Part shown: positions 1 to 64,000 of the stretch, piece after piece
How positions within the stretch are numbered: position 1 is the stretch's first letter
Layout of the letters: each line of letters begins with the position of its first letter
From: Candidatus Spechtbacterales bacterium
GTDB lineage: Bacteria > Patescibacteriota > Minisyncoccia > Spechtbacterales > 2-12-FULL-38-22
Assembly (NCBI GenBank): GCA_040879145.1
Contig: JBBDKX010000035.1
Location: 1,122 to 65,121, forward strand
DNA: 64,000 nt
Direction: 5' to 3'
Translations under genes and position numbers: made by a program
Notes under the pieces: model-generated
Seen by the model: the letters and a program-made list of their open reading frames with translations, nothing else
What the model was told of the DNA's origin: nothing
The model's database searches: none

Positions 1-86
1 CCCAAAAGTTCGCGTGCCACATCAGCGGACGGTTTTGTATAAAAGTCTATACCTAATCTTTTTTGCATATAAATTATATTAACATA

Positions 87-111
87 AAACCGCCTCCAGG
101 GGCGGTTTTAA
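87..111. terminator. rho-independent terminator hairpin (bidirectional)
   Basis: aaaaccgcctccaggggcggtttta: GC stem with A/T runs on both sides; downstream of minus-strand ORF ending at 119. Confidence 0.6.
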
Positions 112-118
112 TGAACTA

Positions 119-439
119 TTAACTCACAAGTACCTTGCTATCTTCCGCAAGGATAATTTCTGCGGCACAAAACGGGCAGAATTTTACCTCAATCTCATCT
201 CTTGTTGTTGCAAGAGTAACAGCGAGCTTGCCGTTAAACTGAGTGAAGTTCAAACCGGGTTGTACCTGGCCTGAAACTTCATCAAAGGTCATTGCCTTCT
301 TATTGCCGGAATGGCAAAAAGTTGTGAAGAAATCACGGCAACAAAAATCGTTTTTAGTAAGCCGATACCCCTTGGCGTATCCGCTTTCATTGACTCCTGT
401 CGTGTAACGAATTACACACTGGTCGTTTCTTTGACCCAT
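119..439 (-). CDS. hypothetical Cys-rich protein (7 Cys, possible metal-binding)
   Basis: 106-aa ORF followed by terminator; CC and CxxxxxxxC and CPFC motifs; no family recognised. Confidence 0.45.
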   Translation of the reverse strand: MGQRNDQCVIRYTTGVNESGYAKGYRLTKNDFCCRDFFTTFCHSGNKKAMTFDEVSGQVQPGLNFTQFNGKLAVTLATTRDEIEVKFCPFCAAEIILAEDSKVLVS

Positions 440-543
440 TCTGCTCCTCCTTGTTTTGGAACTATGAATATAATATCACTTTTTTTGAAAATAGTCAACA
501 AATACCTACTTATTCGCTACTTAAAATCGTTGCCAGACAACAC

Positions 544-1683
544 TCACTTAAAGTACCTCTTCCCTTTTAACTTCTCCGGCATAAAATCCTCTTCTGTGTA
601 CTTTTCATAGTCTTTTCCATAATCCATCTCTTTCATAAGTTTTGTGGGAGCATTTCTTATTTTAAGCGGTACAGGCAGATTGCCGTGCTCTTTTACATCT
701 TTTTGTGCCGCCCGCAAAGCATCGTAAGCGCTCCTGTCCTTTTGTGCATTAGAAAGATAAGCGACTCCGTGTGCTAAATTTATTGCGCACTCAGGCATGC
801 CTATCTGCTCCACAGCGCGAAACACACCATTTGCGACAACAAGTGCTGTCGGCTGCGCTATGCCTATATCTTCACTGGAAAATATCACCATGCGCCTCGC
901 TATAAACTTCGGGTCCTCTCCCGCGTCCAGCATCCGCGCCAGGTAATACATGGCCGCATCCGCCTGACTTGCCCGCATGCTTTTTATAAAAGCGCTTATT
1001 GTATTGTAGTGCTCCTCCCCTTTTTTATCGTAACGCAGATATTTATCCTGCAAGGTATTCTTTAAATTCTCTACCGTTATTTTGCCGTAAAGTTCATTTG
1101 TATTTTCTAACATGCCCAATGCCTGTCGCGCGTCGCCGTTTGCAAGACGAACTAAAAAATCCTGTTCGTCTTTACCCATTTTAAATCCGCTTCTTGCAAA
1201 AATATGTTTCATCTCTTTTTCGTCCAATTCATTCAGCGTAAATACCCGGCACCTGGAAAGAAGCGGAGATATTACCTCAAAACTCGGATTCTCCGTTGTA
1301 GCTCCTATTAATATAAGCTCTCCGCTCTCCACATGGGGTAAAAGGAAATCCTGTTGGGCTTTGTTAAAGCGGTGTATCTCATCTAAAAACAGTATCTTTG
1401 GCCGGTCCTTAGTACTTGTATCAAGTATTTTTTTAATATCCGCTTTTCCCGCCGATACCGCCGACAGCTCAAAAAGTTCCGCCTTTAAGCTTTCGGCATA
1501 AATTCGCGCTAAAGTTGTCTTACCCACTCCGGGAGGTCCCCACAATATAAAAGAAAATAAATGCCCGCTCTCTATAGCAACACGAATAGGCCTGCCTTCC
1601 GCGACAAGATGTTCCTGTCCAACGAATTCATCCAGATTCTTTGGTCTTATTTTAGATGCCAATGGTTCTGTCATAGCGCTCAT
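544..1683 (-). CDS. rarA: replication-associated recombination protein A (AAA+ ATPase RarA/MgsA)
   Basis: Walker A GPPGVGKTTLARIYA, Walker B FLDEIHRFNK, sensor motifs, C-terminal MgsA helical domain. Confidence 0.9.
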   Translation of the reverse strand: MSAMTEPLASKIRPKNLDEFVGQEHLVAEGRPIRVAIESGHLFSFILWGPPGVGKTTLARIYAESLKAELFELSAVSAGKADIKKILDTSTKDRPKILFLDEIHRFNKAQQDFLLPHVESGELILIGATTENPSFEVISPLLSRCRVFTLNELDEKEMKHIFARSGFKMGKDEQDFLVRLANGDARQALGMLENTNELYGKITVENLKNTLQDKYLRYDKKGEEHYNTISAFIKSMRASQADAAMYYLARMLDAGEDPKFIARRMVIFSSEDIGIAQPTALVVANGVFRAVEQIGMPECAINLAHGVAYLSNAQKDRSAYDALRAAQKDVKEHGNLPVPLKIRNAPTKLMKEMDYGKDYEKYTEEDFMPEKLKGKRYFK

Positions 1684-1738
1684 TCTATCACAAAACGTGT
1701 GAAATATCAGTAAATAAAAACACCTCTTTCATGTCCAA

Positions 1739-1773
1739 GTTGACAAAACATAGGTTTTCAGTATATAATAGCC
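1739..1773 (+). promoter_or_regulatory. sigma70-like promoter TTGACA-N16/17-TATATAAT with ~180-nt 5' UTR
   Basis: ttgacaaaacataggttttcagtatataat upstream of DEAD-box helicase gene. Confidence 0.55.
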
Positions 1774-1953
1774 CTAAATCAAGTGAATCTCATATCCTGC
1801 CTGCACGGTTAAAATTACCGCAAGCGCGCAGGCAGGCGTTTATCTCTTGTTACATCAAGAGAAACTATAATCCAATACGCCCGGAGATATTCTCGCCAAA
1901 GGCGGGCAAACTTGTAAACTCACAAAAAATAATAATAGTGAGACGAATTTAAT

Positions 1954-3192
1954 ATGACACAAAGACACAACAATAGATCCTCAAACCGTTCGCGTTCCCA
2001 CAACAATAACCGGGGCTCATCTTCACGCCAAAACTATGGCGGAGGAAGAAGGCGCCATTCCGCTCCTCAAAATCGCGGAGGTCAAAGACAAAGCCTAAAT
2101 ATAAACACATTTATAAACAAGGCTGAAGCGATACAAAATACTGAAGAAAAAATAGTGCCAAAGCACAAATTCAGTGATTTTGCGATACACGAAAATCTAA
2201 AGCGTGCTATTGCCGCAAGAGATTTTACATCACCCACACCTATCCAGGATGAGGCAATACCTCATATCCTAAAAGGGCGTGACATTGTAGGGATAGCCAA
2301 CACAGGAACAGGAAAAACTGCAGCTTTTCTGATACCCCTTATAGACAAAATACTAAACAACCCTGACAAAAGGGTTCTTATTGTTACACCAACCCGCGAA
2401 CTTGCAAACCAAATACATAACGATGTAAGAAAACTTACGCCTCAAATGGGGATTTATTCTGTTTGTTGCGTTGGAGGAGCATCTATTGGTCCCCAGCTTC
2501 GTGACTTAAAGAGACGTCATAACTTTGTTATCGGAACCCCCGGACGCTTAAAGGACTTGATAGAGCGCGGAAACTTAAACCTTGCAAAGACAAGTACAAT
2601 AGTGCTTGACGAAGCAGACCGAATGTTGGACATGGGTTTTATTCACGACATGCGCTATCTTGTTGCAAGAATGCCCGAGCAACGCCATACGCTTTTCTTC
2701 TCAGCTACGCTTTCCAAAGACATTGAAAAACTTGTTAGCGATTTTCTGCGCGACCCTGTAACAGTGTCTGTAAAAACACAGGATACTTCAAAAAATGTTG
2801 ACCAGGATGTTATACGCGTAAACGGAAAAAACGCGAAGGTTGACGAACTGCACAACCTGCTCTTGCAGCCCGAATTTAATAAAGTACTGGTATTTGGCAG
2901 AACGAAGCACGGAGTTGAAAAACTATCTGTAGATCTTAGAAAACGAGGGTTTAAAACGGCCTCTATTCATGGAAATAAATCATACAACCAGCGTCAGAGT
3001 GCGCTCGGCTCATTCAAAGAAGACAGAGTACGCATACTTATAGCAACAGATGTTGCCTCCCGCGGACTTGATATTCCTGATGTAAGCCATGTTATAAACT
3101 TTGACATACCCAACACTTACGATGATTACGTGCACCGTATCGGCAGAACAGGCCGATGGGGCAAAACAGGAAAAGCTCTCACCTTCGTATAA
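1954..3192 (+). CDS. DEAD-box ATP-dependent RNA helicase with N-terminal R/S/N-rich region
   Basis: Q-motif TPIQ, Ax[29 protein letters not shown] motifs. Confidence 0.9.
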
Positions 3193-4982
3193 TGGAGATT
3201 AGAAATATAGCAATCATAGCCCATGTGGACCATGGTAAAACCACGCTTACAGACGCGATTATGCGCCAGACCGGCTCTACAAAGGAAGGTGTAAGTATGG
3301 ACTCCAACGATCTTGAGCAGGAACGCGGTCTTACGATTTACGCAAAAAACGCCTCCGTTGCATACAAGGGCACTAAAATAAACATAGTGGACACTCCAGG
3401 CCACGCGGATTTCGGTTCTGAAGTAGAACGGGTACTTCGCTCCATAGACTCCGTTATTCTTGTTGTGGACGCGCAGGAAGGTCCTATGCCACAAACCCGT
3501 TTTGTGCTTAAAAAATCGCTGGAACTCGGACACAAACCTATAGTTGTGCTAAACAAGATAGATAAGCCCGCGGCTAATCCGGCGCGCGCGCATGATGAAG
3601 TACTTGAACTGTTTTTTGACCTGGGCGCCGAAGAAGACCAGCTCAACTTTACAACAGTTTACGCAATAGGAGTAGACGGCGTTGCTATACGCGAGCTAAA
3701 AGACGAACGTAAAAATATAGAACCCCTACTGGATGTAATACTTGAAGAAGTTCCTCCCGCATCCGACAACAGTGAAGGGGCTTTAAAGGTGCAACCGTTT
3801 AACCTGGCGTACGATAACTTTCTCGGCAGACTTGCCATCGGCAGAATATACAGCGGTGTTTTAAAAGACGGCGCTAATGTTTTTATCAAAAAAGCTTCCG
3901 GCAAGATTGAATCAGGAAAAATAACAAAGGTTTTTACTTTTGAAGGAACTAACAGAAAAGAGGCGGCGCAGGCGCAAGCGGGAGACATTGTAATGCTCGC
4001 AGGACTGCCTGAAATTTATATAGGAGATACAATATGCGATTCTAAAGAAACAGAAGCGCTCCCTGCGATAGAGGTGGACGAGCCGACCATAGCTTTAAAT
4101 TTTTTAGTAAACAACTCCCCTTTTGCGGGGCGTGAAGGTAAATATGTAACAGGAAGGCAGATAAAAGACCGCCTGCTTAAAGAATTGGAGGTTAACGTTG
4201 GATTGCGCGTAGATTTTGAAGACGACCAAATGAAAGTGTACGGAAGAGGTGAACTACACATAGCCATACTTCTTGAAAACATGCGAAGAGAGGGATACGA
4301 ACTCCAGGTGTCACAACCCCAGGTAATAATAAAAGAAATAGACGGGGTAAAAAGCGAACCTTTTGAAGAGGTAATAGTAGATGTTCCGATGGAATCACAG
4401 GGAACAGTTATAGAAAAACTCTCACAAAGAGCTGTAATTATGATAGGAATAAAACAGGATGGTAACACTGTACGCCTTACTTTTGAAGGTCCCACCCGCG
4501 GGCTTTTGGGATACCGGGGACAATTTATAGTAGATACTAAAGGAGAGGGAATTTTTGCCAGTCGTTTTATAGGGTTCAAGCCACACGCGGGCAAGATACA
4601 AAAACGCAAGACGGGTTCCATGGCATCTATGGCAACAGGAAAAGCTCTTGGGTTTTCACTGTACAACCTGCAGGCAAGAGGCACTCTGTATATAGGGGCA
4701 AATACCGAAGTGTACGAAGGAATGGTAATAGGAAACACATCCAAAGGGGTAGACTTAGCGGTAAATCCCACAAAAGGGAAGCAGCTTACAAATATGCGCG
4801 CGAGCGGCTCAGACGATAACATATCCCTAACCCCACCCACTCCTGTCACAATAGAAGGCGGGCTGGAAATAATGCAGGACGATGAATATCTTGAAATAAC
4901 TCCAAAAAGCGTACGCCTGAGAAAACAACTCTTAACCGAAGTAGAACGGGCAAAGATAAAACGGCAGGAAAAATACGAATAA
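3192..4982 (+). CDS. typA: translational GTPase TypA/BipA
   Basis: [26 protein letters not shown]-motifs; ATG overlaps helicase stop (taATGg); ORF-track start 3156 is upstream of the likely ATG. Confidence 0.9.
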
Positions 4983-5004
4983 TCACACTCAATACCAAAA
5001 AAAT

Positions 5005-5039
5005 AAACGGGTCACTGCAGTGACCCGTTTATTTTTTTA
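5005..5039. terminator. rho-independent terminator (bidirectional)
   Basis: aaacgggtcactgcagtgacccgttt followed by T7; A-run on other side. Confidence 0.75.
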
Positions 5040-5055
5040 TAGTTAAATGTCGGCT

Positions 5056-5215
5056 TTACTTCTTTTCTGTTTCACCCTCTTCAGGCACTACTATCCAGGC
5101 AATAAGATATAAAATTACTCCGGGAAAAACACCCGTAAATACAACAGCCACTGCCATTATAAGCCGGAGTATGGTTGAATCTGTCTTAAGATACTCCCCT
5201 AATCCGCCGGCAATC
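5056..5215 (-). pseudogene. PspC-domain reading frame without own start codon (possible frameshifted C-terminal continuation of ORF 5199..5480)
   Basis: my translation of minus frame: RGIAGGLGEYLKTDSTILRLIMAVAVVFTGVFPGVILYLIAWIVVPEEGETEKK matches PspC family consensus; frame opens right after TGA, no ATG/GTG/TTG before domain. Confidence 0.4.
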
Positions 5216-5480
5216 CCTCTTCAATCCTTTTAGCTGTATTTTCTCTTTTGTTGACTATAATACCCCCGCCCGCTATATATTCATTACCGGACGATGTTTC
5301 TATTATTACAGGCATTGCCATGGAAGGTTCCTGAAAATATTTATTTTTACTCCACTCTATAACATCACCCGGCGTGCGAAATGTAATCGCGGTTTCTCCG
5401 TCTTGAAATCGCAATATTTCCTGATGCTGAAAAGATTCTTTTTCTTCAGAATTATTAAAATTAGGTTTTTCAAAATTCAT
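5199..5480 (-). CDS. hypothetical protein (93 aa), ends 1 frame off from downstream PspC domain
   Basis: ORF track; C-terminus ...KRIEEGLPAD* while shifted frame continues IAGGLGEY... Confidence 0.4.
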   Translation of the reverse strand: MNFEKPNFNNSEEKESFQHQEILRFQDGETAITFRTPGDVIEWSKNKYFQEPSMAMPVIIETSSGNEYIAGGGIIVNKRENTAKRIEEGLPAD

Positions 5481-5671
5481 ACATTAAAAATTAATTGTAC
5501 CTCTTTATAGTAGCAGATTAAAAACGAAATATAAATGAATTTTACTTCCCGTGGAGAGTGTTTAGATCTGATGAGGTCTGGCTTTGTAGGGTTTAGAGAA
5601 CTTAGGTATTTCATTAGACACCACACGCTTATATGAAATATAATAGATATGCTATAATTTAGTTAAATAGT

Positions 5672-6415
5672 ATGTCTAAAGAAAAAATACCAAAAATTGA
5701 AGATGTTGCGAATAAAGAAAATTGGGAAGATGCCAATGTAACATACGAATTTAAAGATGGTAAGTATATAGTGGGAAGGATAGAAATAACTGGATTAGAA
5801 TACTTATCCAAATTTGAAATGACTTCCGAGGAGGAAGATAAGTTTTTTAATGCTATATATAAATTATTTGCTTTAAATAATTTTAATCTGGAAGAAAAAG
5901 AGGTTGAACAAGATATAGGAAGAGAACAACCTATACGAAAATTGGTAAGAAAAATTACAATTAATTTTTCGCCTGAAGCTCCAAAAAAGTGGTACCAAGA
6001 ACACAAAAAGGAATTAGTGATTACTGGTAAATGGAATCAAAGTGGTCAAAATATTAAGCCTGACCCCTCAATTTTAGATAAGCAGAAAGAGTTGAAAGAT
6101 ATGTATCCAGATACATACCCTGGGGAATATAAAGACCCTTCAGAAGGGTTTATGGAAGAATATACAGGAAGTGTTACTATTTATCCAAATAATATTTCAG
6201 ATAAATCTGAATTATATATAACTACTTTTCATGAGCTGGCTCATGTAACTCAAAAATGGCAGGGTAGAAGTTTCATGTTAAATACGCCTATTGGCGCAAA
6301 ATACGGAGAAGAACCTCACGAGGTTGAGGCTGAAAATGTAGGCAAAAAATTTGCAGAAATGTTATTAGAATCAAAAAATAACAAAAAACATAAAACTAAA
6401 TTTAAAAAAAGATAA
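5672..6415 (+). CDS. hypothetical protein with HExxH motif (HELAH) and Lys-rich C-terminus; AT-rich gene
   Basis: 247-aa ORF, TATAAT-like box upstream, terminator downstream. Confidence 0.5.
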   Translation: MSKEKIPKIEDVANKENWEDANVTYEFKDGKYIVGRIEITGLEYLSKFEMTSEEEDKFFNAIYKLFALNNFNLEEKEVEQDIGREQPIRKLVRKITINFSPEAPKKWYQEHKKELVITGKWNQSGQNIKPDPSILDKQKELKDMYPDTYPGEYKDPSEGFMEEYTGSVTIYPNNISDKSELYITTFHELAHVTQKWQGRSFMLNTPIGAKYGEEPHEVEAENVGKKFAEMLLESKNNKKHKTKFKKR

Positions 6416-6431
6416 AAACAGTAAATAAAAT

Positions 6432-6460
6432 AATAGCCCTTAAAGGGGCTATTATTTTTT
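6432..6460 (+). terminator. rho-independent terminator
   Basis: aatagcccttaaaggggctatt + T6. Confidence 0.6.
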
Positions 6461-6485
6461 AGGTTAAAAATTAGGTGTCTCGGTC
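6455..6485. repeat. 31-bp direct repeat copy 1 (ttttagg(g)ttaaaaattaggtgtctYggtc)
   Basis: near-identical to 7536..7567. Confidence 0.7.
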
Positions 6486-6638
6486 TGTAAAACTTGCTAA
6501 ATATAAATATTTATGATATATAAAGACAAACCTCCAGAGCTTGTTGTAGTCATTATACCTCGCAATTTAGGGAATTGCGAGGGCTCATTATACCGTGCTT
6601 AAAAGGAGTGCGGTATCGACAAGCAAAGGAGATAAGCC

Positions 6639-6986
6639 ATGTCCGAAAAATACGTAGAGAACCCAAGCAACTTGAATAAATTCGATCTGGTGCAAAGCGG
6701 AAGAATAGAATTGGGAGTAATAGTCAGCGATCCCTTTTCTGTGAGCTGGCATGAACATGGTCCAATAGGTGATCCTAGTTCTTATGCTCTCGTAAACGAT
6801 AACATGGTCGTTGTTTGGCTTCCTCTGGAATCACGCACAGAGCTTTGCAGAATTGATAATCTGAATCTACTTAGCGTAGATATTGAAGATCTAAAACAGC
6901 GTTTTTCTGACCTTGTGTCAGATGCGTTGTTGGATGCTCATAGGCTTCGCGCAGCTGCCGATGCGATAGGTGAAAAGAAAGCATAG
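6639..6986 (+). CDS. hypothetical protein (115 aa)
   Basis: strong SD aaaggagataagccATG; terminator follows; higher GC than flanks. Confidence 0.55.
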   Translation: MSEKYVENPSNLNKFDLVQSGRIELGVIVSDPFSVSWHEHGPIGDPSSYALVNDNMVVVWLPLESRTELCRIDNLNLLSVDIEDLKQRFSDLVSDALLDAHRLRAAADAIGEKKA

Positions 6987-6999
6987 TTAGTTCTTTCTA

Positions 7000-7027
7000 C
7001 AGCCCTCTATTAGAGGGCTGTTTTTTG
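7000..7027 (+). terminator. rho-independent terminator
   Basis: cagccctctattagagggctg + T6. Confidence 0.7.
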
Positions 7028-7046
7028 TTATTGTTCCACAAAAATA

Positions 7047-7535
7047 CTATTCTAATGTAATCTTCTCCGGAGATAAATCTTCAAACTGTTCTTTTGAGTA
7101 AACACCGATACCTCTTAGCTGATTTTCCTCTCGTGTACTTGTTGTAAAAAGAGTAATGTGAGGCAGTGGAACTTCCAGATCAAGTCCTAGGATCAAATTT
7201 AACTGCGTATAAAATGTGGCGATATCCGACAAATCTATTAACTGGATATAGGATTCTCTTATTTCTGGCTGCCCTTCATCACTCTTGCTATCTTCCTCTT
7301 CGTAGTTTTTAGTGATGTGATAATATTCGGGTTTGAAAGAAAAAGACTAATTTAAATCTTGTGCGAGTTGTTCGATTTTGTTTAACAGTTGTTTCTTTTT
7401 GTCTTCGGGGAATAAATTTAATTTTTCTAAAATAGCTTCACCGGTTCTGCTTCCAATTAAAGTGAGATGGAATTCACTCTTCTCAGAAAGCCCTTCAATT
7501 TCTGCCTGGTTCAAGACGGTAAAGGCTTCTCGGGA
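7047..7535 (-). pseudogene. 2H-phosphoesterase (LigT/ThpR-like 2'-5' RNA ligase) gene with in-frame TAG and missing 5' end
   Basis: my translation: ...SEKSEFHLTLIGSRTGEA...QDLN*SFSFKPEYYHITKNY...VPLPHITLFTTS...; two HxT/S motifs, one continuous frame interrupted by TAG at 7343-7345; N-terminus cut by repeat copy 2. Confidence 0.5.
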
Positions 7536-7567
7536 TGTTTTTAGGGTTAAAAATTAGGTGTCTTGGT
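7536..7567. repeat. 31-bp direct repeat copy 2
   Basis: gtttttagggttaaaaattaggtgtcttggtc vs copy 1. Confidence 0.7.
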
Positions 7568-7576
7568 CGGATAGAA

Positions 7577-8377
7577 TTATTCCAATTTATTTCGAACCAC
7601 CTTCTCTTTCGCCTCGGATTCTATCTCTTGCCAATCCTCTTCACTAAAATGCCTTTCGTCACCCTCACGACGATAGTAATGCAGCCAATTTGTATTTTCT
7701 GAATATTTTTTATACATAACATTCAGCAAATTAGAGCTCACAGGATTAAGACCGAGTTGGCGCTCAATTTCCTCTACCTTTTCTACACTATTTGATTCTA
7801 TTTCTGCTGTGTATCCATAGCCGGTTACATTTTGTATATCTATTTGAGTATCTGCATCTATCTTATACAATTTTCTTCTGCTAGTCCAAATGGAGGTTTC
7901 TTTGGGCCCTAACTTGTATAATGCTTTGGAACATTCATACACATAGTCCCCATCAACAACAACATTGATCTCTACACGTTCTACATCATGCAACGGATTC
8001 TCACTCGCTTTAAATGTAAGCTCAATACTCTGAATAATATTATTTTCATCCAATCTCCCTCTAAGTCGAAGCTGTATGCGTATATCATCGGGAAGATGTG
8101 TTAACTGCTTTATTAAACTATCTACTCCCGCCATATAGTCAAAATTGAGTTTTTCCGCAAATTCCAAGGCCTGCTCTTTATTCATGGACTCATAAAAACG
8201 AGAGTCCTCATGATATTCTCCTATCATCTTGGTATTAGGAAAAAGAGATACTATTTTATCTTCTAACTTTTCTAGATCTTCTTCGGAAGCTAGTAAATAT
8301 TTACGCTCTATTTCTAAGCTGGGTTCGCGTTCTTTTGGATTAACTTCTGCTTCTTTTTTAGGAAATGATTCATCCAT
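7577..8377 (-). CDS. CYTH-domain protein (triphosphate tunnel metalloenzyme/class IV adenylyl cyclase-like) with C-terminal extension
   Basis: N-terminal EIERKYLL signature, RLRGR, ExE motifs near C-end of domain. Confidence 0.55.
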   Translation of the reverse strand: MDESFPKKEAEVNPKEREPSLEIERKYLLASEEDLEKLEDKIVSLFPNTKMIGEYHEDSRFYESMNKEQALEFAEKLNFDYMAGVDSLIKQLTHLPDDIRIQLRLRGRLDENNIIQSIELTFKASENPLHDVERVEINVVVDGDYVYECSKALYKLGPKETSIWTSRRKLYKIDADTQIDIQNVTGYGYTAEIESNSVEKVEEIERQLGLNPVSSNLLNVMYKKYSENTNWLHYYRREGDERHFSEEDWQEIESEAKEKVVRNKLE

Positions 8378-8448
8378 ATATTTTTATTACTTTTAATACC
8401 CTCCCGGTCACTTGCCCGTCCGTCCTTTGACGGGAACTAGCACATGAG

Positions 8449-8467
8449 TGTTGCCTCGCAGGGATTC
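8449..8467 (-). repeat. 19-bp duplicate of tRNA-Gln 3' end (tgttgcctcgcagggattc)
   Basis: identical to 8663..8681 in same orientation. Confidence 0.8.
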
Positions 8468-8662
8468 CGGGCTTCGCCCTAGAACCCTCGCTCTCTTCGT
8501 TCGCTCTTTGAAACCCCTCGGTTTCAACGCTATGCGCCTAAAGGCGCAAAACGGCATCCGCCACAGGGAACCGCGGTTCCCCGACCCCCTCCGCAGGTTC
8601 GAATCCCTGCTGTCAAAAAACCAGTATAATTTTAGCGGGATTAAACCCGCTAAAATTAACTA
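8468..8662. other. GC-rich structured segment with tRNA-like T-arm fragment (ggttcgaatccctgc, inverted) and several hairpins; possible pseudo-tRNA/att remnant
   Basis: hairpins gggaaccgcggttccc, tgcgcctaaaggcgca, gaaacccctcggtttc, agcgggattaaacccgct; cannot be folded into a canonical tRNA. Confidence 0.35.
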
Positions 8663-8664
8663 TG

Positions 8665-8735
8665 TTGCCTCGCAGGGATTCGAACCCCAGTTTTCGGTTC
8701 CAGAGACCGACGTTCTACCACTGAACTACGAGGCA
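8665..8735 (-). tRNA. tRNA-Gln (anticodon CUG)
   Basis: hand-folded: U1-A72 acceptor TGCCTCG/CGAGGCA, D-arm GTTCAGTGGTAGAAC, anticodon loop CTCTGGA, T-loop TTCGAAT; no encoded CCA. Confidence 0.7.
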
Positions 8736-8850
8736 ATATGTACAAATTTTTTAAAAACTTCTCTTCAACTACGGGGCAATGAACATTTTGTATCTTACCT
8801 TAATCAATATTCTTTATCAAGAAAAAGCCCCACAAAAAATGCGAGGCTCG

Positions 8851-8933
8851 TGCCGGAGGCGGGATTTGAACCCGCACGCTCATAGAGCAACGGAGTTTAA
8901 GTCCGTCATGTCTGCCTATTCCACCACTCCGGC
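8851..8933 (-). tRNA. tRNA-Leu (anticodon UAA), class II with long variable arm
   Basis: acceptor GCCGGAG/CTCCGGC, anticodon stem ACGGA/TCCGT loop CTTAAAC, variable hairpin, T-arm GCGGGTTCAAATCCCGC. Confidence 0.8.
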
Positions 8934-8980
8934 AAGGAACAAAGTTTTCTGCTTCGCATAAACATTTATGCGAAGTTTCG

Positions 8981-9052
8981 TGCGCGCGGCTGGGATTGAA
9001 CCAGCGACCTCCTGCGTGTAAGGCAGGCGCTCTTCCGCTAAGCTACGCGCGC
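8981..9052 (-). tRNA. tRNA-Val (anticodon UAC)
   Basis: acceptor GCGCGCG, anticodon stem CCTGC/GCAGG loop CTTACAC, T-arm GCTGGTTCAATCCCAGC. Confidence 0.8.
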
Positions 9053-9071
9053 AGTTTGCGAAGTGAAATAA

Positions 9072-9263
9072 TCACTTCTTTTTCTTATCTCTTTTTTCCT
9101 TGATGAGGAATCCCCGCCTCGCGCCTTCCGCGCGGGAAAGAGGAAATGGTTTGCCGTCATTTGCGGCAACAATTTCTTCCGCCTCATGGCGGGGCATTCC
9201 GCGTTGAACCATTGCCTCAACCCACTCTTCGCGGGTTAAGACCTGTACTTCGTTATCACTCAT
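9072..9263 (-). CDS. small hypothetical protein (63 aa, Lys-rich C-terminus)
   Basis: ATG overlaps stop of upstream small ORF (gATGAgtgataa); embedded in tRNA array. Confidence 0.4.
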   Translation of the reverse strand: MSDNEVQVLTREEWVEAMVQRGMPRHEAEEIVAANDGKPFPLSRAEGARRGFLIKEKRDKKKK

Positions 9264-9453
9264 CTTCACTCCTTTCTTTCTTGTACTTAGGGCAGACACG
9301 TGCCGCGCCTTCTACCCCTCCCGCAACACGGTCTTTCGTATTCTCCCGACAATAATCACACTGTATGACATGCCGGAACATTCTTTCATTTTCTTGGCGC
9401 GCCTCACGCACCTGTTCCGCGAGTGTCTTTTGCATTGTTACCTCCATACTCAT
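9256..9453 (-). CDS. small hypothetical protein (65 aa) with CxxC-x18-C zinc-ribbon-like motif, possible DksA/TraR-like
   Basis: coiled N-part AEQVREARQENERM then CDYC...VCPKY. Confidence 0.35.
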   Translation of the reverse strand: MSMEVTMQKTLAEQVREARQENERMFRHVIQCDYCRENTKDRVAGGVEGAARVCPKYKKERSEDE

Positions 9454-9469
9454 ACAAGGAACCGTCTCG

Positions 9470-9544
9470 TGCCCCCGGCAGGATTTGAACCTGCGACTTT
9501 CGGATTAGAAGTCCGATGCTCTATCCGGACTGAGCTACAAGGGC
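9470..9544 (-). tRNA. tRNA-Arg (anticodon UCU)
   Basis: D-arm GCTCAGTCCGGATAGAGC, anticodon stem TCGGA/TCCGA loop CTTCTAA, T-arm GCAGGTTCAAATCCTGC. Confidence 0.8.
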
Positions 9545-9616
9545 GTAGTATCCCCTCGCCTCTATTTTAGAGGCGAGGGGTTCGTCCTCCTTCTCGTAAA
9601 GATACGGAAGGACACG

Positions 9617-9689
9617 TGGGTCGTCAGGGAATCGAACCCTGAACCTTCGGGTTAAAAGCCCGCTGCTCTGCCAATTGAGCTAACGACCC
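9617..9689 (-). tRNA. tRNA-Lys (anticodon UUU)
   Basis: acceptor GGGTCGT/ACGACCC, anticodon loop CTTTTAA, T-arm CAGGGTTCGATTCCCTG. Confidence 0.8.
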
Positions 9690-9727
9690 GTGTGTAGCCC
9701 GCTGTCATTTATGACAGCGGGCTTGCG

Positions 9728-9802
9728 TGCGCCCGGCTGGCTTTGAACCAGCGACCCCCACTTTATAAGAGTGGTGCTCTCACCAGACTGAGCTACGGGC
9801 GC
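9728..9802 (-). tRNA. tRNA-Ile (anticodon UAU)
   Basis: acceptor GCGCCCG/CGGGCGC, D-arm GCTCAGTCTGGTGAGAGC, anticodon stem CCACT/AGTGG loop CTTATAA (34-36 = TAT). Confidence 0.7.
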
Positions 9803-10891
9803 CTATGAATCCTTTTCAGGACATAAAGCCACCACAGCGAGTTCAAGCGGTAGTTGCGGCAAGGGTGCCGTTTTCACACTATTGCTTGCTGTAATGAACT
9901 CGCGTATTATATCATAAATTTGTTTTTCCGTCAATTTTTGAGCCCCTAAAGAGGCGGTTTCCGCTTCTTCAGCTGTAAAATTAGCAGTAAGCATCTCTTT
10001 TGAAGACGGACTGAGTTTTAAAAGTAGTAATGTCCGCGCATACTCAATTACATTATTCGCAAACTGACGCATATCCCCTCCCTCTTTATTTAAATTATCT
10101 ATAAACTTAATTGCTTCTTCTTTTTTTAGTTCCGCTATTAGGCCGGTGAAAGAGGCGATTTTTTCAAAATCTGTAACTCCAAGAAGAGAGCGAGCTTTTG
10201 TAGCATCTATATTTCCAACAGAAAGCACCTTGCCTAAAATACTTTCGGCATCACGCAAAGAACCTCCTGAAGCGGCAACTACAAGGCGAATAACATCGTC
10301 ATCAAGTTTTTTATTCTCGCGTTTTATAAGATCACCCAATCTTGTGGTTATCTCTTCTGTGTTTAAATAACGAAAATCAAACCTCTGTGTTCTTGATATT
10401 ATGGTGGGCAAAACCTTATGAGGCTCTGTTGTTGCCAGTACAAAAACCACATGCGCGGGAGGCTCTTCAAGTGTTTTCAAAAGCGCATTAAAAGCATCTT
10501 TTGATAACATGTGTACCTCGTCTATTAGATACACTTTGTACTTTCCTTTGTTGGGTGAAAATCTAACTGCCTCTTTCAACTCTCTTATATCATCTATACC
10601 CCTGTTTGACGCGGCGTCTATCTCTATCAGGTCAACAAAAATTCCCTCGTCTACTTCACGACAAACTTCGCATTTAGCGCATGCCTCACTTTTTTGCTCC
10701 ACACAATTTAAAGTTTTCGCGAAAAGCCGTGCAGTTGTGGTCTTGCCCGTCCCTCGCGGTCCTGTAAACAAATAGGCATGGGCAACCTCATCCATCTTTA
10801 CCGCGTTTTGAAGCGTTGTAATTACATGTTCCTGCCCAACAACTTCACTAAAAGTTTTCGGACGATATTTTCTATATAGTACTTTAGACAT
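9803..10891 (-). CDS. dnaX: DNA polymerase III subunit gamma/tau (short form)
   Basis: YRPKTFSEVVGQ, GPRGTGKTTTARLFAK, zinc module CxxC..CxxC, SRTQRF. Confidence 0.9.
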   Translation of the reverse strand: MSKVLYRKYRPKTFSEVVGQEHVITTLQNAVKMDEVAHAYLFTGPRGTGKTTTARLFAKTLNCVEQKSEACAKCEVCREVDEGIFVDLIEIDAASNRGIDDIRELKEAVRFSPNKGKYKVYLIDEVHMLSKDAFNALLKTLEEPPAHVVFVLATTEPHKVLPTIISRTQRFDFRYLNTEEITTRLGDLIKRENKKLDDDVIRLVVAASGGSLRDAESILGKVLSVGNIDATKARSLLGVTDFEKIASFTGLIAELKKEEAIKFIDNLNKEGGDMRQFANNVIEYARTLLLLKLSPSSKEMLTANFTAEEAETASLGAQKLTEKQIYDIIREFITASNSVKTAPLPQLPLELAVVALCPEKDS

Positions 10892-10893
10892 AT

Positions 10894-11050
10894 AAATATT
10901 TATAAAGATTAAAATTTATTTACACAATATAATTTAAAATATCGTCCGAGGGAAGGGGTCGGGAAACGGAAGTTTCCCGTGGCGAATGTCGTTTTGCCCT
11001 GAGCTTGCCGAAGGACGACGGTCGCTATTTTCTATATAGTACCTTACTCA
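10894..11050. other. dnaX upstream region: 27/31-bp duplicate of dnaX start (encodes MSKVLYRK*) plus ~85-nt GC-rich structured element with GGAA-capped hairpin
   Basis: 11020-11050 atgagtaaggtactatatagaaaatag vs real start atgtctaaagtactatatagaaaatat; hairpin gggaaac-ggaa-gtttccc. Confidence 0.5.
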
Positions 11051-11076
11051 TAGTCAAATATTATCACAAACGCGGA

Positions 11077-11105
11077 GCAAAAGAAAATCCCACTACTTAC
11101 AGTAG
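11077..11105 (-). terminator. terminator hairpin downstream of M16 peptidase
   Basis: aatcccactacttacagtagcgggatt. Confidence 0.5.
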
Positions 11106-11131
11106 CGGGATTAAAAATTAAAGAATAATAT

Positions 11132-12409
11132 TTAGAGACTGGAAAAAAGCGTATCTTTCATTGAGCCCTTGTGCGGTCCTACCACAGCAAGCTGAAGGTT
11201 TGGTCCGAAAAAGACTTTAGGAACCAGGCCAACCACCTCTTTAGCGGTTACTCTTTCCCTGTTTTCCATCTCCTCTTTAGGAGTCGAGAAAGTGCCCGAG
11301 TACAAAAATTCCATAGCTAGCGAACTGGCAACAGAAGAACGGCTCTCGGATAAGCGAGAGAAACCAGACCTTAGCATGTTCTTTGCTTTGGCAAGCTCCC
11401 CTTCCGATATGCCGTGTTCCAATAAATTCGCGAACTCACGCCTTATAACCATAATGGTTTCCCCCACCTTAGATGGGTCTGTTCCCGCAGACACATAAGT
11501 AAACCCTGTATCTGTCGCCTGTTGGCTGGAGGAACTGACTGTATAGGCAAGGCCTCTGTTTTCACGAACTTCGCGAAAAAGCCTTGAACTCATGCCTTTG
11601 CCCAAAATGGTGGTTAAAAGATCCAGAGCCGGCACCTCAGGAGAACCGAAAGGAAATGATTTTGCCGCCAAAACAAAACTGCTTTGGGGTATGTCTTTGT
11701 ACGCCACCGATACGCGTTCCACTTTTTTGTTTTCAAGCGGAGGCATTTGAGGGCGCTCCCCTTGTGGAACGTCAGCGTAAAACTCATTGAGTATTGCCAG
11801 GGCTTTGTTTTCAGGCGGCAGATTTCCCGCAACCACGATAACCAAATTATTGCGGTTGAAATATTTTCTGTGCCAATAACGAAGCTTGTCAGTAGTGGTA
11901 CTTGCCACGGCTTCTCTTGTGCCTATCGTATTTTGCCCGGCAGGCTGGTCTCCATAAAGCATGGGCATTATCATGTCACCCAAAACATCACCCACATCTG
12001 ATTCCGAGCGTGCCATCTCCTGAAACACAACCAATTTTTCTTTTTCAAGCTCGCTTCCCCGCATAATGGGGTTTATTATCTGGTCCGACATGATGTCGGC
12101 AACACGGGCAAAATGCTCTACGAGAGCATCCACATAAAACCAAATAAACTCATTGTTGGTAAAAGCATTGTTGCTTGCGCCCATATCACTAAGTTCTACC
12201 GCAATCTCATGAGCTGTCTTTCTTCTTTTTGTACCTTTGAACATCATGTGTTCAAGTAAATGAGATATTCCGTTTCGCTTTGGGCTCTCGTACCTGCTTC
12301 CCGCACGCACAGCGCATATGTGGGTAAAAAAACCCGTACCGCGCATGGGAACCATAAGTACTGGAATACCATTATCCAGCTTTCGTTCTATTATTCTAAG
12401 GTCAATCAT
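11132..12409 (-). CDS. M16-family zinc peptidase (insulinase/pitrilysin-like)
   Basis: HxxEH motif HLLEHMMFKGT, downstream E; start at ATG 12409 with SD aaggaggg (ORF track start 12493 is upstream). Confidence 0.85.
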   Translation of the reverse strand: MIDLRIIERKLDNGIPVLMVPMRGTGFFTHICAVRAGSRYESPKRNGISHLLEHMMFKGTKRRKTAHEIAVELSDMGASNNAFTNNEFIWFYVDALVEHFARVADIMSDQIINPIMRGSELEKEKLVVFQEMARSESDVGDVLGDMIMPMLYGDQPAGQNTIGTREAVASTTTDKLRYWHRKYFNRNNLVIVVAGNLPPENKALAILNEFYADVPQGERPQMPPLENKKVERVSVAYKDIPQSSFVLAAKSFPFGSPEVPALDLLTTILGKGMSSRLFREVRENRGLAYTVSSSSQQATDTGFTYVSAGTDPSKVGETIMVIRREFANLLEHGISEGELAKAKNMLRSGFSRLSESRSSVASSLAMEFLYSGTFSTPKEEMENRERVTAKEVVGLVPKVFFGPNLQLAVVGPHKGSMKDTLFSSL

Positions 12410-12469
12410 GTTGACCCTCCTTTTAAAGAGCTTGTTAACTGCGCAAACTATAACACAGAACCATAAAAA

Positions 12470-12505
12470 AATAAACCCCTCACATCCTTGCATGTGAGGG
12501 GTTTT
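12470..12505 (-). terminator. rho-independent terminator
   Basis: cccctcacatgcaaggatgtgagggg flanked by T/A runs. Confidence 0.7.
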
Positions 12506-12511
12506 AAAAAA

Positions 12512-13810
12512 CTACCTTATTATTGTTTGCTCTCTGTGAGGTCCTACAGAGATAAATTTTGCTTTTGTCTTCATTGCGTCCTCTATCGCGCGTACATAAG
12601 CGCGAGCCTTCTTTGGCAGACGGGAATATTTGGTAATTCCCGAAATATCACTATTCCAACCATCAACCGGACGCAAGGCGGCCTGAGAACCTTCTTCCAA
12701 ACCGCAGGATACATCTTCGCAAACTGCCTGTTCATGTTCGCTGCAATTTTTATAACCAATCCCCACATAAAACTGCGGTAAACTATGTAAGACGTCAATC
12801 TTTGTAACCGCAATTGATGTAAAATCATTCCGCCTGTTCGCGTAAGATAAAAGAGGAAGGTCCAGCCACCCACACGCGCGCGGACGCCCTGTTGTAGCTC
12901 CGTATTCTTTGCCCCATTCACGGAGTTTATTATCCATAGCTCCTTCAAGTTTTGTAGGAAAAGCACCGGGACCAACCCGCGTACTATACGCTTTTACAAC
13001 GCCTATGCGCTCGTCTATGCGATTTGCGGGTATACCCGACCCTTGAGACGCGGCAGCAATCGTACAGGCACTTGAAGTGCAAAAAGGATACGTTCCGTGG
13101 TCTATATCCAAAAGCATGGCCTGCGCGCCTTCCAAAAGTATATTAGACCCCCTGTTTAAATACGAGTCTATCTCATTTTCGGCATTACATATCAGCCCGC
13201 GAACCTGCTCCGCGTATTCCATAAATTCACGGTACATCACTGAGGGGTTTGGTATATCCCAGTGTCTGTATAAAATCTGTAGGATAAGTTCGTACTCATT
13301 GTATTGATCAAAAAACCTATCTCTAAAATCGGTTCTCAGCAAATCGCCCGCGCGAAAACCTTTGCGGGCATGCTTAGCCGCAAATACAGGACCCATTCCT
13401 CTTTTGGTAGTTCCTATTTTTTTCTTTGGAGAACGTTTTAGCTCTTCAGCTTCGTCCAATAACACATGCCAGGGCATAACAAGATGCGCTTTTTTGCTGA
13501 TAATAACATTGTTTACATTCAGGCCTCCGGATTTAAGCTCGCTTATCTCCTGGGCAAGAGTAGGTATATGAACCGCGGTTCCCGCACCTATTACGTTCAA
13601 CGTTCTACTGTTGAACACTCCGGCGGGAACAATGTGAAGCTTTGCCACACCTTCGGGCATATCTTTGGTATGCTCGTTTTCTATTGTATGCCCGGCATTA
13701 TTACCTCCGTTAAAACGAATTACCATGTCAGCATCCTGTGCTAAAAGGTCAACTATTTTCCCTTTTCCTTCATCGCCCCACTGGGTTCCAATTACTGCGG
13801 TTACGGGCAT
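12512..13810 (-). CDS. purA: adenylosuccinate synthetase
   Basis: QWGDEGKGK, GTTKRGMGP, GATTGRPRACGWLD motifs. Confidence 0.95.
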   Translation of the reverse strand: MPVTAVIGTQWGDEGKGKIVDLLAQDADMVIRFNGGNNAGHTIENEHTKDMPEGVAKLHIVPAGVFNSRTLNVIGAGTAVHIPTLAQEISELKSGGLNVNNVIISKKAHLVMPWHVLLDEAEELKRSPKKKIGTTKRGMGPVFAAKHARKGFRAGDLLRTDFRDRFFDQYNEYELILQILYRHWDIPNPSVMYREFMEYAEQVRGLICNAENEIDSYLNRGSNILLEGAQAMLLDIDHGTYPFCTSSACTIAAASQGSGIPANRIDERIGVVKAYSTRVGPGAFPTKLEGAMDNKLREWGKEYGATTGRPRACGWLDLPLLSYANRRNDFTSIAVTKIDVLHSLPQFYVGIGYKNCSEHEQAVCEDVSCGLEEGSQAALRPVDGWNSDISGITKYSRLPKKARAYVRAIEDAMKTKAKFISVGPHREQTIIR

Positions 13811-13862
13811 TTATGCCTCCTTTTTTAAAATAACTGCCATTATTGTACACTACGAATGAAAA

Positions 13863-13895
13863 AAATAAAACAGGCATTTAGCCTGTTTTATTAAA
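13863..13895 (-). terminator. rho-independent terminator
   Basis: aaaacaggcatttagcctgtttt. Confidence 0.65.
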
Positions 13896-13921
13896 CTCTG
13901 TTATTTAAAAAATCGTAAATT

Positions 13922-15397
13922 TTATTTGGGTCTCATTGTCGGAAACAGTATAGATTCACGCAAAGCATGCGTACCCGTTAAAAACGCGGTAATACGATCT
14001 ACTCCCATCCCAAAACCAAAGGCAGGAGGCATGCCGTACTCCAAAGCTTCCACAAAATCCTCGTCCATAAACTGCGCTTCATCGTCTCCTTTTTTGCGGA
14101 GTTTTTCCTGTTTTTCAAAAAATTCACGCTGGCGTACAGGATCATTCAACTCCGAATACCCCTTTACAAGCTCCCACCCCGCTATTGCAAGCTGAAAACT
14201 TGCGGCATACTCCGGATTATCCTCAAGCGGTTTCGCCAATGGAAGCATCTCGCTTGGATGGTGTATAACAAATGTCGGATCAGATATTTTAGGCAGGCAA
14301 TATTTTTTATATATAGCATCAGCTACTTCTGTTTTTGAATACACATCCTTTTTTATATCAACGCCAAGTTCCCCGGCCTTTTTCTTTAATGCTTCAAAAT
14401 CATAGTCATCATAATTTACATCAGCATATTTCTGTAAAAGTTCGTTAAACCCTATGCGCTCCCACGGTGTTTTAAAGTTTATTTTTTTACCTTCATACTC
14501 ATAAACTGTTTTTCCCACAACTTTTTTTGCAAGATTTTTAACAAGCCTCTCTGTAAGTTTCATACCCTCTTTATAGTCGGAATACGCCCAGTAAAATTCA
14601 AGCATTGTAAACTCCGGGTTATGCGAATAATCCACACCCTCATTCCTAAAATTCCTGCCAAGTTCATAAACCTTTTCCATACCTCCAACTAAAAGGCGTT
14701 TTAGATAAAGCTCCGGCGCTACGCGTAAATACATATCCATATTCAGAGCGTTTAAATGGGTTTCAAAAGGGCGCGCCATAGCACCCCCGGGAATGGTTTG
14801 CAACATGGGTGTTTCAACCTCCATAAAACCTTCTTTTTCCAAAAAATTACGGCATTCAGAAATTATGCGCGAGCGCGTTTCAAATATTTCGCGTGTATCA
14901 TCATTCATTAAAATATCCAGATATCTTTTGCGGTATCTTTGCTCAATATCTTTTAGTCCGTGCCACTTTTCAGGAAGCGGACGTATAGACTTTGCTATAA
15001 CATCAAACTTTTTAACATCCAGGGTTTTCTCTCCCCTTTTTGTTGTAAAAAGAGTACCTTCTATGTTTAAAAAATCTCCCACATCAAGCAGAGCTTCCAC
15101 GTCTTCATATATATTTTTACCTAAGCCATCCTCTCTAAAAGCAATTTGTATAGAACCGGAACCATCTTTTATATTCCCAAAGGTAAGTTTTCCGTGCTGG
15201 CGTATAGACATAAGACGACCGGACAGGCGCACCAGTTTTTCCGCTTTAGACAGCTTGGCAAAATCGCTCAAAAGCTCATGGGTTGCATGAGTGTTTTTTA
15301 CGCTTACAGGATAGGGATTGTGCTGTCTTTCAATAAGCACCTTACGCTTACTTAAACGATTTTTTATTATTTCTTTAAGTGTTCTTTTTTCTGTCAT
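13922..15397 (-). CDS. lysS: lysyl-tRNA synthetase (class II)
   Basis: OB-fold N-domain, motif 2 YELGRNFRNEG, motif 3 GMGVDRI. Confidence 0.95.
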   Translation of the reverse strand: MTEKRTLKEIIKNRLSKRKVLIERQHNPYPVSVKNTHATHELLSDFAKLSKAEKLVRLSGRLMSIRQHGKLTFGNIKDGSGSIQIAFREDGLGKNIYEDVEALLDVGDFLNIEGTLFTTKRGEKTLDVKKFDVIAKSIRPLPEKWHGLKDIEQRYRKRYLDILMNDDTREIFETRSRIISECRNFLEKEGFMEVETPMLQTIPGGAMARPFETHLNALNMDMYLRVAPELYLKRLLVGGMEKVYELGRNFRNEGVDYSHNPEFTMLEFYWAYSDYKEGMKLTERLVKNLAKKVVGKTVYEYEGKKINFKTPWERIGFNELLQKYADVNYDDYDFEALKKKAGELGVDIKKDVYSKTEVADAIYKKYCLPKISDPTFVIHHPSEMLPLAKPLEDNPEYAASFQLAIAGWELVKGYSELNDPVRQREFFEKQEKLRKKGDDEAQFMDEDFVEALEYGMPPAFGFGMGVDRITAFLTGTHALRESILFPTMRPK

Positions 15398-15506
15398 TTT
15401 TAAAACTTATACTAGTACCCTTATATTTTATTATACCTTAATCCAAAAATAAACCCCGTTAGAAGCAGGAAGCAAAACGCTATCCATTTTCTAACAGGGT
15501 ACACAC

Positions 15507-16370
15507 TTACTCAGAATTATTACTCTTTTCAGTATCAATTATCCTTATATTCTCTTCGGCGAGTTCCCAAAGCTGCCTGCGCGCTTCTTGTTCCGCGTTC
15601 TTGCGCATACCAGCGACAATTTCTTCCGCTTCCTCGCGCGACTGCCCCGTTGATTCCACAATACTCTCTATGAGCTCTTCGGTCATCTCAGGAGAATAAA
15701 AACCTGTTTCAAAATCTCTGGCAATATGCTCTTCTATCATTCGCTCCATGTCAAAAAGGGCGACTATCTGCTTTCCCATATGTCTTTTTTCCGGGGAAAC
15801 CATTCCGACAGCGCGCCTTGATGCCACAGCCCTTTCGGCAAGCAAAATCTCGCGTTCGTACCATCCGACAAGAATGGTAAGGTGCATGCGCAGCGAGTGT
15901 CCGCAAGGCAGAAATTCAGACGCTCTTCCATCTTCCTCGCAGTCTCCATTTCCACAAGGACATCCCGAAGATGTTTGCCCAAGCTCTTTTCCCGCCTTTT
16001 CGAGCAAGTCTTCCAATTCCTTAATCCTGTTAGTTTTCAGATACTCATTCTTCACAAATATCTGATAAAAAGGAATAAGTGAGGTAAAAAATCCAACATC
16101 GTCACCTGCAGGGGTAACATTAATACCCGGGGGCAGTTCCAAGTCGCTATTTGCGAGCTTATACGCGTCATTTACAACTCTGAAAGTCTCCAAAAAAGTC
16201 TTAACTGTAGTATTGTCGCCGGAAATTAGCTTATCGCGAACCATTGTGTCCAGAATGTCATAGAAGACATGTGCTTCAAAAGCGCCAAACCTCCAAACTT
16301 CTCCGGGCAGCGGTTCTCTGACAGAATTATCGCGTACAAAGTTAAAGATAGATTCTTCAGAAATTCCCAT
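15507..16370 (-). CDS. hypothetical protein with central Cys cluster (CPCGNGDCEE...CGH)
   Basis: ATG at 16370 with SD aaggagg 8 nt upstream; ORF track extends to 16436. Confidence 0.5.
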   Translation of the reverse strand: MGISEESIFNFVRDNSVREPLPGEVWRFGAFEAHVFYDILDTMVRDKLISGDNTTVKTFLETFRVVNDAYKLANSDLELPPGINVTPAGDDVGFFTSLIPFYQIFVKNEYLKTNRIKELEDLLEKAGKELGQTSSGCPCGNGDCEEDGRASEFLPCGHSLRMHLTILVGWYEREILLAERAVASRRAVGMVSPEKRHMGKQIVALFDMERMIEEHIARDFETGFYSPEMTEELIESIVESTGQSREEAEEIVAGMRKNAEQEARRQLWELAEENIRIIDTEKSNNSE

Positions 16371-16470
16371 ATTTAGACCTCCTTTCTGTAAGGTACTATT
16401 TGAGCTTAAAATACTACAAAAACAAGTTTTTGTCAAACCTAAAAAATTGACTCATGACCCTGAGTTAATT

Positions 16471-16507
16471 ATAAAAAAACGACTCATAGTGATGAGTCGT
16501 TTTTTTA
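16471..16507. terminator. bidirectional terminator
   Basis: aaaaaaacgactcatagtgatgagtcgttttttt. Confidence 0.75.
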
Positions 16508-16960
16508 TGCGATTTTTGTTATCCTATATTTCCTTTTTCCTTTCGGTGTATGCACCTCTACATCCTCGCCCACTTTTTTGCCCATAAGGGCTCTCCCTAA
16601 TGGAGATGCGGCTGATATTTTACCCGCCGAAGCATCCGCCTCTTCGGTGCTTACCAACACAACTTTTGACTTATTGTTTGAAGTGGTTGCAAACTCCACA
16701 CTGGCGCCAACACTTACAATATCCTTATTCCTGCGTTTTATGATTACAGCTATGCGAATCTTCTGCTCCAGTTCTTCTACTCTACTTTCCAAAGCAGTCT
16801 GGGCTTCTTTAGCAGCAAGATAATCGGCGTTTTCATCCATATCTCCCTGTTGAGCCGCCTCTCTTAACCATTCCGCTATCTCCCACTTTTTTACTGTTTT
16901 AAGTTCTTCCAACTCACGTTTGAGCTGATCCAGCCCTTTCTTAGTAAAATATTCTTCCAT
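16505..16960 (-). CDS. greA: transcription elongation factor GreA
   Basis: coiled-coil N-domain with GDMDENADYLAAKEAQ, FKBP-like C-domain. Confidence 0.9.
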   Translation of the reverse strand: MEEYFTKKGLDQLKRELEELKTVKKWEIAEWLREAAQQGDMDENADYLAAKEAQTALESRVEELEQKIRIAVIIKRRNKDIVSVGASVEFATTSNNKSKVVLVSTEEADASAGKISAASPLGRALMGKKVGEDVEVHTPKGKRKYRITKIA

Positions 16961-17053
16961 AAAATAGGACGCAAAACCTTGCAGGGTTGTGGGTTGTTAA
17001 TATATCCCACATTCCACAATGCAAACAACTTTTTTATTTTGCGCTGCTTTAAA

Positions 17054-19075
17054 TTAATTAATATTTTCCGAAACATCTTCAGAAACCGTCTCCGCTTCAG
17101 GCGCCGTTTGTACGGGAACAGGTTTCGGATAAAGCTCCGGGTGCCAGATTTTAAAATAAGAATCCAATATTCTGTATGCCACACGTACCGCGTTGTTACT
17201 GCCCTCTCCTTCTTCAAGCAAAACGGTAATTGTCACTTCAGGATTCTCATACGGTGCGAAACCTGTAAACCACGCGTTGTTCTTTCTTGCCGTCTGAGCC
17301 GTCCCTGTCTTTCCCGCCGAAGTTACCGGCAAATTTCTAAAATAAATACTGCTTCCTGTCTGAACTGCCTGCCTCATTCCCTCTCTCACAACATTAATGG
17401 AACTTTGGGAAAGGAAATTTTCATTAATTATATCATTCTTTCCGGACTCCTGCATTACACCATCCTGTGAATAAATCCCGGAAACAATATTGGGCCTAAA
17501 AAGGGTTCCTCCGTTAGCAAACACAGATGTGGCTGCAGCCACTTGCAGTGGTGTTGCAAGAATATCCCCCTGTCCTATGCTGGCGTTATAAGTATCTCCT
17601 ATCTGCCAGCGCTCACCTTTTGTCTCCATTTTCCACTCAGGATCAGGTACACGTCCGGAACTTTCGGAACCAAAATTTATACCAAGCTGCGTGCCCCATC
17701 CAAACTCTTTCAACCAGCGTGCCATTCTTTCTATGCCCAAACCTTTTTGGGACTCATAACCGCCTCCTATCGTGTAGAAATATACATTACTTGATACAGC
17801 AATTGCACCCCTCATGTCAACAGCTCCATGATTTTTGTTGTCATTAAAACGATAAACAACAGAGGGATCGTATACGCTTGGTACACTGATATAGCCGTGA
17901 GTTTGCAGTACTTTATCCGCGCTTATTATGCCCTCTTCAAGAGCCGCAGCCGCTATAAAAGGTTTGATAACAGACCCGGTAGCATACTCTCCAAGCGCTA
18001 CTCTGTTAATAAGAGGGCTTTTGGGGTCTTGAAAATATGCCTCTGCCTGTCCTTCTGTAAGGCCCGCAACAAAGTGGTTTGGGTCAAAGTCAGGCAGACT
18101 AACCATCGCAAGTATGTCACCGTTAGAGGGGTTCATAACCACGGCAGCAACAGAGGTAATTCCGTACTCGCGCAGGGAATCCTTCAGTATCTGATAGGTC
18201 TCGGTCTGTAGCCTGTTGTCTAAAGTCAGCTGTATAGAACTTCCCTCTTTTACGGGTTGCAGAACTTTTTCCTCCACAACATCTCCTTTTGCGGTTACAA
18301 ATTTAGCAAAAAGACCCTTAGTACCCCGTAAAAACCTCTCATAATAGAACTCTACACCCTTTTTACCAACGTTATCCGTCAAAGAGTACCCTGACAGCTT
18401 TTCTGTCTCTTCGGCCGTAATAGAGGCAGTATAGCCTATCAGATGCGAATATACGCTACCATGCGGATAAACTCTCTGGGGGCGCTCCTCAAGGGAGAGT
18501 GGCGGATAATCAGTCAATAAAGACCTCACTCGCGAAACCTCAGATTCTGTGAGGTTTTTTGCTATAACAAGACTGCCAAGATTTCGCTCCTGAGCGGAAG
18601 ATATAATTCTATAAAAATAGTCACTTGAAAATCTGTCAAAATATTGCGCCAAAGAAACAGAGAGGTTTTCAGCTTCCTCTTCAGGAAGCTTGCTTGGATC
18701 CAGTATTAAATTAAAGCCAAGCTCGGAGTAAGCGAGTACTTCACCATCAGAAGATGTTATCTCACCCCGAGGAGCGCCCATGTCATGAACTCTTTGCGCG
18801 TTAAGCGTAGCTAATTCTTTGTACTCATTCCCATAACGCACATTGAGATACACACCATAACCTGCCAAAAAAACGAGTATCGCAAATATTCCCAAAAAAA
18901 AGATACGAGTAGATGTGGGATTAACCGGAACTTCCAGTTTTTGCTCTCCATCTTCAAAAAGCGGACTTGAGGCATCACTAAAAACATCTTCAGGAGTAAT
19001 ATCGCTTCTTGCATGAAGAGGCACCCAAAGATCAGATGGGTGCTTAGAGCGTTTCAAGCTGTTAAACAAAGGCAT
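17054..19075 (-). CDS. mrdA: penicillin-binding protein 2 (peptidoglycan D,D-transpeptidase)
   Basis: N-terminal TM, SxxK (TGSVIKP), SSN, KTGTA motifs. Confidence 0.85.
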   Translation of the reverse strand: MPLFNSLKRSKHPSDLWVPLHARSDITPEDVFSDASSPLFEDGEQKLEVPVNPTSTRIFFLGIFAILVFLAGYGVYLNVRYGNEYKELATLNAQRVHDMGAPRGEITSSDGEVLAYSELGFNLILDPSKLPEEEAENLSVSLAQYFDRFSSDYFYRIISSAQERNLGSLVIAKNLTESEVSRVRSLLTDYPPLSLEERPQRVYPHGSVYSHLIGYTASITAEETEKLSGYSLTDNVGKKGVEFYYERFLRGTKGLFAKFVTAKGDVVEEKVLQPVKEGSSIQLTLDNRLQTETYQILKDSLREYGITSVAAVVMNPSNGDILAMVSLPDFDPNHFVAGLTEGQAEAYFQDPKSPLINRVALGEYATGSVIKPFIAAAALEEGIISADKVLQTHGYISVPSVYDPSVVYRFNDNKNHGAVDMRGAIAVSSNVYFYTIGGGYESQKGLGIERMARWLKEFGWGTQLGINFGSESSGRVPDPEWKMETKGERWQIGDTYNASIGQGDILATPLQVAAATSVFANGGTLFRPNIVSGIYSQDGVMQESGKNDIINENFLSQSSINVVREGMRQAVQTGSSIYFRNLPVTSAGKTGTAQTARKNNAWFTGFAPYENPEVTITVLLEEGEGSNNAVRVAYRILDSYFKIWHPELYPKPVPVQTAPEAETVSEDVSENIN

Positions 19076-19083
19076 ATTTCCTT

Positions 19084-20145
19084 TTATTTAAGCCTGGGTG
19101 GCTTTTGATTGTAATTCATATCCACTAAAACTTCCCGTAACTGATCTATATTTTCAAGCACAACACCTGTTCCTCTAACAACGGCTGTCAAAGGGTCTTC
19201 GGCGATACGTACAGGCATCTGAGTCTCTTTTTGTATAAGCTCATCGAAACCGCGAAGTAAACTTCCGCCTCCCGCAAGAACGATTCCGCGCTCCATTATG
19301 TCGGCTAAAAGTTCTGGTGGAGTTTGTTCAACTGTACCCTTAATGGCGGTTGCCAAAGCATTAACTGAAGGTGTTAATGCTTCGCGAATATGCTTATCCT
19401 GAATTATTATTTCTTTTGGTAAACCTGTAATAAGGTCTCTTCCGCGCATAGGCATTGAGATTGTTTCTTCCAAAGGAAGTACGGATCCGGCCGCTATTTT
19501 AAGATTTTCAGCTGTCCTTTCTCCAAGAAGTAGGTTAAATTCTTCACGAGCGTAATTTACGATATCCTCATTTAACCTGTCTCCCGCAATGCGTAATGAA
19601 CGCGCAACCACTATACCTCCGAGAGATATTACAGCTACCTCGGTAGTACCTCCTCCTATGTCTATTATCATATTTCCCGAAGGCTCCTGAACATCGAGGC
19701 GCGCGCCAATTGCGGCAGCCATAGGCTCTTCTATTAAATACACCTCACGGGCTCCCGCGGCTTTTGCTGCATCTTCAACAGCGCGTTTTTCTACTTCGGT
19801 AACTCCCGATGGAATCCCTACAACAACACGCGGACGTGGAAGAAAGCGAAGTGGCTCAGAGTGAACTTTATCTATAAAATATTTAAGCATCTGCTGTGTT
19901 ATCTCAAAATCTGAAACCACGCCGTCCACCAAAGGACGTGAAGCTACAATATGAGCAGGTGTTTTACCCACCATTCTCCTGGCCTCCTCGCCTATAGCAA
20001 GAACACGCCCGGTTTTTTGGTTTATAGCGACAACAGATGGTTCGTTTATAGCTATTCCTTTTTTCCGAACATAAACAAGTGTATTTGCGGTACCAAGGTC
20101 TATTCCTATGTCTAGAGAAAAGGCTCCTAAAATTTTATTTAACAT
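19084..20145 (-). CDS. mreB: rod shape-determining protein MreB
   Basis: DLGTANTLVYV, GGGTTEVAVISLGG actin-fold motifs. Confidence 0.9.
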   Translation of the reverse strand: MLNKILGAFSLDIGIDLGTANTLVYVRKKGIAINEPSVVAINQKTGRVLAIGEEARRMVGKTPAHIVASRPLVDGVVSDFEITQQMLKYFIDKVHSEPLRFLPRPRVVVGIPSGVTEVEKRAVEDAAKAAGAREVYLIEEPMAAAIGARLDVQEPSGNMIIDIGGGTTEVAVISLGGIVVARSLRIAGDRLNEDIVNYAREEFNLLLGERTAENLKIAAGSVLPLEETISMPMRGRDLITGLPKEIIIQDKHIREALTPSVNALATAIKGTVEQTPPELLADIMERGIVLAGGGSLLRGFDELIQKETQMPVRIAEDPLTAVVRGTGVVLENIDQLREVLVDMNYNQKPPRLK

Positions 20146-20216
20146 ACAATTGAATGGTTAAATGGCCAAATGGCTGGTAGAGATGGTAAAAACTTAACCA
20201 TTTAGCCATTTGGGAA
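20146..20216. repeat. AAATGGCTAAATGG-family palindromic element (copy 1)
   Basis: ggttaaatggccaaatggctgg ... ttaaccatttagccatttggg; overlaps proS stop; related copy at 26418..26498. Confidence 0.6.
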
Positions 20217-21438
20217 GATTATTGATTTTTATAATTTCCTCTTTATCTGAACTTCTTCTCTTTATCTCAAAACCCCCGGCTTTCAAACTGCGCTCGCTTA
20301 CAACTACACGCAACGGAATTCCTATAAGATCGGAGTCTGCAAACTTCTGTCCGGCTGAAATATCTTGCCTGTCATCATATAGCACTTCTGTGTTTTGAGC
20401 AAGCAGTTTTTCATATAATTTATCGGCATCTTTTTCACCTCCTGAAAGCGCGATAAGATGCACCTTGAAAGGCGCTATTTCATCGGGCCACACAATACCT
20501 TTACCATCGGAGAGTACCTCAACTATAGTTCCCATTAACCTGCCAAGCCCTATGCCATAACTCCCCATTACAACCGGGTGGTTTTCTCCTTTTTCATCCG
20601 AATACGTAAAGCCAATTGCGTCAGAAACTCGCGTCCCAATGGGGAATATATTTCCAATTTCAACAGATCGCTTTTCTTCCAGCTTATCCTTAACTAATCC
20701 CAGCTCCTCTATTGTTTCATCTGTAAACACCTCTTTGTTTATAGCAAGTTTTTTATCTTTATCAATAAAAATGGTGTCCTCTCCTGCCTCTGATAAAACC
20801 TGAAACTCATCCGACCAGGGGCCGAACACACTCCCGTCCGCGCGGGTTAAATATGTTTTTTCCTTCAAACCAACCCGATCCACGATATTAAAATAGGCTT
20901 TTTTGGCTTCTTCATAAAAATGCATGAGCTCATTTTCTGTTCGTGAAAATGAATACATGTCTTTCATAAAAAATTCTCTGCCTCTCATAATACCGCTCTT
21001 TGCTCTCAACTCGTTACGGAATTTTGTCTGAAACTGATACACAGAAAACGGCAAATCCTTATATGAAGAAGTATGGTTTTTTAACATCTCGGCAATCACT
21101 TCTTCGTGGCTAAAAGCAAGGCCGAGATCCGACCCGTTTTTTAGTTTTGTCTTAAACCAAACATCCACTTTTTCATCATCCCATTTGTCCGCTTTTTTCC
21201 AAATCTCAGAATCCTGTAGAGTGGTCATTTCTATTTCCTGTCCACCTATTGTATTCATTTCTTCACGAATAACCCTCTCTATTTTTTTTAACACGCGCAA
21301 ACCAAGAGGCAAATATGAATAAACGCCCGCCATTTCTTTATTTATAAATCCCCCACGAATTAAAAGTATCGCGTTTTTTGAAACCTCATCTTTTGGGGCT
21401 TCTTTCCTTGTTTTTGTAAATAGGTTTGACTGACGCAT
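20194..21438 (-). CDS. proS: prolyl-tRNA synthetase (short, no editing insertion)
   Basis: class II motifs, N-term MRQSNLFTKTRKEAP..., C-terminal anticodon-binding domain. Confidence 0.85.
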   Translation of the reverse strand: MRQSNLFTKTRKEAPKDEVSKNAILLIRGGFINKEMAGVYSYLPLGLRVLKKIERVIREEMNTIGGQEIEMTTLQDSEIWKKADKWDDEKVDVWFKTKLKNGSDLGLAFSHEEVIAEMLKNHTSSYKDLPFSVYQFQTKFRNELRAKSGIMRGREFFMKDMYSFSRTENELMHFYEEAKKAYFNIVDRVGLKEKTYLTRADGSVFGPWSDEFQVLSEAGEDTIFIDKDKKLAINKEVFTDETIEELGLVKDKLEEKRSVEIGNIFPIGTRVSDAIGFTYSDEKGENHPVVMGSYGIGLGRLMGTIVEVLSDGKGIVWPDEIAPFKVHLIALSGGEKDADKLYEKLLAQNTEVLYDDRQDISAGQKFADSDLIGIPLRVVVSERSLKAGGFEIKRRSSDKEEIIKINNLPKWLNG

Positions 21439-21440
21439 GG

Positions 21441-21478
21441 TTTTGTCCCGATACCACCCAAATCTTTGATTCGCTTGC
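21441..21478 (-). promoter_or_regulatory. conserved leader motif directly upstream of proS ATG (gcgaatcaaagatttgggtggtatcgggacaaaacc)
   Basis: near-identical motif precedes rpsK ATG at 34318..34356. Confidence 0.55.
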
Positions 21479-21557
21479 AGTATCGTGGATCCTCGACGCT
21501 ATAACAAAATCAAAGATTTTGATAGCGTCGGGATTCGCAAGCTCACAAAACAAGATT

Positions 21558-21650
21558 ACACTGATAACAACTGATACCACTGATGATTTTTACATGCATC
21601 AGCGTAATCAGCCATTATCTGTGATATCTAAGCGAGCGAAGCGAGCTTAA
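21558..21650. repeat. cactgatRa...gatgattttta repeat family copy 1
   Basis: similar to 31801..31895; ends in cgagcgaagcgagcttaa module. Confidence 0.55.
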
Positions 21651-22729
21651 AAAAATCTATTTATATCGTGTACTGTAATTAAAACTATTAGCAGTATCAG
21701 TAGCACAAAACCTGTAGCATGTGCCGCTGTCTCCACTTTACTGCTAACAGGGGAACCTTTTATCTTCTCTGCTACCAAAAAGGCGAATCTTCCGCCATCA
21801 AGCGCGGGGAAGGGAACTATGTTCAAAATACCGAGACTTAAAGATATTAGCGCTATAAATTGCAATACGTAGGTAAGCCCGAGGTCGCGAACGGTTCCTG
21901 TCATAATGGCTATGCCTACCGGACCCGAAATGTCTTCGGGTACGCTCCCATCAACTACAGCCTGTTTTACAGTACTGCCAAAAACACTTACCGAGGCGAC
22001 AGTGAGATTATATGTTGTCTTAGCTCCTTCAACTAATGCTGTGTGGGGTGGGTGTTGTATAACACCTATTCGTACCAAACTTATTCCTGTAGCTCCCTGA
22101 CCTTCCGGAATATCCTCGCGTGCCAAAATTGAAAACTCCAAAGTATCCTTACCTCGTTCTACTGTAAATAACAATGTTTCACCCGTGTGTCCAGATATAA
22201 AATCGGATACTTCGCCGGCAGATTGAGCTGATGTAACACTCTCCCCTGCTTGAATACTTAAAATTTTGTCTCCCGTTAAAATACCCGCGCTCTCAGCGGG
22301 AGAGTCCTTCACAACACTTATTATCTGAACCGCTACATCTTTGACATTGGAAGGGGTTTCTTCGTCTCCTATTATTGTGGGAGCGCCTATCATGTGGACT
22401 GCTGAAAAGAAGACGTACGCTACCAAAAAATTCATTACAACACCTGCAACTATGACCAGAGATTTTTTCCAAAAAGGTCTGCCCGCAAAACTGCGCGGAT
22501 CATTCCTGTCTTTGCCGTCCTCTCCGTGTATCTTTACGAAGCCCCCTATCGGAAATAAATTAAAGGTATATGTTGTCTCCCCTTTTTTTATTCCAAAAAG
22601 CTTTGGAGGAAATCCAAAACCAAACTCATCCACGCGCATTCCACTCTTTTTAGCCACGATAAAATGACCAAACTCATGAGTCAGGACTACAATTCCCAGT
22701 ATTAATATAAATAGTAATATTGTTAACAT
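21647..22729 (-). CDS. rseP: RIP metalloprotease RseP (site-2 protease, M50 with PDZ)
   Basis: HEFGHFIVAK HExxH in TM, PDZ domain, LDGG motif. Confidence 0.85.
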   Translation of the reverse strand: MLTILLFILILGIVVLTHEFGHFIVAKKSGMRVDEFGFGFPPKLFGIKKGETTYTFNLFPIGGFVKIHGEDGKDRNDPRSFAGRPFWKKSLVIVAGVVMNFLVAYVFFSAVHMIGAPTIIGDEETPSNVKDVAVQIISVVKDSPAESAGILTGDKILSIQAGESVTSAQSAGEVSDFISGHTGETLLFTVERGKDTLEFSILAREDIPEGQGATGISLVRIGVIQHPPHTALVEGAKTTYNLTVASVSVFGSTVKQAVVDGSVPEDISGPVGIAIMTGTVRDLGLTYVLQFIALISLSLGILNIVPFPALDGGRFAFLVAEKIKGSPVSSKVETAAHATGFVLLILLIVLITVHDINRFF

Positions 22730-22764
22730 TTTTAGGTTTTAGGTTTTAGGTTTTAGGTTTTAAG
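22730..22764. repeat. tandem aggtttt x5 immediately upstream of rseP start
   Basis: tttttaggttttaggttttaggttttaggtttt. Confidence 0.7.
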
Positions 22765-22793
22765 TGTAATACCTAACCCCTAATACCTAGAAC

Positions 22794-23342
22794 CTACTGC
22801 TCAAGTATCTCCCTCTCTCGCCCATCAATAGCTTCTTCTACTTTTTTGTTATACGCGTTTATCATATCCTGCAGAGCTTCTTTCTGTTTAAACTTCTCGT
22901 CTTCGGATATTTCTTTATTTTTTTCGGCGTCATCCAAGTCCTTAAGCGCTTCTTCTCTTATATTTCTCATACTTATGCGCGCGCTCTCGCCAAATTTATG
23001 AGCCTCTTTCGCAAGCTCTTTCCTTCTCTCTTCTGTAACAGGCGGCAAAGTAATACGAATAGAGTTACCTTCAACAACAGGATTAACATTCATGTCCGAC
23101 TGCCTTATCGCGTTTTGCACAGCGCCCACAAGAGCGGCGTCCCATGGCTGTATCAAAATCTGATTATTTTGCGGTATACTCACAGATGCCACCTGTTGCA
23201 GAGGCATTTTTGAATCATAAGCATCCACGGGAATATCTTCTACCATTCCCGCGTTAGCGCGCCCGACACGAAGACTTTTTAAATCTCCTGCCAGAACTTC
23301 CATCGTTTTTTCTAATTTTGGACTTATATCACTATTTTGCAT
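22794..23342 (-). CDS. frr: ribosome recycling factor
   Basis: Frr-family sequence, 182 aa. Confidence 0.85.
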   Translation of the reverse strand: MQNSDISPKLEKTMEVLAGDLKSLRVGRANAGMVEDIPVDAYDSKMPLQQVASVSIPQNNQILIQPWDAALVGAVQNAIRQSDMNVNPVVEGNSIRITLPPVTEERRKELAKEAHKFGESARISMRNIREEALKDLDDAEKNKEISEDEKFKQKEALQDMINAYNKKVEEAIDGREREILEQ

Positions 23343-24192
23343 ATTTTTTTATTGAAAGACCCTCTAACGCGTAGCGCACATTAACGTTGGTAGTCATTAA
23401 GTTTTGATAAATATTCAAAAGGTCGCTTAATAATTTTTCATTCGCGGGCATGTTGCTTCGGGCAATCTCCATCCAAACACGAAGCGCTTCGGCAACATCT
23501 CTCCTGTCCTCCATTTTGGCATATTTTTCACTTATTTTAAAGCTCTCAGAAAGAGAATTTTTAAAAAAAAGGTCCCAATCCGTCCTGTATCCTTTTATTT
23601 TTTTACGATAATCTTTATCATCCAACATTCTTTTGGCAAAACCGGGGCGTCCACTCCAATGAAGTTTTAATTCTTTTATAGGTTCGGTATTGAGTTCTTT
23701 TTCTATCACTTCATCGGCAACCATTAAAAACTTCATCTCCGTACAACGGGAACGTATAGTCTCCAAAATAATCTCAGGGTAAGAACTGCACAATATAAAT
23801 ATAGTATCGCCTCGCGGTTCTTCTATCATCTTTAACAAGGAATTGGCTGCATCCGTGTGCATATTGTGAGCAGCCGGTATTATAACTATTTTATACTTTC
23901 CTGAAAAGGGTGAAGTATAAAGCCGTTTTTTTAAATCCTGCGCGTCTTCAATGGGCAAAGGGCTCGGGGTTTCTATAATATCGGGCCCTCCTTCGCGCAA
24001 GGCTACGGAAGGGTCAAGTACCCCGCCATCTTCAAACTGAAGCCATGCGGCGATTTGGCGGGCAAATTCAAGCTTACCCACGCCTTCAGGTCCTGTAAAT
24101 AAAAAGGCGTGCGCTAAATTATCATTAGCGCTCATATCTTTAAACATTTTAAATTGTTTGGGGTGAAAATTTAACATTAAAAAATGTATCAT
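23332..24192 (-). CDS. holB: DNA polymerase III delta' subunit
   Basis: AHAFLFTGPEGVGK Walker A, SRC motif; true start possibly at internal Met (24147 or 24135). Confidence 0.75.
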   Translation of the reverse strand: MIHFLMLNFHPKQFKMFKDMSANDNLAHAFLFTGPEGVGKLEFARQIAAWLQFEDGGVLDPSVALREGGPDIIETPSPLPIEDAQDLKKRLYTSPFSGKYKIVIIPAAHNMHTDAANSLLKMIEEPRGDTIFILCSSYPEIILETIRSRCTEMKFLMVADEVIEKELNTEPIKELKLHWSGRPGFAKRMLDDKDYRKKIKGYRTDWDLFFKNSLSESFKISEKYAKMEDRRDVAEALRVWMEIARSNMPANEKLLSDLLNIYQNLMTTNVNVRYALEGLSIKKYAK

Positions 24193-24296
24193 TTAATACA
24201 TAATATACTTTATACAGCAATTTTTAAATGTTCCACTGCACCTACCTGTATGCCAATTGAAACATGAACCGGCAGGCAGGGTGAAACATTTAAAAA

Positions 24297-24325
24297 TTGA
24301 CATTTTGTATATTTTGTGCTATTTT
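24297..24325 (+). promoter_or_regulatory. sigma70-like promoter TTGACA-N17-TATTTT
   Basis: ttgacattttgtatattttgtgctatttt, 35 nt upstream of SD ggaggaaag. Confidence 0.5.
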
Positions 24326-24359
24326 TATAGTAGTTCATACCACTATAGAAGGAGGAAAG

Positions 24360-24629
24360 ATGGAAGAGAAAATATCCAGAATATTTTTACCGACTATTCT
24401 TTTGGTTGCTTCTTCAAGCCTTTTACTATTTCTTATTGCAAGGATGGCATTTGTTGGTTTGACAGATGAAATACTTGTAAATTTCTTAGCAATATTTATG
24501 CTATTTGCTATAGGAGCCAGTATATCCCTATATACACTCATACAAAATATCGTACTCGCGATAACGGAACGGCACTGCACACATCAAGCACATAACTTGG
24601 AAATGGATACTCAGAAGGAGGAACGATGA
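24360..24629 (+). CDS. small membrane protein (89 aa, 2 predicted TM)
   Basis: strong SD ggaggaaagATG; hydrophobic segments. Confidence 0.55.
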   Translation: MEEKISRIFLPTILLVASSSLLLFLIARMAFVGLTDEILVNFLAIFMLFAIGASISLYTLIQNIVLAITERHCTHQAHNLEMDTQKEER

Positions 24630-24994
24630 AACCAAGATTTGCGGAAATCGCACGCAACATTGAAATTTCATTTCGCAAAGTAGTAGAATCTATATCTATG
24701 CTTGTAGGAAGTATTTTCATAGTCGTACTGGCAAGCATGATTGCAAGTTATCCGTCTCAAGTCGTGATGGTTCTTATCTCTATAACCCTTCTGGGCGCGG
24801 GCTCAAGAAAGCTCTACTCTTCAGGAAAAGATCTCCTAGTATACATTGTACTGGATGATCACGCTACAGACATGCGAATTTTCAATGAAGTGGGAGAGGT
24901 TGATAAAGAGTTGGATGAGATTAGAAAACCCAACCTATCCACAATTCGTGGCGCAAGCACAGACGGCGGAGATATACCACTGCCGACAAAATAA
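24626..24994 (+). CDS. small membrane protein (122 aa, 2 TM, acidic C-tail); translationally coupled
   Basis: ATGA overlap with upstream stop, SD aaggagg; terminator follows. Confidence 0.55.
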   Translation: MKPRFAEIARNIEISFRKVVESISMLVGSIFIVVLASMIASYPSQVVMVLISITLLGAGSRKLYSSGKDLLVYIVLDDHATDMRIFNEVGEVDKELDEIRKPNLSTIRGASTDGGDIPLPTK

Positions 24995-25002
24995 GCACCT
25001 TA

Positions 25003-25031
25003 AAACGACCCTCCGGGGTCGTTTTTTTTAT
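25003..25031 (+). terminator. rho-independent terminator
   Basis: aaaacgaccctccggggtcgtttttttt. Confidence 0.8.
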
Positions 25032-25158
25032 TAAAAACCCGGTTGAGGTTTCAAGTAATACTTTATGAAGTCATAAGCGGGAAAATATGCGTTTCGCAGT
25101 ATAATGTAAAAAACTCAATAGTCTCGGCTTTTCAGCTTTCCGCTTATTTCTAGGAAGT

Positions 25159-25212
25159 GGCGAGGAGCGGAATAAGACGTAGATGACAACTACGTTGTTG
25201 AGCACCGCAGCC
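25159..25212. repeat. ggaataagacgtagatRAYAACTACGTYGTT-core repeat copy 1 (flank modules swapped relative to copy 2)
   Basis: cf. 44049..44104. Confidence 0.55.
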
Positions 25213-25245
25213 GCTGACAAAGAAATAAGCGAAAAGATAAAGCCA

Positions 25246-26415
25246 CTATGCCACCTCCCACTCGTGCGCCAATATACGCTTTAGCACCCTCTTAAATTCA
25301 TTTTGAAACCTCTCGGTATTATATCTATTTCCTATATTTCTCATCATTACGGGATTATATCCCTCATAGTTGTTCACAAGACGCCTTACACCATCAGCCA
25401 AAACTGCCGGATGCAAGTCATCAAAAAACTCCCCGCTTACACCTTCCACAACACTCTCAAGTACCCCTCCCGCGCGGTAAGCTAAAACGGGCTTGCCAAA
25501 AATCATAGCTTCTACAGCGGATATGCCAAAATCTTCACGACCCGGATATATATAAGCAAAACAGTTCTCATATGCGTACTGCACAATATCATCAGGCTGA
25601 CGTCCAAGAAAAATAACATTATTGGAAGCCAGTTTTTCAAGCTCTTTTTTCTCCGGACCATCACCAATAACCACTAAAGGATACTTCATTCTACTGAATG
25701 CCTCTACGGCAATATCTATGTTTTTATAATCCTGAAGCTGTGAGACTATCAAAAAATACTTTTCAGGCAACTCTGCAAGAATACTTTTTTTGTGCATAGC
25801 ATCAGAACGCTGTCCGTTTTCCAGGAGTTCTAAACTCGCGCACGGATAAACAACAAAAGAATCTTTATTGTAATATTTTTTAATACGCTGCTTTGTGTTT
25901 TTGGAATTTGCTATAAAATAATCCACACGCGCCGCCGCATTAAAATCCCAAAGCCTGAAAAAGTGCAGAGTCATTTTTTCCAGTATGTGTTTTATAATGC
26001 CGTCCCTTTTTCGCCTCTTCTCTTCTTTAAATTCCCAAAGATGTTTCGTGGGTGTGTGGCAGTAACTTATATGTATGGTATCAGGGCTTGTAATTACCCC
26101 CTTTGCAAAAAAGGCGGAGGATGAAATTACAATGTCATATTTTTGAAGATCAAAATTCTCCATAGCAGGTATGGCTAATGGCGCCAAATAACGAAACCTG
26201 GAATGTAATTTTTTAGGAAACTTTTGCAAAAAAGATGTGCGAATATCGGCTGCCGGAAAATAAATATCAGCAAGTTCCGGGTCGCTAAAAAGAGTATATA
26301 TAGGCGCTTTTGGAAAAATACTATGCAACACACGTAAAACACGTTCGGCTCCGCCAAACTGTGTCATATAATCGTGCACTAATGCGACTTTTAACTTGTT
26401 GTTAGTTTGGTTCAC
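25246..26415 (-). CDS. glycosyltransferase family 4 (GT-B, group 1)
   Basis: C-terminal EGFGxxxxEAMxxGxPVV-type motif (ISAVEAMIFGKPVLAY, GGVLESVVEG). Confidence 0.8.
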   Translation of the reverse strand: MNQTNNKLKVALVHDYMTQFGGAERVLRVLHSIFPKAPIYTLFSDPELADIYFPAADIRTSFLQKFPKKLHSRFRYLAPLAIPAMENFDLQKYDIVISSSAFFAKGVITSPDTIHISYCHTPTKHLWEFKEEKRRKRDGIIKHILEKMTLHFFRLWDFNAAARVDYFIANSKNTKQRIKKYYNKDSFVVYPCASLELLENGQRSDAMHKKSILAELPEKYFLIVSQLQDYKNIDIAVEAFSRMKYPLVVIGDGPEKKELEKLASNNVIFLGRQPDDIVQYAYENCFAYIYPGREDFGISAVEAMIFGKPVLAYRAGGVLESVVEGVSGEFFDDLHPAVLADGVRRLVNNYEGYNPVMMRNIGNRYNTERFQNEFKRVLKRILAHEWEVA

Positions 26416-26417
26416 AA

Positions 26418-26498
26418 AAAATAAATGGCTAAATGGTTAATTGTTAAATGGTTAATTATTTTTTACCAGCCATTTAGCCGTATAGCCATTTAACTATT
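26418..26498. repeat. AAATGGCTAAATGG-family palindromic element (copy 2)
   Basis: aaatggctaaatggttaattgttaaatggttaatt ... ccagccatttagccgtatagccatttaac. Confidence 0.6.
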
Positions 26499-26512
26499 AC
26501 GAGTACGGCTAT

Positions 26513-27541
26513 TTATTTCTTACTCATTACACTTCGCTTATAGACCTCCAAATTCTCAAGCGCTATTCCTGTGCCTTTTACTACGCACAAGAGAGGCTCG
26601 TCTGCAACATAAGCGGGTACGCCCGTTGCTTCCGATAACAACTCATCAAGATTTTTTAAAAGCGACCCGCCACCGGTCATAACCATTCCCTTATCCATAA
26701 TGTCTGCAGAAAGCTCAGGAGGAGTTTCGCGCAAAACAGATTTTACTGTGAGAACTATCTCTTTTAAGCGCTCGGATATGGCATTGGTTATTTCATTAGT
26801 CTTTACCTCAATATTTTTAGGCAGGCCTGATGTCATGTCGCGACCGCGCAACTGAAAGACTTCCTCGTCTTTAAGCGGAAGAGCGCTACCTATTGTTATT
26901 TTTATCTCCTCTGCGGTTCTTTCTCCAATGGCTAGATTGTACTGGCTCTTAATATAGCCCACAATGGCGCTGTCTATTTTGTCACCCCCAACGCGCGTTG
27001 AAGCGTTAGACACAATACCCCCCAGTGAAATAACAGCCACCTCGGTGGTGCCACCCCCTATATCCACAACCATGTTTCCGCTTGGTGAATTAATAGGTAT
27101 ACCCGCACCTATCGCTGCAAGTACAGGCTCTTTTACCACATAGGCGGCCTTGGCACCCGCATTCATAGCAGATTGCACTACAGCCCTTCTTTCTGTTGAG
27201 GTAATGCCTGCAGGAATAGATATCATTATTTCAGGTTTTTTAAGCCGCACCCTCCCTGACGCTTTATTTACGAAGTATCGAATCATAGATTCGGTTACTC
27301 TGTAATCGGCAATGACACCATCTTTCAATGGTCTGTGAGCAACTATGCTGTCAGGTGTCATGCCTATCATTTCTTTTGCCTCTTTACCAACAGCCAATAT
27401 GGTGTTGTCCCAAACAGATACCGCAACTACAGAGGGTTCATTCACGATTATTCCTCTTTTTGGCACATACACAAGAGAGTTTGCGGTGCCCAAATCTATT
27501 CCTATTTTTGATGGTGATAACATATGGTCGCTATGCTCCAA
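26513..27541 (-). CDS. MreB-like actin homolog (second paralog)
   Basis: IDLGTANSLVYV, GGGTTEVAVISLGG. Confidence 0.85.
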   Translation of the reverse strand: MEHSDHMLSPSKIGIDLGTANSLVYVPKRGIIVNEPSVVAVSVWDNTILAVGKEAKEMIGMTPDSIVAHRPLKDGVIADYRVTESMIRYFVNKASGRVRLKKPEIMISIPAGITSTERRAVVQSAMNAGAKAAYVVKEPVLAAIGAGIPINSPSGNMVVDIGGGTTEVAVISLGGIVSNASTRVGGDKIDSAIVGYIKSQYNLAIGERTAEEIKITIGSALPLKDEEVFQLRGRDMTSGLPKNIEVKTNEITNAISERLKEIVLTVKSVLRETPPELSADIMDKGMVMTGGGSLLKNLDELLSEATGVPAYVADEPLLCVVKGTGIALENLEVYKRSVMSKK

Positions 27542-27662
27542 TTTTTAATTTAAAATTTTAATTGAATGCCTTAATTTATAATGTTTTAACCTGCCTGCCC
27601 GCTCCGCCGAGGAAGCGAGGCGAGCCGGCAGGCAGGTAGGAATTAAATAATTTGAAATTGTT

Positions 27663-28982
27663 TTAAAATTTGAAATTTGAAATTTGCGATGCGTCAACTG
27701 TGTTGAGCGGTGCTTCATAATTTATTCTCTCTATGTCCGCCCCAAGACTGCGTAACCTTTCTTCTATCCTCTCATAGCCCCTGTCTACCTGGTAAGCATT
27801 TTCTAATATGGTTTCTCCTTCTGCAATCAGTCCCGCAATGATAAGAGACATCCCTCCTCTTATATCTTCTCCCCGTATGGTTACACCCCTGAGTTTTGTG
27901 GGGCCTATTACTTCAGCTCTGTGATCATCCATTATATTAACCTTAGCTCCCATTTTCTGCAATTCCTTAAGATAGCTCAAACGCCTTTCATAAAGAGGAT
28001 CGTGCACAATAGTAGACCCCTGCGTCTGTGTAGCCAGTACACCTATGGGAGATTGAAGGTCTGTGGGAACTCCCGGGTATATCATCATCTGCATTTTAGG
28101 CATAAACAACTGCCTCGCCTTTCTTACAAATACAGTTCTTTGGTCTTCAATTGTAAAATCGGCTCCAAATCTTTTTAGTTTTTGCAGAAAAAGCTCAAGA
28201 TGGGAAAGTGGAAAATCATGTATACGCAGGGCTCCTCCGGCACACAACGCGGTCACAATAAATGTTCCCGCCTCTATATAATCCCGCACCACCTCATGTT
28301 CTGCTCCATAGAGAGCTGTCCTGCCTGTAATGATTGCTCTGTGGTTGGGCAAAAGATGAATGTCCGCGCCCATTTTATTCAGAAATTCAACAAGATTTTC
28401 TATGTGCGGTTCTGTAGCTAATATTGAAACTTCAATTTTATAAGGAAGAAGACTTGCCGCCATCAATAAATTTTCTGATGCCGTTACACTAAATTCATCC
28501 AGAACAACCTTTCTGACAATCGGGACCTTCGGGGTTTTGCGTATAGTAAAGTATCCCTCTTCGGCAATCACCTCATATCCGAGATCGGAAAAAACATTAA
28601 AATGAGTATCGAGACCGCGCGCGCCTATTTTGTCACCCCCCGGATAAGGCATTCTAACCTCGCCAAATCGTCCCAAAAGAGGACCTATAAAAACAACGGA
28701 AGATCGCAACTCCCTAACCATGTCTGCCGGCATTTTATTAGGATCTATGTTGCTGTTGTCTATGGCAACAACACCTTCCTCGCGCTTTATTCGCGCCCCC
28801 ATCTTTTCCAAAATTGCCAGCATAACATTAACATCACGAATATCAGGCAACCCCTTCAAAACACATTGATGGGATGTAAGCAAAGTAGCCGCAACCAGCT
28901 TTGTTGCAGCGTTTTTCGAGCCCTGGACACTAATCTCTCCTTCCAGTACCCGTCCGCCGCGGATTCTAAACGCCTCCATCAT
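27663..28982 (-). CDS. murA: UDP-N-acetylglucosamine 1-carboxyvinyltransferase
   Basis: GSKNAATKLVAATLL, catalytic Cys-containing loop, EPT fold repeats; ORF-track start 29018 is TTG, ATG at 28982/28979 more likely. Confidence 0.85.
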   Translation of the reverse strand: MMEAFRIRGGRVLEGEISVQGSKNAATKLVAATLLTSHQCVLKGLPDIRDVNVMLAILEKMGARIKREEGVVAIDNSNIDPNKMPADMVRELRSSVVFIGPLLGRFGEVRMPYPGGDKIGARGLDTHFNVFSDLGYEVIAEEGYFTIRKTPKVPIVRKVVLDEFSVTASENLLMAASLLPYKIEVSILATEPHIENLVEFLNKMGADIHLLPNHRAIITGRTALYGAEHEVVRDYIEAGTFIVTALCAGGALRIHDFPLSHLELFLQKLKRFGADFTIEDQRTVFVRKARQLFMPKMQMMIYPGVPTDLQSPIGVLATQTQGSTIVHDPLYERRLSYLKELQKMGAKVNIMDDHRAEVIGPTKLRGVTIRGEDIRGGMSLIIAGLIAEGETILENAYQVDRGYERIEERLRSLGADIERINYEAPLNTVDASQISNFKF

Positions 28983-29141
28983 TGGAATTATAATATCACC
29001 TGAATTTATGAAATACAAGTTGATTTTTGCCTGCTTTTATTATACAAAAATATAAGGTTAAATTTTGTTGTAATTGCTAACTTGTATTGATAATATACAG
29101 TAGTGGAACAAAAATATTCATCTGCAATACTGCACTAAAAA

Positions 29142-30569
29142 ATGCGCTACAAAACACGAAGAAATTTATTTATACTTTTTACCCTGCTGTTTTTTGTAAG
29201 TATAGTCCCTGTTATTTTATACACACAAGGATATCGTCTCGATACTCAAAAACTAACCCTGACAAAAACAGGCGGTCTTGATTTAAATGTTATAAATTCA
29301 GGTTCGGAAGTATATTTAAACGGCAAGTTCCAAAGAGAAACAAATTTTATTTTTAGAAATGCCGTATTTAGAAACATACTTCCTGGAGATTACAATATAG
29401 AAATAAAAAAGGATGGATACCATGCATGGCAAAAAACAGAAGCAGTCAAAGAAGGACAAGTAACCAAATTCACCACAATACGCCTTTTTCCTGTTGAACT
29501 GACAGGGGGAATATTGATGAAAGACGTCCAAAATATATTTATATCCCCAAATGAAAAATATTCAATAATCCAAACTCCATCCCCTGCAACTACGGAGGGA
29601 GAAACAACAAGCCAGCTTACATACTATGACTTAAATGTAAGACTGCCCATACCTTTACTTACGATACAATCCGATGAAGTAATACGAAGCGTTAAGTGGT
29701 CTCCTTCCGGAATATTTTCAATTTTAATAGACGATAATATAAATTCCACACTATATACAGGAGCCGGAGCTGAGGGAGAAGTAGGTCTCGTAAACTGGAG
29801 TGTGTTTTTAAGAAGGAGTTATCCCACAGCTTTTAATGAAGATGCTATAGTACTACCCGACAATTCCAGGGACGTAATATACGTAATGACACTTGAAGAG
29901 GATGACACATATTCCCTAAACAGGGTGGAGTTAACCCAGGGTATAATACGTCCGGATATAGTAACCGGTATATTGGGATTTACCATAGCAGACGAGAATA
30001 TGTTTTACCTGGATGAACTCGGGTCTTTAAAAAGAACAAACATATCCGGTAGAGACACTGTGGAAATCACGCCAACCGCGATATCAAATCCCCGAAAAGA
30101 TTTGACCAAAATAATTGTACGCGGAGACAGGCGCGCCATTGCTGTAATAAACAGTGGAGCTTTGTTTATTTGGCAGGAAGACCAACCACTGGAAAAAGCG
30201 GATGACGGAGTGATAAACGCCTCTTTCTCTCCCGACAATAATAAAATACTCTATACAAAAAAAGATGAAGCGGCTATTTACTGGACTGAAGATGTTTTTG
30301 GACCGCCAAAACATCTTATCGGAGACATAGAAAGAGTACCATTTGAAAACATAAATAATGCCGCGTGGGTAGGATACGAGTCAAATCATATTGTCTTACA
30401 ATCACCCACCAGTATTATGTTTACGGAATTAGATGAAAGAGGCGGCAGAAATACAGCCGAATACAATGTTTTAACCGAAGAAAGCGGAGTTTTTGCATCC
30501 AATTTAGAACGCCAGGAGGTCTATACCTTGCTTCCGGATAAAAACTTCGTATTTCTTAAATACGAATAG
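29142..30569 (+). CDS. membrane-anchored PEGA-domain protein with beta-propeller (TolB-like) C-terminal region
   Basis: N-terminal TM; PEGA-like VYLNGK...LPGDYNIEIKKDGY...W; FSPDNNKILY repeats. Confidence 0.55.
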   Translation: MRYKTRRNLFILFTLLFFVSIVPVILYTQGYRLDTQKLTLTKTGGLDLNVINSGSEVYLNGKFQRETNFIFRNAVFRNILPGDYNIEIKKDGYHAWQKTEAVKEGQVTKFTTIRLFPVELTGGILMKDVQNIFISPNEKYSIIQTPSPATTEGETTSQLTYYDLNVRLPIPLLTIQSDEVIRSVKWSPSGIFSILIDDNINSTLYTGAGAEGEVGLVNWSVFLRRSYPTAFNEDAIVLPDNSRDVIYVMTLEEDDTYSLNRVELTQGIIRPDIVTGILGFTIADENMFYLDELGSLKRTNISGRDTVEITPTAISNPRKDLTKIIVRGDRRAIAVINSGALFIWQEDQPLEKADDGVINASFSPDNNKILYTKKDEAAIYWTEDVFGPPKHLIGDIERVPFENINNAAWVGYESNHIVLQSPTSIMFTELDERGGRNTAEYNVLTEESGVFASNLERQEVYTLLPDKNFVFLKYE

Positions 30570-30584
30570 GAAAGAATACCTTTT

Positions 30585-30640
30585 ACGCGTGAACAAACTA
30601 AAAGCTCCGGATGTTCGGAGCTTTTAGTTTGTTCACGCGT
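30585..30640. repeat. perfect 25-bp inverted repeat with 6-nt loop
   Basis: acgcgtgaacaaactaaaagctccg-gatgtt-cggagcttttagtttgttcacgcgt; no U-tract either side. Confidence 0.8.
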
Positions 30641-30650
30641 AAATACAAAC

Positions 30651-30743
30651 CTACTTTTTCTTTCGGTGTCTCATTCGCCTGCGCATCTTCTTTCTTTTGC
30701 GCCTTTTAACAGATTTTCTTTTGTTTTTTAACTTAGTACCCAT
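30651..30743 (-). CDS. candidate 30-aa highly basic peptide (MGTKLKNKRKSVKRRKRKKMRRRMRHRKKK)
   Basis: my translation of minus strand; not in ORF track (<60 aa); lies between rpsI and the 25-bp palindrome. Confidence 0.3.
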   Translation of the reverse strand: MGTKLKNKRKSVKRRKRKKMRRRMRHRKKK

Positions 30744-30764
30744 GATATTTTATTCACTTTGTTC

Positions 30765-30894
30765 ATAAAAAGTATAGAGTATGCAGTATACAATATACAG
30801 GAGTGCTTTGTAATTAGCTTTGCTGAATACTCTATACTATATACTCTATACTTGAACGAGCGCGAAGCGTGAGTTTTAAGCTCGCTTCGCGAGT
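30765..30894. repeat. ~120-bp palindromic intergenic repeat, family A copy 1
   Basis: agtatagagtatgcagtatacaatatacaggagtgctttgtaattagctttgctgaatactctatactatatactctatacttgaacgagcgcgaagcgtgag. Confidence 0.8.
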
Positions 30895-31407
30895 TTATCG
30901 CTTGCTCCACTGTGGAGCTTTGCGAGCTTTTTTAAGTCCGTATTTCTTTCTTTCCTTTTCTCTCGGATCTCTCTTGAGAAATCCGGATTTTTTAAGGCGA
31001 AGTCTCATTTCTGCGTCATATTTTACAACCGCACGCGCAAGTCCGTGCCGTATCGCCTCTGCTTGTCCCCTGGAGCCTCCCCCATTAACAATTACGGACA
31101 CTTCAAACTTCTCAAGCATCTTAAGTTTGCGCAAGGGTCCGTTAGCTGCTGTAATCAAATCTTCTGTAGGAAGATATTTTGTATGGTCTTCACCGTTTAT
31201 GGTAAATTTGCCGGAACCATTGTCCCAAATACGCACACGGGCAACAGAAGATTTCCTTCTTCCCACTCCCTCAAAATACTTACCTTCTTTTTTTACGGTC
31301 TTTTTAGCTTTTGCCGGAACTGCCTTCTTTGCAGTTGTTTTCTTGGCCTTAGCCGGAGTTTTTTTCTTTGCGGTTGTTTTAGTTTCTGCCATTTTTTTAT
31401 TTTTCAA
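30895..31407 (-). CDS. rpsI: 30S ribosomal protein S9 with ~45-aa Lys/Ala/Thr-rich N-terminal extension
   Basis: GRRKSSVARV ... RDPREKERKKYGLKKARKAPQWSKR. Confidence 0.95.
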   Translation of the reverse strand: MKNKKMAETKTTAKKKTPAKAKKTTAKKAVPAKAKKTVKKEGKYFEGVGRRKSSVARVRIWDNGSGKFTINGEDHTKYLPTEDLITAANGPLRKLKMLEKFEVSVIVNGGGSRGQAEAIRHGLARAVVKYDAEMRLRLKKSGFLKRDPREKERKKYGLKKARKAPQWSKR

Positions 31408-31819
31408 CTATTAATCTCTTCATTCTGCCTTTTCTTAGGCGGTTGTCAGGCAACATTCTCTCAACGGCTTTTCTTATAACCCATGTAGGGTCCTTTTCGA
31501 ACATCTCCTCATATGTCTTGCCATAAATTCCGCCTGGATACCCTGAATAATGCCAGTAGATCTTGTCGGTCTTTTTCTTTCCTGTCACCTTGACCTTCTT
31601 GGCATTAACAACTTTGACGACGGTATCATCATCCATATTAGGCTTATAAGCAGGGCTGTGTTTTCCCTGCAAATATACAGCTATTTCCGTAGAAAGGCGT
31701 CCCAAAATCTGCCCCTTGGCATCCAGTTCAATAACCTCTTTCTTGCTTTCTGTTTTTTTTGAGGTTTTAGTTGTTATTTTCTTTTTACTCATATTTTTGA
31801 TTACACTATTTGATTGCAC
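31397..31819 (-). CDS. rplM: 50S ribosomal protein L13
   Basis: GQILGRLSTEIAVYLQGKH...PGGIYGKT. Confidence 0.95.
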   Translation of the reverse strand: MQSNSVIKNMSKKKITTKTSKKTESKKEVIELDAKGQILGRLSTEIAVYLQGKHSPAYKPNMDDDTVVKVVNAKKVKVTGKKKTDKIYWHYSGYPGGIYGKTYEEMFEKDPTWVIRKAVERMLPDNRLRKGRMKRLIVEK

Positions 31820-31895
31820 TGATGATAACTGATATCACTGATGATTTTTATCTGCTATCTGCGAAATCAGCTATTATCAGTGAAATCTGAAGCCT
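31801..31895. repeat. cactgatRa...gatgattttta repeat family copy 2
   Basis: cactgatgataactgatatcactgatgatttttatctgctatctgcgaaatcagctattatcagtg. Confidence 0.55.
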
Positions 31896-32245
31896 TACTC
31901 AACAAATTCAATAATTGCCCTTTTAGCAGCATCTCCCCTACGCACTCCCCTTTTTACTATTCTTGTATAGCCACCGGGTCTCTCTTTAAAGCGCGGCCCT
32001 ATCTCTTTTAGTAACTTCTCAACGATCTCTCCTGTAAATTCACGGTTCAACATTCTGCGTACATGCAGAGAATCATTACCGCTCTTTGTAACCAACTTTT
32101 CAATAAAAGGGCGAAGTTCTTTTGCTTTAGCCTCTGTAGTTTCTATTCTTTCATTTTTAACCAAAGCCTCCGCAAGAGAGCGAATTAACGCTTCGCGCTG
32201 GTCTTTCTTTCTATGAAATTTTCGTCCTTTTACAGATTTTTTCAT
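31895..32245 (-). CDS. rplQ: 50S ribosomal protein L17
   Basis: L17 family sequence. Confidence 0.95.
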   Translation of the reverse strand: MKKSVKGRKFHRKKDQREALIRSLAEALVKNERIETTEAKAKELRPFIEKLVTKSGNDSLHVRRMLNREFTGEIVEKLLKEIGPRFKERPGGYTRIVKRGVRRGDAAKRAIIEFVE

Positions 32246-32253
32246 ATTTAAAA

Positions 32254-33048
32254 TTATTTCTTCTTCTTAGCTGCAGGCTTCTTCTTTGCAGTTGTTTTCT
32301 TGGTGGCTGTCTTCTTGGCTGTAGCTTTTTTCTTTGTTGCAACTTTCTTCTTTTTCTTGCCCTGTAGTTCCTGTAAAACGTTGAAGTGATTAACAAGAAC
32401 ACCTACTGCGTGCTCAAACGCGTCCTCAGGATCAATTGTTCCATCAGTTACAATTTCAAGTACCAACTTATGATAGTCGGTCCTATCTCCAACTCGCATG
32501 TTTTCCACTTCAAAATTAACCTTTTTAACGGGAGTGAATACCGAGTCAAGACTAATTACTCCTATCTCTTTCTTCTCTTCATCTTCTTGATTTTGAACAT
32601 AGCCTAAACCGGACTCTACTTTTAACTCCATCTCAAAAGTTGTTTTTGGCGAAGTTATGCTCGCTATATGTAAATCTTTGTTTATTATTTCAACCTGGGA
32701 GGGTGTTTCAATATCTCCCGCCTTTATATCCTTTGGACCTTTCACTTTCAATTTAAGAGTCCTGGGCTCTGAACCATGAAGTTTTAATCTTATCTGCTTA
32801 AGATTAAGACTTAGTTCAATTCCGTCTTCAAGTACGCCGTCTATTGTTGAAAATTCGTGTGGAACTCCCGCTATTTTTACTGATGTTATAGCAGCTCCCG
32901 GCAAAGATGCGTACAACGCGCGTCTTAAGGCATTTCCTATTGTAGATCCAAATCCAGGATAAAGCTCGCTAATCTCAATAACGGCTCTGCTGTCGCTCTT
33001 TTCTACAACTTTAGGTTTTTTGGGCAATGATAGTGAAACTGATTCCAT
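32254..33048 (-). CDS. rpoA: DNA-directed RNA polymerase alpha subunit, N-terminal domain only, with Lys-rich tail instead of alpha-CTD
   Basis: alpha-NTD motifs GNALRRALYASLPG; ends GKKKKKVATKKKATAKKTATKKTTAKKKPAAKKKK. Confidence 0.9.
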   Translation of the reverse strand: MESVSLSLPKKPKVVEKSDSRAVIEISELYPGFGSTIGNALRRALYASLPGAAITSVKIAGVPHEFSTIDGVLEDGIELSLNLKQIRLKLHGSEPRTLKLKVKGPKDIKAGDIETPSQVEIINKDLHIASITSPKTTFEMELKVESGLGYVQNQEDEEKKEIGVISLDSVFTPVKKVNFEVENMRVGDRTDYHKLVLEIVTDGTIDPEDAFEHAVGVLVNHFNVLQELQGKKKKKVATKKKATAKKTATKKTTAKKKPAAKKKK

Positions 33049-33219
33049 ATTTTTTATTTCCTACCTGCGTCGCATTTTGCAACACGGCAGGCAGGCGCTT
33101 CGCTCACATAACCGCTGATATATGCTAATTTTGCGGATTTTATGCAGATAGTATCCGCATTAATCTGCTTTAATCCGTATTAATCCGCGGTTTAAGCGAA
33201 GCGTTAGTGAGCTTAATTA

Positions 33220-33711
33220 TTATCGTGAATAAAACTCTATAACTGTTTGAAAATTAAACGGCTGTATTTGTTCTTTAATATCAGGTAAAGATTTTACCTT
33301 TAACTCCTTTTTCTTTTTATCTAAAACCAACCATGATGGAGGATTGAGGTTCTTTACTCTTATCTCGTAATCGGCAAATATTCCCTTTACAGCGCTTGTT
33401 TCTTTGACTGTTATAATATCGCCAGGGCGCACCTGATAAGATGCTATGGTAACCTTCTTTCCGTTTACTTGCATATGCCCATGGCTTATAAGCTGCCTTG
33501 CCATCCGCCGTGTTGGCGTGAATCCTCCCGCAAAAACAATGCTATCCAGACGAAATTCAAGTAAAGAAAAGATATTTTCGGGCTTTTGTCCCTTATCAAA
33601 ATACCGCCTGAATTGCTTTTCGCGCAACCCATACTCTTCGCGGATTTTCTGTTTTTCCGCAAGCTGTAAACCGTACTCTGATTTTTGTCTTGGTCTTCCT
33701 CCTTTTGCCAT
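33220..33711 (-). CDS. rpsD: 30S ribosomal protein S4 (short form)
   Basis: S4 domain RLDSIVFAGGFTPTRRMARQLISHGHMQVNGKKV. Confidence 0.9.
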   Translation of the reverse strand: MAKGGRPRQKSEYGLQLAEKQKIREEYGLREKQFRRYFDKGQKPENIFSLLEFRLDSIVFAGGFTPTRRMARQLISHGHMQVNGKKVTIASYQVRPGDIITVKETSAVKGIFADYEIRVKNLNPPSWLVLDKKKKELKVKSLPDIKEQIQPFNFQTVIEFYSR

Positions 33712-33809
33712 AATAATTATTTGTGGCTAAGCCCTTTGGGCCGCCATCCCGGCCGTTAGGCCTAGGGACTTCACTCACAAATTTAGGATTTAGGAATTAG
33801 GAGATAGGA

Positions 33810-33862
33810 GTTAGCTTTTTTTACGTTTTCTAATTCCTATTTCCTAAGCCCTAATTCCTGCG
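33810..33862. repeat. tttttttacgttttctaattcctaWttYctaa...ttcctgcgagc repeat (copy 1)
   Basis: cf. 34487..34545. Confidence 0.6.
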
Positions 33863-33874
33863 AGCTTTAGTGAG

Positions 33875-34312
33875 TTATACTCTTCTTCTTTTAGCCGGCC
33901 TGCATCCATTGTGGGGCAGTGGCGTAACATCTTTAATTGCAGTAACATTCAACCCTTTGCCCGTTAAAGCTCTGACAGAAGAATCTCTGCCGGCCCCTAT
34001 CCCTGTAACATAGATATGCACCTCTTTCATGTCAACATTTTCCAATTTACTTAAAAGTATGTCTACAACCTGTGTCGCGGCATACGGAGTAGCCTTTCTC
34101 GGTCCCTTAAAGCCCGCGGCACCCGCAGTTGACCACGCCAAAACATTGCCGTCCTGGTCTGAAGCGGTAAGCATTGTATTGTTGTAACTTGCGCGCACAT
34201 AAATATTCCCTCGTTCAACTATACGAGCTTTCTTTTTATTCTTGGCTTTCTGAGCGTCCGTTTTGGATGCCTGATCGCCTGCTTCAACTATTGCTACACG
34301 TTTTTTACCCAT
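33875..34312 (-). CDS. rpsK: 30S ribosomal protein S11 with Lys-rich N-terminal extension
   Basis: S11 family core; C-terminal region GIGAGRDSSVRAL. Confidence 0.95.
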   Translation of the reverse strand: MGKKRVAIVEAGDQASKTDAQKAKNKKKARIVERGNIYVRASYNNTMLTASDQDGNVLAWSTAGAAGFKGPRKATPYAATQVVDILLSKLENVDMKEVHIYVTGIGAGRDSSVRALTGKGLNVTAIKDVTPLPHNGCRPAKRRRV

Positions 34313-34317
34313 AATTT

Positions 34318-34356
34318 TTTGTCCCGATACCGCCCGAATCTTTGATTCGCCTGCCT
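34318..34356 (-). promoter_or_regulatory. conserved leader motif directly upstream of rpsK ATG (gcgaatcaaagattcgggcggtatcgggacaaaaaatt)
   Basis: same motif as upstream of proS; preceded by CCTGCCTGCC hairpin. Confidence 0.55.
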
Positions 34357-34486
34357 GCCGGTTTACATGCCGATTGGCATGCAGGCAGGCTCACAAAAAG
34401 TGAACAGTAAGCAGTGAACAATTAACAACAGGGCTCCGTTTTTTCTTTTCTACTGTTTCCTGTTCACTGTTTACTGTTATCTGCGA

Positions 34487-34545
34487 GCTTTAGTTTTTTT
34501 ACGTTTTCTAATTCCTAATTTCTAATTCCTAATTCCTGCGAGCCT
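34487..34545. repeat. tttttttacgttttctaattcc... repeat (copy 2)
   Basis: gagctttagtttttttacgttttctaattcctaatttctaattcctaattcctgcgagc. Confidence 0.6.
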
Positions 34546-34615
34546 GTCTGCGTGCGTTCACCTGTCTGCCGTGCTTGCGGCACAGGTAGACGCACAGGCA
34601 GGCGTTAGTGAGCTA

Positions 34616-35005
34616 TTAAGTTGCGGATGGGGGCGGTTTTCTTCCCGATCCCACTGTGGTTCTTTTATTTCCGCGAACTGTCCTGGAATTAACACGCGTC
34701 CTCTGTCCACGGACGGGAAGTCCTTTCTGGTGTCTTGAACCCCTGTATGTACCTATATCTTTAAGACGCTTTACGTTCTCACGAACATCTCTCCTTAAAT
34801 CACCTTCTATCAAATGTCCTTCAGATATGGCGTTCCTAAGTTGGTTAAGCTGATCGCCTGTAAGATCCTTTATTCTTATGTTTTCGTCTATGCCTGCATC
34901 CTTAAGTATCTTGCGACTCAAAGTACGCCCTATGCCATGCACATAAGTAAGGGCAATAACTACTCTTTTATTGTCCGGAATCTCAACTCCTGCTATTCTT
35001 GCCAT
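34616..35005 (-). CDS. rpsM: 30S ribosomal protein S13
   Basis: [10 protein letters not shown]...[25 protein letters not shown]. Confidence 0.95.
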
Positions 35006-35011
35006 AATGAT

Positions 35012-35129
35012 TTTATCCTTGCCTTTGTTTATGCTTCGGATTTGTTTTGCATATCACATAAACACGGCCCTTCCTACGAACAACCTTGCATTGATTGCAT
35101 ATTTTTTTTACCGAAGCTCTAACTTTCAT
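35012..35129 (-). pseudogene. rpmJ: 50S ribosomal protein L36 gene with 1-nt frameshift at A8 tract (as sequenced)
   Basis: my translation: [10 protein letters not shown] then +1 frame [28 protein letters not shown]; 118 nt = 39 codons + 1. Confidence 0.7.
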
Positions 35130-35141
35130 AATTTAGGTCCT

Positions 35142-35363
35142 TTATTTAAAACGATAAACAATTCTACCTCTGCTTTCACCCTCGGAAGGTATTTCTATTT
35201 TAACCCTGTCACCGACCAAAATACGTATCCTGTGTATTCTCATTTTCCCGGATACATATGATAGTACTTCACGCCCGTCCTCCAGCTCTACACGAAACAG
35301 GGTGTTTGGGAATGCTTCTAAAACAACCCCTTCTATACTTTCTATATTATTGTTTTGTGCCAT
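35142..35363 (-). CDS. infA: translation initiation factor IF-1
   Basis: S1-like OB fold, EGVVLEAFPNTLFRVELEDGREVLSYVSGKMR. Confidence 0.95.
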   Translation of the reverse strand: MAQNNNIESIEGVVLEAFPNTLFRVELEDGREVLSYVSGKMRIHRIRILVGDRVKIEIPSEGESRGRIVYRFK

Positions 35364-35631
35364 AAAGTGACTATGTTGAACTCAAATCTATTAAACTCAG
35401 ACCTCTACAATGATAACAAAATAAAAAAAATAGGTCAACCCCCACACCAATTTATGGGATTTCTTAGCTACTATAATGAAATTATTGACGGTATAACAAA
35501 TTGGTAGTGGGGGTCAACCCCTATTTTTAATAGGTCCCTAGGCCTTTGGCTGGTGGCTAGGCGTAAAGCCGCCATCCCGGCTCTGCCTAGGGAGATCCCG
35601 GCCCGCCCGCGCGGGTCTAGGGACTTCGCTT

Positions 35632-35742
35632 CACGAAAAGTACAAAGTATACAGTATTTGATATGCAGGGGTGCTTTATAATTAGCTTTGCTTAATACTA
35701 TATACTGCATACTGTATACTTGAACGAGCGAAGCGAGCTTAA
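35632..35742. repeat. family A palindromic intergenic repeat copy 2
   Basis: cacgaaaagtacaaagtatacagtatttgatatgcaggggtgctttataattagctttgcttaatactatatactgcatactgtatacttgaacgagcgaagcgagc. Confidence 0.8.
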
Positions 35743-37562
35743 TATTCCACCTCTATTTTCACCTTTTTTGGATTATCGGGCACACTTTTTACCCAAAATG
35801 GCCAAAACATGACCTGTGCCCTGCGCAGTGATTCATTTGCTGAAAGGATTCTCCTGACCTCTGCCTCATCTTTCCCTATAACATCCTTTAAAATAGCGGA
35901 GGTATCTACTACCATATCAAATCGTTGGTTCGCTTTAAGGTTAAACTCGGCATATCCGGCTTCATAATTTGCCTCTTTTACTGTATATTCCACATCCCTC
36001 TCTTCGGCAAGCTCAAATTCCTTGCTGTACTGTGTAGAATTTATAAAATAATGCGCAATTGAATTGCTTATATCTTCCTCTTTTATAAGAAATGCCTGGG
36101 CCACTCCAACGAATCTCACTGTAAAATCATCCTTTGGCTCACCAACTACAGCATCAATATCTAAAGACTCTACATGCGCGCCAAGAGACTCTTCAAGCAT
36201 TTTAAGATCGTCCGGAACTTTACTCCTGAGGCTTTGTTCAAGAGCTGGTAAAAATTCGTCCTGTATTCTTGCCCTAGCTCCCTCTATGTCCTCTTCTGTC
36301 GGAACAGTAGCCACCCCTTGAAATCCGCCCGTCATTGAATTTTCGCTCTTTCCGTAAAAAGCCAGATATTTTGGATCGCCCTGAAATCCGGGAATAGAGA
36401 AGGTGGTAGGTCCTATATTAAAACTATCTCCTGCCTCATCAGCACGTACATCAACAGAAACAGAACTGGCTATTATCCTTCCTCCTTCTATTTGCGCGCC
36501 CGGAACAACTACGGTTTCGGTTGTTCTAAAAAGTTTATTTTCAGAAGACATAAGTCTTGTGTTTGCAACCAAAGTTTGTGGACTTGAGCTGTACTCATTA
36601 TAAATTGTTACCCCACCGACGGAAAATTCTTCCAATTGCGCCTCACCTGTCGCCTTGTATACAAATGTCTCTTCTTTTCTCTCCTCTAAAATTTGAGCCG
36701 GTATAGTACTTCGATTATAGTCAGCGGAGGAAATATTACTGTCAGCCACCACTGCAAACTCCATTTGGTCTTGCACAACATGCGGACTTAAAACTATTGT
36801 TGCTTTAGGAAGAACACTTGTCGCCAAATACCCCACACCAACCACGACTGCGACAATTCCGACAAAACCCAGTAAATACAAGGGTTTCTTCAAAAAAGCG
36901 GGAAGGGATAGATTTTTCATCTTTCCTGTTGCAAATCTTCCCGCCCTTGCGCCAACAGATGCGCCTGGAAGAGAAAATCCTTTGCTTGATTTTGAAAAAA
37001 CATCCCTTCGTTCCTCTTCCGGGTCGTATCTTTTAACAGGCATATCAGGTTCTGCATCTTCCGTGTCCGTATTTAATGTGTCTTCTTTTTTAGTTTTGGG
37101 CTCCTCAAAAGACCGAGGGGCAAATATACCACCGGTCTTCTCATCTGCCTCAACACTGTCAGACGCAACAATGCCTCCGCTTCTTGTTTTTCTAAGATCT
37201 GTTGTATGTTCAAGATACTCTTGTCTGCTTGTGGGCGGCAATATATCCGTGACAGAGCGGGCATAATGCCCCGAGTGCGTTGTTGTAGAAATATTAGCTT
37301 TATCTTCCACCTCATCTCTAACTTTTAATCCGGCCTTAGCGGCAAGGTTTTGTATTCTTGAATCTTCGGAAATAACAACAACTTCCTTATCAACGTCTTC
37401 GGATGCCCTTTTAATCAGTCTTAAATTCAAAACATTTTGGGCTATAAACGCCTCGCTCGGAATAAGCAAAAACACCAGTCTAGATTCAGACGTTACTACT
37501 TTATCTATAACTGAAGTAAGTTCTTCAGAAGGTCCTACTTTTATCACACTGCCTTTTGTCAT
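35739..37562 (-). CDS. hypothetical bitopic membrane protein (607 aa; ~230-aa cytoplasmic N-domain, TM, large C-terminal domain)
   Basis: TM KPLYLLGFVGIVAVVVGVGYLATSVL; no family recognised. Confidence 0.5.
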   Translation of the reverse strand: MTKGSVIKVGPSEELTSVIDKVVTSESRLVFLLIPSEAFIAQNVLNLRLIKRASEDVDKEVVVISEDSRIQNLAAKAGLKVRDEVEDKANISTTTHSGHYARSVTDILPPTSRQEYLEHTTDLRKTRSGGIVASDSVEADEKTGGIFAPRSFEEPKTKKEDTLNTDTEDAEPDMPVKRYDPEEERRDVFSKSSKGFSLPGASVGARAGRFATGKMKNLSLPAFLKKPLYLLGFVGIVAVVVGVGYLATSVLPKATIVLSPHVVQDQMEFAVVADSNISSADYNRSTIPAQILEERKEETFVYKATGEAQLEEFSVGGVTIYNEYSSSPQTLVANTRLMSSENKLFRTTETVVVPGAQIEGGRIIASSVSVDVRADEAGDSFNIGPTTFSIPGFQGDPKYLAFYGKSENSMTGGFQGVATVPTEEDIEGARARIQDEFLPALEQSLRSKVPDDLKMLEESLGAHVESLDIDAVVGEPKDDFTVRFVGVAQAFLIKEEDISNSIAHYFINSTQYSKEFELAEERDVEYTVKEANYEAGYAEFNLKANQRFDMVVDTSAILKDVIGKDEAEVRRILSANESLRRAQVMFWPFWVKSVPDNPKKVKIEVEY

Positions 37563-37613
37563 GGATGGTTAGTGAATGCGAGCCATGGCGAAGTGTGAAC
37601 TTACAGCCATGAG

Positions 37614-37652
37614 CACCCCGCACATAAAATTGATAATCAATTTTATGTGCGG
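37614..37652 (-). terminator. perfect palindrome hairpin nested in a larger inverted repeat
   Basis: ccccgcacataaaattgataatcaattttatgtgcgggg. Confidence 0.6.
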
Positions 37653-37693
37653 GGTGAGTAATTCTAAGCTCGCTACATTCACTAAGAATTACT

Positions 37694-38986
37694 TTATTGG
37701 TCTTGTATTAGTTTCACCATACGGCTTAATGTTTTGGTTAATAAAGTATCTTTTTCTATTGAGATATGTAAAAGATGGTCCGCAATACCCGCCACAGAAA
37801 CAAGCTGAGAGTGAGAATTTACAGATTCATCTATTTTAATATTCTCAAACATTGCCGGATCCAAAATATGTATTTTAGGCGGTTTCAAAAAAGAAAGTTC
37901 ACGCTTCCACTTTCTTTTACGTATTATATCATCAATCAAAGGAATATGCCCACCGCCCCCATGAACAAATATCTCACCGGGAAGCAAGGTTGTCCGTGAA
38001 AACTCTTTCAATATCATTTCCAGTGCGCTCAAAAACAGTGAAATCTCTCCCTGCAAAATGTCCTCAACAACACCCAAAGCATTTCCGCTCAGGTTTCCGT
38101 TGCTATATCTGAGTTTTATATTTTCAGCCTCCCAAAACCCAATTTCAAAATGAGACGCAATACGGCGCGTAAAAGATTCTCCGCCAAAAGAAAAGGTTCT
38201 TATGTCCTCAAACTTGCCCTTTCTTGCCAAACTAACGCGCGTCGTCTTGCCGCCTATGTCTATAATAATACCTTCAAACTCTTCGCCATGTTTTCTACGC
38301 AAGGCGCTGAACACAGCATAGGGCTCATAAATAAGCGAGGTAAGATTGAATTTTAATTGCCGGGCAACCTCATCAAAAATATTTTTATAAAATATCGGTA
38401 AATACGCGTTAAACACACTAATATAAAGCTCTTCACCATCAAAACCTATGGGGTTTGTAACTTTATAGCCGTCTATTCTCACATCCTGAATTGAAGAATT
38501 TATAAGCAAAACGTCGGTTTCCGAGTACCCGCTATCTACTACAAACCTACGTCTTATATCTTCGTACGCCTTCAACTCCGCGTTGTGTATGGCGTTTTTC
38601 AACTCTCTCAAATCAATCTTTGCCTCAGGATTTTCCCGTTTATAAATATATGAAAAATTATGGCCGTAGACCATTTCCGAAGCCAGCCCTATTACTATAT
38701 CTTTCGTCCTGCCTGATCTCGCCTTGCGTCCACTAAAGATGCTGTCAAAAGCTCTTTTTACGGTAGAGGTTATCTGTTTAATATGTTCAACCTCATCTGT
38801 AGCGCCTGTGTTGTGAGTGTGTAACTCCTCGGCTACACGTAAAATAGTCGCCTCTTTAGACTGCTTGTTTATCTCAACAAGCGCAAGCTTTACACTGCTT
38901 CTTCCAAGATCAAGAACATATAAATTCTCATACTTTTTTGAGAACAAGTATTTAAAAAATTTCGGCTTTCGCAAAAGCTTTTTCAT
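37694..38986 (-). CDS. actin-fold ATPase of the FtsA/PilM family
   Basis: VLDLGRSSVKLALVE N-terminus, IIDIGGKTTRVSLARKG; 430 aa. Confidence 0.6.
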   Translation of the reverse strand: MKKLLRKPKFFKYLFSKKYENLYVLDLGRSSVKLALVEINKQSKEATILRVAEELHTHNTGATDEVEHIKQITSTVKRAFDSIFSGRKARSGRTKDIVIGLASEMVYGHNFSYIYKRENPEAKIDLRELKNAIHNAELKAYEDIRRRFVVDSGYSETDVLLINSSIQDVRIDGYKVTNPIGFDGEELYISVFNAYLPIFYKNIFDEVARQLKFNLTSLIYEPYAVFSALRRKHGEEFEGIIIDIGGKTTRVSLARKGKFEDIRTFSFGGESFTRRIASHFEIGFWEAENIKLRYSNGNLSGNALGVVEDILQGEISLFLSALEMILKEFSRTTLLPGEIFVHGGGGHIPLIDDIIRKRKWKRELSFLKPPKIHILDPAMFENIKIDESVNSHSQLVSVAGIADHLLHISIEKDTLLTKTLSRMVKLIQDQ

Positions 38987-39052
38987 TACTATAAGTATAG
39001 CATGAATAATATTTGCGCTTCACGTGGATAACTACCTTAAATAATTTTAAAA

Positions 39053-39122
39053 TGTACATCTTTTCTGCTATAGCAGAAAAGATGTACATAAACAAAAACT
39101 CAGGAAATTATTCCTGAGTTTA
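39053..39122. terminator. two consecutive hairpins
   Basis: tgtacatcttttctgctatagcagaaaagatgtaca and aaactcaggaaattattcctgagttt. Confidence 0.55.
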
Positions 39123-39160
39123 CGCCAAATAGAGAAATTCTCACTCCTTTACCTTCATCT

Positions 39161-39424
39161 TTAATCATTCAAAAGAGTTGCCCTATACAAAAGTTCGTCC
39201 AATACTCCAATTACAACATTGTGGTCTGACCAACCCTCTGAAGTTGGATATGCCGCATGTATTCCCATATAAATTATACCCAGAGCTTCTTCTTCTGAAA
39301 CAGCTTCCACAAGGCACACATTATGGAGTATTTTCTTTGTAAGTGCTATTTTGTCTTCAGCAGAATCTACATCCGTGTGTTCTTGAATAACCACGAAAGA
39401 TCCGATATAACGAGTTTTAGACAT
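39161..39424 (-). CDS. hypothetical small protein
   Basis: ORF track 39161..39505; internal Met MSKTRY more plausible start. Confidence 0.35.
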   Translation of the reverse strand: MSKTRYIGSFVVIQEHTDVDSAEDKIALTKKILHNVCLVEAVSEEEALGIIYMGIHAAYPTSEGWSDHNVVIGVLDELLYRATLLND

Positions 39425-39641
39425 CTTTTCTCCTTCCAGTGAACTAAAACAAAAATACCACAAATTAATGTGGTGGTCAATAAATTTAAACCAACGCGGA
39501 GCCAATTTTTCTTTTAAGTAGCTCTCGGAAGCGGAAAAGCTTGGTTCCCGTCAGGGATTTTGCGCTGAGAGGCAGCGGCGGATTTTCGCTGGAAAAATCC
39601 GACCGCGGTACTTAAAAGAAAAGATTGGCGGAGCGTACACT

Positions 39642-41510
39642 CTACTCTAAAACCGCCTTAATTCGTCTTTTCCCGGCAGAGATACTCTCTTCTTTTTTTA
39701 TCTTAAAATGTCCGAGTTCAGATGTGTTCTTTACATGCGGGCCACCACAGTATTCAAACGAGTACATCTCGCTTCGCTCTGCTGTGGCAGGGTCGGCTCC
39801 TATGCCATAAACTCGCACAGTATCGCCATATGTATCTTCAAAAAGCCCTATCGCCCCCATTTCTTTTGCTTTTTCTTTCGAAATATCACTGTAATAAACA
39901 GGAAGCGCCTCTTTTACTTTTTGGTTCACAATGTCTTCGGTTTCCTTTATCTCGTCAGGAGTCATTTTCTCCCCGTGCGAAAAATCAAACCGTAACCGCT
40001 CAGGAGTTATATTGCTTCCTGTTTGGAACACATGGCTTCCCAGCACATCACGCAGCGCCTGGTGCAAAAGATGAGTTGCGGTGTGATATTTTACAGACAT
40101 CTCAGAGTGGTCAGCAAGACCCCCTTTGAACTTTTGCTCAGCTCCCGCGCGTGAAAGCGCTTTGTGTTTTTCCATCTCTTTTTCAAAACCTTCTCTGTCA
40201 ACATTCACACTCTTTTCTTCCGCCAATTCAAGTGTAAGGTCAAATGGAAAGCCATAAGTAGAAAACAAAATAAACGCCTCTTCTCCTGATATCTCTTTTT
40301 TCTCTGCAAGTTTCTCAAACTCTTTTAGTCCTTTAGTTAATGTCCTCCTGAATTTTTCTTCCTCTTTTTTTATGGCATCCTCTATTTCTTTTTGTTTTTC
40401 AGCAAGCTTAGGATAGGCCTCTTTATAATTTTCTACAACAGCAGGTACAAGCTTGTGCAAAGTGTTTTCTGTAATTCCCAAAAGGTCCATATGGCGTACA
40501 CTTCTTCGCAAAAGACGGCGTGTTATGTAACCCGAGTCTGTGTTGCTTGGGCTGGCGCCGTCGGCTATTACAAAAACGGCGGCGCGCAAATGGTCGGCAA
40601 CCACCCTGAAAGAATGCTGAAACTCCGCATTTGAATATGTCTTCCCCGATGCTTCCTCAAGGTTTTTTATTATCTTTTTAAAAACATCTATTTCAAACAC
40701 ATCGCCGTTATTATTAGAGGCCGCAGTTATCCTCTCAAGCCCTCCGCCAAAATCAACATTTTTTTGGGGAAGATTTTCAAAAGTACCACCTTCTGTTTTT
40801 ATGTACTCCATAAAAACAGAGTTTCCTATTTCCAAAAACCTGCCACAGTCACAGTTGGGGTGGCAAACCTCGCCAAAAGCCGAATCGTGCTCCGTTCTAA
40901 AATCATAAAAAATTTCCGAATCAGGACCTCCGGGTTCTCCCGCGGGCATATTTTGGGGCATTCCCGCGCGGCTCCACCAATTCTTTTTCGCGTCGTAATA
41001 AAATATTCTGCCACCCTGCATGCCAAGCTCTCCCGCGTTTTCAACATCTTTTGCTTCTATCCCTTTTTCTTCAAATATTTTTTTCCAGATTTCAACAGAT
41101 TCTGTATCACGAGGTATATTATTTGCCTCGTCTCCCGCAAAAACGGTTACGTAAATATTATTTGAATCAAGCCCTACAACATCTGTCAAAAATTCAAAAA
41201 ACCATGGAATCTGTTCCTTTTTAAAGTAAACGCCCAAAGACCAATTCCCGAGCATTTCAAAAAAAGTCGTATGGCGGTTATCACCTACCTCCTCTATGTC
41301 CTCTGCGCGAAAACTTTTTTGAGAGTCCACAAGCTTGTTACCATCAGGATGTTTTTCTCCAAGCAGATAGGGTAAAAGGGGCTGCATGCCCGAACCTGTG
41401 AAAAGGGTTGTCGGATCGTTCTCAGGTAAAAGCGAAGCTGAGGGTATGACAGAATGCCCTCTTTCTTCAAAGAATTTTAAATATTTTTGGCGTATCTCAT
41501 TGGAAGTCAT
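39642..41510 (-). CDS. alaS: alanyl-tRNA synthetase (catalytic + editing domains, lacks C-Ala domain)
   Basis: class II AlaRS N-terminus, editing HxxxH...CGGxH, 622 aa. Confidence 0.9.
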   Translation of the reverse strand: MTSNEIRQKYLKFFEERGHSVIPSASLLPENDPTTLFTGSGMQPLLPYLLGEKHPDGNKLVDSQKSFRAEDIEEVGDNRHTTFFEMLGNWSLGVYFKKEQIPWFFEFLTDVVGLDSNNIYVTVFAGDEANNIPRDTESVEIWKKIFEEKGIEAKDVENAGELGMQGGRIFYYDAKKNWWSRAGMPQNMPAGEPGGPDSEIFYDFRTEHDSAFGEVCHPNCDCGRFLEIGNSVFMEYIKTEGGTFENLPQKNVDFGGGLERITAASNNNGDVFEIDVFKKIIKNLEEASGKTYSNAEFQHSFRVVADHLRAAVFVIADGASPSNTDSGYITRRLLRRSVRHMDLLGITENTLHKLVPAVVENYKEAYPKLAEKQKEIEDAIKKEEEKFRRTLTKGLKEFEKLAEKKEISGEEAFILFSTYGFPFDLTLELAEEKSVNVDREGFEKEMEKHKALSRAGAEQKFKGGLADHSEMSVKYHTATHLLHQALRDVLGSHVFQTGSNITPERLRFDFSHGEKMTPDEIKETEDIVNQKVKEALPVYYSDISKEKAKEMGAIGLFEDTYGDTVRVYGIGADPATAERSEMYSFEYCGGPHVKNTSELGHFKIKKEESISAGKRRIKAVLE

Positions 41511-41548
41511 AACTTCCCTATTATAGCAAAATTATTGTTTATCGCAAC

Positions 41549-41851
41549 TTACAGTCCCCTTCTCTCGTGGTGGTCGCCGTAGCGAAGTTCACGCTCCAAA
41601 TCCTGAAGCTCCCTGCTTCTTCTTTTTTTAGATACCTCCTTAACGCGTATATCGTTCTCTAATCTTCTTATCTCAACCTGTCTCTTTCGCAAATCGCGAC
41701 TGGCTTCATTTATGGTCTGTTCAAGCTTTTCCTCTTCTTTTTTCGCTTCCAATAGCTTTTTATTTAATTCTTCAAGCTCACCCTCCTCTTTTTCAAGCAT
41801 CATTCTAAAATGCTTAATATCGCGGGGGGATATGTCTCCTTGCATTATCAT
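41549..41851 (-). CDS. hypothetical coiled-coil protein (100 aa)
   Basis: E/K/R-rich heptads; terminator-like hairpin 41888-41916 upstream. Confidence 0.4.
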   Translation of the reverse strand: MIMQGDISPRDIKHFRMMLEKEEGELEELNKKLLEAKKEEEKLEQTINEASRDLRKRQVEIRRLENDIRVKEVSKKRRSRELQDLERELRYGDHHERRGL

Positions 41852-41935
41852 ATGCTCTTATTATACATCATTATGGGACAAAATAAAAAAACAGCCCCTT
41901 AAATATTGGGCTGTTATAAAAAATTGGGGTGGTAA

Positions 41936-42211
41936 TTAGTCTTGTTCTTCAACAAGCTCTATTCTTACCTTTGTATGGGGTGATTCTTTGTCGTAAATAA
42001 ATTCCTTTTTTAAAACCCTGTATTTCTTGCCTTCTTTCAACTGTCCGGGTCCGTTTTTTGTGCCATCAGCTACCACATCAATGAAAAATACTTTTTCTTC
42101 CACAGAGCCATCTCCTTTTTTGTCCGGCATATATGATATTCTTTGAGAAAACTCCGCTAAACGCAATGTATTCTTGCGCAATCGCTTGCGTTCTTCATCT
42201 GTTAGAGCCAT
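41936..42211 (-). CDS. hypothetical protein (91 aa)
   Basis: ORF track only. Confidence 0.4.
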   Translation of the reverse strand: MALTDEERKRLRKNTLRLAEFSQRISYMPDKKGDGSVEEKVFFIDVVADGTKNGPGQLKEGKKYRVLKKEFIYDKESPHTKVRIELVEEQD

Positions 42212-42289
42212 ACGAAACCTCCTCTTAAGTACTGAGTATACTCTACCAAAATTTTAAAAAATGTCAAAAATTTAAACCCGATTTTTATT

Positions 42290-42907
42290 CTATTGTACAA
42301 CCTTCGTCAAAACCTTGCCTATTCTCTCCGCCATTATTTTATTTCCGGCGTCATTTGGGTGTATAGAGTCGTGCATAAGGTCGCGATTCTTTAAAATATT
42401 CTTTAAAATATTCGGAACAAAAGCGCTTCTGGTTTCTTTGGCAAGTTCTTCGTATTCGTCGTCATAAGGATCAAGTAATTTTCCCGGAATACCCACAAGC
42501 ACAACTACCGCCCCTTCGGCCTGTATGCGGGTTATTATTTGCTCCAGATTATTAAGAGTTTCTTCTTTTGGTATGCGGCGCAAAACATCATTACCGCCAA
42601 GTAAAATTATTACAATTCGCGGGTTTTTATCCAAAACATCACTATCTAAACGCGCCAAAGCGCTTTCTGTTGTATCTCCGTTCACTCCCGCGTTTGTTAT
42701 CTCCTCGCTTATATCACGGCTTAAAACATCTACCCAATTATTCCCCTCGGTTGCTCCGGCGCCATAAACTAAGCTATCCCCAAACGCCACAATGTTTTTA
42801 CCTGCAACAGGTTGCTTTACATCCCGATTCTCACGCGTAAAAAAATACACAACCCCCACGATCAGCAAAACAACCGCAATATAAATTATTATTTTATTTA
42901 AATTCAT
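42290..42907 (-). CDS. SGNH/GDSL-family hydrolase (lipase/esterase) with N-terminal TM/signal
   Basis: block I FGDSL, block III GGND, block V DSIHPN. Confidence 0.8.
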   Translation of the reverse strand: MNLNKIIIYIAVVLLIVGVVYFFTRENRDVKQPVAGKNIVAFGDSLVYGAGATEGNNWVDVLSRDISEEITNAGVNGDTTESALARLDSDVLDKNPRIVIILLGGNDVLRRIPKEETLNNLEQIITRIQAEGAVVVLVGIPGKLLDPYDDEYEELAKETRSAFVPNILKNILKNRDLMHDSIHPNDAGNKIMAERIGKVLTKVVQ

Positions 42908-43002
42908 ACTTATAGTTTACCAAAACAAAAGCCGGCTCCAAAGAGCACAAAAATACACAGGTTCAACCTGTGTATTTTACACAAACTAAAAACCGGCTCT
43001 TT

Positions 43003-43043
43003 AGAGCCGGCCACGACCGTAGTGTAATGTCAGATTGAAAATA
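43003..43043. repeat. cacgaccgtRgtgtaatgtcagattgaa direct repeat copy 1
   Basis: cf. 43860..43918; flank gene 43078..43791. Confidence 0.65.
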
Positions 43044-43072
43044 AAAAACAGACCTTCCGAAGGTCTGTTTTA
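43040..43072. terminator. bidirectional terminator
   Basis: aaaaaacagaccttccgaaggtctgtttta. Confidence 0.7.
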
Positions 43073-43077
43073 AAGAA

Positions 43078-43791
43078 CTAATTCGTTTCCGGTTCAATTT
43101 GCAGCTTCACACATGCTTTATCATACACGGCAGCAACTAAGCGACCGATAAGAGTTTTCCTTAACCTCGGCCATGCTTTTACTATCAAAGTGATAATAAA
43201 GGCCAACAAAGGCAAGCCGACAAAAGCTACAGCGCCCAAAGTAAGCAGCAGAGAACGCCAAGACTCAGCTGTCTGAGGAAGGAACGGTCCTTCGGCTTCA
43301 ACAAATAATCCTTCTGTAACGCCTTTGTATATAAGATAGGGAATAGCCACCACTAAAATAAGTATTGCGGGTAGCCACCAAGATAAAAACGCCACCAATT
43401 TCCAGTAAGTAGGGCAAATCCGAACTTCTTCGGGCACATCTTTAATAAATACTGTCCAGCCGCTATCGGTTACAATTTCTTTGTCCGGAGTGTAATTCTG
43501 GATAATCTTATACAGCCATGAACCCCTTGGCACCTGCCCTTTTTCGTTCAAAACGAAAAAAGTAGCAAATAGTAAAGCAACAGCCGGTATAAGCAGTAAC
43601 ACAACGACGACAACTGCAGCGAATAGCTTAGATCTAATATCTTCTATAAACAGAGGATCGCCGGGAAAATAACTATCATCAGCACCAACATACCTTGTCG
43701 GATGCCAATTCTGCCACAACCAAATAATTCCCACGTTTAAGAGCGCTATAAAGCCAACAAGCGATAATCTTGATTTGATCATTCCATTCAT
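43078..43791 (-). CDS. hypothetical polytopic membrane protein
   Basis: several hydrophobic helices; ORF track. Confidence 0.5.
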   Translation of the reverse strand: MNGMIKSRLSLVGFIALLNVGIIWLWQNWHPTRYVGADDSYFPGDPLFIEDIRSKLFAAVVVVVLLLIPAVALLFATFFVLNEKGQVPRGSWLYKIIQNYTPDKEIVTDSGWTVFIKDVPEEVRICPTYWKLVAFLSWWLPAILILVVAIPYLIYKGVTEGLFVEAEGPFLPQTAESWRSLLLTLGAVAFVGLPLLAFIITLIVKAWPRLRKTLIGRLVAAVYDKACVKLQIEPETN

Positions 43792-43859
43792 TCCATTTCC
43801 TTTCTGTCAAAGTAACTGCCGAAATTCTAACACAAAACATATAGTACGTCAATTTTTTC

Positions 43860-43918
43860 TAACCACAATCTGACATTACACCACGACCGTGGTGTAATGT
43901 CAGATTGAACAAAATAAA
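43860..43918. repeat. direct repeat copy 2, here as a perfect palindrome caatctgacattacacc-acgaccgt-ggtgtaatgtcagattg
   Basis: sequence comparison with 43003..43043. Confidence 0.65.
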
Positions 43919-44048
43919 TGCATCATAATATGATGCATTTATTTGGAATTGACTCATAAATGACTCACAAATAATCAACTCATGCTATGAGTCGATTATT
44001 TATAGTATGGTGCGGAACTTTCAAAAATTTGGATGCAATACAAGGCGT

Positions 44049-44104
44049 GGCCGAGCACCGGAATAAGACGTAGATAATAACTACGTCGTTGAGGAGCGCA
44101 GGCC
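44049..44104. repeat. ggaataagacgtagat...ctacgtcgtt repeat copy 2
   Basis: cf. 25159..25212. Confidence 0.55.
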
Positions 44105-44137
44105 ACAACACAGTAGTGCGTCAAATTTTAAAGTTCC

Positions 44138-45229
44138 TTACCTTATTATTCCGCCTCCCAATACCTCTTCGCCCTTGTATATAACCGCCATCTGTCCGGG
44201 AGTAACCGCCCTTTGGGGTTCTTTAAACTTAAGCACAACCTTACCGTTATTTTCCATCAATTCCGCCTCCTCAGGCTCCTGGCGGTAGCGAATGCTCGCA
44301 GTTACCTTTAATGGCATTTGAGGTGTAGCATTAATCCAAGCCATATCTTCAAGCACTAAAGAATTCTCAAACAATTTATCCTCATACCGTGTTCCTACAA
44401 TAAGCTTGTTTTCTTTTATATCTTTATCTACTACATAGTAAGGCACGCCTCCCCCTCCCGTACCAACACCCTTTCTTTGACCGATTGTATAGTACTGCAC
44501 TCCTTTGTGCTCTCCTATTTCCTCTCCACCAACAGTAACTACAACCCCGGGCTTTTGGGGAATATATTCTTCAAGAAACTGACTCACATCCACTTTTCCT
44601 ATAAAGCAAAGCCCTTGAGAATCCTTTTTTTCAGAATTTGGAAGATTATACTTTCGCGCCAATTCACGCACTTTTGGTTTTGGTAACTCACCTATCGGAA
44701 ACATCGCCCGCGCCAAACGCTCTCCAGGCACACGGTGCAAAAAATATGTCTGGTCTTTATTTTTATCAATACCCCTAAGCAATTTAATCATCCCTTTGTC
44801 GCTTGATATGCGCGCATAATGCCCCGTTGCCATATAATCCGCTCCAAAATCATTTATCGCCTTATCATAAAAAACACCGAATTTAATTTCGTTATTGCAC
44901 ATCACATCAGGATTTGGGGTTCGCCCTGCCCCATATTCACTGACAAAATAGTCTACAACCCGTGCTTTATACTCATCTACCAAGTCAACACTGTAAAAAG
45001 GAATACCTATGGTTTGCGCCGCGCGCCGCGCCCAATACTCATCTTCTTCCGCCGTGCACCCTGCTAAAGCTTGTGCTGAGCTTGCCGAAGCATCATCGGC
45101 GTTCCAGCAACGCATAAAAACACCAACGACATCATATCCCTGTTCTTTAAGCAGTGTGGCAGAAACACTTGAATCCACACCGCCTGACATTGCGACTACT
45201 ACTTTTGTGTTTTTATTCACTTTGCTCAT
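44138..45229 (-). CDS. mnmA: tRNA-specific 2-thiouridylase
   Basis: PP-loop VAMSGGVDSSV, catalytic Cys residues. Confidence 0.9.
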   Translation of the reverse strand: MSKVNKNTKVVVAMSGGVDSSVSATLLKEQGYDVVGVFMRCWNADDASASSAQALAGCTAEEDEYWARRAAQTIGIPFYSVDLVDEYKARVVDYFVSEYGAGRTPNPDVMCNNEIKFGVFYDKAINDFGADYMATGHYARISSDKGMIKLLRGIDKNKDQTYFLHRVPGERLARAMFPIGELPKPKVRELARKYNLPNSEKKDSQGLCFIGKVDVSQFLEEYIPQKPGVVVTVGGEEIGEHKGVQYYTIGQRKGVGTGGGGVPYYVVDKDIKENKLIVGTRYEDKLFENSLVLEDMAWINATPQMPLKVTASIRYRQEPEEAELMENNGKVVLKFKEPQRAVTPGQMAVIYKGEEVLGGGIIR

Positions 45230-45310
45230 AAAAATAATTTCAAATTGCGAACGAAGTGAGCTTTATTATACCACATTTTTACAAAAATAAAACCCTTAAG
45301 CTACGCATAC

Positions 45311-45354
45311 AGGCTCTACTATCACCCTCAGAGGGTGCCAGTAGAGCCTGTTTA
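45311..45354 (-). terminator. terminator hairpin (nested)
   Basis: caggctctactatcaccctcagagggtgccagtagagcctg + ttatt. Confidence 0.6.
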
Positions 45355-45357
45355 TTG

Positions 45358-46029
45358 TTACTTGGTAATATTGCTGATTAGCCACTCGGATAGTTCGTCC
45401 ATAAACTCAGGGTGTTTTTTAAAAATATCAGTACCATGACCGCCCTCCTCATAAATACGGGTCTTAACACGCTCTCCTCCGCAATCTGCTATTTCTCCTA
45501 CCGCTCTAAACGAATCTGGCACGTTTGGGTCGTCCTTTGTAGCAGCCATATATATCGCCTGACCGGCGCGTAATTTCTTAATCAAAGGCAGTGTTTCTAT
45601 GCCGTGATAATCAAACCCGGGAGAAAGAGCAAAACCGACCTGCGATTGCGGGTTTTGCGCCATATACTGTATAGACAAGTTTGCTCCTATAGACGCGCCA
45701 CCGACAACAATATTTTTAATTTCCACACCTTTATTTATAAAAAAATCCTGCGCAGCCAAAACATCAAACATTTTTTCCTGTTGCTGTTTGCTTGAAAATT
45801 CCCTGTAATCCAACTTCCCTCCTTGTGTACTTTCACCATGCCCGCGCTCGTCTATCGCTAAAACCTGAAATCCTTTTTCCAACAATAAAGACGCAAATTC
45901 ATCCCAACTCTCTTTGGTTGAAGGCATCATATGAAGCAAAATAACAGCAGGCGATGTTTCATCGCCTGCCGGATAGTAATCTCCTACTATTTTTATATTA
46001 TCTTTAGTTGTAAGCGTAACCTTTTCCAT
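45358..46029 (-). CDS. alpha/beta-fold hydrolase (dienelactone hydrolase/esterase-like)
   Basis: GxSxG nucleophile elbow GGASIG; catalytic Asp/His candidates. Confidence 0.7.
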   Translation of the reverse strand: MEKVTLTTKDNIKIVGDYYPAGDETSPAVILLHMMPSTKESWDEFASLLLEKGFQVLAIDERGHGESTQGGKLDYREFSSKQQQEKMFDVLAAQDFFINKGVEIKNIVVGGASIGANLSIQYMAQNPQSQVGFALSPGFDYHGIETLPLIKKLRAGQAIYMAATKDDPNVPDSFRAVGEIADCGGERVKTRIYEEGGHGTDIFKKHPEFMDELSEWLISNITK

Positions 46030-46032
46030 AAA

Positions 46033-47724
46033 TTATTCCCCAATCACCCCTATGTCTTTTAACAGATCCCTCAAACCCTCATTATCCGGGCCTTTTTTAT
46101 TTTTAGAATTTTTCTTTTCAACAGGAGGTTTACTTTCATTTTGAGGTTTTTTTTGTTGTTGTCCATCTCCAGCTTGAGGTTTTTTAGCCGGCGGGCCGTC
46201 GCCACGCTGAATAGGGCTTTGTCCTCGCGAAGGCGGGCGATACGGCTTCTGTTGGGGCGAGTCTGTCTGTGCACTACGCGAAGGCGGGCCGTCGCCACGC
46301 TGAAGCGAGCTTTGGCCTCGCGAAGGCGGGCGGTTTTTATTTAAATTGGGCGCTGGAAACTTCTGCATTGCCTCAGACATGCTTATTGGCTTTTCATTTT
46401 CTTTTTGCTCCTGCGCTTTTTTAGCAGGCACAGTAACCGGCCTCATCTTTGTGCTGACATCCCATTCTTGTATAACCTTCTCCATTTCTTGCCGTGAAGT
46501 TCCGTACTTATCGCGGGAACGCTTTATTATTTCTTCTGTCAATCTCTCCGCATGCCCGGGCTCAAGCGGGGCTATTGTGCGAGCGGCAAACGCGCGGTGT
46601 GTAATTCCGTCTATCATTAGCTTTAAAGCTATATTAAACTTGGGCAAGTTCACCAGATCGTCTACCATAAACTCGGGTGTAAACTCTTTCTCTATATGTT
46701 CTGCATCCTCAGCGCCTACCCGGAATGTAATAAACGTGCCTATATTACCGAATACGGCATCGCGCACTTCTTCATCCATTTGTGCTATATATTGGTGTGC
46801 CAAAATTAAGCAAAGGCGATACTTTCTCGCTTCTGAAAGTATTCCCTCAAAAGCCTCGGAGGCAAAGTTCTGGAACTCATCAACATAAAGAAAGAAGTCA
46901 CGTCTTTGGGCTTCGGGAGTGTCTATCCTGCTCATGGCCGCCAAATAAAGCTTTGTTATCGCCATAGCTCCAAGTAAACGGCTGTTATCCTCTCCGATGC
47001 GTCCCTTTGAAAGGTTCATAATAAATATCTTCCCGTCATCCATTATCTTTCTCATGTCTATGGTAGATACTTTCTGGCCCACAATATTACGAATTAAAGG
47101 AGCTGTTGTAAACTGCCCGATCTTATTTTGTATGGAAGCTGTAGCTTCAGACGCAAGCCGGTCTGAGTATTTCGCAAACTCTTCAAGCCAAAAGGAGCGC
47201 ACAATAGGGTCTTTCACATAGCTTAAAACCTCATTCCTGAAATTCTTATTAGCCATCATACGGTTAACATCCAAAAGTGTCGCGTCGGGATATTCAAGAA
47301 GAGCTAAAATTGTATTATTCAAAATATATTCCATTCTGGCGCTCCACACATCCACCCAAATTTTCTTAAACACACCCATAAGCCCGCTTGCCACAAGGTG
47401 TCTCTGGTTATATCCGACATCTTCAAGAAGATTTAAACCCATCGGAGCATCAGCATCAGCAGGATTGAAATACACAACATCGTCCATTCGTTCGGGTGGC
47501 ACAAAACTCAAAAGGGTCTCAGCAAATTCACCGTGCGGGTCTAAAATACCGAGGCCGTTCCCGTTTATAATATCCTGAATCGCCATATTCTGTATCATGT
47601 TCGTCTTACCCATTCCAGTCTTTCCTATGATGTACATATGGCGGCGGCGGTCATCAGTTTTTATGCCAAACCTGTCGCTGCGCCCCCTGTAATTCAATTG
47701 TCCAAAATAATTTATTTCTTCCAT
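46033..47724 (-). CDS. FtsK/HerA-superfamily P-loop ATPase (VirD4/TraD/VirB4-like, AAA_10/DUF87-like) with disordered repeat-containing C-terminus
   Basis: Walker A IIGKTGMGKT, ILDPHGEF, Walker B FFLYVDEFQNF, RKYRLCLILAHQ; ATG at 47724 (ORF-track N-extension is encoded by a CCTGCCTGCC hairpin). Confidence 0.65.
   Translation of the reverse strand: MEEINYFGQLNYRGRSDRFGIKTDDRRRHMYIIGKTGMGKTNMIQNMAIQDIINGNGLGILDPHGEFAETLLSFVPPERMDDVVYFNPADADAPMGLNLLEDVGYNQRHLVASGLMGVFKKIWVDVWSARMEYILNNTILALLEYPDATLLDVNRMMANKNFRNEVLSYVKDPIVRSFWLEEFAKYSDRLASEATASIQNKIGQFTTAPLIRNIVGQKVSTIDMRKIMDDGKIFIMNLSKGRIGEDNSRLLGAMAITKLYLAAMSRIDTPEAQRRDFFLYVDEFQNFASEAFEGILSEARKYRLCLILAHQYIAQMDEEVRDAVFGNIGTFITFRVGAEDAEHIEKEFTPEFMVDDLVNLPKFNIALKLMIDGITHRAFAARTIAPLEPGHAERLTEEIIKRSRDKYGTSRQEMEKVIQEWDVSTKMRPVTVPAKKAQEQKENEKPISMSEAMQKFPAPNLNKNRPPSRGQSSLQRGDGPPSRSAQTDSPQQKPYRPPSRGQSPIQRGDGPPAKKPQAGDGQQQKKPQNESKPPVEKKNSKNKKGPDNEGLRDLLKDIGVIGE
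46190..46332. repeat. two ~50-bp direct repeats inside the ATPase coding region (encode RPPSRGQSxxQRGDGPP twice)
   Basis: ggcgggccgtcgccacgctgaa...cctcgcgaaggcgggcg at 46190-46239 and 46283-46332. Confidence 0.75.
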
Positions 47725-47766
47725 GATTTTTGTTTCGCCTGCCTGCCGGCAGGCAGGGCTCCGCCT

Positions 47767-47895
47767 CACGAAAAGTATAAAGTATACAGTATTCAGTATA
47801 TAGGAGTGCTTTATAATTAGCTTTGCTTAATACTATATACTAAATACTGTATACTTGAACGAGCGAAAGGTGAGTTCCAAGCTCGCTTTGCGAGC
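47767..47895. repeat. family A palindromic intergenic repeat copy 3
   Basis: cacgaaaagtataaagtatacagtattcagtatataggagtgctttataattagctttgcttaatactatatactaaatactgtatacttgaacgagcgaaaggtgag. Confidence 0.8.
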
Positions 47896-49128
47896 TTATG
47901 TAGGCAATCCACTTGGTGGTTCCGATGTTCTTGAGGGCACTCTCGGCATAAGCGGGGCTCTTACTACCCTTCCAGGGAAATGATACATCGTAGCTATTTC
48001 TTCAGTACTCAAAACGTAGGGACTGGTGGCAAAATCAAGATACCTCCCTTTATAAGCTGCGAGTATATTGCGTTTGCGAATATAATTTCTAAACTTTTTA
48101 AAAAGAATAAGAGAACCTTTTGGAAAAGAACCTGAATGCGGACGAAAGCTATTTAAACCGCTAAACTGTCTAAGGTAGCCGTGCAAACCCGCGAGATGTT
48201 CACCGTGCCAGACATCTTTTCTTGCCACATAAACAGCGCGGAGCATGGTATTAAATTTAATTTTAGAATCTTTTATCTCAATTTTTTCTATATTCATACG
48301 CTCTCCTGGTGTCATTCGTGTCATATCACTTTGTGTTTTTTCAGGTTTTTTTTTCTGCCCGCCTCCACCAAAAGCGTTAAAAATACTTGTAAGCGGGTCT
48401 ACATATTTTGTACCCGAGTCCCTGCCTACCAGTTTATCTATCTCACTCTTTGCCTTGCCCTCAACTTCGCTAAGAACAGGGCTTATGACAACCTGCATCC
48501 ACATATGCTCCCCTTCTTCCATTTTAGAAACAAGTTCCGCGTACTGAGATATCGGGTCCATACGCCTGTCTTCATCCAAATCTTCAAACTCAATATATGT
48601 TCTTATAGGATAAACCCAACTTCTGTTAAGTGTATATTCCGCACCCCATACCTCATAACTCTCTCCGGGCACATCGGCAGGCAAATCCGCGGTATAATCC
48701 GGGACTTCTTCTATCGCGGCGTCAGAATACTGTGAATATACTTTAGATTCAACAAAATTACGCTGCGATCTTTTGCAGCGTATATAAAAATGCAACCTTC
48801 CGGCTGTTCCCACCATCTCAAGACTAAACCGGTCAATTACAACACCCTCTGTCCACTTTTCGCGGCTGGTTAGCGGACTCCAAACTCCGTGCAAGCCCTC
48901 AAGCACATTCTCCATAGCTTTGGGGGTTTTTAGAACATCCGGGGGTAAAGATACCTCGAGCACTATCCAGTCCAGTTTTTTAGAATATTGAGACCTTTTA
49001 TTGCGCAGATACAAAGGATGAACTTTTGAAAACAGGTAAAACGGAACTATGACCCACCAAGTGGCCTTAAATAAGTTCCATAAAATTAAACCTGCAAATT
49101 GTAGTATTTCTACCAGTGTAGAAGGCAC
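47896..49128 (-). CDS. hypothetical protein with N-terminal TM anchor (410 aa), upstream partner of the ATPase
   Basis: TM LVEILQFAGLILWNLFKATWWVIVPFYLF; GGGG/KKK-rich linker; no family recognised. Confidence 0.5.
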   Translation of the reverse strand: MPSTLVEILQFAGLILWNLFKATWWVIVPFYLFSKVHPLYLRNKRSQYSKKLDWIVLEVSLPPDVLKTPKAMENVLEGLHGVWSPLTSREKWTEGVVIDRFSLEMVGTAGRLHFYIRCKRSQRNFVESKVYSQYSDAAIEEVPDYTADLPADVPGESYEVWGAEYTLNRSWVYPIRTYIEFEDLDEDRRMDPISQYAELVSKMEEGEHMWMQVVISPVLSEVEGKAKSEIDKLVGRDSGTKYVDPLTSIFNAFGGGGQKKKPEKTQSDMTRMTPGERMNIEKIEIKDSKIKFNTMLRAVYVARKDVWHGEHLAGLHGYLRQFSGLNSFRPHSGSFPKGSLILFKKFRNYIRKRNILAAYKGRYLDFATSPYVLSTEEIATMYHFPGRVVRAPLMPRVPSRTSEPPSGLPT

Positions 49129-49140
49129 AACAGTAGCTCG

Positions 49141-49240
49141 CTTCGCGAGCAGGTTATAGGTTTTAGATTTCAGGTATCAGACTATCGCTTAATTTTTGAG
49201 TCTAACACCTATTACCTAACACCTATTACCTATCTTATAA
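49141..49240. repeat. aggttttag / taggtatcag / acacctattacctaac x2 leader repeat
   Basis: related segments at 22730..22800 and 60115..60195. Confidence 0.5.
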
Positions 49241-49243
49241 GGG

Positions 49244-50338
49244 TTATGCCAGGTAGTATTTATTGCCTTCGTCTTTCTTAAAGTGAGTTCTGTTCTGTAA
49301 ATTGAGCAAAATTGTATTTTTTTGCACTTTTCTCTGGTCCATTACACGATCCACCAAGACTTCTCTTTCTACCGGCTTTCCCTCTTCTTTTAATATGTTC
49401 ATTATAACATCTTTTACTGTACCAGGCATATAACCCCAGTTCGCAAGTGCGTAGATCCCCCGACCTATTAATACAAATCTTTCATCCTTTATAAGTTCGT
49501 TATGAACAGTTTGAGGATGAGTTTTTTTAGAATTTTTAAACCTAAAAGGAGCGTCGTCTATTCTGTGCGCGAGTTCTCTAAAATGAAGAGGATCTCCATG
49601 TCTGTGTAACACAAGAAATACCTTGTCTCTTACTCCGCGAGGTGTAATCTGGGGCCATTCAGCTAATCCCCACTGATTAAACGGACCAAGCTCTATCTTC
49701 TTAGAAGCACCTAAAAGTATATGTAGATTATCTTCAGTAACAGGCAGGAATTCTCTATTCGCCTCCTCAGCTTTAACCATAAGCTCTTCAGCATCTATGG
49801 GTTCGCCTGTCTTTTCCATGCTTTCAACAATGCCGGTCAAAAGTACTTTAACCTTTTCAGCACTTTCTTTGTTTACAGCCCAACTTGCCTGAAAATCATC
49901 GCTTTCTTTAATCTTTACAAAAGAGTCATTCAAAGCCAAAAGCAATGAGAGATATGGACGATGGGCATCAGAAGCTAAAGTTTCTACAAGAACTTCCTCT
50001 GACACAACACCGCAGTGTTCATTTAAATAATTATTTATCTCGTCAAAAGCGGGGGTAAGAAATTCATACTCAGCAGAATTTCTTATCTTCAAATAAGACG
50101 CCTCCTCTATCTGTCGCACCCTCTCCCTTGTAATATTATAAGCACCCCCGATCTTCTCGAGAGTTTGTCTCTCTCCACCTGTACCAATGCCGTGCCTTCG
50201 CGCGAGTATTGTGCTGTTTCTATCAGACAACACTCCAAGCGTTTTTCCTATAACAGGCTTTACATTGAGCTTTTTTACTTGAGTTGCTTGTGGCATATAA
50301 GTTAGTGGTTTACTTTTTACTTGTGTTTGACTTTTCAT
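49244..50338 (-). CDS. protein with sigma-70 region 4-like HTH near N-terminus, remainder unknown
   Basis: GERQTLEKIGGAYNITRERVRQIEEASYLKIRN; alternative start Met15 (50296). Confidence 0.55.
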   Translation of the reverse strand: MKSQTQVKSKPLTYMPQATQVKKLNVKPVIGKTLGVLSDRNSTILARRHGIGTGGERQTLEKIGGAYNITRERVRQIEEASYLKIRNSAEYEFLTPAFDEINNYLNEHCGVVSEEVLVETLASDAHRPYLSLLLALNDSFVKIKESDDFQASWAVNKESAEKVKVLLTGIVESMEKTGEPIDAEELMVKAEEANREFLPVTEDNLHILLGASKKIELGPFNQWGLAEWPQITPRGVRDKVFLVLHRHGDPLHFRELAHRIDDAPFRFKNSKKTHPQTVHNELIKDERFVLIGRGIYALANWGYMPGTVKDVIMNILKEEGKPVEREVLVDRVMDQRKVQKNTILLNLQNRTHFKKDEGNKYYLA

Positions 50339-50423
50339 AATTTAATCATACTTTTAAAATACTGTCAACACCCTTCATGCTTCCTTCCTCTTTCTGGAAG
50401 AACACTTTATGTCTTGCGACGGC

Positions 50424-51332
50424 TTAAGCTTTTCTCAAGCGCTCTGCCCAGCTAACAAGAATAGGGCTTGCTATAAAGATAGAAGAGTACGTTCCTATGG
50501 CAATACCTACAATTAATGTGAAGATGAAATTATGTATTGTTTCTCCCCCAAAAAAGAATACGGCAAAAAGAACAAGTAGTGTTGTTAAAGATGTGTTCAA
50601 AGATCTGACAACACTCTCTTTAACACTTGCCGAAACAAGTTCGTTAAAGTCTTTTTGGTTGCCAAAACGAAGTATATTCTCTCTCACCCTGTCAAACACA
50701 ACAATAGTGTCGTTTACAGAGTAACCCACTATGGTAAGCAGGGCCGCAATAAAAGGAACACCCACCTCTGTACCTTTAAAATGGGTAAATATTGCAAAAA
50801 ATCCAACCGTTATAATAACGTCGTGAAACAACGTAATTAAAGCGATGACACCATATCGCACGGAACCCAAAGGGTACGATATTCTGCGGAATGCCCACGC
50901 GACATAAACAACAATCATAGCAAGCACAAGCCCCATGGCCCAAGCGGATTTGCTTATTGTTTCACGGCCTATCACAGGCCCCACGCTTTGAAACTGTTTC
51001 TCTTCTACTTCAGCTTCACTTGCCTCGGTTATTTTAGCTAAAATCTCCTGGTGTGTTTCCTCATCAACATCGCGAAAACGCAAAATAAGAGAGTCGTCTC
51101 CTCCCTGTTGAATACTAATGCTTCCCAAATCAATATCACTCAAAGCGCTTGTCACATCCTCACGCGAAAGTATTGTTATATTGCCATCCTCATCCGGTAA
51201 AAAACCGACCTCCATCAAAGAGCCGCCTTTGAAATCTATACCTAAAGGCAACTTAAATACCGCGACTCCTATAATACTCACAGTTATAAGTACAGTAGAT
51301 AATATATAAAATATTTTTCTCTTTTCTATCAT
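50424..51332 (-). CDS. secF: protein translocase subunit SecF
   Basis: SecD/SecF family TM core, SVNDTIVVFDRVREN. Confidence 0.9.
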   Translation of the reverse strand: MIEKRKIFYILSTVLITVSIIGVAVFKLPLGIDFKGGSLMEVGFLPDEDGNITILSREDVTSALSDIDLGSISIQQGGDDSLILRFRDVDEETHQEILAKITEASEAEVEEKQFQSVGPVIGRETISKSAWAMGLVLAMIVVYVAWAFRRISYPLGSVRYGVIALITLFHDVIITVGFFAIFTHFKGTEVGVPFIAALLTIVGYSVNDTIVVFDRVRENILRFGNQKDFNELVSASVKESVVRSLNTSLTTLLVLFAVFFFGGETIHNFIFTLIVGIAIGTYSSIFIASPILVSWAERLRKA

Positions 51333-51341
51333 AATTAATAG

Positions 51342-52883
51342 TTAACGCGACCAGATAAATTTAATGGTTTCAAGTTTGCCTGTTAAAAACAACTTCATAA
51401 GATACTTTGTTACAACCATCGCGGAGAACATGCTAACAACAATACCCAGCCCCAGCGTTAAAGCGAACCCCTGCACGAAACTTGTTGAAAACCAAAACAG
51501 TATTACAGCAGTGAGCAGGGTTGATATGTTTCCGTCTCTTATTGAAGGCCACGCTCTTTCAAACGCCTTATCTACAGCATAAGACACATTTTCAACATCT
51601 CTTAACTCTTCCCGCAAACGCTCAAAAATAAGCACATTGGCATCTACGGCCATTCCAATAGACAGTATAAGACCTGCTATTCCGGCAAGTGTGAGTGTAA
51701 TAGGTATTGTCTTTATAAGCGCCAGGATAAACGCTATGTACATCAAAAGAGAGACAGCCGCTAAAAGACCGCTAAAACGATACATAATAACTATAAACGC
51801 GAGAACTGCCAAAACAGCTATGGCTCCCGCACGCAGGCTTGCCGCAAGCGACTCTTCACCGAGCGCGGCGCCTATTCTCTGTTGGGCTATAATGCTTATC
51901 GGAACAGGAAGCGCTCCCGCGTTTAGGTTTCGTACGAGCTCTCTTGCCTCATCTACAGTAAAGTTTCCGGTTATAACAGCTTGTCCGCCCGCTATTGCCT
52001 GGTTTACTGTAGGAATAGAAACAGGTGTTCCATCAAGATATATAGCAACTACAGAACCGATATTTCTCTTTGTTATTTCCTCAAACAACTCCGAACCCTC
52101 TTCATTAAACTGCAACCCTATTTGTAGCTCTCCGGTCTGCGGATGTGTCGTCACACTAGCCCTTTCTAAAAATTGTCCCGTGAGACTTGTACTTCTAAAA
52201 CACGGGTCTTCTCCGAGTATCTGGGTAAATGTCGCTATTCCCTGAGTATTGGCGCCGCTACAAATACTTGCAATCTGTTGGTCGCTAATCTCTCCTTGTT
52301 CTTCCACAAATCCGGATAAAACCTGAGACAGCGCCTGTTTTTGTTCTTCAAAAGGTCTTACCTCTTTGAACTCCAAAAACGGAGTCTGTCCTATTTGTTC
52401 TATGGCCTTATCCGGGTCGCTTATTCCCGCAAGTTCAACTATAAGGCGTGATGAATCATCACCCTGCTCTATTTGCACCACAGGTTCTGAAACCCCAAGG
52501 AAGTTAACTCGTCTTTCTATCGCGTCGCGTAAAGATTCCATAGCATCCTTCTGGTCGCTTTCTCTTATGCCGGAGAGATTGGCTTCATATACCAGGTGGA
52601 TGCCACCCTGCAAATCAAGACCTAAAGAGTAAGGACTTTCAGAGAATTTAGGAACGCGTGCAAAATTATCAATGGCGCGTAAAACTCCCCACTTGTCATA
52701 CTGTCCCACGTACCGGTTTGCATCTACAGCTTCCAGTTTAGGGTTTGACCAATCCGCAAACTGGTTCCAGTATTTAGGGTAATCTAAATTAGCCGCAAAA
52801 AATGCGGCAATCAAAATTAGAAATACAAATATCCAAGTTTGTCCTCTCTTTGTTGGTTTACGAAAAAGTCGCTTCAAAAACAT
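51342..52883 (-). CDS. secD: protein translocase subunit SecD
   Basis: GLDLQGGIHLVYE periplasmic domain, C-terminal 6 TM; ATG at 52883 (ORF track TTG start 52937). Confidence 0.9.
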   Translation of the reverse strand: MFLKRLFRKPTKRGQTWIFVFLILIAAFFAANLDYPKYWNQFADWSNPKLEAVDANRYVGQYDKWGVLRAIDNFARVPKFSESPYSLGLDLQGGIHLVYEANLSGIRESDQKDAMESLRDAIERRVNFLGVSEPVVQIEQGDDSSRLIVELAGISDPDKAIEQIGQTPFLEFKEVRPFEEQKQALSQVLSGFVEEQGEISDQQIASICSGANTQGIATFTQILGEDPCFRSTSLTGQFLERASVTTHPQTGELQIGLQFNEEGSELFEEITKRNIGSVVAIYLDGTPVSIPTVNQAIAGGQAVITGNFTVDEARELVRNLNAGALPVPISIIAQQRIGAALGEESLAASLRAGAIAVLAVLAFIVIMYRFSGLLAAVSLLMYIAFILALIKTIPITLTLAGIAGLILSIGMAVDANVLIFERLREELRDVENVSYAVDKAFERAWPSIRDGNISTLLTAVILFWFSTSFVQGFALTLGLGIVVSMFSAMVVTKYLMKLFLTGKLETIKFIWSR

Positions 52884-52937
52884 ACCTTGAATATGATAAT
52901 TAAGTTTACAAAGAAAATCAAGGGGGTTCATCCCCAA

Positions 52938-53012
52938 GCCGGTTCATTTTAGCCGGTCGGACTCTTTCTTCCGACCCCTTTACTTCCAACCTTACTATAA
53001 GTCCTATTCTTC
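52938..53012 (-). promoter_or_regulatory. promoter-like module with TA(A/T)AAT box, hairpin ggtcggaagaaaNagtccgacc and ATAGGAC 9-bp repeats, upstream of secD
   Basis: near-identical module at 53715..53813 upstream of ssrA. Confidence 0.5.
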
Positions 53013-53029
53013 AAAAACAAAAAGCACCA

Positions 53030-53285
53030 CATTTAAGTGGTGCGAAGAACATTAGGTGGCTGCACTCTCCCGTTACTCAAGCGGAAGAGTGCAGCATTTC
53101 CAACGCCGACAGCTTCGCTGTCGGGCATCCTCGATTGCTTTGCAATCGGGACAAGTGCCGAGGTCGGAAAAATTAGGCCGCGCGCCCCCGGAGAAAGGGT
53201 GAAGAGCCCAGAAGGGGCGCGCGACCTATAGGGCGAGTGCGACTCAGTGTCCGCCATCACAGTGAGAGCAGAACGGCACAGGCCC
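53030..53285. other. GC-rich 250-nt segment with 5+ stable hairpins immediately 3' of tmRNA; candidate structured RNA or terminator cluster
   Basis: gctgcactctcccgttactcaagcggaagagtgcagc, cgacagcttcgctgtcg, gcgcgccccc...ggggcgcgc, gcaccacttaaatgtggtgc. Confidence 0.3.
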
Positions 53286-53643
53286 TGGTGGAGGTGCCGG
53301 GAATTGAACCCGGGTCCGGCGTAATATTCATAAGCGTTTTAGTTTACGTGCGTTGACTCCGTAAAATTTCGGAAGGGTTATACAGAGACAGATTCACCTT
53401 TCCTATCCGTTGTTCAGTGTCCCTTGCAAAGCACTTCGGAAAAAGCTTTGCTTCGGCAAGCACTCTGGTTCTTCTTAGCTTAGAATGCGTGGGCTAAGAA
53501 GCTGGTTGCTCTTTCAGGCGGCAGCCAGGAGGCCTCTGCTATTTGTGGCAGTTATATGTTTCCAGCGACGGTTTACGAGCACACGCTGGTTTCTCGGCAC
53601 GAGTTCTTAGTTTCAACGACACCGTCGAGACCAATTCACCCCC
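53286..53643 (-). ncRNA. ssrA: tmRNA (SsrA), one-piece, CCA encoded
   Basis: 5' GGGGGUGAAUUGGUCUCGACG..., 3' ...GGACCCGGGUUCAAUUCCCGGCACCUCCACCA; acceptor stem pairs. Confidence 0.9.
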
Positions 53644-53714
53644 ATGAGTTTAAAGGTACAATTTGTGTGGACCGGTTTTTGACAGAAACCAGTCCGGAAA
53701 AACTGCGGCAAGTA

Positions 53715-53813
53715 TCAGTTGCCGGTTCATTATAGCCGGTCGGACTATTTCTTCCGACCCCTTTACTTCCAATCATCCTATAGGTCCTATTCGTCCTATA
53801 GGTCCTATTCTTC
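53715..53813 (-). promoter_or_regulatory. promoter-like module (TATAAT box + hairpin) with four ATAGGAC 9-bp tandem repeats, ~95 nt upstream of tmRNA 5' end
   Basis: ggaagtaaaggggtcggaagaaatagtccgaccggctataatgaaccggc; gaataggacctataggacgaataggacctataggat. Confidence 0.5.
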
Positions 53814-53935
53814 AGAAACAAAGGGGTTGTGGAGACACTTAAGGCGGTCTCCATTTGCCTTTCTTTGCTTTCTTCCTATATGGCAAAGAACTACACGTTT
53901 TTAGGGCGGTCTCTTCCGTGCGCCGCCAGGCCGCT

Positions 53936-54238
53936 TCAGACGGGTTGCAGTTGGTCCGGGTCAACAATGACAAGTCTCGTAGACTTGCCCTGCTTCCGGT
54001 CCAACTCCACCGTGTAGTTCGGGAAGTCCAGAATCTCTGTTCCGTTCTTTTCCGTCACGGTGGTGATACCGGCAACTGCCGGACAGCGGTGTTCGTCGGG
54101 AACTCCGACGACCACACCCTGAAGGGTGCCCCGGCGAGTGCTAACCACCCGGCGATGTAAGCTCTCATTGAGAGTAAGCACCTCAACCGGAAGGATAACG
54201 AACACGCGCGTTCCCACCTGAAGTCTATTTTCGGCCAT
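53936..54238 (-). CDS. hypothetical protein (100 aa) in GC-rich segment
   Basis: strong SD ttaaggaggtgaaATG; no family recognised. Confidence 0.5.
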   Translation of the reverse strand: MAENRLQVGTRVFVILPVEVLTLNESLHRRVVSTRRGTLQGVVVGVPDEHRCPAVAGITTVTEKNGTEILDFPNYTVELDRKQGKSTRLVIVDPDQLQPV

Positions 54239-54239
54239 T

Positions 54240-54560
54240 TCACCTCCTTAAGGTGTTGTGAAAGGTTCAAGGGAAGAGGTTTCGGAATAACTGCCGCGTT
54301 CGCTTTGTTATCCTACTTCCTCTCCCCCGCATTTAAACCCAGTCAAGTAATTCTGCCGCGGCCTGAGTGCTGGGTCACCCTCAAGCTGCAGAGCCGGTCA
54401 AAATTCGGACACCACTACCACCGACAGGCAATGTGGTTCCTACTCTGCTTCCTCAGAAGCATTCAGATAAACACAGTTCCTGTATTCATCTAAATACCGC
54501 CGATTATTAAAGATTGAGTGCCGCCGGCGCTCAATTCCAGTAAGCAGCAGACTACTGGAA
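54240..54560 (-). other. ~320-nt GC-rich highly structured leader/ncRNA candidate upstream of the 100-aa ORF
   Basis: 12-bp stem ccgccggcgctc/gagcgccggcgg with nested ccagta..tactgg hairpin, further helices. Confidence 0.35.
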
Positions 54561-54708
54561 GAGCGCCGGCGGAACCTGTAAGGATGTTAAACACCCCAAA
54601 CCTTAAGAACGAACTACATTATAGCATTTATGTATAAAAAAGTCAACACCCACGACACTATATAGAATGAATTCCTCATTAATTTTCAAATATGCTATAG
54701 TAGAACAT

Positions 54709-57699
54709 ATGAGTGATACAAAAAATACTAACTCTCTAACCAAAAAACAAAAGGAGGCGGTAGAGTCCAACTCGCCGGCAACAATAGTTATAGCCGGTCC
54801 GGGTACAGGAAAAACTCACATACTTGCCTCGCGCATAGAGTATTTAGTTGAAAAACAGAATATTTCTCCTGAAAATATTCTCGCGCTTACGTTTTCAAAA
54901 AGCGGCGCGTCTTCTATGAAAGAGCGGGTAGTTAAATTTCTGGGGGAAGAGGGTTACAAAATAACAATAAACACATTTCATGGTTTTGCATCTTCCCTGT
55001 TTGAAGAAGATCCCGAAGTATTTGAATTCGGACGAAACTTAAAAGAAGCAACAGATATAGACCGCGGAAAGATAATAGAAAATATAATTGACGAGCTTAC
55101 CGAAGAAAATAAATTAAAAGCCCTGCACTCCCCTTACGACAGATATTTTTACTTTAAAGATATTTCAAACGCGATAAAGCAAATAAAAAAAGAAGGCATC
55201 AGTGTTGAAGAATTTAAAAAATCAGTTGAGGACTGGCAAAACAGACTGGACACAATGCCCGACGAAGAAAAACTCTCAAGCCGTGGGCCAACAAAGGGAG
55301 AAGTTAAAAAAGTATTTAAAGACGAACAAAAGCAGATAGACAAAAACCGCGAGCTTGCACTTGTATATGAAAAATACGAAGAGGTATTAAAAAAAGACCA
55401 CAAGTTTGATTATGAAGATATGATAATACGCGCCATAAACGGCCTTGAGAAATCAGAAGATTTACGCCACGACCTTCAATCAAAATACAAAGCAATTTTA
55501 GTAGATGAATATCAGGACACCTCAGGGGGTCAAAACAAACTCTTCTTTCTGCTAATTTCCCAAGACCCTAACATATTTGTTGTCGGAGACGATGACCAGG
55601 CAATATATCGCTTTCAGGGAGCAACAATAGAGAACTTCCGCCAGCTTATACAAAAATTTCCGGATGCAAACATAATAAGTTTAGAAGATAACTTCCGCTC
55701 GCCACAACTTCTTTTAAACGCGGCGCTAAACATGGTGCAGGTAAACGAAAAACGTATTACCCCTGAAATGGGCCTACCTGATAAGAGTCTTTTAGCGCAT
55801 GGCGAATATAAAGATTCTCAGGATATATCTATAAGTGAATTTGAAAACGATATGGCGGAACACTCATTCCTTATAGAAAAGATACAGGAATTAAAAAAGG
55901 AAGGCGCGGAGTGGCACGACATTTCCGTTATTACCCGTACAAACAAAGAGCAGTCTGAAATATCCGAAATATTACGCCATCACGGCATGCCTGTATTTAT
56001 CTCAAGCGACAAAGACGCTCTCGATGAGCCCCGTGTCTCTTCTCTTTTTGCCATGGCGGCAGCGTGTATGAATCCGTTTGATAACGACAACCTGCTTGAA
56101 ATGCTTCTTCATCCCGCAACCCCTATGGTGCGTGAAGATGTATGGAAAATACTGGAAGCATATGACAAAAAAACAGATAAATCTCTCTATTCCGTGTTTG
56201 GGCGGCTGTTAGACGACAGTAAATTCTCCAATACCGATGCCGCGCAAAAAACTTACGACATTATCCACGAGCTTTCGGGTTCACACACAACAAAAAGCGG
56301 AGCGCACTGGTTTAAAGAGGTGTTGGATAAAACAGGTTTTCTTGAGTGGGTACTCACACAGGAAGAATATCCCTACATTCTTGCCAACATACGCGCGCTT
56401 ACAGACGAAGCAAAAAGAATACAGGCGGGAAACCCGGGCTTTAGAATGCGCGATATAATGGAGCATTTCCGCTCGCACCGAAGGCTGGGCATACCCCTCA
56501 AACCCACACTCGCGGATTTTGCGTTCAACAACGCGGTTCAGGTTATGACAGCGCATAAGGTAAAAGGGCTTGAGTACAAAAACGTATTTATAGTTCACGC
56601 TGTTGAGGCAAGTTGGTCAAAAAAACAAACGTCCAAAGGACTAAAGCTTCCTGAAGGTGTTCCAGTGCCCGAACAAGACGCCGAAGACGACAGAAGGCTT
56701 TTCTATGTTGCTTTAACCCGCGCCAAAAATAAAGTTTTTATAACCTACGCCAAAACATACACGCGCGGAATTGACGGCATGGCAGAAGACGCGCGCCAAA
56801 CCCAGCCATCTCTGTTTATAGAAGAACTAAAAAAACACATAAGTTACAAGGCAATAGAAAAAGAAGTAGAAGACTACCTTGTAAAAAGCCTGCGCGAACC
56901 TGGGAGCTTCGGCAATCTTGAACGCGAAATAGTAAAAAATATCGTAACTGCCCCCACCTACGCGCTAAACCCCACAAGCTTCAACTCATTCTTGCGATGC
57001 CCAAAAGGATTTTTATATGAAAAAATACTTCAGGTACCCACAGTTCAGAGTTTTTCTTTAACCTATGGAAATGCTGTGCACTGGGCGCTGCAACGACACT
57101 TTCAGACTCCTCAAAACAAAAGAAGCTTTGAAAATATACAAAAACTTATAAACCGGTACATAGACGAAAACTCCACATTAAGTGAGGCTGAAAATAAAAA
57201 AATGTCAGAACGAGCGAAAGAAAACCTTGCCGATTACTGGGAGTATAATTTAAAAAATGAAGCTCAGCCGGTTGCGGTTGAATACAGGTTCAGGCGCGGT
57301 TCTATGGCATGGGAAGACGTGCGAATTGCGGGCAACATAGATAAAGTATCCCTTATTACAGGGAATGATGTCCGGCTTGTGGATTATAAAACCTCTGAAA
57401 AACATAAAACCCAAAACGCGATACTCGGTAAAACACAGGACAAAAAAGCTCCCGATATGCACAGGCAGCTTATGTTTTATAAACTTCTCGCCGAAACAAG
57501 CGATATCTTCACTTACTCACCTAAAGAGTTCATGTTGGATTTTGTGGAACCTAACGTGCAGATAGTAGTGCCTGTAGAGCAAGACGCCTACCTGGAATTT
57601 AAAGAAACGCTCAAAAACGCATGGGGTTCAATACAGACACTTGAATTTCTGAATGAAGAGGGTTGTAACGAGTGCAAATATTGCAAGTTAGCTTCTTAG
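54709..57699 (+). CDS. UvrD/PcrA-type SF1 helicase fused to C-terminal PD-(D/E)XK (Cas4/RecB-like) nuclease with Cys cluster
   Basis: AGPGTGKT, DEYQDTS, VVGDDDQAIYRFQGA; C-term LVDYKTS and CNECKYCK; ORF track start 54667. Confidence 0.85.
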   Translation: MSDTKNTNSLTKKQKEAVESNSPATIVIAGPGTGKTHILASRIEYLVEKQNISPENILALTFSKSGASSMKERVVKFLGEEGYKITINTFHGFASSLFEEDPEVFEFGRNLKEATDIDRGKIIENIIDELTEENKLKALHSPYDRYFYFKDISNAIKQIKKEGISVEEFKKSVEDWQNRLDTMPDEEKLSSRGPTKGEVKKVFKDEQKQIDKNRELALVYEKYEEVLKKDHKFDYEDMIIRAINGLEKSEDLRHDLQSKYKAILVDEYQDTSGGQNKLFFLLISQDPNIFVVGDDDQAIYRFQGATIENFRQLIQKFPDANIISLEDNFRSPQLLLNAALNMVQVNEKRITPEMGLPDKSLLAHGEYKDSQDISISEFENDMAEHSFLIEKIQELKKEGAEWHDISVITRTNKEQSEISEILRHHGMPVFISSDKDALDEPRVSSLFAMAAACMNPFDNDNLLEMLLHPATPMVREDVWKILEAYDKKTDKSLYSVFGRLLDDSKFSNTDAAQKTYDIIHELSGSHTTKSGAHWFKEVLDKTGFLEWVLTQEEYPYILANIRALTDEAKRIQAGNPGFRMRDIMEHFRSHRRLGIPLKPTLADFAFNNAVQVMTAHKVKGLEYKNVFIVHAVEASWSKKQTSKGLKLPEGVPVPEQDAEDDRRLFYVALTRAKNKVFITYAKTYTRGIDGMAEDARQTQPSLFIEELKKHISYKAIEKEVEDYLVKSLREPGSFGNLEREIVKNIVTAPTYALNPTSFNSFLRCPKGFLYEKILQVPTVQSFSLTYGNAVHWALQRHFQTPQNKRSFENIQKLINRYIDENSTLSEAENKKMSERAKENLADYWEYNLKNEAQPVAVEYRFRRGSMAWEDVRIAGNIDKVSLITGNDVRLVDYKTSEKHKTQNAILGKTQDKKAPDMHRQLMFYKLLAETSDIFTYSPKEFMLDFVEPNVQIVVPVEQDAYLEFKETLKNAWGSIQTLEFLNEEGCNECKYCKLAS

Positions 57700-57733
57700 G
57701 AATTAGGCTTTAGCTTTTTAGGCAAAAATAAAA

Positions 57734-57795
57734 ACGGGTCACTGCACCTGCCTGCGCCGAGTGAAGCGCGGCAGGCAGGGTGACCCGCTTTTTTA
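57734..57795 (+). terminator. rho-independent terminator
   Basis: cgggtcactgcacctgcctgcgccgagtgaagcgcggcaggcagggtgacccg + T7. Confidence 0.8.
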
Positions 57796-57805
57796 TGTAC
57801 TAAAA

Positions 57806-57846
57806 CCAATAAGTCCTATAAGTCCTATTGGTCCTATTGGTCCTCT
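57806..57846. repeat. ATAGGAC-type 9-bp tandem repeats (x4) overlapping the M50 protease stop
   Basis: ccaataagtcctataagtcctattggtcctattggtcctc. Confidence 0.6.
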
Positions 57847-58499
57847 TTGTGTGAATTTATCAGCTCAGCAGTACCTGCCTGCCAAAGAAAAAAAGCTATA
57901 ATAGAAAACCAGATAAGGCTAAACATATTTACTCCGGCAAAAACCAGATAACCCAATCCAAACACAATAAACGCGTGGCTTACAGACACCGCGGCAACAA
58001 GCCCCTTGTGCCTATCTTTTGTAACCGCCCAGGCTATAGAATGAAACACTCTTCCTCCGTCCAAAGGAAACAAAGGTAAGATGTTAAATACTCCTACAAT
58101 AAAGTTAAAATAAAGAAGGAGTTGTAAAACAGGGATTGCAATCCCGGGAATATCAAAAAAATGGTCTGAAAGCAAAATAAGTCCGACCAAAGCAAAACTT
58201 GCAAGCGGGCCGGAAAATCCGATTAAAAATGCCTGAAAAGGCTTTTTACCCATGTGTTCAAGGTGTGCCCCCATGCCAAGAAACATAACGCGTATCTGCC
58301 TGCATGGAATTTTAAACATCCTACCTGTAAATACGTGCATAAACTCATGCGTCAAAAGGCTCAAAAAAGCAAGGAGGGCGAAAACACCGACACCTACCAT
58401 GCTTGTAATTACACCCATCCCCCACCAAGCGAAAATACCCATAAGAAACAACGCGTCAAATCCGGCAACTATATCAGTGCCAAAAAGTCTAAAGCGCAT
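57834..58499 (-). CDS. M50-family intramembrane metalloprotease (SpoIVFB-like, no PDZ)
   Basis: HEFMHVF HExxH in TM, LDGG motif, multiple TM. Confidence 0.8.
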   Translation of the reverse strand: MRFRLFGTDIVAGFDALFLMGIFAWWGMGVITSMVGVGVFALLAFLSLLTHEFMHVFTGRMFKIPCRQIRVMFLGMGAHLEHMGKKPFQAFLIGFSGPLASFALVGLILLSDHFFDIPGIAIPVLQLLLYFNFIVGVFNILPLFPLDGGRVFHSIAWAVTKDRHKGLVAAVSVSHAFIVFGLGYLVFAGVNMFSLIWFSIIAFFLWQAGTAELINSHKEDQ

Positions 58500-58596
58500 T
58501 TAGTACCTGCCTTTCTGTTTTTAAAAATCTACTGCATAGCGTACCACAAAAAAATTGCAATTCAAACTAAAAATACTCTGCCATGGCAGAGTATTT

Positions 58597-59232
58597 TTAG
58601 TAAAGTCCTTCCAGTGGGTCATTATCCTTTGGCTTTCCGCGGGCAGGAGAGGCATTTCTGCCGTATTCCTGAAAATAGTAGGCAATCATCCCCCAGTTAA
58701 GTTGGTGGTAAAGCTTCATTAAATCCTGCTCTATTTTGTTGGGCGCTATATGGTTTGTAAGTTTGAGTTTTCTGGCTACGCGCTTAACATGCGTATCTAC
58801 AGGTATTCCCTCCGCTTTGCCATATAATCGGTACTGTACGATATTTCCTGTTTTGCGCGCGACACCCGGCAATTTTACCAGTTCATTTATATCATTGGGT
58901 ATCCTGCCCTTGTAATCATCGCGTATAATTCTCGCGGAATTAACCACATTCTTGCCTTTTGTTTTATAAAAATTAATTGATTTTATCTCACTCTGAAAAG
59001 TTCTTATATTGGCATCAGCAAAATCATCTACATCCTTATATTTTTTAAACAATTTATCAGTTACGTTGTTTACATGATTATCCGTTGCTTGCGCGGACAT
59101 AATAACAGCGGCTAAAAGCTGCATGGGTGTTGCAAAGTTCAACTGAATACCGGCATTTGGATATGCTTTCATAAGATGCTTTAGAATTCTCAAAGCGCGT
59201 TTTTGTTTTTCTTGAAAAATTTCTTTAGGCAT
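58597..59232 (-). CDS. nth: endonuclease III-family HhH-GPD DNA glycosylase (no C-terminal FeS loop)
   Basis: HhH motif LVKLPGVARKTGNIV; 211 aa. Confidence 0.8.
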   Translation of the reverse strand: MPKEIFQEKQKRALRILKHLMKAYPNAGIQLNFATPMQLLAAVIMSAQATDNHVNNVTDKLFKKYKDVDDFADANIRTFQSEIKSINFYKTKGKNVVNSARIIRDDYKGRIPNDINELVKLPGVARKTGNIVQYRLYGKAEGIPVDTHVKRVARKLKLTNHIAPNKIEQDLMKLYHQLNWGMIAYYFQEYGRNASPARGKPKDNDPLEGLY

Positions 59233-59252
59233 AGATTTTGTTCGCTAACGCT

Positions 59253-59385
59253 CACGAAAAGTATAAAGTATTCAGTATACAGGGGGTGCTTTGTAATTAG
59301 ATTTGCTGAATACTCTATACTATATACTGCATACTTGAACGAGCGTGAAACATAAGTTCTAAGCTTGCATGGCGAAGCGTCCGCT
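59253..59385. repeat. family A palindromic intergenic repeat copy 4
   Basis: cacgaaaagtataaagtattcagtatacagggggtgctttgtaattagatttgctgaatactctatactatatactgcatacttgaacgagcgtgaaac. Confidence 0.8.
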
Positions 59386-59402
59386 AATTTAACAAAATAA
59401 AA

Positions 59403-60110
59403 CTACATGTTAAGATATTCATCCCACTTGCGATAAAGCTCGCGAGTAGCTATTACATCGTAATAATTATATTGCGCAATCTCCTTGTATCTTTTATCAT
59501 GAAAGGCTTTAGGAACATCCTTTCCCTCTATTTCGCCTTCCCTTTTTGGGCTTTCAATCCCGAACGCCTGTGCGGCAAAATGGAGCTTAGGTTTTCTGAA
59601 CATAGCGCCATAAAAAGTAAGCTGGTCCTGTAAATCTATATGTTTCGCTCCCCTCTGGAGTGGCAAATACCTGTTGCTCAGTAAATTTTGCGTGGGCTTA
59701 ATACCGTGCACAGCAGAGCGTATCATAAGATAAGGAATATCAAATCCCCTGCCGTTAAAAGTAATAAAGCAATCATAATGACTGGCAACATCCCAAAAGC
59801 GTTCTAAAATCTCCGCCTCCGTCCCCACGCGGTATTTTACGCCCTCGTCCTCCCAGTCCTCCATGTCCTCATCCGGTGCCTGAAAATAAACCGCGCCGTT
59901 ATCATCTCCGTCTAAAATAGCAACAGATACTATCTCGCCCAAAAAAGGAGAAAATGGAAAGCCCTCTTTTACACTCTCAAGAGATTTTTCAAGATCCTCC
60001 TCTGTACGCGATTCCCTCTCAGCCCACTCATTAAAAATTTCCTTTGATTTTTCATCAAATTCATCATAGGGTTTACCCACTGTTTCTATATCAAGCACTA
60101 AGTAGTTCAT
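59403..60110 (-). CDS. RNase H-like 3'-5' exonuclease (DEDD/PolB-exo-like)
   Basis: YLVLDIETVG exo I motif, FNGRGFDIPYL exo II, YYDV exo III. Confidence 0.65.
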   Translation of the reverse strand: MNYLVLDIETVGKPYDEFDEKSKEIFNEWAERESRTEEDLEKSLESVKEGFPFSPFLGEIVSVAILDGDDNGAVYFQAPDEDMEDWEDEGVKYRVGTEAEILERFWDVASHYDCFITFNGRGFDIPYLMIRSAVHGIKPTQNLLSNRYLPLQRGAKHIDLQDQLTFYGAMFRKPKLHFAAQAFGIESPKREGEIEGKDVPKAFHDKRYKEIAQYNYYDVIATRELYRKWDEYLNM

Positions 60111-60114
60111 GGTT

Positions 60115-60195
60115 TTATTCGGTTTCGCCTCCTAAAACAGGTTTTAGGTATCAGCTATTAGGTACTGCACCAGTGTAATACCTATTACCTGCGAT
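60115..60195. repeat. aggttttag/taggtatcag/taatacctattacct leader repeat
   Basis: cf. 22730..22800 and 49141..49240. Confidence 0.5.
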
Positions 60196-60353
60196 GCTAT
60201 GCAAGCCTATTTATATGTTATCACTAAAACAGGTACATTCCAAATCAATTGCCGGTACTAACCCAAAAAAGGCTCAAATGAGCCTTTTTAAATGTTTCAA
60301 CCTACCTACGCCAATGCTTCGGCAGGCAGGCGCCGTGCCTCATGTTGAAACGT

Positions 60354-60815
60354 TTATTTTTCTTCTTTACCCTTTCTTTTGTGGAAAAAGTCTTCCAACA
60401 ACCACGAACTTGACTGCACTTTATCGCCAAGATTGTATACCATTTTACATCCTATCTCTTCACACACGTCGGATTCAGGAGTGTTGTGCTCTTTGCGGTC
60501 TCCGCCATTTCCAAAAATAGCCGGCTTCACTTTGCGCAAAGCGTCGGCAACACTCATATCTTTCGGGTTTTTAGGATGCTCTGTAATAAAAACCCTGTCT
60601 ACCACCTCAAGGGCTTCTATTATATAGGCACGCTCCTCTTCAGGCATAAAGCCATATCCCTTTTTTTCTTCAAGCCAATTATCATTATTCAATATTACAA
60701 CAAGCTCATCTCCAAGCTTTTTTGCCTCCTTAAACAGCTGAACATGTCCCTTGTGTAGCGGGTCAAACCCCCCACTTACGGCAACTATGGTCTTTTTATC
60801 TTTTTTATTCACCAT
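60354..60815 (-). CDS. cytidylyl/adenylyltransferase-family nucleotidyltransferase (HIGH-type; RfaE domain II/TagD-like)
   Basis: VSGGFDPLHKGH (HxGH), ILNNDNWL; ORF track start 60839. Confidence 0.7.
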   Translation of the reverse strand: MVNKKDKKTIVAVSGGFDPLHKGHVQLFKEAKKLGDELVVILNNDNWLEEKKGYGFMPEEERAYIIEALEVVDRVFITEHPKNPKDMSVADALRKVKPAIFGNGGDRKEHNTPESDVCEEIGCKMVYNLGDKVQSSSWLLEDFFHKRKGKEEK

Positions 60816-61455
60816 CTTTATGTGTATATAACTTATCAACTTGCGCGAGAAGTTCTTCCCGTTCCTCTTCTGTTAAATTCATCTTTTCAATATATTCTTT
60901 ACCACCCTCTTTATAATTCAGTAAAAACTCGTGCACATATTCCCTTATATCGCCCTGCCCGCCAAATGCTTCTTCTATATCAATATTTAGCTCTTCTGTT
61001 ACTTTTCTAATTTGTTTCAACGCGTAAGCCCAGGCATCACGCTCGTCTTTGCTTTGAAGTTTTTCAAACAACTCCGCATCAGATGTGTCTCTCGAAAGTA
61101 ACAAACGCTCTTTTCCTACTATATGCGCTAAGTGTTCTTTTTGAGTATTAAACGCCAGAACGTGTCCTATTTCATGCAAAACACTCAGTGCGTATTTCCA
61201 ACCCTCGCTTCTTGCCTCTTCCGTATCTATCCACACCTCCTTTCCGGAAGCCCATGCAAATGTTCCGAAATCATTGTTTTCAACAATCTTCCAACCTTCA
61301 GGTAAAAGTTCGTTTAAAACAAATTTTTTACCCTCCGCATTTTCCAGTTCAACAATAACTTCGCCTTCTTCATTTTCTTTCATTCTAAAAACACCGGCTT
61401 CGTTTTTAAGCTCTATATCTTTTAACTTTTCGGATGGAGATTCAAAAGTTTTCAT
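60805..61455 (-). CDS. hypothetical protein with HExxH motif (VLHEIGHVLAF), putative metallopeptidase-like
   Basis: 216-aa ORF; acidic; overlaps next gene start. Confidence 0.5.
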   Translation of the reverse strand: MKTFESPSEKLKDIELKNEAGVFRMKENEEGEVIVELENAEGKKFVLNELLPEGWKIVENNDFGTFAWASGKEVWIDTEEARSEGWKYALSVLHEIGHVLAFNTQKEHLAHIVGKERLLLSRDTSDAELFEKLQSKDERDAWAYALKQIRKVTEELNIDIEEAFGGQGDIREYVHEFLLNYKEGGKEYIEKMNLTEEEREELLAQVDKLYTHKDGE

Positions 61456-61497
61456 AGAAATATACAGATATATATAAAGAGGGGGTTCCGATCTGTT

Positions 61498-62037
61498 TTA
61501 TTTAGTTTGCAAAAATTCTTTTAACTTCGTTAGCGCCAAATACCTGTGGCTCATTTTATTTTTTTCCTCATACGGCATCTCGGCATATGTTTTATTATAA
61601 CCTTTTGGCTGAAAAATAGGATCCCACCCAAACCTTTCTCCTGCGGGTTTTACAATGTTGCCCTCTACGTCTCCTTCAAAAAAATGGATATTATCTTCGC
61701 CGTTCGCGTATCCTACTATCAATTTAGCTGTCGCTTTTGTGTTATCCAGTTTATTTACAAAGTCATATATACCCTCAGCACCCAGAGACTGTAAAAACCA
61801 TTTTATAAAAGGTCCGGGAAGCTCCCCTCCCAAAGCGTCAAACACCAAGGACACATCATCCACTATAAATTCCCCTTCGTGGTGGCGCATTGCCTCGTTA
61901 AGTTTTGCCTTTATAACATTGTGCGCGTCTATGTCCTGAAGTTCTGGCAGGTCTATATCCAGCTGTTGCATATCAACGTCCAAAATCGCCTTCGCCTCTT
62001 CAAACTTATTCTTATTGCTTGTTATAAAATAAAGCAT
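61498..62037 (-). CDS. rdgB: non-canonical purine NTP pyrophosphatase (Ham1/RdgB)
   Basis: MLYFITSNKNKFEEAK, FGWDPIF motifs. Confidence 0.9.
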   Translation of the reverse strand: MLYFITSNKNKFEEAKAILDVDMQQLDIDLPELQDIDAHNVIKAKLNEAMRHHEGEFIVDDVSLVFDALGGELPGPFIKWFLQSLGAEGIYDFVNKLDNTKATAKLIVGYANGEDNIHFFEGDVEGNIVKPAGERFGWDPIFQPKGYNKTYAEMPYEEKNKMSHRYLALTKLKEFLQTK

Positions 62038-62127
62038 AGTTTTATTTACACAACATTATATCAAACTTTAATACAGAGTTTATTTTATATTTCTTATTTT
62101 AACCCTTTATAAAATGATTTTCACTCA

Positions 62128-62156
62128 TTGACATATTTTACTTTCGATTATATAAT
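62128..62156 (+). promoter_or_regulatory. consensus sigma70 promoter TTGACA-N17-TATAAT
   Basis: ttgacatattttactttcgattatataat; SD aaggag follows. Confidence 0.65.
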
Positions 62157-62193
62157 AATACTACCTATCGTTCTTTAGACAAGGAGTGTCATA

Positions 62194-62580
62194 ATGTCCA
62201 CATTCGGAACATGCGCGCTATGCAAAAAAGGTGGCAAGGGAGGAGTCTTAACAAGTGGCGATATCTACAATGATGGAAGTCATGTGGGTATCTCCCCTCC
62301 TCCACTTGCATTTTATTGCTCAGATTGTACAAAAAAGCATCCCGAAAAAATCCCTAATTTTGAGGATGAGATAGACCGGGCTTTTGCTAAAAAGGGTCTG
62401 TGCGGTTTCCTTGAGGCCTATGTGGGTCACTGCAGAAATAGTAAACCATGTGACCTGCACAACGAACAAAAATGCTGGAAATGCAGCAAACCCGCAACGC
62501 GCAATTGCACCAGCAGCGCATTGAGCTTTGTGTGTGGAACACCTGAATGCGCGGAACACTCACACTCAGAAACACATTAA
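62194..62580 (+). CDS. Cys-rich hypothetical protein (128 aa, ~16 Cys in CxxC/CxC pairs)
   Basis: CALC, CSDC, CWKC, CGTPEC; strong promoter and SD; terminator follows. Confidence 0.55.
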   Translation: MSTFGTCALCKKGGKGGVLTSGDIYNDGSHVGISPPPLAFYCSDCTKKHPEKIPNFEDEIDRAFAKKGLCGFLEAYVGHCRNSKPCDLHNEQKCWKCSKPATRNCTSSALSFVCGTPECAEHSHSETH

Positions 62581-62620
62581 TGTGCACCTGTTTTTACCAA
62601 AAATAACAAATTGTACCTCA

Positions 62621-62650
62621 AAAACCACGGGTTTAGCCTGTGGTTTTTTA
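62621..62650. terminator. terminator hairpin
   Basis: aaaaaccacgggtttagcctgtggtttttt. Confidence 0.7.
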
Positions 62651-62656
62651 ATTATT

Positions 62657-62875
62657 TCAATCTATAAATTCAAACCTTTTTATTTTTTTGCCATCCAGCT
62701 CAACCTCTTCTGTAAACATTTCAAGCGGGCGCGCCCACAAACCGCCCTCGTCATAAAGCGCGCGGTAAACCACTAATTCCTCAAGCGTCTCAGAATGCCG
62801 CGCTGTGCCAACAACTTCGTACTCCCCGCCTTTGTAATGCCTGTATTTTCCTAATTTTATTTTTTCCATAAACAC
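62657..62875 (-). CDS. DUF1653-family small protein
   Basis: YRHYKGGEY...YRALYDEGGLWARP signature. Confidence 0.7.
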   Translation of the reverse strand: MFMEKIKLGKYRHYKGGEYEVVGTARHSETLEELVVYRALYDEGGLWARPLEMFTEEVELDGKKIKRFEFID

Positions 62876-64000
62876 TATCCGCCTATGCGAGCACTTCCCC
62901 CCGCACTACCCTCATGCTTGTTATGTTCAGGCGCGTCAATAAGCCCGCACTTTTTATATTTGAGTCCGCTACCACAAGGACAGGGGTCATTACGCCCAAT
63001 GTTTTCAGCATTTTTAGGTTTTGAGCCTTCTGACGATTGCTTACTGTTATCTGTTGTCTGTTTATTAGAAACTATATTCTGTGCCACCCTTTGTGCTGTA
63101 TGGTCGTGACTATGGTCGTGTTGAATATTTATTTTAAATAAAGAGGTAACTATCTGTGTTCCTATAGATTCCAGTAAAGTGTGGTACAGGTTTATCCCTT
63201 CGTTTTTATATTCAACAAGAGGGTCGCGCTGCGCGTATGCGCGAAGCCGCACATCCTGCCGCATATAATTCATAGCATCCAAATGGTCCATCCAAAGCAC
63301 ATCTATACTGCGTAAAACAAGCCATTTTTCCGCTCTGCGCATAGTTTCAGCGCCAACCTGCTCTTCCCGCGCGCGCATGGCGTTTGATATCGCGCCACGC
63401 ACAAATTCCTCTACTTTTGCGCGCGCTTCTGCCGGGTTTTTAACAGAATCGGCTACTTCTGTAAGTTTTTTGGCAAGGTCGCCTTCCACAGGTAAAATGC
63501 CTTCAATGTCCGCGGAGATTTCTTTTATGTTCCACTGCTCTTTATACTCGGCTCCGATATGATAATCAAACATCCGCTTCAAATGGTCTTCAATATATCC
63601 CTCAACCACTTTTTTTGTCTCATCTCCTTCTGCCGCCAAAACCTGATCACGTTTTTTATATATAGTTTCTCGGTGCTTGTTTAAAACCTCGTCATAATCA
63701 AGCAGTCGTTTTCTTGTATCAAAGTTCATACCCTCTATCTTTCCCTGCGCGCTCTCTATCGCGTTTGAAACTATCTTATTTTCTATCGGCTGGTCTTCAG
63801 GTACCTGAAAACGTTCCATTATATTTTGTATCCTGTCTCCTCCAAAGACACGCATAAGTTCGTCTTCCAAAGAAAGGTAAAACTGCGAAGAACCCGGGTC
63901 TCCCTGACGCCCCGCCCTTCCCCTTAACTGGTCATCTATCCTGCGTGCTTCGTGGCGCTCAGTTCCCAAAACATGCAAGCCACCCGCATCTTTAACGCGG
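62875..64000 (-). CDS. secA: preprotein translocase ATPase SecA, C-terminal part (gene continues beyond window)
   Basis: C-terminal zinc finger CPCGSGLKYKKCG; helical wing/scaffold region; open to window edge. Confidence 0.9.
   Translation of the reverse strand, partial: RVKDAGGLHVLGTERHEARRIDDQLRGRAGRQGDPGSSQFYLSLEDELMRVFGGDRIQNIMERFQVPEDQPIENKIVSNAIESAQGKIEGMNFDTRKRLLDYDEVLNKHRETIYKKRDQVLAAEGDETKKVVEGYIEDHLKRMFDYHIGAEYKEQWNIKEISADIEGILPVEGDLAKKLTEVADSVKNPAEARAKVEEFVRGAISNAMRAREEQVGAETMRRAEKWLVLRSIDVLWMDHLDAMNYMRQDVRLRAYAQRDPLVEYKNEGINLYHTLLESIGTQIVTSLFKINIQHDHSHDHTAQRVAQNIVSNKQTTDNSKQSSEGSKPKNAENIGRNDPCPCGSGLKYKKCGLIDAPEHNKHEGSAGGSARIGG

Follow-up and report, generated by a model that had tools for sequence, protein, structure and literature searches.

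Family A, a set of palindromic intergenic repeats with heptanucleotide-array arms in a Candidatus Spechtbacterales genome

Described hairpin repeats and their resemblance to Family A

Heptanucleotide repeats are reported as the most abundant or over-represented class of long SSRs in many bacteria, and both their origin and their function are unsettled (PMC4692102, PMC4679880). A proposed reason why 7-nt units are favoured is polymerase slippage (Mrazek 2007, as cited in PMC4692102 and PMC4679880). In Xanthomonas, GGGAATC repeats are intergenic and mostly located at 50 nt or less from a stop codon; 70-75 convergent pairs are able to form stem-loops, and the position of these pairs is conserved between related strains and species while their length and sequence vary (PMC4692102). 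The TAACTGA repeats of Beggiatoaceae, cyanobacteria and Bacteroidetes are also present in ribosomal operons (PMC4679880), and RAYTs mobilise the hairpin doublets known as REPINs (PMC3116915). Finally, the TIGR arrays of Tas systems, found in CPR bacteria and phages, consist of tandem 36-nt units with box C/D motifs and variable spacers, beside Nop-domain Tas genes, and some variants carry palindromic stems of variable sequence (PMC12045711). In the searchable literature, we found no earlier description of dispersed palindromic repeats of the MITE or REP type in Patescibacteria.

Here, we analysed a 64-kb stretch of DNA from a member of Ca. Spechtbacterales (hereafter the window), in which an earlier note had described four palindromic intergenic modules that we call Family A (copies c1 to c4). 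The repeat is genuine and belongs, as a variant, to a kind of hairpin already known; it is not a new system. On balance, we consider it probable that Family A is a recently copied family within a lineage-wide class of intergenic fold-back hairpins with inverted heptanucleotide arms.

Like the heptanucleotide SSRs (Xanthomonas GGGAATC, cyanobacterial STRR/long SSRs and TAACTGA), Family A is made of tandem 7-nt units in intergenic regions near stop codons. Indeed, each array holds at least three units, the two arrays are convergent and able to form a stem-loop close to the upstream stop, and the number and sequence of the units vary between relatives at conserved sites, as illustrated by the units of the c3 spacer and by c4, which is about one unit shorter. 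In those genomes the repeats are built on one or a few units throughout, whereas here the unit changes at almost every locus and from genome to genome. Unlike the published heptamer SSRs, Family A also possesses a conserved non-repeat loop and GC frames, and it has been copied to new sites as a whole module of ~100-140 nt. The loop recalls the SDR of Nostoc, reportedly a non-repeat sequence of ~21-27 nt lying within tandem heptamer arrays, whose mobility Elhai et al. in 2008 are said to have inferred from its distribution. The two are alike in their placement within heptamers and differ in sequence and phylum.

As with REP/REPIN and E. coli BIME elements, Family A is short, extragenic, hairpin-forming, multi-copy and non-autonomous (PMC3116915). 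It also lies at the 3' ends of genes and has mosaic partners, namely a GCTCGC-GAA-GCGAGC mini-hairpin and CCTGCCTGCC palindromes. BIME mosaics and REP functions, such as mRNA stabilisation in operons, are known from E. coli. Unlike REPs and REPINs, which are 20-40-nt palindromes with a GTAG or CGTC tag arranged as an inverted doublet, Family A carries no such tag, its arms are AGTATNN arrays, and no RAYT gene is present in the 64-kb window.

We rejected two other kinds of structured repeat. Like TIGR arrays, Family A occurs in parasitic, ultrasmall bacteria, but it occurs as isolated, scattered copies with conserved loops, and the window has no Nop-domain or Tas gene. Integron attC sites have core sites (R''/R', RYYYAAC ... 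GTTRRRY) on either side of a structured, variable centre and follow cassette genes that lack promoters. Here the frames are GCTCRC/GTGAGC, the nearest approach to a core site is GTTAGCG with one mismatch, and the flanks are syntenic housekeeping genes.

Architecture of Family A and of the surrounding hairpin class

The window is a piece of bacterial chromosome with housekeeping genes and not phage, and it has no similarity to phages. One of its proteins is 100% identical to an NCBI MAG protein annotated as Candidatus Spechtbacterales (Patescibacteria/CPR). It carries infA-rpmJ-rpsM-rpsK-rpsD-rpoA-rplQ-rplM-rpsI, tmRNA, six tRNAs and aminoacyl-tRNA synthetases, and also encodes SecDF, SecA, MreB, a PBP and a DNA polymerase III subunit. 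MreB exists as two paralogues (19084-20145 and 26513-27541; 75% DNA identity over a short stretch, repeat family D4), and the tmRNA gene (53286-53643) is flanked by 75-nt direct repeats that are 91% identical (52938-53012 and 53721-53795).

Family A comprises four palindromic inserts of ~100-140 nt, all on the minus strand, like the coding sequences that flank them (Table 1). The four near-identical modules reported earlier are all present at the coordinates given for them, with pairwise identities of 83-90% over a core of ~100 nt, and the core sequence ggRgtgctttRtaattagMtttgct given for them is right for the four copies. Two subgroups can be distinguished, c1/c4 and c2/c3. A repeat search of the window returns Family A as its largest family (D1). 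Furthermore, two motifs of 21-22 nt, one taken from the loop and the other from the 5' frame and first arm, match the four Family A sites only in the 64 kb, with a chance expectation of 0 for both (100 shuffles). Low-complexity AT sequence was rejected as the cause of the similarity. An assembly artefact was likewise rejected because the copies carry their own variants and have unique flanks that are syntenic with other genomes.

Table 1. Positions of the Family A copies, of their parts and of other hairpins and features in the 64-kb window
Feature	Position	Strand	Parts or context
c1, whole module	30753..30894	-	between rpsI (S9) stop and conserved 30-aa ORF
c1 core hairpin	30763-30862	-	left arm 30824-30853; loop core 30803-30823; right arm and U-run 30763-30802
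c1 5' mini-hairpin ACTCGC-GAA-GCGAGC	~30880-30894	-	
30-aa very basic ORF (MGTKLKNKRKSVKRRKRKKMRRRMRHRKKK)	30651..30743	-	gene downstream of c1
c2	35625..35738	-	directly 3' of TAA of 607-aa gene
c2 core	35631-35730	-	left arm 35692-35721; loop 35671-35691; right arm 35631-35670
c3	47760..47895	-	directly 3' of DUF8128 gene TAA; upstream of TrwB-like ATPase gene (ATG 47724)
c3 core	47766-47865	-	left arm 47827-47856; loop 47806-47826; right arm 47766-47805
c3 5' mini-hairpin GCTCGC-AAA-GCGAGC	47881-47895	-	
c4	59236..59385	-	between PolB-exonuclease-like gene (TAG 59403-59405) and HhH-GPD glycosylase gene (ATG 59232)
c4 core	59252-59345	-	left arm 59307-59336; loop 59286-59306 (one substitution); right arm 59252-59285
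Class hairpin, CTGAT-type units	21540..21646 (~21.6 kb)	-	frame TAAGCTCGCTTCGCTCGC ... TTTTGTGAGC
Class hairpin without GC frames	22730..22793 (22.7 kb)	-	3' arm (AACCTAA)x4
Class hairpin, unit AATGGCT	26.4 kb		
Class hairpin	31.8 kb		
Class hairpin, unit GCGGATTAAT	33.1 kb		inside S13-S11-S4-rpoA operon
Class hairpins, units GGAATTAG and ACAGTRA	33.8 and 34.4 kb		inside S13-S11-S4-rpoA operon
Three expanded ribosomal-operon spacers (S13-S11-S4-rpoA)	33049..34615	-	class members, GC-rich palindromes, GCTCAC/GTGAGC frames
Class hairpin, TAGGTRWTA-type units	49129..49243 (49.2 kb)	-	followed by mini-hairpin GCTCGC-GAA-GCGAGC
Class hairpin	60.1 kb		
CCTGCCTGCC-type palindromes	~1790-1830, 27590-27640, 34540-34600, 47735-47754, 57745-57790, 60320-60350		

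Read 5' to 3' on the minus strand, the order of the parts is stop codon, extension (in c1, c3 and c4), CGCTCG-TTC, left arm, loop, right arm and tail. The 5' extension of ~30 nt consists of the mini-hairpin GCTCGC-RAA-GCGAGC and TTRRAACTCAC; c2 is without it and is followed by a GC-rich repeat and then by the infA promoter region. The left arm is made of four tandem heptamers, A(AGTATNN)x4, the loop of a conserved GCAAAKCTAATTAYAAAGCAC and a few nt (~21-28 nt in all), the right arm of (NNATACT)x3-4 and the tail of TTTT-CGTGAGCG. In c4, the right arm is 6 nt (about one unit) shorter, with three units instead of four, and the 3' frame is GTGAGCGTTAGCGAACAAAAT. Variable positions are mainly the NN of the heptamers and the junction between loop and right arm. 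The stem is AT-rich and 24-31 bp long, and the folding energy of the whole module ranges from -37 to -51 kcal/mol. Because the arms are periodic, the copies pair in different registers, that of c3 being shifted by one unit.

Some elements of the initial description have to be amended. The arms, then taken as terminal inverted repeats, are real (fold z-scores of -3.5 to -7.3 for the four copies) but do not appear to be terminal: the similarity between copies continues beyond them for 10-45 nt, asymmetrically at the two ends, with CGCTCGTTC on one side and TTTTCGTGAGCG on the other. Each copy was also said to end in a fixed string next to the upstream stop. The exact string cgagcgaagcgagcttaa exists in c2 only, while c1, c2 and c3 do abut a TAA (distance of 0 nt) and c4 lies ~20 nt from its TAG. 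Finally, the location between two same-strand genes is true of c1 only through the 30-aa ORF downstream of rpsI. An extremely basic ORF of 30-31 aa (MGTKLKNKRKSVKRRKRKK.RRR.RHKKKK) is found directly 3' of rpsI in four Spechtbacterales genomes (in the relatives, L009 ~6445-6540, L010 ~11010-11105 and L011 ~15674-15766). It has no NCBIfam match; judging by its sequence, it looks like a small ribosomal-protein-type peptide, and we presume that it recalls bS22.

A survey of every spacer in the window revealed at least 13 long hairpins with arms of tandem 7-11-nt units, and at least 10 different arm units are used by these class members within 64 kb. The density of four copies in 64 kb, first described as unusual, is nothing out of the ordinary in this genome, Family A being one among at least 13 hairpins of the same build. 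Many of them begin directly after a TAA stop, within loose GC frames TAAGCTCRC ... TTTTGTGAGCG. The frames vary: TAA-[AG]CTC[AG]C is found at the stop and TTTTG[TC]GAGCG past the hairpin; in some cases AGCGAAC-AAAAT directly precedes the following ATG. Scanning for the 3' frame AGCGTTAGCGAACAAAAT gave 11 matches, against ~17 by a rough chance estimate, and one of these is a real Spechtbacteria module. As such matches are near chance level, the frames are too loose to serve as a search handle.

Other repeats populate the spacers of the window. Family D3, with GGAATTAG units, is present at 33816-33865, 34439-34488 and 34494-34543. One of its copies keeps only the left arm and the start of the loop, after which a different hairpin module opens with the same GCTCGCAG frame; this suggests a nested insertion or a recombination through the frames. 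GC-rich palindromes of the form CCTGCCTGCC...GGCAGGCAGG recur in spacers, often beside AT-rich heptamer hairpins, in an arrangement that resembles BIME-like mosaics. Another GC-rich repeat (GAAGTCCCTAGG...GCCGGGATGGCGGC...TAGCCAC) directly follows both c2 (35530-35625, minus strand) and the 33.8-kb hairpin (33712-33770, minus strand). We also noted a structured intergenic element of ~130 nt, found at non-orthologous sites in the window (37563-37693, minus strand) and in the related locus L005 (2186-2351). It is composed of an outer stem, a perfect hairpin of 20-24 bp and a second hairpin, and it has the GCGAGCTTAGAA frame in common with Family A. Its outer stem displays an apparent compensatory change (TTAGTGAAT/ATTCACTAA vs TTAGCGAA/TTCGCTAA). 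Lastly, 82-nt repeats that are 73% identical and contain the hairpin GACGTAGAT...ACTACGTYG are located at 25161-25242 and 44052-44133, in strongly folding intergenic regions of 251 and 346 nt.

Occupied and empty sites in related genomes and in metagenomes

We compared the window with eleven syntenic loci from eight related Spechtbacterales genomes, and found class hairpins in the relatives as well (L001, L002, L005, L007, L011, L021 and L143). The earlier note had proposed to look for insertion polymorphism across related genomes, and such polymorphism is indeed observed: the c1 site is empty in two of them (L009 and L011) and the c2 site in four (L002, L009, L010 and L011). At the c1 site of L009 and L011, the S9 stop is followed by TATATC/TATATT only and then by the ATG of the 30-aa ORF. 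Relative to them, c1 corresponds to 142 extra nt placed exactly between the S9 TAA and TAAAATATC-ATG, the junction reading ...AGCGATAA[142 nt]TAAAATATCATGGG in the window, ...AGCGATAATATATCATGGG in L011 and ...AAAGATAATATATTATGGG in L009. The C-terminus of S9, APQWSKR*, is unchanged despite c1. At the same junction, L010 has a different insert of ~110 nt. At the c2 site, the empty genomes have a spacer of 4-80 nt before the TTGACC promoter hairpin of infA, while the same spacer in the window holds Family A and the GC-rich repeat, the downstream TTGACC promoter hairpin being conserved. Both c1 and c2 are insertions relative to the syntenic relatives, and the coding sequence is untouched.

The region upstream of infA forms a conserved long hairpin (35395-35520 of the window, minus strand; 6915-7045 of L010). 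Both of its feet carry the GGGGTTGAC box, which is -35-like, followed by -10 hexamers of the TATCAT/TATACC type. The promoter consensus of the lineage seen there is TTGACY-N17-TATnnT.

The spacers of the ribosomal operon measure 75-303 nt with their hairpins in the window, against 1-87 nt in the relatives. At other sites, hairpins are shared while their units are not. The c3 spacer, from DUF8128 to TrwB, holds a tandem-unit hairpin in seven of nine genomes, with seven different units (AGTATNN, TACGAAA, TAACTAAAT, CTAAGTT, ACGTATC, TAGGTAG and AAACTTR), and its frames are common to the window, L001, L002 and L011. The c4 spacer of L002 contains a hairpin with ATGTCAA units. Moreover, L011 has a two-copy family of its own, with near-identical TAGGTAG-unit copies at two loci. 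Altogether, these comparisons indicate that hairpins are gained in a lineage-specific manner, each genome amplifying its own family, and that there are long-occupied sites where the inner sequence turns over and the architecture persists.

Outside the lineage, the exact pattern of Family A (arm end and loop) has 0 matches in genome, metagenome and viral collections. Searching the window, the relatives and 100 metagenome loci with a covariance model (R1) yielded no additional degenerate copies, the scores being at most 48 bits elsewhere vs 103-131 bits for the four true copies. The bare architecture, defined as three AGTATNN units, 20-50 nt and two NNATACT units, is present in at least 120 metagenome contigs of 30-63% GC. 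Among the matches listed, 107 of 123 metagenome hairpins lie outside long ORFs and 96 have the stop of a long ORF at 300 nt or less (median 10 nt). In viral contigs, period 7 is found at 5 loci and periods 6 and 8 at 0; other pentamer cores at period 7 gave 6 and 1 loci. According to these scans, the architecture is of a general kind, tied to heptamers and located near the ends of genes. Within the metagenome loci (L023-L142), some AGTATNN hairpins lie between tRNA genes (L106 and L137), and several human-gut contigs (L029, L047, L061 and L112) have the loop ...CCATGYGGGATAAATGTAC... in common.

Origin and function of the hairpins

If Family A is a recently copied family, as we lean to believe, its heptamer arms would arise and turn over by polymerase slippage on the 7-nt units, and their complementarity would be maintained by template switching from one arm to the other. 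A single module, possibly at the ancestrally occupied c3 site, would then have been copied whole, from its stop-proximal end to its 3' frame, to other post-stop sites. The uniform orientation of the copies, their start right after a TAA and their hairpin point to strand-specific, hairpin-dependent copying or to recombination through the frames. In the first case, copying may be non-autonomous and analogous, by analogy only, to REPIN/RAYT or IS200/IS605 single-strand transposition; in the second, it may proceed through the shared GC frames. Family A would be transcribed together with the gene upstream and give its RNA a stable hairpin at the 3' end, with U4-5 behind it. Such a hairpin on the upstream cistron is the likely physiological consequence; at most it would terminate transcription leakily, block an exonuclease or be a target of RNase III, as a side effect and not as a dedicated regulation.

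Several points count against recent copying. Four copies are visible, within the 64-kb window, and we infer the copying mechanism entirely. No transposase, RAYT, integrase or Nop-domain protein is found among the ~50 ORFs of the window or annotated in the fetched loci of the relatives. A target-site duplication of fixed length is not general in the four copies: TAA/ATAA flanks both sides of c1 only, and none flanks c2, c3 or c4. That hairpins persist at the c3 and c4 spacers could rather reflect selection for such a structure at these positions.

This last point leads to the rival that survives best, although we hold it for rather unlikely: Family A would be a selected intercistronic RNA element with the frame GCUCRC...UUUUGUGAGC, acting as an attenuator or leaky terminator, a REP-like mRNA stabiliser or an RNase III site, and its identical copies would result from homogenisation among functional sites. 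The copies are co-oriented with the genes, three of them start at the stop, and U4-5 is found past the 3' arm. The c3 spacer keeps its hairpin in seven of nine genomes despite a complete turnover of the units, c2 lies where a transcription unit truly ends, with the infA promoters directly downstream, and RNase III is encoded by relatives. Several class members also fold far better as sense RNA, for instance with -35 vs -22 kcal/mol for the antisense. Nevertheless, when 24 class members are considered, there is no overall asymmetry between sense and antisense (74 vs 54 G-U pairs, Wilcoxon p = 0.54), and Family A itself displays none. RNAalifold predicts 31 pairs for the four copies with 0 compensatory changes, a count to be read with the caveat that heptamer arms pair in shifted registers, as in c3, and thus make column-wise covariation unreliable. 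RNA-level selection on the hairpins is not demonstrable. Furthermore, c1, c2 and the ribosomal-operon hairpins are missing in relatives and are therefore dispensable, and strong termination within the S13-rpoA operon would be harmful.

With regard to termination and initiation, the idea of a terminator-plus-promoter cassette put forward in the earlier note is not supported. An intrinsic terminator has a GC stem of ~5-12 bp, a short loop and at least 5-6 U, whereas Family A has an AT-rich stem of 24-31 bp, a loop of 21-28 nt and a run of 4 U (5 in c1) followed by CGUGAG, and a terminator scan of the window does not flag it. Ordinary GC-stem/T-run terminators occur elsewhere in the window, so that heptamer hairpins are not the only terminator type of the organism. 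As for promoters, the sigma-70-like matches inside the element are weak (9/12), their frequency is that of the background (50 in the window vs 40.8 +/- 6.3 expected), and at c1, c3 and c4 the next start is too close to accommodate a promoter. The clear promoters of the organism follow TTGACY-N17-TATnnT, a pattern absent from Family A.

The second rival, which we judge improbable, is a classical MITE, derived by deletion from a DDE-type insertion sequence and moved by a transposase that would act in trans from another place in the genome and recognise the inverted ends. The MITE-like architecture initially recognised stands in part. Like Correia, ERIC and Nezha elements, Family A is a dispersed, multi-copy, strictly intergenic fold-back of ~100-150 bp (~100 bp for the near-perfect fold-back), with filled and empty sites between genomes. 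IS5/PIF-type elements generate TAA/TTA target duplications, which the TAA/ATAA flanks of c1 recall. The likeness fails in other respects. The other three copies have no flanking duplication, the inverted repeats do not seem strictly terminal, the shared sequence exceeding them and differing at the two ends, and neither a parent insertion sequence nor a transposase is present in the 64 kb or in ~150 kb of the relatives. Uniform orientation and abutment on stops are unexpected for cut-and-paste DDE elements. Moreover, the unit differs in every related genome, while an end recognised by a transposase should be conserved.

A protein-binding array (iteron-like), a promoter cassette or an sRNA gene is very improbable: heptamer repeats were proposed as sites of post-transcriptional regulators in Beggiatoaceae and Nostoc (PMC4679880; bioRxiv 10.1101/2022.06.06.494920) and the element does contain the weak promoter matches mentioned above, but with at least 10 units in 64 kb and different units in each relative, a binding array would need an equal number of proteins in a ~1-Mb genome, the four downstream genes have no common functional theme, and an Rfam search of the window returned tRNAs and tmRNA only, with no match for Family A. 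The sRNA and protein-binding-site readings of the earlier note find no support.

A bolder proposal, to be taken as a long shot, goes beyond recent copying: Ca. Spechtbacterales would have an as yet undescribed means of placing entire hairpin cassettes right behind stop codons and of swapping them there, and the operons would be punctuated by RNA hairpins that keep their position, are fluid in sequence and set the relative expression of cistrons. The cassette frame may then be TAA-GCTCRC ... TTTT-GTGAGCG-(TTAGCGAAC-AAAAT)-ATG. Candidate mechanisms would be a hairpin-specific single-strand transposase or RNA-templated copying, with arms diversifying by slippage.

For comparative work, this lineage is an unusually clean system: its tiny genomes are syntenic, the same spacer carries seven units in seven genomes, and whole modules have been copied to new post-stop sites, even inside a ribosomal-protein operon. 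Whether such hairpins are selfish DNA or operon punctuation, and what copies them, are questions that are testable in this lineage. If the negative result from the literature is right, dispersed palindromic repeats would join the known features of genomes that are usually called streamlined.

Follow-up and report, generated by a model that had tools for sequence, protein, structure and literature searches.

The window, meaning the whole 64 kb stretch of DNA that was analysed, belongs to the chromosome of a Candidatus Spechtbacterales bacterium (Patescibacteria). ORF calling over the window confirmed two co-directional genes on the minus strand, that of a 410-aa partner protein (47896–49128) upstream and that of an ATPase (46033–47724) downstream. 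The partner is 100% identical to the NCBI protein WDZ40_03830, which carries PF26449 (DUF8128). The start of the ATPase was assigned to ATG 47724 and not to GTG 47769, the N-terminus MEEINYFG fitting the family consensus MxxxINFFG; counted from this codon, ∼33 residues precede Walker A, fewer than the ∼45 given in an earlier reading of the DNA by itself (the sequence-only reading). The ATPase was divided into a motor domain (residues 1–427; 46444–47724, minus strand), delimited by Pfam, Foldseek and invariant motifs, and a disordered C-terminal tail (46033–46443, minus strand) with direct repeats and a short conserved terminal helix.

Upstream of the pair on the same strand lies the first gene of a conserved three-gene block (49244–50338), which encodes a protein with sigma-70 region 4 and HARE-HTH domains (sigHARE; Pfam Sigma70_r4 2e-9, HARE-HTH 1.6e-10). 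Its true start is likely the second Met at 50296, giving 350 aa; its homologues, more than 7000 in number, are typically ∼340–350 aa long. Among PDB structures the sigHARE profile matched primary sigma factors in their region 4 (8e-18), and by sequence the protein looks like an RNAP-binding factor. Beyond this block the syntenic neighbours secF (50424–51332) and secD (51342–52937) occupy 50424–52937, also on the minus strand; they are given as context and no functional link is implied.

The sequence-only reading had placed a two-gene module in an otherwise housekeeping region. The surroundings do consist of housekeeping genes throughout the 64 kb, and the GC content is unremarkable; the pair is no odd insert among them, for across the phylum it forms a conserved operon on the chromosome, and in this genome it is neither an island nor part of a mobile element. 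That the two genes form a functional unit is supported by their adjacency in related genomes, by co-evolution and by fusions in other lineages, all described below, but the module does not end with them: at least one further conserved gene, that at 49244–50338, belongs to it and had been omitted.

The ATPase and its DUF8128 partner

The four motifs that had been taken as T4SS-coupling/HerA hallmarks (GKTGMGKT, ILDPHGE, DEFQNF and RKYRLCLILAHQ) were all located in the ATPase and their residues are invariant across 56 homologues; in this set Walker A, Walker B and the HQ motif do not vary, with GKTGMGKT and YVDEFQNF unchanged. Pfam matched TrwB_AAD_bind (6.7e-14; 52 bits, cut-off 20.5), DUF87 (5.8e-9) and TraG-D_C (8.7e-6), each above its cut-off. 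The best Foldseek match of the predicted model was TrwB (1e-13, TM-score 0.60–0.64), followed by HerA, DotL, Cag-beta, DndH-C and the C-terminal domain of VirB4 (4ag6, 5e-10). The assignment to the VirD4/TrwB–HerA superfamily is thus borne out by Pfam and Foldseek together. As in TrwB, VirD4 and TraD, the nucleotide-binding domain carries Pfam T4CP domains and an inserted all-alpha domain (helices 105–230 in the predicted model), and the disordered C-terminal tail could recruit a partner. No transmembrane segment was found, the highest 19-residue hydropathy being merely 1.06 (Kyte–Doolittle). On its predicted model the ATPase is a soluble TrwB-fold P-loop motor with intact catalytic motifs.

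The Pfam models AAA_10 and CagE_TrbE_VirB gave no match to the ATPase and TIGR00929 gave E = 0.064; FtsK_SpoIIIE did not match at E ≤ 0.1, and FtsK structures were absent from the top 50 fold matches. The curated NCBIfam T4CP cut-offs were not reached either: the best model, conju_CD1115, scored 39.3 bits against 250, and the TraD models scored 20–34 bits against cut-offs of 366–648. A score so far under the cut-off (39 bits versus 250) counts against a coupling role. The name that NCBI gives to this ATPase is the usual T4CP-type name. At least 8000 homologues were found, the top 120 at 52–79% identity.

The C-terminal tail (residues 427–545) has a pLDDT below 50 and is predicted to be disordered. 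It contains two 50-nt direct repeats (46190–46239 and 46283–46332, 92% identical), which encode RPPSRGQS..QRGDGPP twice, the protein units lying at residues 465 and 496; both features had been noted from the sequence alone and were confirmed. A CxxC-x17-CxxC zinc ribbon, carried in the tail by most homologues, is missing here; correspondingly, PF23477 occurs in most homologues and is absent from the closest Spechtbacterales. The zinc-ribbon pattern was found in 34 of 68 related loci.

The partner had been described as having no recognisable domain. It belongs to Pfam family PF26449/DUF8128, on the strength of a precomputed match on the identical protein and on most of 99 homologues; searches of the local Pfam copy, which lacks PF26449, and of NCBIfam and PADLOC returned no match. 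The family comprises 4034 clusters at 50% identity. A hydrophobic helix (approximately residues 9–33) is followed by a K/R-rich stretch, an alpha/beta domain and a conserved C-terminal EELATxYHFPG...EPPxxLP motif, and the AF2 model is of high predicted quality (pLDDT 91, pTM 0.88). The single TM helix claimed earlier was recovered as this one N-terminal helix, which is only moderately hydrophobic (Kyte–Doolittle 1.38) and for which membrane insertion is predicted; it is the sole hydrophobic N-terminal helix within the pair. The positive charges after the helix suggest that the bulk of the protein is cytoplasmic. When the DUF8128 model was compared with the PDB, all ten top fold matches were TrwK/VirB4 (Foldseek E = 3e-5 to 4e-3, probability 0.97–1.0). 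Since these ten include neither a RecA-like ATPase nor a structure of the VirB4 C-terminal domain alone, the match was assigned to the N-terminal domain of VirB4; the likeness is at the level of the fold only, with a TM-score of ∼0.35, and three hhalign profile comparisons of DUF8128 with proteobacterial and Tcp-type VirB4 N-terminal domains were negative.

Conservation and distant homologues

Gene order was compared in 80 related loci drawn from at least 576 matches in GTDB genomes. In 75 of them the gene immediately downstream of DUF8128, in the same orientation, is that of the ATPase, so that related genomes as a rule keep the pair together and in this order. The sigHARE gene lies directly upstream of the pair, again on the same strand, in 72/80 loci; SecF is present in 58/80 and SecD in 56/80, and Minisyncoccus archaeiphilus keeps the order SecF – sigHARE – DUF8128. 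Between DUF8128 and the ATPase the matrices of pairwise distances correlate with r = 0.77, and with a partial correlation of 0.62 given SecF, whereas sigHARE reaches partial correlations of just 0.19 (DUF8128) and 0.07 (ATPase). DUF8128 and the ATPase therefore co-evolve and sigHARE does not co-evolve with them. In the phylum the pair is core and syntenic, and its inheritance is apparently vertical.

Fused and split homologues were found on plasmids. In the 886-aa protein WP_121549396 of the Bacillus subtilis plasmid NZ_CP032854, residues 54–322 match DUF8128 (hhalign probability 99%, E = 6e-18) and are followed by an ATPase domain starting at approximately residue 330, with a motor match of 173 bits. 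An ORF of Priestia pFDU301A matches DUF8128 in the same way (probability 99%, E = 8e-18) and contains Walker A, and PHROG 5156 is matched colinearly by both proteins of the window, the partner at profile positions 77–199 (3e-5) and the ATPase at 407–812 (8e-63). The Firmicutes proteins (B. subtilis, Priestia, PHROG 5156) thus combine both modules, in unchanged order, in a single polypeptide, and the examined examples are plasmid-borne. On the haloarchaeal plasmid Haloterrigena pHTS138, within a gene cluster of conjugation type, the arrangement is split, as in the window: a 399-aa DUF8128-like ORF (probability 97.5%, E = 6e-12) lies immediately upstream of a 1034-aa T4CP gene and overlaps its start. 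This archaeal case differs in being plasmid-borne and next to a gene for a 1099-aa conjugal transfer protein, in the much greater length of its ATPase (a T4CP with a TraM-recognition domain) and in the 399-aa protein, which shows no obvious N-terminal hydrophobic helix as judged by eye.

The neighbours of these fused and split homologues include genes for Replic_Relax, TcpC, TcpE and an AAA_10 VirB4-like protein. The B. subtilis fused gene, which adjoins all four kinds, occupies the coupling-protein position of a Tcp-type cluster, beside the relaxase-like gene and apart from the VirB4-like ATPase. The window pair differs from the Firmicutes fusions in being split, chromosomal, core and without a relaxase, in lying behind a sigma-4/HARE-HTH gene and in the sequence of its ATPase (identity ∼29%). 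As sequence evidence of the Rosetta-stone kind, the fusions are decisive for regarding the two genes as encoding one machine.

No VirB4-like gene was detected in the 64 kb window or within ∼6 kb of the 80 related loci, in which VirB4-like genes alone were searched for by tblastn (a weak test) and in which the orthologues are 48–67% identical. Among the larger ORFs of the window a Pfam scan detected neither a relaxase nor an integrase nor any further T4SS gene. The absence from the window of a VirB4-like gene, and of relaxase, integrase and T4SS genes among its larger ORFs, counts against coupling. The sequence-only reading had named a clear clustering of the ATPase with conjugative VirD4 within a full T4SS elsewhere as evidence against its proposals; distant relatives (∼25–30% identity) do lie in conjugative clusters, and near the orthologues the same weak tblastn search gave no VirB4-like gene.

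Interpretation of the pair

The two genes probably encode one machine, a two-part translocase of T4CP type (VirD4/TrwB-like) that is now a core chromosomal pair of the Patescibacteria. Judged by its homologues, the pair would be a split descendant of a plasmid-conjugation coupling motor, domesticated in these ultra-small bacteria; for its working, its substrate and its link to a T4SS we infer the following. DUF8128 would tether the ATPase to the membrane and organise it, the anchor being supplied in trans, and the former domain junction may be marked by the conserved EPPxxLP end of the one protein and the N-terminus of the other. The ATPase, presumably hexameric by its likeness to TrwB, would draw on ATP to pass on a nucleic acid or a nucleoprotein, a substrate hinted at by the zinc ribbon of most homologues and by the DNA-binding gene in the operon, to a membrane channel. 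Most likely this channel would be the relaxase-less T4SS found elsewhere on the chromosome in Patescibacteria. The sequence-only reading had put forward a DNA-translocation device, an option that agrees with this ancestry, since conjugation clusters harbour fused or split homologues. Classical T4CPs have an N-terminal transmembrane domain of their own and are encoded with a relaxase or T4SS, whereas in this pair the anchor would be a protein of its own, 410 aa long and with a large alpha/beta domain, relaxase or T4SS genes are not found nearby and the NCBIfam T4CP cut-offs are missed by a wide margin. The conserved, RNAP-binding-like sigHARE neighbour is left unexplained by the coupling model.

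In a survey of 3,035 Patescibacteria genomes, 5,713 homologues of VirD4-type T4CPs were reported in 2,918 genomes, of which homologues only 148 lie near virB4, and VirB4 was reported in fewer genomes (2,417) (Quinonero-Coronel et al., 2025; PMC12102498). In S. epibionticum the t4cp homologue was reported not to be essential and the T4SS to be so, and exaptation of the T4CP homologues was raised by these authors. According to the part of that paper available to us, the ATPase family described here is almost certainly the same gene population as these 'orphan' T4CP homologues, and if the S. epibionticum gene is an orthologue its non-essentiality argues against an obligatory T4SS role. The available part of PMC12102498 makes no mention of a conserved partner or operon for the orphan T4CPs, and the literature searched yielded no description of a DUF8128 partner of Patescibacteria T4CP homologues. 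To this account of the orphan T4CPs the present analysis adds DUF8128 as partner, sigHARE as neighbour, the co-evolution of the pair and the fused homologues on plasmids.

The published distribution, with T4CP homologues more widespread than VirB4 and almost never beside virB4, and the exaptation raised by its authors (both from the available part of PMC12102498) lend some weight to a motor independent of any T4SS, that is, a split coupling ATPase taken over for housekeeping work on nucleic acids at the membrane. The very high sequence conservation for an accessory secretion component, the stable synteny of the pair with the housekeeping secDF and with sigHARE and the zinc ribbon in the tail of most homologues point the same way. 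Such a motor is nevertheless unlikely: no particular alternative process is directly supported, sigHARE does not co-evolve with the pair and the fused or split homologues whose context was examined sit in conjugation clusters. DNA pulling in natural transformation, FtsK-like clearance of the chromosome at division and an RNAP-linked process with the sigma-4/delta-like neighbour would be candidate tasks for it. A combined reading, in which a conjugative coupling ATPase was split into anchor and motor to give a phylum-wide relaxase-less nucleic-acid translocase that is in housekeeping use and no accessory of secretion, and in which DUF8128 is also a true homologue of the VirB4 N-terminal domain, is regarded as a tentative possibility of low probability; the use would be DNA import for nucleotide scavenging, chromosome clearance or a membrane step with the sigma-4/delta-like protein. 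If DUF8128 were such a homologue, the family would form an evolutionary bridge between the VirB4 and T4CP ATPases. The order of membrane helix, N-terminal domain and RecA-like ATPase in the pair does recall VirB3–VirB4 fusions, and TrwK of R388 is the best PDB fold match of DUF8128; compared with VirB3/VirB4 (TrwM/TrwK) of R388 there is no detectable sequence relationship, the TM-score is low and the motor is nearer to T4CPs. It is very improbable that the pair is a split VirB4-type ATPase, with DUF8128 as the equivalent of VirB3 and the VirB4 N-terminus, which energises or assembles a secretion or pilus apparatus and is not a substrate receptor. The ten TrwK/VirB4 fold matches, apparently to the N-terminal domain, and the match of the ATPase to 4ag6 would suit it, but the best match of the ATPase is TrwB and not VirB4, Pfam assigns TrwB_AAD_bind and TraG-D_C and not AAA_10 or CagE, the hhalign comparisons and TM-score of DUF8128 are as given above, and where plasmids have the fused form, an AAA_10 VirB4 is encoded apart from it and the fused gene lies beside a relaxase-like gene.

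The sequence-only reading had also offered an anti-phage defence pair of effector and HerA-like ATPase, as in SIR2-HerA or DUF4297-HerA. These systems and MADS mad8 share the ATPase superfamily of the window protein, HerA structures are among its fold matches and its PADLOC matches to HerA models are weak, a better one being to mad8 (3e-15). The HerA matches span P-loop segments only and do not exceed 34 bits, the NCBIfam anti-phage HerA models score ∼15 bits (HerA_antiphage 15.5 versus 800) against cut-offs of 800–850, and evidence for a HAS barrel is lacking. The partner is unlike any PADLOC model, the local Pfam scan assigns it no domain at all, enzymatic or not, and DUF8128 and, weakly, PHROG 5156 are the sole families that it matches, neither of known enzymatic function. 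The phage collection yielded no match, the surroundings are not those of a defence island, and the distribution is core and syntenic (75/80 divergent genomes, next to secDF) and not patchy. Defence is accordingly highly unlikely and was set aside on account of the low HerA scores, the missing effector and the core syntenic distribution. It is just as improbable that the pair is a relic of an integrated conjugative element, or its cargo, in this particular genome. Its distant homologues are plasmid-borne and conjugative and palindromic repeats bracket the partner gene, yet the same gene order and housekeeping neighbours recur in dozens of divergent Patescibacteria, the window has no VirB4-like gene and, among its larger ORFs, no integrase, relaxase or transfer gene, its GC content is unremarkable and the repeats are members of an intergenic family spread over the genome. 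Membership of a mobile element was set aside because of the recurrent synteny and the absence of transfer genes from the window scan.

Intergenic spacers and repeats

The spacer between the partner and ATPase genes (47725–47895, minus strand) contains a copy of repeat family D1 (47756–47895), a hairpin and a 20-nt GC palindrome (∼47738–47757), and its RNA is predicted to fold with −67.8 kcal/mol (z = −7.9). It is 171 nt long, whereas in related loci the median gap between the two genes is 21 nt and some of these genes overlap by 1–8 nt; the D1 repeat was therefore interpreted as an insertion into the operon spacer. The spacer between sigHARE and the partner (49129–49243, minus strand) is likewise longer, 115 nt where related loci have a median of 30 nt, and comprises a long AT-rich hairpin and a GCTCGCTTCGCGAGC hairpin (49136–49150), with a predicted fold of −42.6 kcal/mol (z = −6.2). 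The sequence-only reading had both sides of the partner gene flanked by one repeat family. The copy between the genes is a true member of the four-copy palindromic family D1; the element at 49141–49240 does not align with D1 and shares its architecture only, a long AT-rich hairpin with a GCTCGC-N3-GCGAGC hairpin. In its exact form the latter hairpin occurs twice in the window (expected by chance 0.01), at 47881–47895 (GCTCGCTTTGCGAGC) and at 49136–49150, so that the two copies bracket the partner ORF, the second stopping 7 nt short of its GTG start.

Composition of the partner–ATPase pair and its operon

The pair lies in a co-directional run on the minus strand, which consists of secD (51342-52937), secF (50424-51332), a gene encoding a sigma-70 region-4 plus HARE-HTH protein (sigHARE; 364-aa ORF at 49244-50338, with the probable true start at the second Met, 50296), the 410-aa partner (47896-49128), the ATPase ORF (46033-47769 as called, start reset to ATG 47724) and an alpha/beta hydrolase (45358-46029). 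The surroundings had been described from the sequence as otherwise housekeeping, and the remaining gene content bears this out: ribosomal proteins, RpoA, aminoacyl-tRNA synthetases, two MreB paralogues, a PBP, RRF, GreA, SecA, an AddA-like helicase-nuclease, tmRNA and six tRNAs were identified, and a Pfam scan of the larger ORFs of the window returned no phage gene and no integrase, relaxase or VirB4. The MreB paralogues (19084-20145 and 26513-27541) are less than 8 kb apart, and a PilM/FtsA-like gene is located at 37694-38986.

A Candidatus Spechtbacterales MAG encodes a hypothetical protein with 100% identity to the partner, and this database twin carries PF26449 (DUF8128). Of the earlier description, one TM helix and no recognisable domain, the single N-terminal hydrophobic helix is retained as a prediction, while a domain family does exist. 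The local Pfam, NCBIfam and PADLOC libraries gave zero matches for the partner, comparison of 92 DUF8128 members with local Pfam gave only noise and a search of PDB sequences with the DUF8128 profile found nothing. The same profile retrieved 4034 clusters from 1.84 billion representatives, and the best 150 of these were all stand-alone proteins of ~400-535 aa. The AF2 model of the partner is confident (pLDDT 91) and has one long N-terminal helix ahead of its alpha/beta domains. The sole hydrophobic stretch is found within this helix (Kyte-Doolittle 1.38) and, because five K/R residues come after it, the partner is suggested to be an N-out, C-in membrane anchor with its bulk in the cytoplasm.

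The ATPase is 100% identical to an NCBI database protein that bears a T4CP-type name. As the consensus of 56 homologues begins MxxxINFFG, its start was moved from GTG 47769 to ATG 47724 (563 aa), which shortens the ~45-aa N-terminus previously attributed to it to ~33 residues ahead of Walker A. The protein scored above the Pfam cut-offs for TrwB_AAD_bind, DUF87 and TraG-D_C and far below each of the NCBIfam cut-offs for T4CP (type IV coupling protein), VirB4 and HerA; its sequence likeness to solved structures is marginal at best. The core of its AF2 model is confident, and the best fold match was TrwB (E = 1e-13, TM-score 0.60-0.64), followed by Sulfolobus HerA, DotL, Cag-beta, the DndH C-domain and the VirB4 C-terminal domain. 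The motifs quoted in the sequence-only reading (GKTGMGKT, ILDPHGE and DEFQNF among them) are present in the window ORF and invariant in the 56 homologues; the fold of the modelled motor is of the T4CP type, and its catalytic motifs are intact. Hydropathy analysis gave no hydrophobic segment in the ATPase; the motor is thus predicted to have no anchor of its own, and the hydrophobic N-terminal helix is on the partner. Also in agreement with the sequence-only reading, the C-tail is predicted to be disordered in the AF2 model (residues 427-545) and contains two 50-nt direct repeats, which encode RPPSRGQS..QRGDGPP twice. In most homologues the tail includes a CxxC-x17-CxxC zinc ribbon (PF23477), which has been lost from the window ATPase and from the Spechtbacterales proteins closest to it; in the window genome, that part of the tail (46033-46443) contains a Pro/Gly/Arg-rich 17-residue unit that was recently duplicated.

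The scan of GTDB species genomes gave at least 576 loci encoding DUF8128 relatives, of which 80 were kept. Nearly all of these have Patescibacteria-type titles (the exceptions are one Gammaproteobacteria label and a few records named simply 'bacterium'), and the cultured Minisyncoccus archaeiphilus is among them. In a check of gene order suggested beforehand, 75 of the 80 loci were found to have the ATPase downstream of DUF8128 on the same strand. Once ORFs were called, the gap between the two had a median of 21 nt, and several pairs overlapped. Identity is far higher for the ATPase (48-67%) than for the partner (31-57%). The pairwise distance matrices of DUF8128 and the ATPase correlate with r = 0.77 (partial correlation given SecF 0.62). 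The pair is a two-gene unit: adjacent, co-evolving and, elsewhere, fused. In M. archaeiphilus (NZ_AP038758, 7363-10857) a 1164-aa protein with a prepilin-type N-terminus is encoded between the two genes.

SecF and SecD are present in 58 and 56 of the 80 loci, respectively, and sigHARE is directly upstream of DUF8128 in 72 (median gap 30 nt), keeping its place even where the ATPase has moved off. The tie of sigHARE to the pair is positional only, and no co-evolution was seen (partial r = 0.07-0.19). The protein contains a genuine primary-sigma region 4 (8e-18 to RpoD sigma-4 structures in a profile search) and a HARE-HTH domain, and looks like an uncharacterized RNAP-binding factor. More than 7000 database homologues were found, from Patescibacteria where a source is named, and some sources label this type of protein the RNAP delta subunit. 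A relationship to the Replic_Relax protein that follows the fused plasmid ATPases was rejected, as comparison found no relation.

Fused and split homologues on plasmids

A search of annotated plasmids with the partner gave one match, on Priestia megaterium pFDU301A, immediately upstream of the ATPase match and in frame with it; a DUF8128-like region (hhalign probability 99%, E = 8e-18) and, after it, Walker A belong to a single ORF. This fused gene is interrupted twice in frame (plasmid positions 13539-13768 and 14250-15193), one interruption of ~940 nt lying directly past Walker B (YVDE); an intron, an IS element or an assembly error could be responsible. pFDU301A is an almost unannotated 1.08-Mb 'plasmid', and a group-II-intron-type reverse transcriptase is encoded near the fused gene. 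A 24.7-kb Bacillus subtilis plasmid encodes an intact 886-aa fused protein, with residues 54-322 DUF8128-like (hhalign probability 99%, E = 6e-18) and the ATPase from residue ~330 onward. Downstream of it come a Replic_Relax relaxase-like gene, TcpC, TcpE and, as a gene of its own, an AAA_10 VirB4-like ATPase; the fused gene occupies the coupling-protein position of a Tcp-type conjugation cluster. On haloarchaeal pHTS138 a 399-aa DUF8128-like ORF (hhalign probability 97.5%, E = 6e-12) overlaps the start of a 1034-aa T4CP, a split form inside a conjugation-type gene cluster. Independently of the plasmid searches, the window partner and ATPase both match PHROG 5156 colinearly.

The order of ATPase then Replic_Relax also occurs in Staphylococcus and Streptomyces plasmids. 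The fusion cannot be generalized to the plasmid ATPases of Staphylococcus, Streptomyces, Rhodococcus and Sulfolobus, because the DUF8128 HMM was undetected or marginal in their N-terminal regions. The hosts of the plasmid relatives of the ATPase (Firmicutes, Actinobacteria, haloarchaea and Sulfolobus) match the MPF-FATA class, from which the patescibacterial type IV secretion system (T4SS) is reported to derive (PMC12102498). The closest relative of the ATPase in the plasmid collection (Sulfitobacter mediterraneus NZ_CP081110, 9986-11173, 40% identity, 395 aa) is a motor only, alone amid recombinase and transposase genes on an alphaproteobacterial plasmid, with no DUF8128-like gene annotated beside it.

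When the DUF8128 model was compared with PDB folds, each of the ten highest-ranking matches was TrwK/VirB4 (E = 3e-5 to 4e-3), the same protein throughout and with TM-scores of only ~0.35. The match is assigned to the VirB4 N-terminal domain because no RecA-like ATPase and no structure with the VirB4 C-terminal domain alone appeared among the matches. Comparisons by hhalign were negative with TrwK alone and with the N-terminal domain of the B. subtilis plasmid Tcp-type VirB4, and gave a probability below 1% with an alignment of 11 proteobacterial VirB4 N-terminal domains assembled from plasmids. A local alignment of VES..YAQYP with LEAGYWAQLP was discarded as weak and devoid of statistical support. 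Kinship between DUF8128 and the VirB4 N-terminal domain, as suggested by the model, is a lead and not a result.

Proposed role of the pair

Patescibacteria, which rely on host cells, account for a large part of bacterial diversity. In the only species studied that is amenable to genetics, growth on the host requires the T4SS, yet neither a coupling protein nor a relaxase was recognized in its locus (PMC10633639). Thousands of 'orphan' T4CP homologues are scattered over Patescibacteria chromosomes (PMC12102498); these are almost certainly one member of a conserved pair of co-evolving proteins. The ATPase family had been annotated and counted, and DUF8128 was a Pfam family without an assigned function. 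We read DUF8128 as what was the N-terminal domain of conjugative coupling ATPases in monoderms and archaea, now a separate protein, and it thereby gains an ancestry and a likely role. A concrete complex is defined for cultivable strains (Southlakia and Minisyncoccus), and the Firmicutes plasmid proteins could be tractable models. Within the incomplete library that could be searched, we came across no account of the partner, of the three-gene operon or of the homologues fused on plasmids, no paper on the term DUF8128 and no mention of it in the T4SS and Patescibacteria papers.

We propose that DUF8128 tethers and organizes a hexameric motor at the membrane and that this motor would pass its substrate, a nucleic acid or a nucleoprotein, on to a channel, for which the chromosomal T4SS is the most likely candidate. 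The T4CP-type fold and the conjugative contexts that host distant homologues of the pair fit the DNA-translocation device offered as one option by the sequence-only reading. A conjugative setting is confined to those distant homologues; tblastn, a weak test here, detected no VirB4-like gene in the window or within ~6 kb in the 80 loci. The pair is core and chromosomal in Patescibacteria, and no relaxase lies near it in the window. The proposal agrees with the finding that 2,918 of 3,035 Patescibacteria genomes have T4CP homologues, of which just 148 lie near virB4, and with the remark of the same authors that leaves room for exaptation (PMC12102498). The main rival is accordingly a T4SS-independent housekeeping role. 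Beside the fused and split homologues in conjugation clusters, we regard this role as rather unlikely.

The other option offered, a HerA-type defence pair, was abandoned: neither PADLOC nor NCBIfam supports it, the pair is conserved in 75 of the 80 loci, and core distribution and synteny with SecF/SecD likewise oppose it. A mobile element in the window genome is opposed by GC content, the Pfam gene scan and the VirB4 search. The phage search gave no matches, and IMG/VR one marginal match limited to residues 354-410.

Repeats and palindromes

The partner–ATPase spacer is 171 nt long versus a median of 21 nt in related loci, and holds one copy of a four-copy palindromic intergenic family; this spacer folds very stably (z = -7.9). 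The copies (30753-30864, 35621-35732, 47756-47895 and 59236-59347) are AT-rich, ~112-140 nt long and 61-89% identical to the reference copy, and every copy could fold into a long hairpin with short GC hairpins on either side. The spacer upstream of the partner (115 nt versus a median of 30 nt) resembles the family in architecture (z = -6.2), yet does not align with it. Thus, of the repeats said to flank the pair, the one between the genes is a true family member and the upstream one only an architectural likeness. The hairpin GCTCGC-N3-GCGAGC has just two exact copies in 64 kb (0.01 expected), one directly after the DUF8128 stop codon (47881-47895) and one 7 nt before its start codon (49136-49150). 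The four-copy family resembles REP/MITE-like elements peculiar to this genome, and the repeats in the two spacers resemble insertions of that kind within the operon.

A GC-rich palindrome, CCTGCCTGCCGGCAGGCAGG, and its variants are intergenic at ~47738-47757, just ahead of the ATPase start codon, and at 24241-24280 and 34350-34389. A short repeat family (D3) ending in CTGCGAGC is found between ribosomal-protein genes (33816-33865, 34439-34488 and 34494-34543). Direct and inverted 38-nt repeats (43011-43048, 43855-43892 and 43881-43918) bracket a 237-aa ORF (43078-43791) with several hydrophobic stretches and no Pfam match. The two copies of a 75-nt direct repeat (91% identical) are located close upstream of secD (52938-53012) and of the tmRNA gene (53721-53795; gene at 53286-53643, minus strand), respectively, and may be a duplicated leader or promoter element.

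Follow-up and report, generated by a model that had tools for sequence, protein, structure and literature searches.

Gene order and the two cassette copies

The DNA analysed here, called the window throughout, is a 64-kb stretch of a Candidatus Spechtbacterales MAG (CPR/Patescibacteria, ~42% G+C); its SecD has 100% identity to a protein recorded for such a MAG. We know of no experimental work on transcription signals in these uncultured bacteria. In the direction of transcription, the minus strand carries a strong promoter, a structured leader, a 100-aa ORF, the tmRNA gene ssrA, a structured region with an intrinsic terminator, and secDF (Table 1). The string secD, secF, a protein with sigma-70 region 4 and HARE-HTH domains, DUF8128 and a TrwB/DUF87-type ATPase (45358-52937) is conserved in Spechtbacterales and was also seen in L087, L089/L090 and L001. 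The sigma70_r4 and HARE-HTH protein after secDF is syntenic in relatives. SecD relatives in a scan of GTDB genomes had at most 48% identity and came from Paceibacterota and Gracilibacteria. Further comparisons used two short Logan contigs of the same strain (L001 and L184, the latter from SRR27977663) and secD loci of relatives with 63-75% SecD identity, four of which included upstream sequence (L087, L088, L089/L090 and L091). Elsewhere in the window, a six-tRNA cluster found with ARAGORN includes a tRNA-Ile with anticodon UAU (9727-9802, minus strand), an anticodon uncommon in bacteria.

Table 1. Positions in the 64-kb window of the features discussed in the text
Feature	Position	Strand	Details
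Third ATAGGAC array	57806..57846	minus	3 perfect units and GTCCTCT; identical in L184
Strong promoter	54646-54618	minus	TTGACT-17-TATAAT with TG extension, 11/12; consensus scan
Strong promoter with structured leader	54239-54646	minus	leader ~370 nt, between strong promoter and 100-aa ORF
100-aa ORF	54238-53936	minus	no Pfam family
Weak hairpin	53830..53851	minus	GGAGAC-N10-GTCTCC, between 100-aa ORF and copy A
Cassette copy A (ssrA-proximal)	53721..53822	minus	T-tract, four 9-bp units, linker, hairpin, TATAAT, GAACCGGC
ssrA array, NN-ATAGGAC, 9-bp phased	53775..53808	minus	perfect cores 53784-90, 53793-99, 53802-08; ATAGGAT 53775-81
Palindrome/hairpin, copy A	53738..53759	minus	GGTCGGA-N8-TCCGACC, directly upstream of -10-like box
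-10-like box, copy A	53729..53734	minus	TATAAT (6/6)
tmRNA gene ssrA	53286..53643	minus	tag ATNSRGLLAAA; RF00023, 124.5 bits
Stable structured region and intrinsic terminator	53024..53285	minus	~240 nt structured, directly 3' of tmRNA
Intrinsic terminator	53024-53043	minus	good, with T-run
Cassette copy B (secD-proximal)	52938..53021	minus	T-tract, 1 perfect and 1 degenerate unit, linker, hairpin, TAAAAT, GAACCGGC
Palindrome/hairpin, copy B	52955-52976	minus
-10-like box, copy B	52946-52951	minus	TAAAAT (5/6)
Native secD core promoter	52893..52921	minus	TTGATT-17-TATCAT; -10 ends 8 nt before ATG at 52884
secD, secF, then sigma70_r4 and HARE-HTH protein	downstream of copy B	minus	sigma70_r4 and HARE-HTH protein at 49244-50338
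Inverted-pair array spacers, first part	21439-21646, 22730-22796, 26416-26512, 30765-30858, 31812-31884, 33118-33196, 33776-33862
Inverted-pair array spacers, second part	34398-34537, 35640-35722, 47772-47858, 49150-49236, 59256-59338, 60128-60196
CCTGCCTGC...GCAGGCAGG hairpins	~1800, 24240, 27590, 33060, 34350, 34550, 57750, 60300

A near-identical module of about 50 nt, which the earlier note had described upstream of both secD and ssrA, was found at 52938-52987 and 53721-53770, both on the minus strand, and nowhere else in the window. The 50-nt pattern shows no mismatch outside two degenerate positions and has no match in shuffled sequence. The two degenerate positions are a G/T in the hairpin loop and the change between TATAAT (ssrA) and TAAAAT (secD), which leaves the critical A2 and T6 of a -10 element intact. 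Upstream on the minus strand, the similarity extends past the module, takes in the repeats and reaches as far as the T-tract behind a hairpin; at the other end it stops sharply after GAACCGGC. The resulting cassette consists, in minus-strand order, of (NN-ATAGGAC)n, a 15-nt linker, GGTCGGA-N8-TCCGACC, TAWAAT and GAACCGGC. Its copies measure ~84 nt at secD and 102 nt at ssrA, are ~92% identical and are set apart by one 18-bp (two-unit) indel. Each lies upstream of its gene on the coding strand. The palindrome is predicted to fold at -12.4 kcal/mol (z -3.4) and is the same in both copies apart from one loop base.

The cassette is not an assembly artefact, because the array at the M50 protease gene is identical in the independent same-strain contig L184 and because the flanks of the module copies are unique and the copies themselves differ at ~7 positions. 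A coding origin was rejected: the ORFs at 53636-53854 (minus) and 53719-53904 (plus) are not common to the secD copy, and the minus-strand one extends into the tmRNA gene. Reading the module tail as an ECF-type (GAAC) or sigma-54-type element was tried by eye and dropped too, as the copies have no common matching downstream element. The module and the 3' structured region are complementary over 28 nt (75%), which was judged to be borderline chance.

Further copies of the module were looked for and none was found beyond the two in the window. The pattern GGTCGGA-N8-TCCGACCGGCTAWAAT had no match in JGI metagenome contigs, a looser version had none in viral contigs, and the module was absent from 594 kb of other fetched loci. 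With two copies and no conservation outside the strain, selection is inseparable from recent duplication.

The copies enclose a 783-bp segment made up of ssrA and its 3' structured region, and ssrA is a classic integration hotspot. They might be recombination sites that flank a mobilised segment, with a 7-N8-7 core and arm-type direct repeats or with IS200/IS605-like subterminal hairpins. The 7-bp inverted repeat with its 8-bp spacer does, as we see it, resemble tyrosine-recombinase core sites, direct repeats flank ssrA, and a highly structured RNA adjoins one end of the segment. Nevertheless, we regard this explanation as very improbable. Neither the segment nor the whole window contains an integrase or TnpA/TnpB gene, the repeats lie on the same side in both copies, unlike attL and attR, and the repeat is outside ssrA itself. 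Pfam searches with the window ORFs of at least 90 aa returned no integrase, transposase, RAYT, TnpA/TnpB or RHH/HTH regulator; the only related matches were the sigma70_r4 and HARE-HTH protein and GreA. The cognate DNA-binding protein that the earlier note had suggested looking for was not found among the window ORFs.

ATAGGAC arrays in a repeat-rich genome

ATAGGAC occurs 14 times in the window against 5.2 expected occurrences, a count reached in none of 100 shuffles, and seven of the 14 fall into three arrays with exact 9-bp phasing. Tandem 9-bp units had been noticed before, and the three exactly phased arrays bear this out. The two units ascribed to the secD copy were a generous count, since one is perfect and the other is ATAGTAA (5/7). 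Other details of that description need correction. Each unit has a 7-nt core and 2 variable nt, where ATAGGAC N3 had been given; the minus-strand location of secD and ssrA means that a transcript-oriented reading meets the repeats before the module instead of after it; and it is the module, rather than the array, that contains the -10-like box. At ssrA, the array is actually an 18-bp unit present twice (period 18, 100% matches). The core is invariant in the seven perfect units at three loci, while the 2-nt spacers vary (GA/CT, CA/TT), a pattern that fits common descent as well as selection for a binding motif. The cassette arrays keep a distance of at least 108 nt from the secD ATG and at least 132 nt from the tmRNA 5' end. 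They are located 41-79 nt upstream of the -10 hexamer, i.e. at about -48 to -86 relative to the start inferred from TATAAT.

The third array was likewise present where it had been reported, with three perfect units and one 6/7 unit. It covers the last codons of the M50 protease gene together with its stop, and is followed by a hairpin (57735-57786, -39/-43 kcal/mol) flanked by an A-run and a T-run, which we take for a bidirectional terminator between convergent genes. This spacer contains neither a promoter-like site nor a copy of the module. Lying in a convergent, terminator-containing spacer without a promoter, this array is not tied to promoters. Three-unit ATAGGAC matches at 83 viral loci were set aside as mostly collagen-like coding repeats unrelated to the window array: 170/187 matches lie in long open frames, and 120/187 read G-P-I in frame.

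Short-period repeats are a general feature of this DNA. Defined by a period of 6-12 and at least 2.5 copies, 26 tandem arrays were counted in the window, whereas Markov simulations gave 2.0 on average and never more than 4. Non-coding sequence, which makes up 16% of the window, holds 19 of them. Most are inverted pairs of 7-10-bp units arranged round a family-specific AT-rich centre, so that they form predicted hairpins of 70-95 nt (z -2.6 to -9.9) without strand bias and with ends resembling GCTCGC.../...GTGAGC. Unit families such as AGTAT, GAATTAG, TAGGT and CATCAGT recur at two to four loci each, and arrays fill the spacers of the rpsM-rpsK-rpsD-rpoA-rplQ-rplM cluster. Some abut start codons, for instance at 22730 in the window and at 7255-7294 of L002, a distant Paceibacterota genome in which a similar element (7204-7294) adjoins the start codon. 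The spacer at 34313-34615 apparently has one array element abutting or nested in another. GC-rich hairpins of the type CCTGCCTGC...GCAGGCAGG, a REP-like or terminator family, also recur, often at gene ends.

Within this inventory the ATAGGAC arrays are unlike the rest in having a 9-bp unit, in being direct only and in lying away from start codons. The ATAGGAC repeats are one family among the pervasive short-period intergenic arrays of the genome. As such arrays occur genome-wide, one of the ATAGGAC type is no mark of ssrA or secDF. We did not find a description of such phased short repeats in Patescibacteria in the full-text literature. Their density in the spacers is unusual, more so than the cassette itself. 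The cassette offers a useful way into this larger and more interesting feature.

Transcription signals of ssrA and secD

From the upstream hairpin down to the mature tmRNA 5' end, the TATAAT of the module is the only good -10, or sigma-70-like site. A shared promoter-like module had been proposed, and a -10-like hexamer does stand upstream of both genes on the coding strand; what is missing is an acceptable -35. At ssrA the best candidate is TCGGAA (3/6), 17 nt from TATAAT, the site did not appear in the consensus scan, and the -10 has no TG extension. The position that the -35 and the spacer would occupy is taken by the palindrome, as it would be by an operator. Moreover, TATAAT is 85 nt from the mature tmRNA 5' end, whereas the -10 is roughly 25-45 nt away in other ssrA loci (91 loci retrieved from metagenomes via the common tmRNA 3' end, a mixed sample of distant taxa). 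Other RNA genes of the lineage have near-consensus TTGACA-17-TATAAT promoters (window 54646; L087, L089 and L092).

ssrA might instead be reached from further upstream. No convincing terminator separates the strong promoter and the 100-aa ORF from ssrA, so that read-through into the tmRNA gene is possible. The weak hairpin in front of copy A is not convincing as a terminator. Its 5' arm is kept in L092, the closest relative on the ssrA side (71% ORF identity), which also conserves leader, ORF and the non-coding sequence beyond; only the first 8 nt of the hairpin are on the L092 contig, which stops just short of the expected array position. The cassette could accordingly be a transcribed spacer or processing signal in a precursor that runs from the strong promoter through leader, ORF and ssrA to the 3' structure. 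The high score of that promoter (11/12, with TG), the lack of a good terminator before ssrA, and a 13-bp stem CCCCUUUGUUUC / GGAAGUAAAGGGG enclosing the ssrA-copy array in a region that folds with z -3.6 speak for it. However, the enclosing stem is lost in the secD copy (fold z -1.85), which also follows a strong terminator and would hence be outside that transcript, and the array at the M50 gene is without such stems. We hold a role in a precursor to be improbable.

Two further structured regions were observed around ssrA. The region directly after the CCA end of the tmRNA (53045-53285, minus strand, ~240 nt) has a predicted energy of -133.6 kcal/mol (z -8.15), matches no Rfam family and has no sequence homologue in the relatives; it may be a new RNA co-transcribed with ssrA. 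The leader upstream of the 100-aa ORF is 75% identical to L092 131-573, with 8 compensatory pairs among 111, and the Shine-Dalgarno region is paired with the 5' end of the leader. Absent from Rfam, the leader is a candidate riboswitch-like or cis-regulatory RNA.

secD appears to have a promoter of its own, which lies between copy B and the gene. In three genomes the secD -10 ends 8-9 nt from the start codon (window 52882-52921; L089 1520-1578; L091 505-557), with TTTACA-17-TAATAT 8 nt from the start in both L089 and L091. The start codon itself is supported by the N-termini of homologues. A promoter at this conserved position suggests a leaderless or near-leaderless secD mRNA. The same spacing between -10 and start was seen at alaS (41510).

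Neither the module nor the array was present upstream of secD in any of the four relatives. Compared to L087, which aligns best (72% identity), the secD copy is a 76-nt insertion, on either side of which the two genomes align: the terminator of the upstream RNA gene on one side and the block from CCCCTTGATTTT to TAYCATATT by the start codon, which contains TTGATT-17-TATCAT, on the other. Because these 76 nt were found only in the window, we regard the secD copy as inserted secondarily, in front of a native promoter that was left intact. It has the weaker -10 and fewer repeat units than the ssrA copy, and its borders show neither terminal inverted repeats nor a target-site duplication. In L088 another heptamer array, AATTAGT x3.6, occupies the corresponding site between terminator and secD promoter, which speaks for a turnover of arrays here without conservation of their sequence. 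Long GC-rich, apparently structured non-coding regions were noted just upstream of secD in the relatives (L087 1630-1960, L089 640-1400 and L091 100-400). They are bounded by a consensus promoter and a terminator and gave no Rfam or tmRNA match; the one in L089 is partly duplicated at 150-540, terminator included.

An insertion in front of an already sufficient promoter is also what might be expected of a non-promoter repetitive element, REP/MITE-like or mere structural filler, that spread by duplication or gene conversion; TAWAAT would then be AT-rich sequence that lies between GC-rich stems by chance. The surroundings speak for such an element. Short-period arrays number 26 where about 2 would be expected, and 19 of the 26 are intergenic; palindromic elements with heptamer arms are numerous and CCTGCCTGC hairpins recurrent, extending even into the rpsM-rplM cluster; and one ATAGGAC array stands by itself beside a terminator. 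By our estimate, TAWAAT would arise by chance in about 5% of 50-nt stretches of this composition. On the other hand, just two copies of the module exist in 64 kb, the insertion borders lack the repeats that transposition could leave, and no transposase or RAYT gene was found in the window. In addition, both copies are alike in orientation and in position relative to the downstream gene, and ssrA is without any other promoter candidate. A non-promoter repeat is a serious alternative, but in our judgement an unlikely one.

A possible duplicated promoter and related systems

We tentatively favour the view that the cassette is a lineage-specific, recently duplicated non-coding promoter cassette of ~85-100 bp that is reused before ssrA and secD, although our confidence in it is limited. 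The near-identical copies with a sharp end at GAACCGGC, both facing a gene, point in this direction. So do the -10 substitution that keeps A2 and T6, the lack of another sigma-70-like site for ssrA, the stable hairpin that differs in one loop base only, the insertion of the secD copy relative to L087, and the constancy of the ATAGGAC core at three loci while the spacers differ. This reading is weakened by the absence of a -35 and of a TG element when RNA genes of the lineage are near consensus, by the 85 nt to the tmRNA 5' end compared to 25-45 nt elsewhere, by possible read-through from the strong promoter, and by the third array with its lack of promoter context.

As a promoter cassette, the ssrA-proximal copy would be the -35-less promoter region of the unit formed by ssrA and the 3' structured RNA. 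The palindrome over the -35/spacer position would serve as operator for a dimeric factor, and the phased 9-mers would act as upstream activator or UP-like sites from about -48 to -86. The same cassette would then have been copied between the terminator of the ssrA unit and the native leaderless-type promoter of secD. At most, it could contribute a weaker promoter (TAAAAT, 1-2 units) there, from which transcription would pass through the native one downstream.

A common regulator, which the earlier note had deduced from the arrays, is not borne out, given that arrays are found genome-wide, that the third one lacks a promoter and that no cognate protein was detected. The co-regulation of secDF and tmRNA that was to follow from it fares no better, as secD has its own promoter at the ATG and the cassette is an insertion absent from four relatives; co-regulation of protein export and trans-translation is a possibility that the sequence raises. 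If the cassette is an active promoter, a reduced CPR genome offers here a clear natural example of a promoter that was copied, and a single control element would govern both trans-translation and SecDF. A bolder proposal would join the ATAGGAC arrays and the heptamer-arm palindromes into one genome-wide Paceibacterota system of family-specific phased binding arrays, located in intergenic spacers that include those of ribosomal-protein genes, acting at the DNA or RNA level and sorting genes into co-controlled sets, with ssrA and secDF as one address. We consider such a system rather doubtful.

Ribbon-helix-helix proteins are known to bind tandem short operators, for instance the omega heptads of pSM19035, ParR/parC of R1 and the met-boxes of MetJ. 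The cassette resembles these operators in its contiguous phased repeats with a conserved core and variable spacers near a promoter-like region. It deviates in its 9-bp period and in the location of the arrays upstream of, rather than over, the -35/-10 region; the genes are chromosomal housekeeping genes, one array is away from any promoter, and neither an RHH gene nor another cognate gene was found near the cassette. The two versus four upstream units of the cassette copies are reminiscent of promoters tuned by repeat number, such as the TTTTGAT heptads of ctxAB and the 7-bp repeats of hmw1A in H. influenzae. The one further sample is of the same strain and has the same sequence; the difference in unit number is one between the two cassette copies.

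The closest published parallel to the spacer arrays is the TAACTGA heptamer repeat, described for Beggiatoaceae, Cyanobacteria and Bacteroidetes, which is likewise found near start codons and within operons for ribosomal proteins (PMC4679880). Like genomes with these repeats or with cyanobacterial STRR, the genome described here is rich in intergenic short arrays, ribosomal-protein clusters included. In contrast, the ATAGGAC unit has 9 and not 7 nt, lies away from start codons and is one of many unit families, and most of the other arrays here are inverted pairs that form long hairpins.

Highly similar promoters before unrelated genes of one genome have a precedent in the reuse of promoters, or putative mobile promoters (PMC3575422). 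Our cassette differs from those cases in having two known copies, no -35 and a putative promoter activity, and at secD it lies upstream of an intact native promoter instead of replacing it. It agrees with them in that similar -10-bearing sequences precede two unrelated genes, with 50/50 identity at the specified module positions upstream of the non-homologous ssrA and secD, and in that one of its copies, the one at secD, is demonstrably a secondary insertion.
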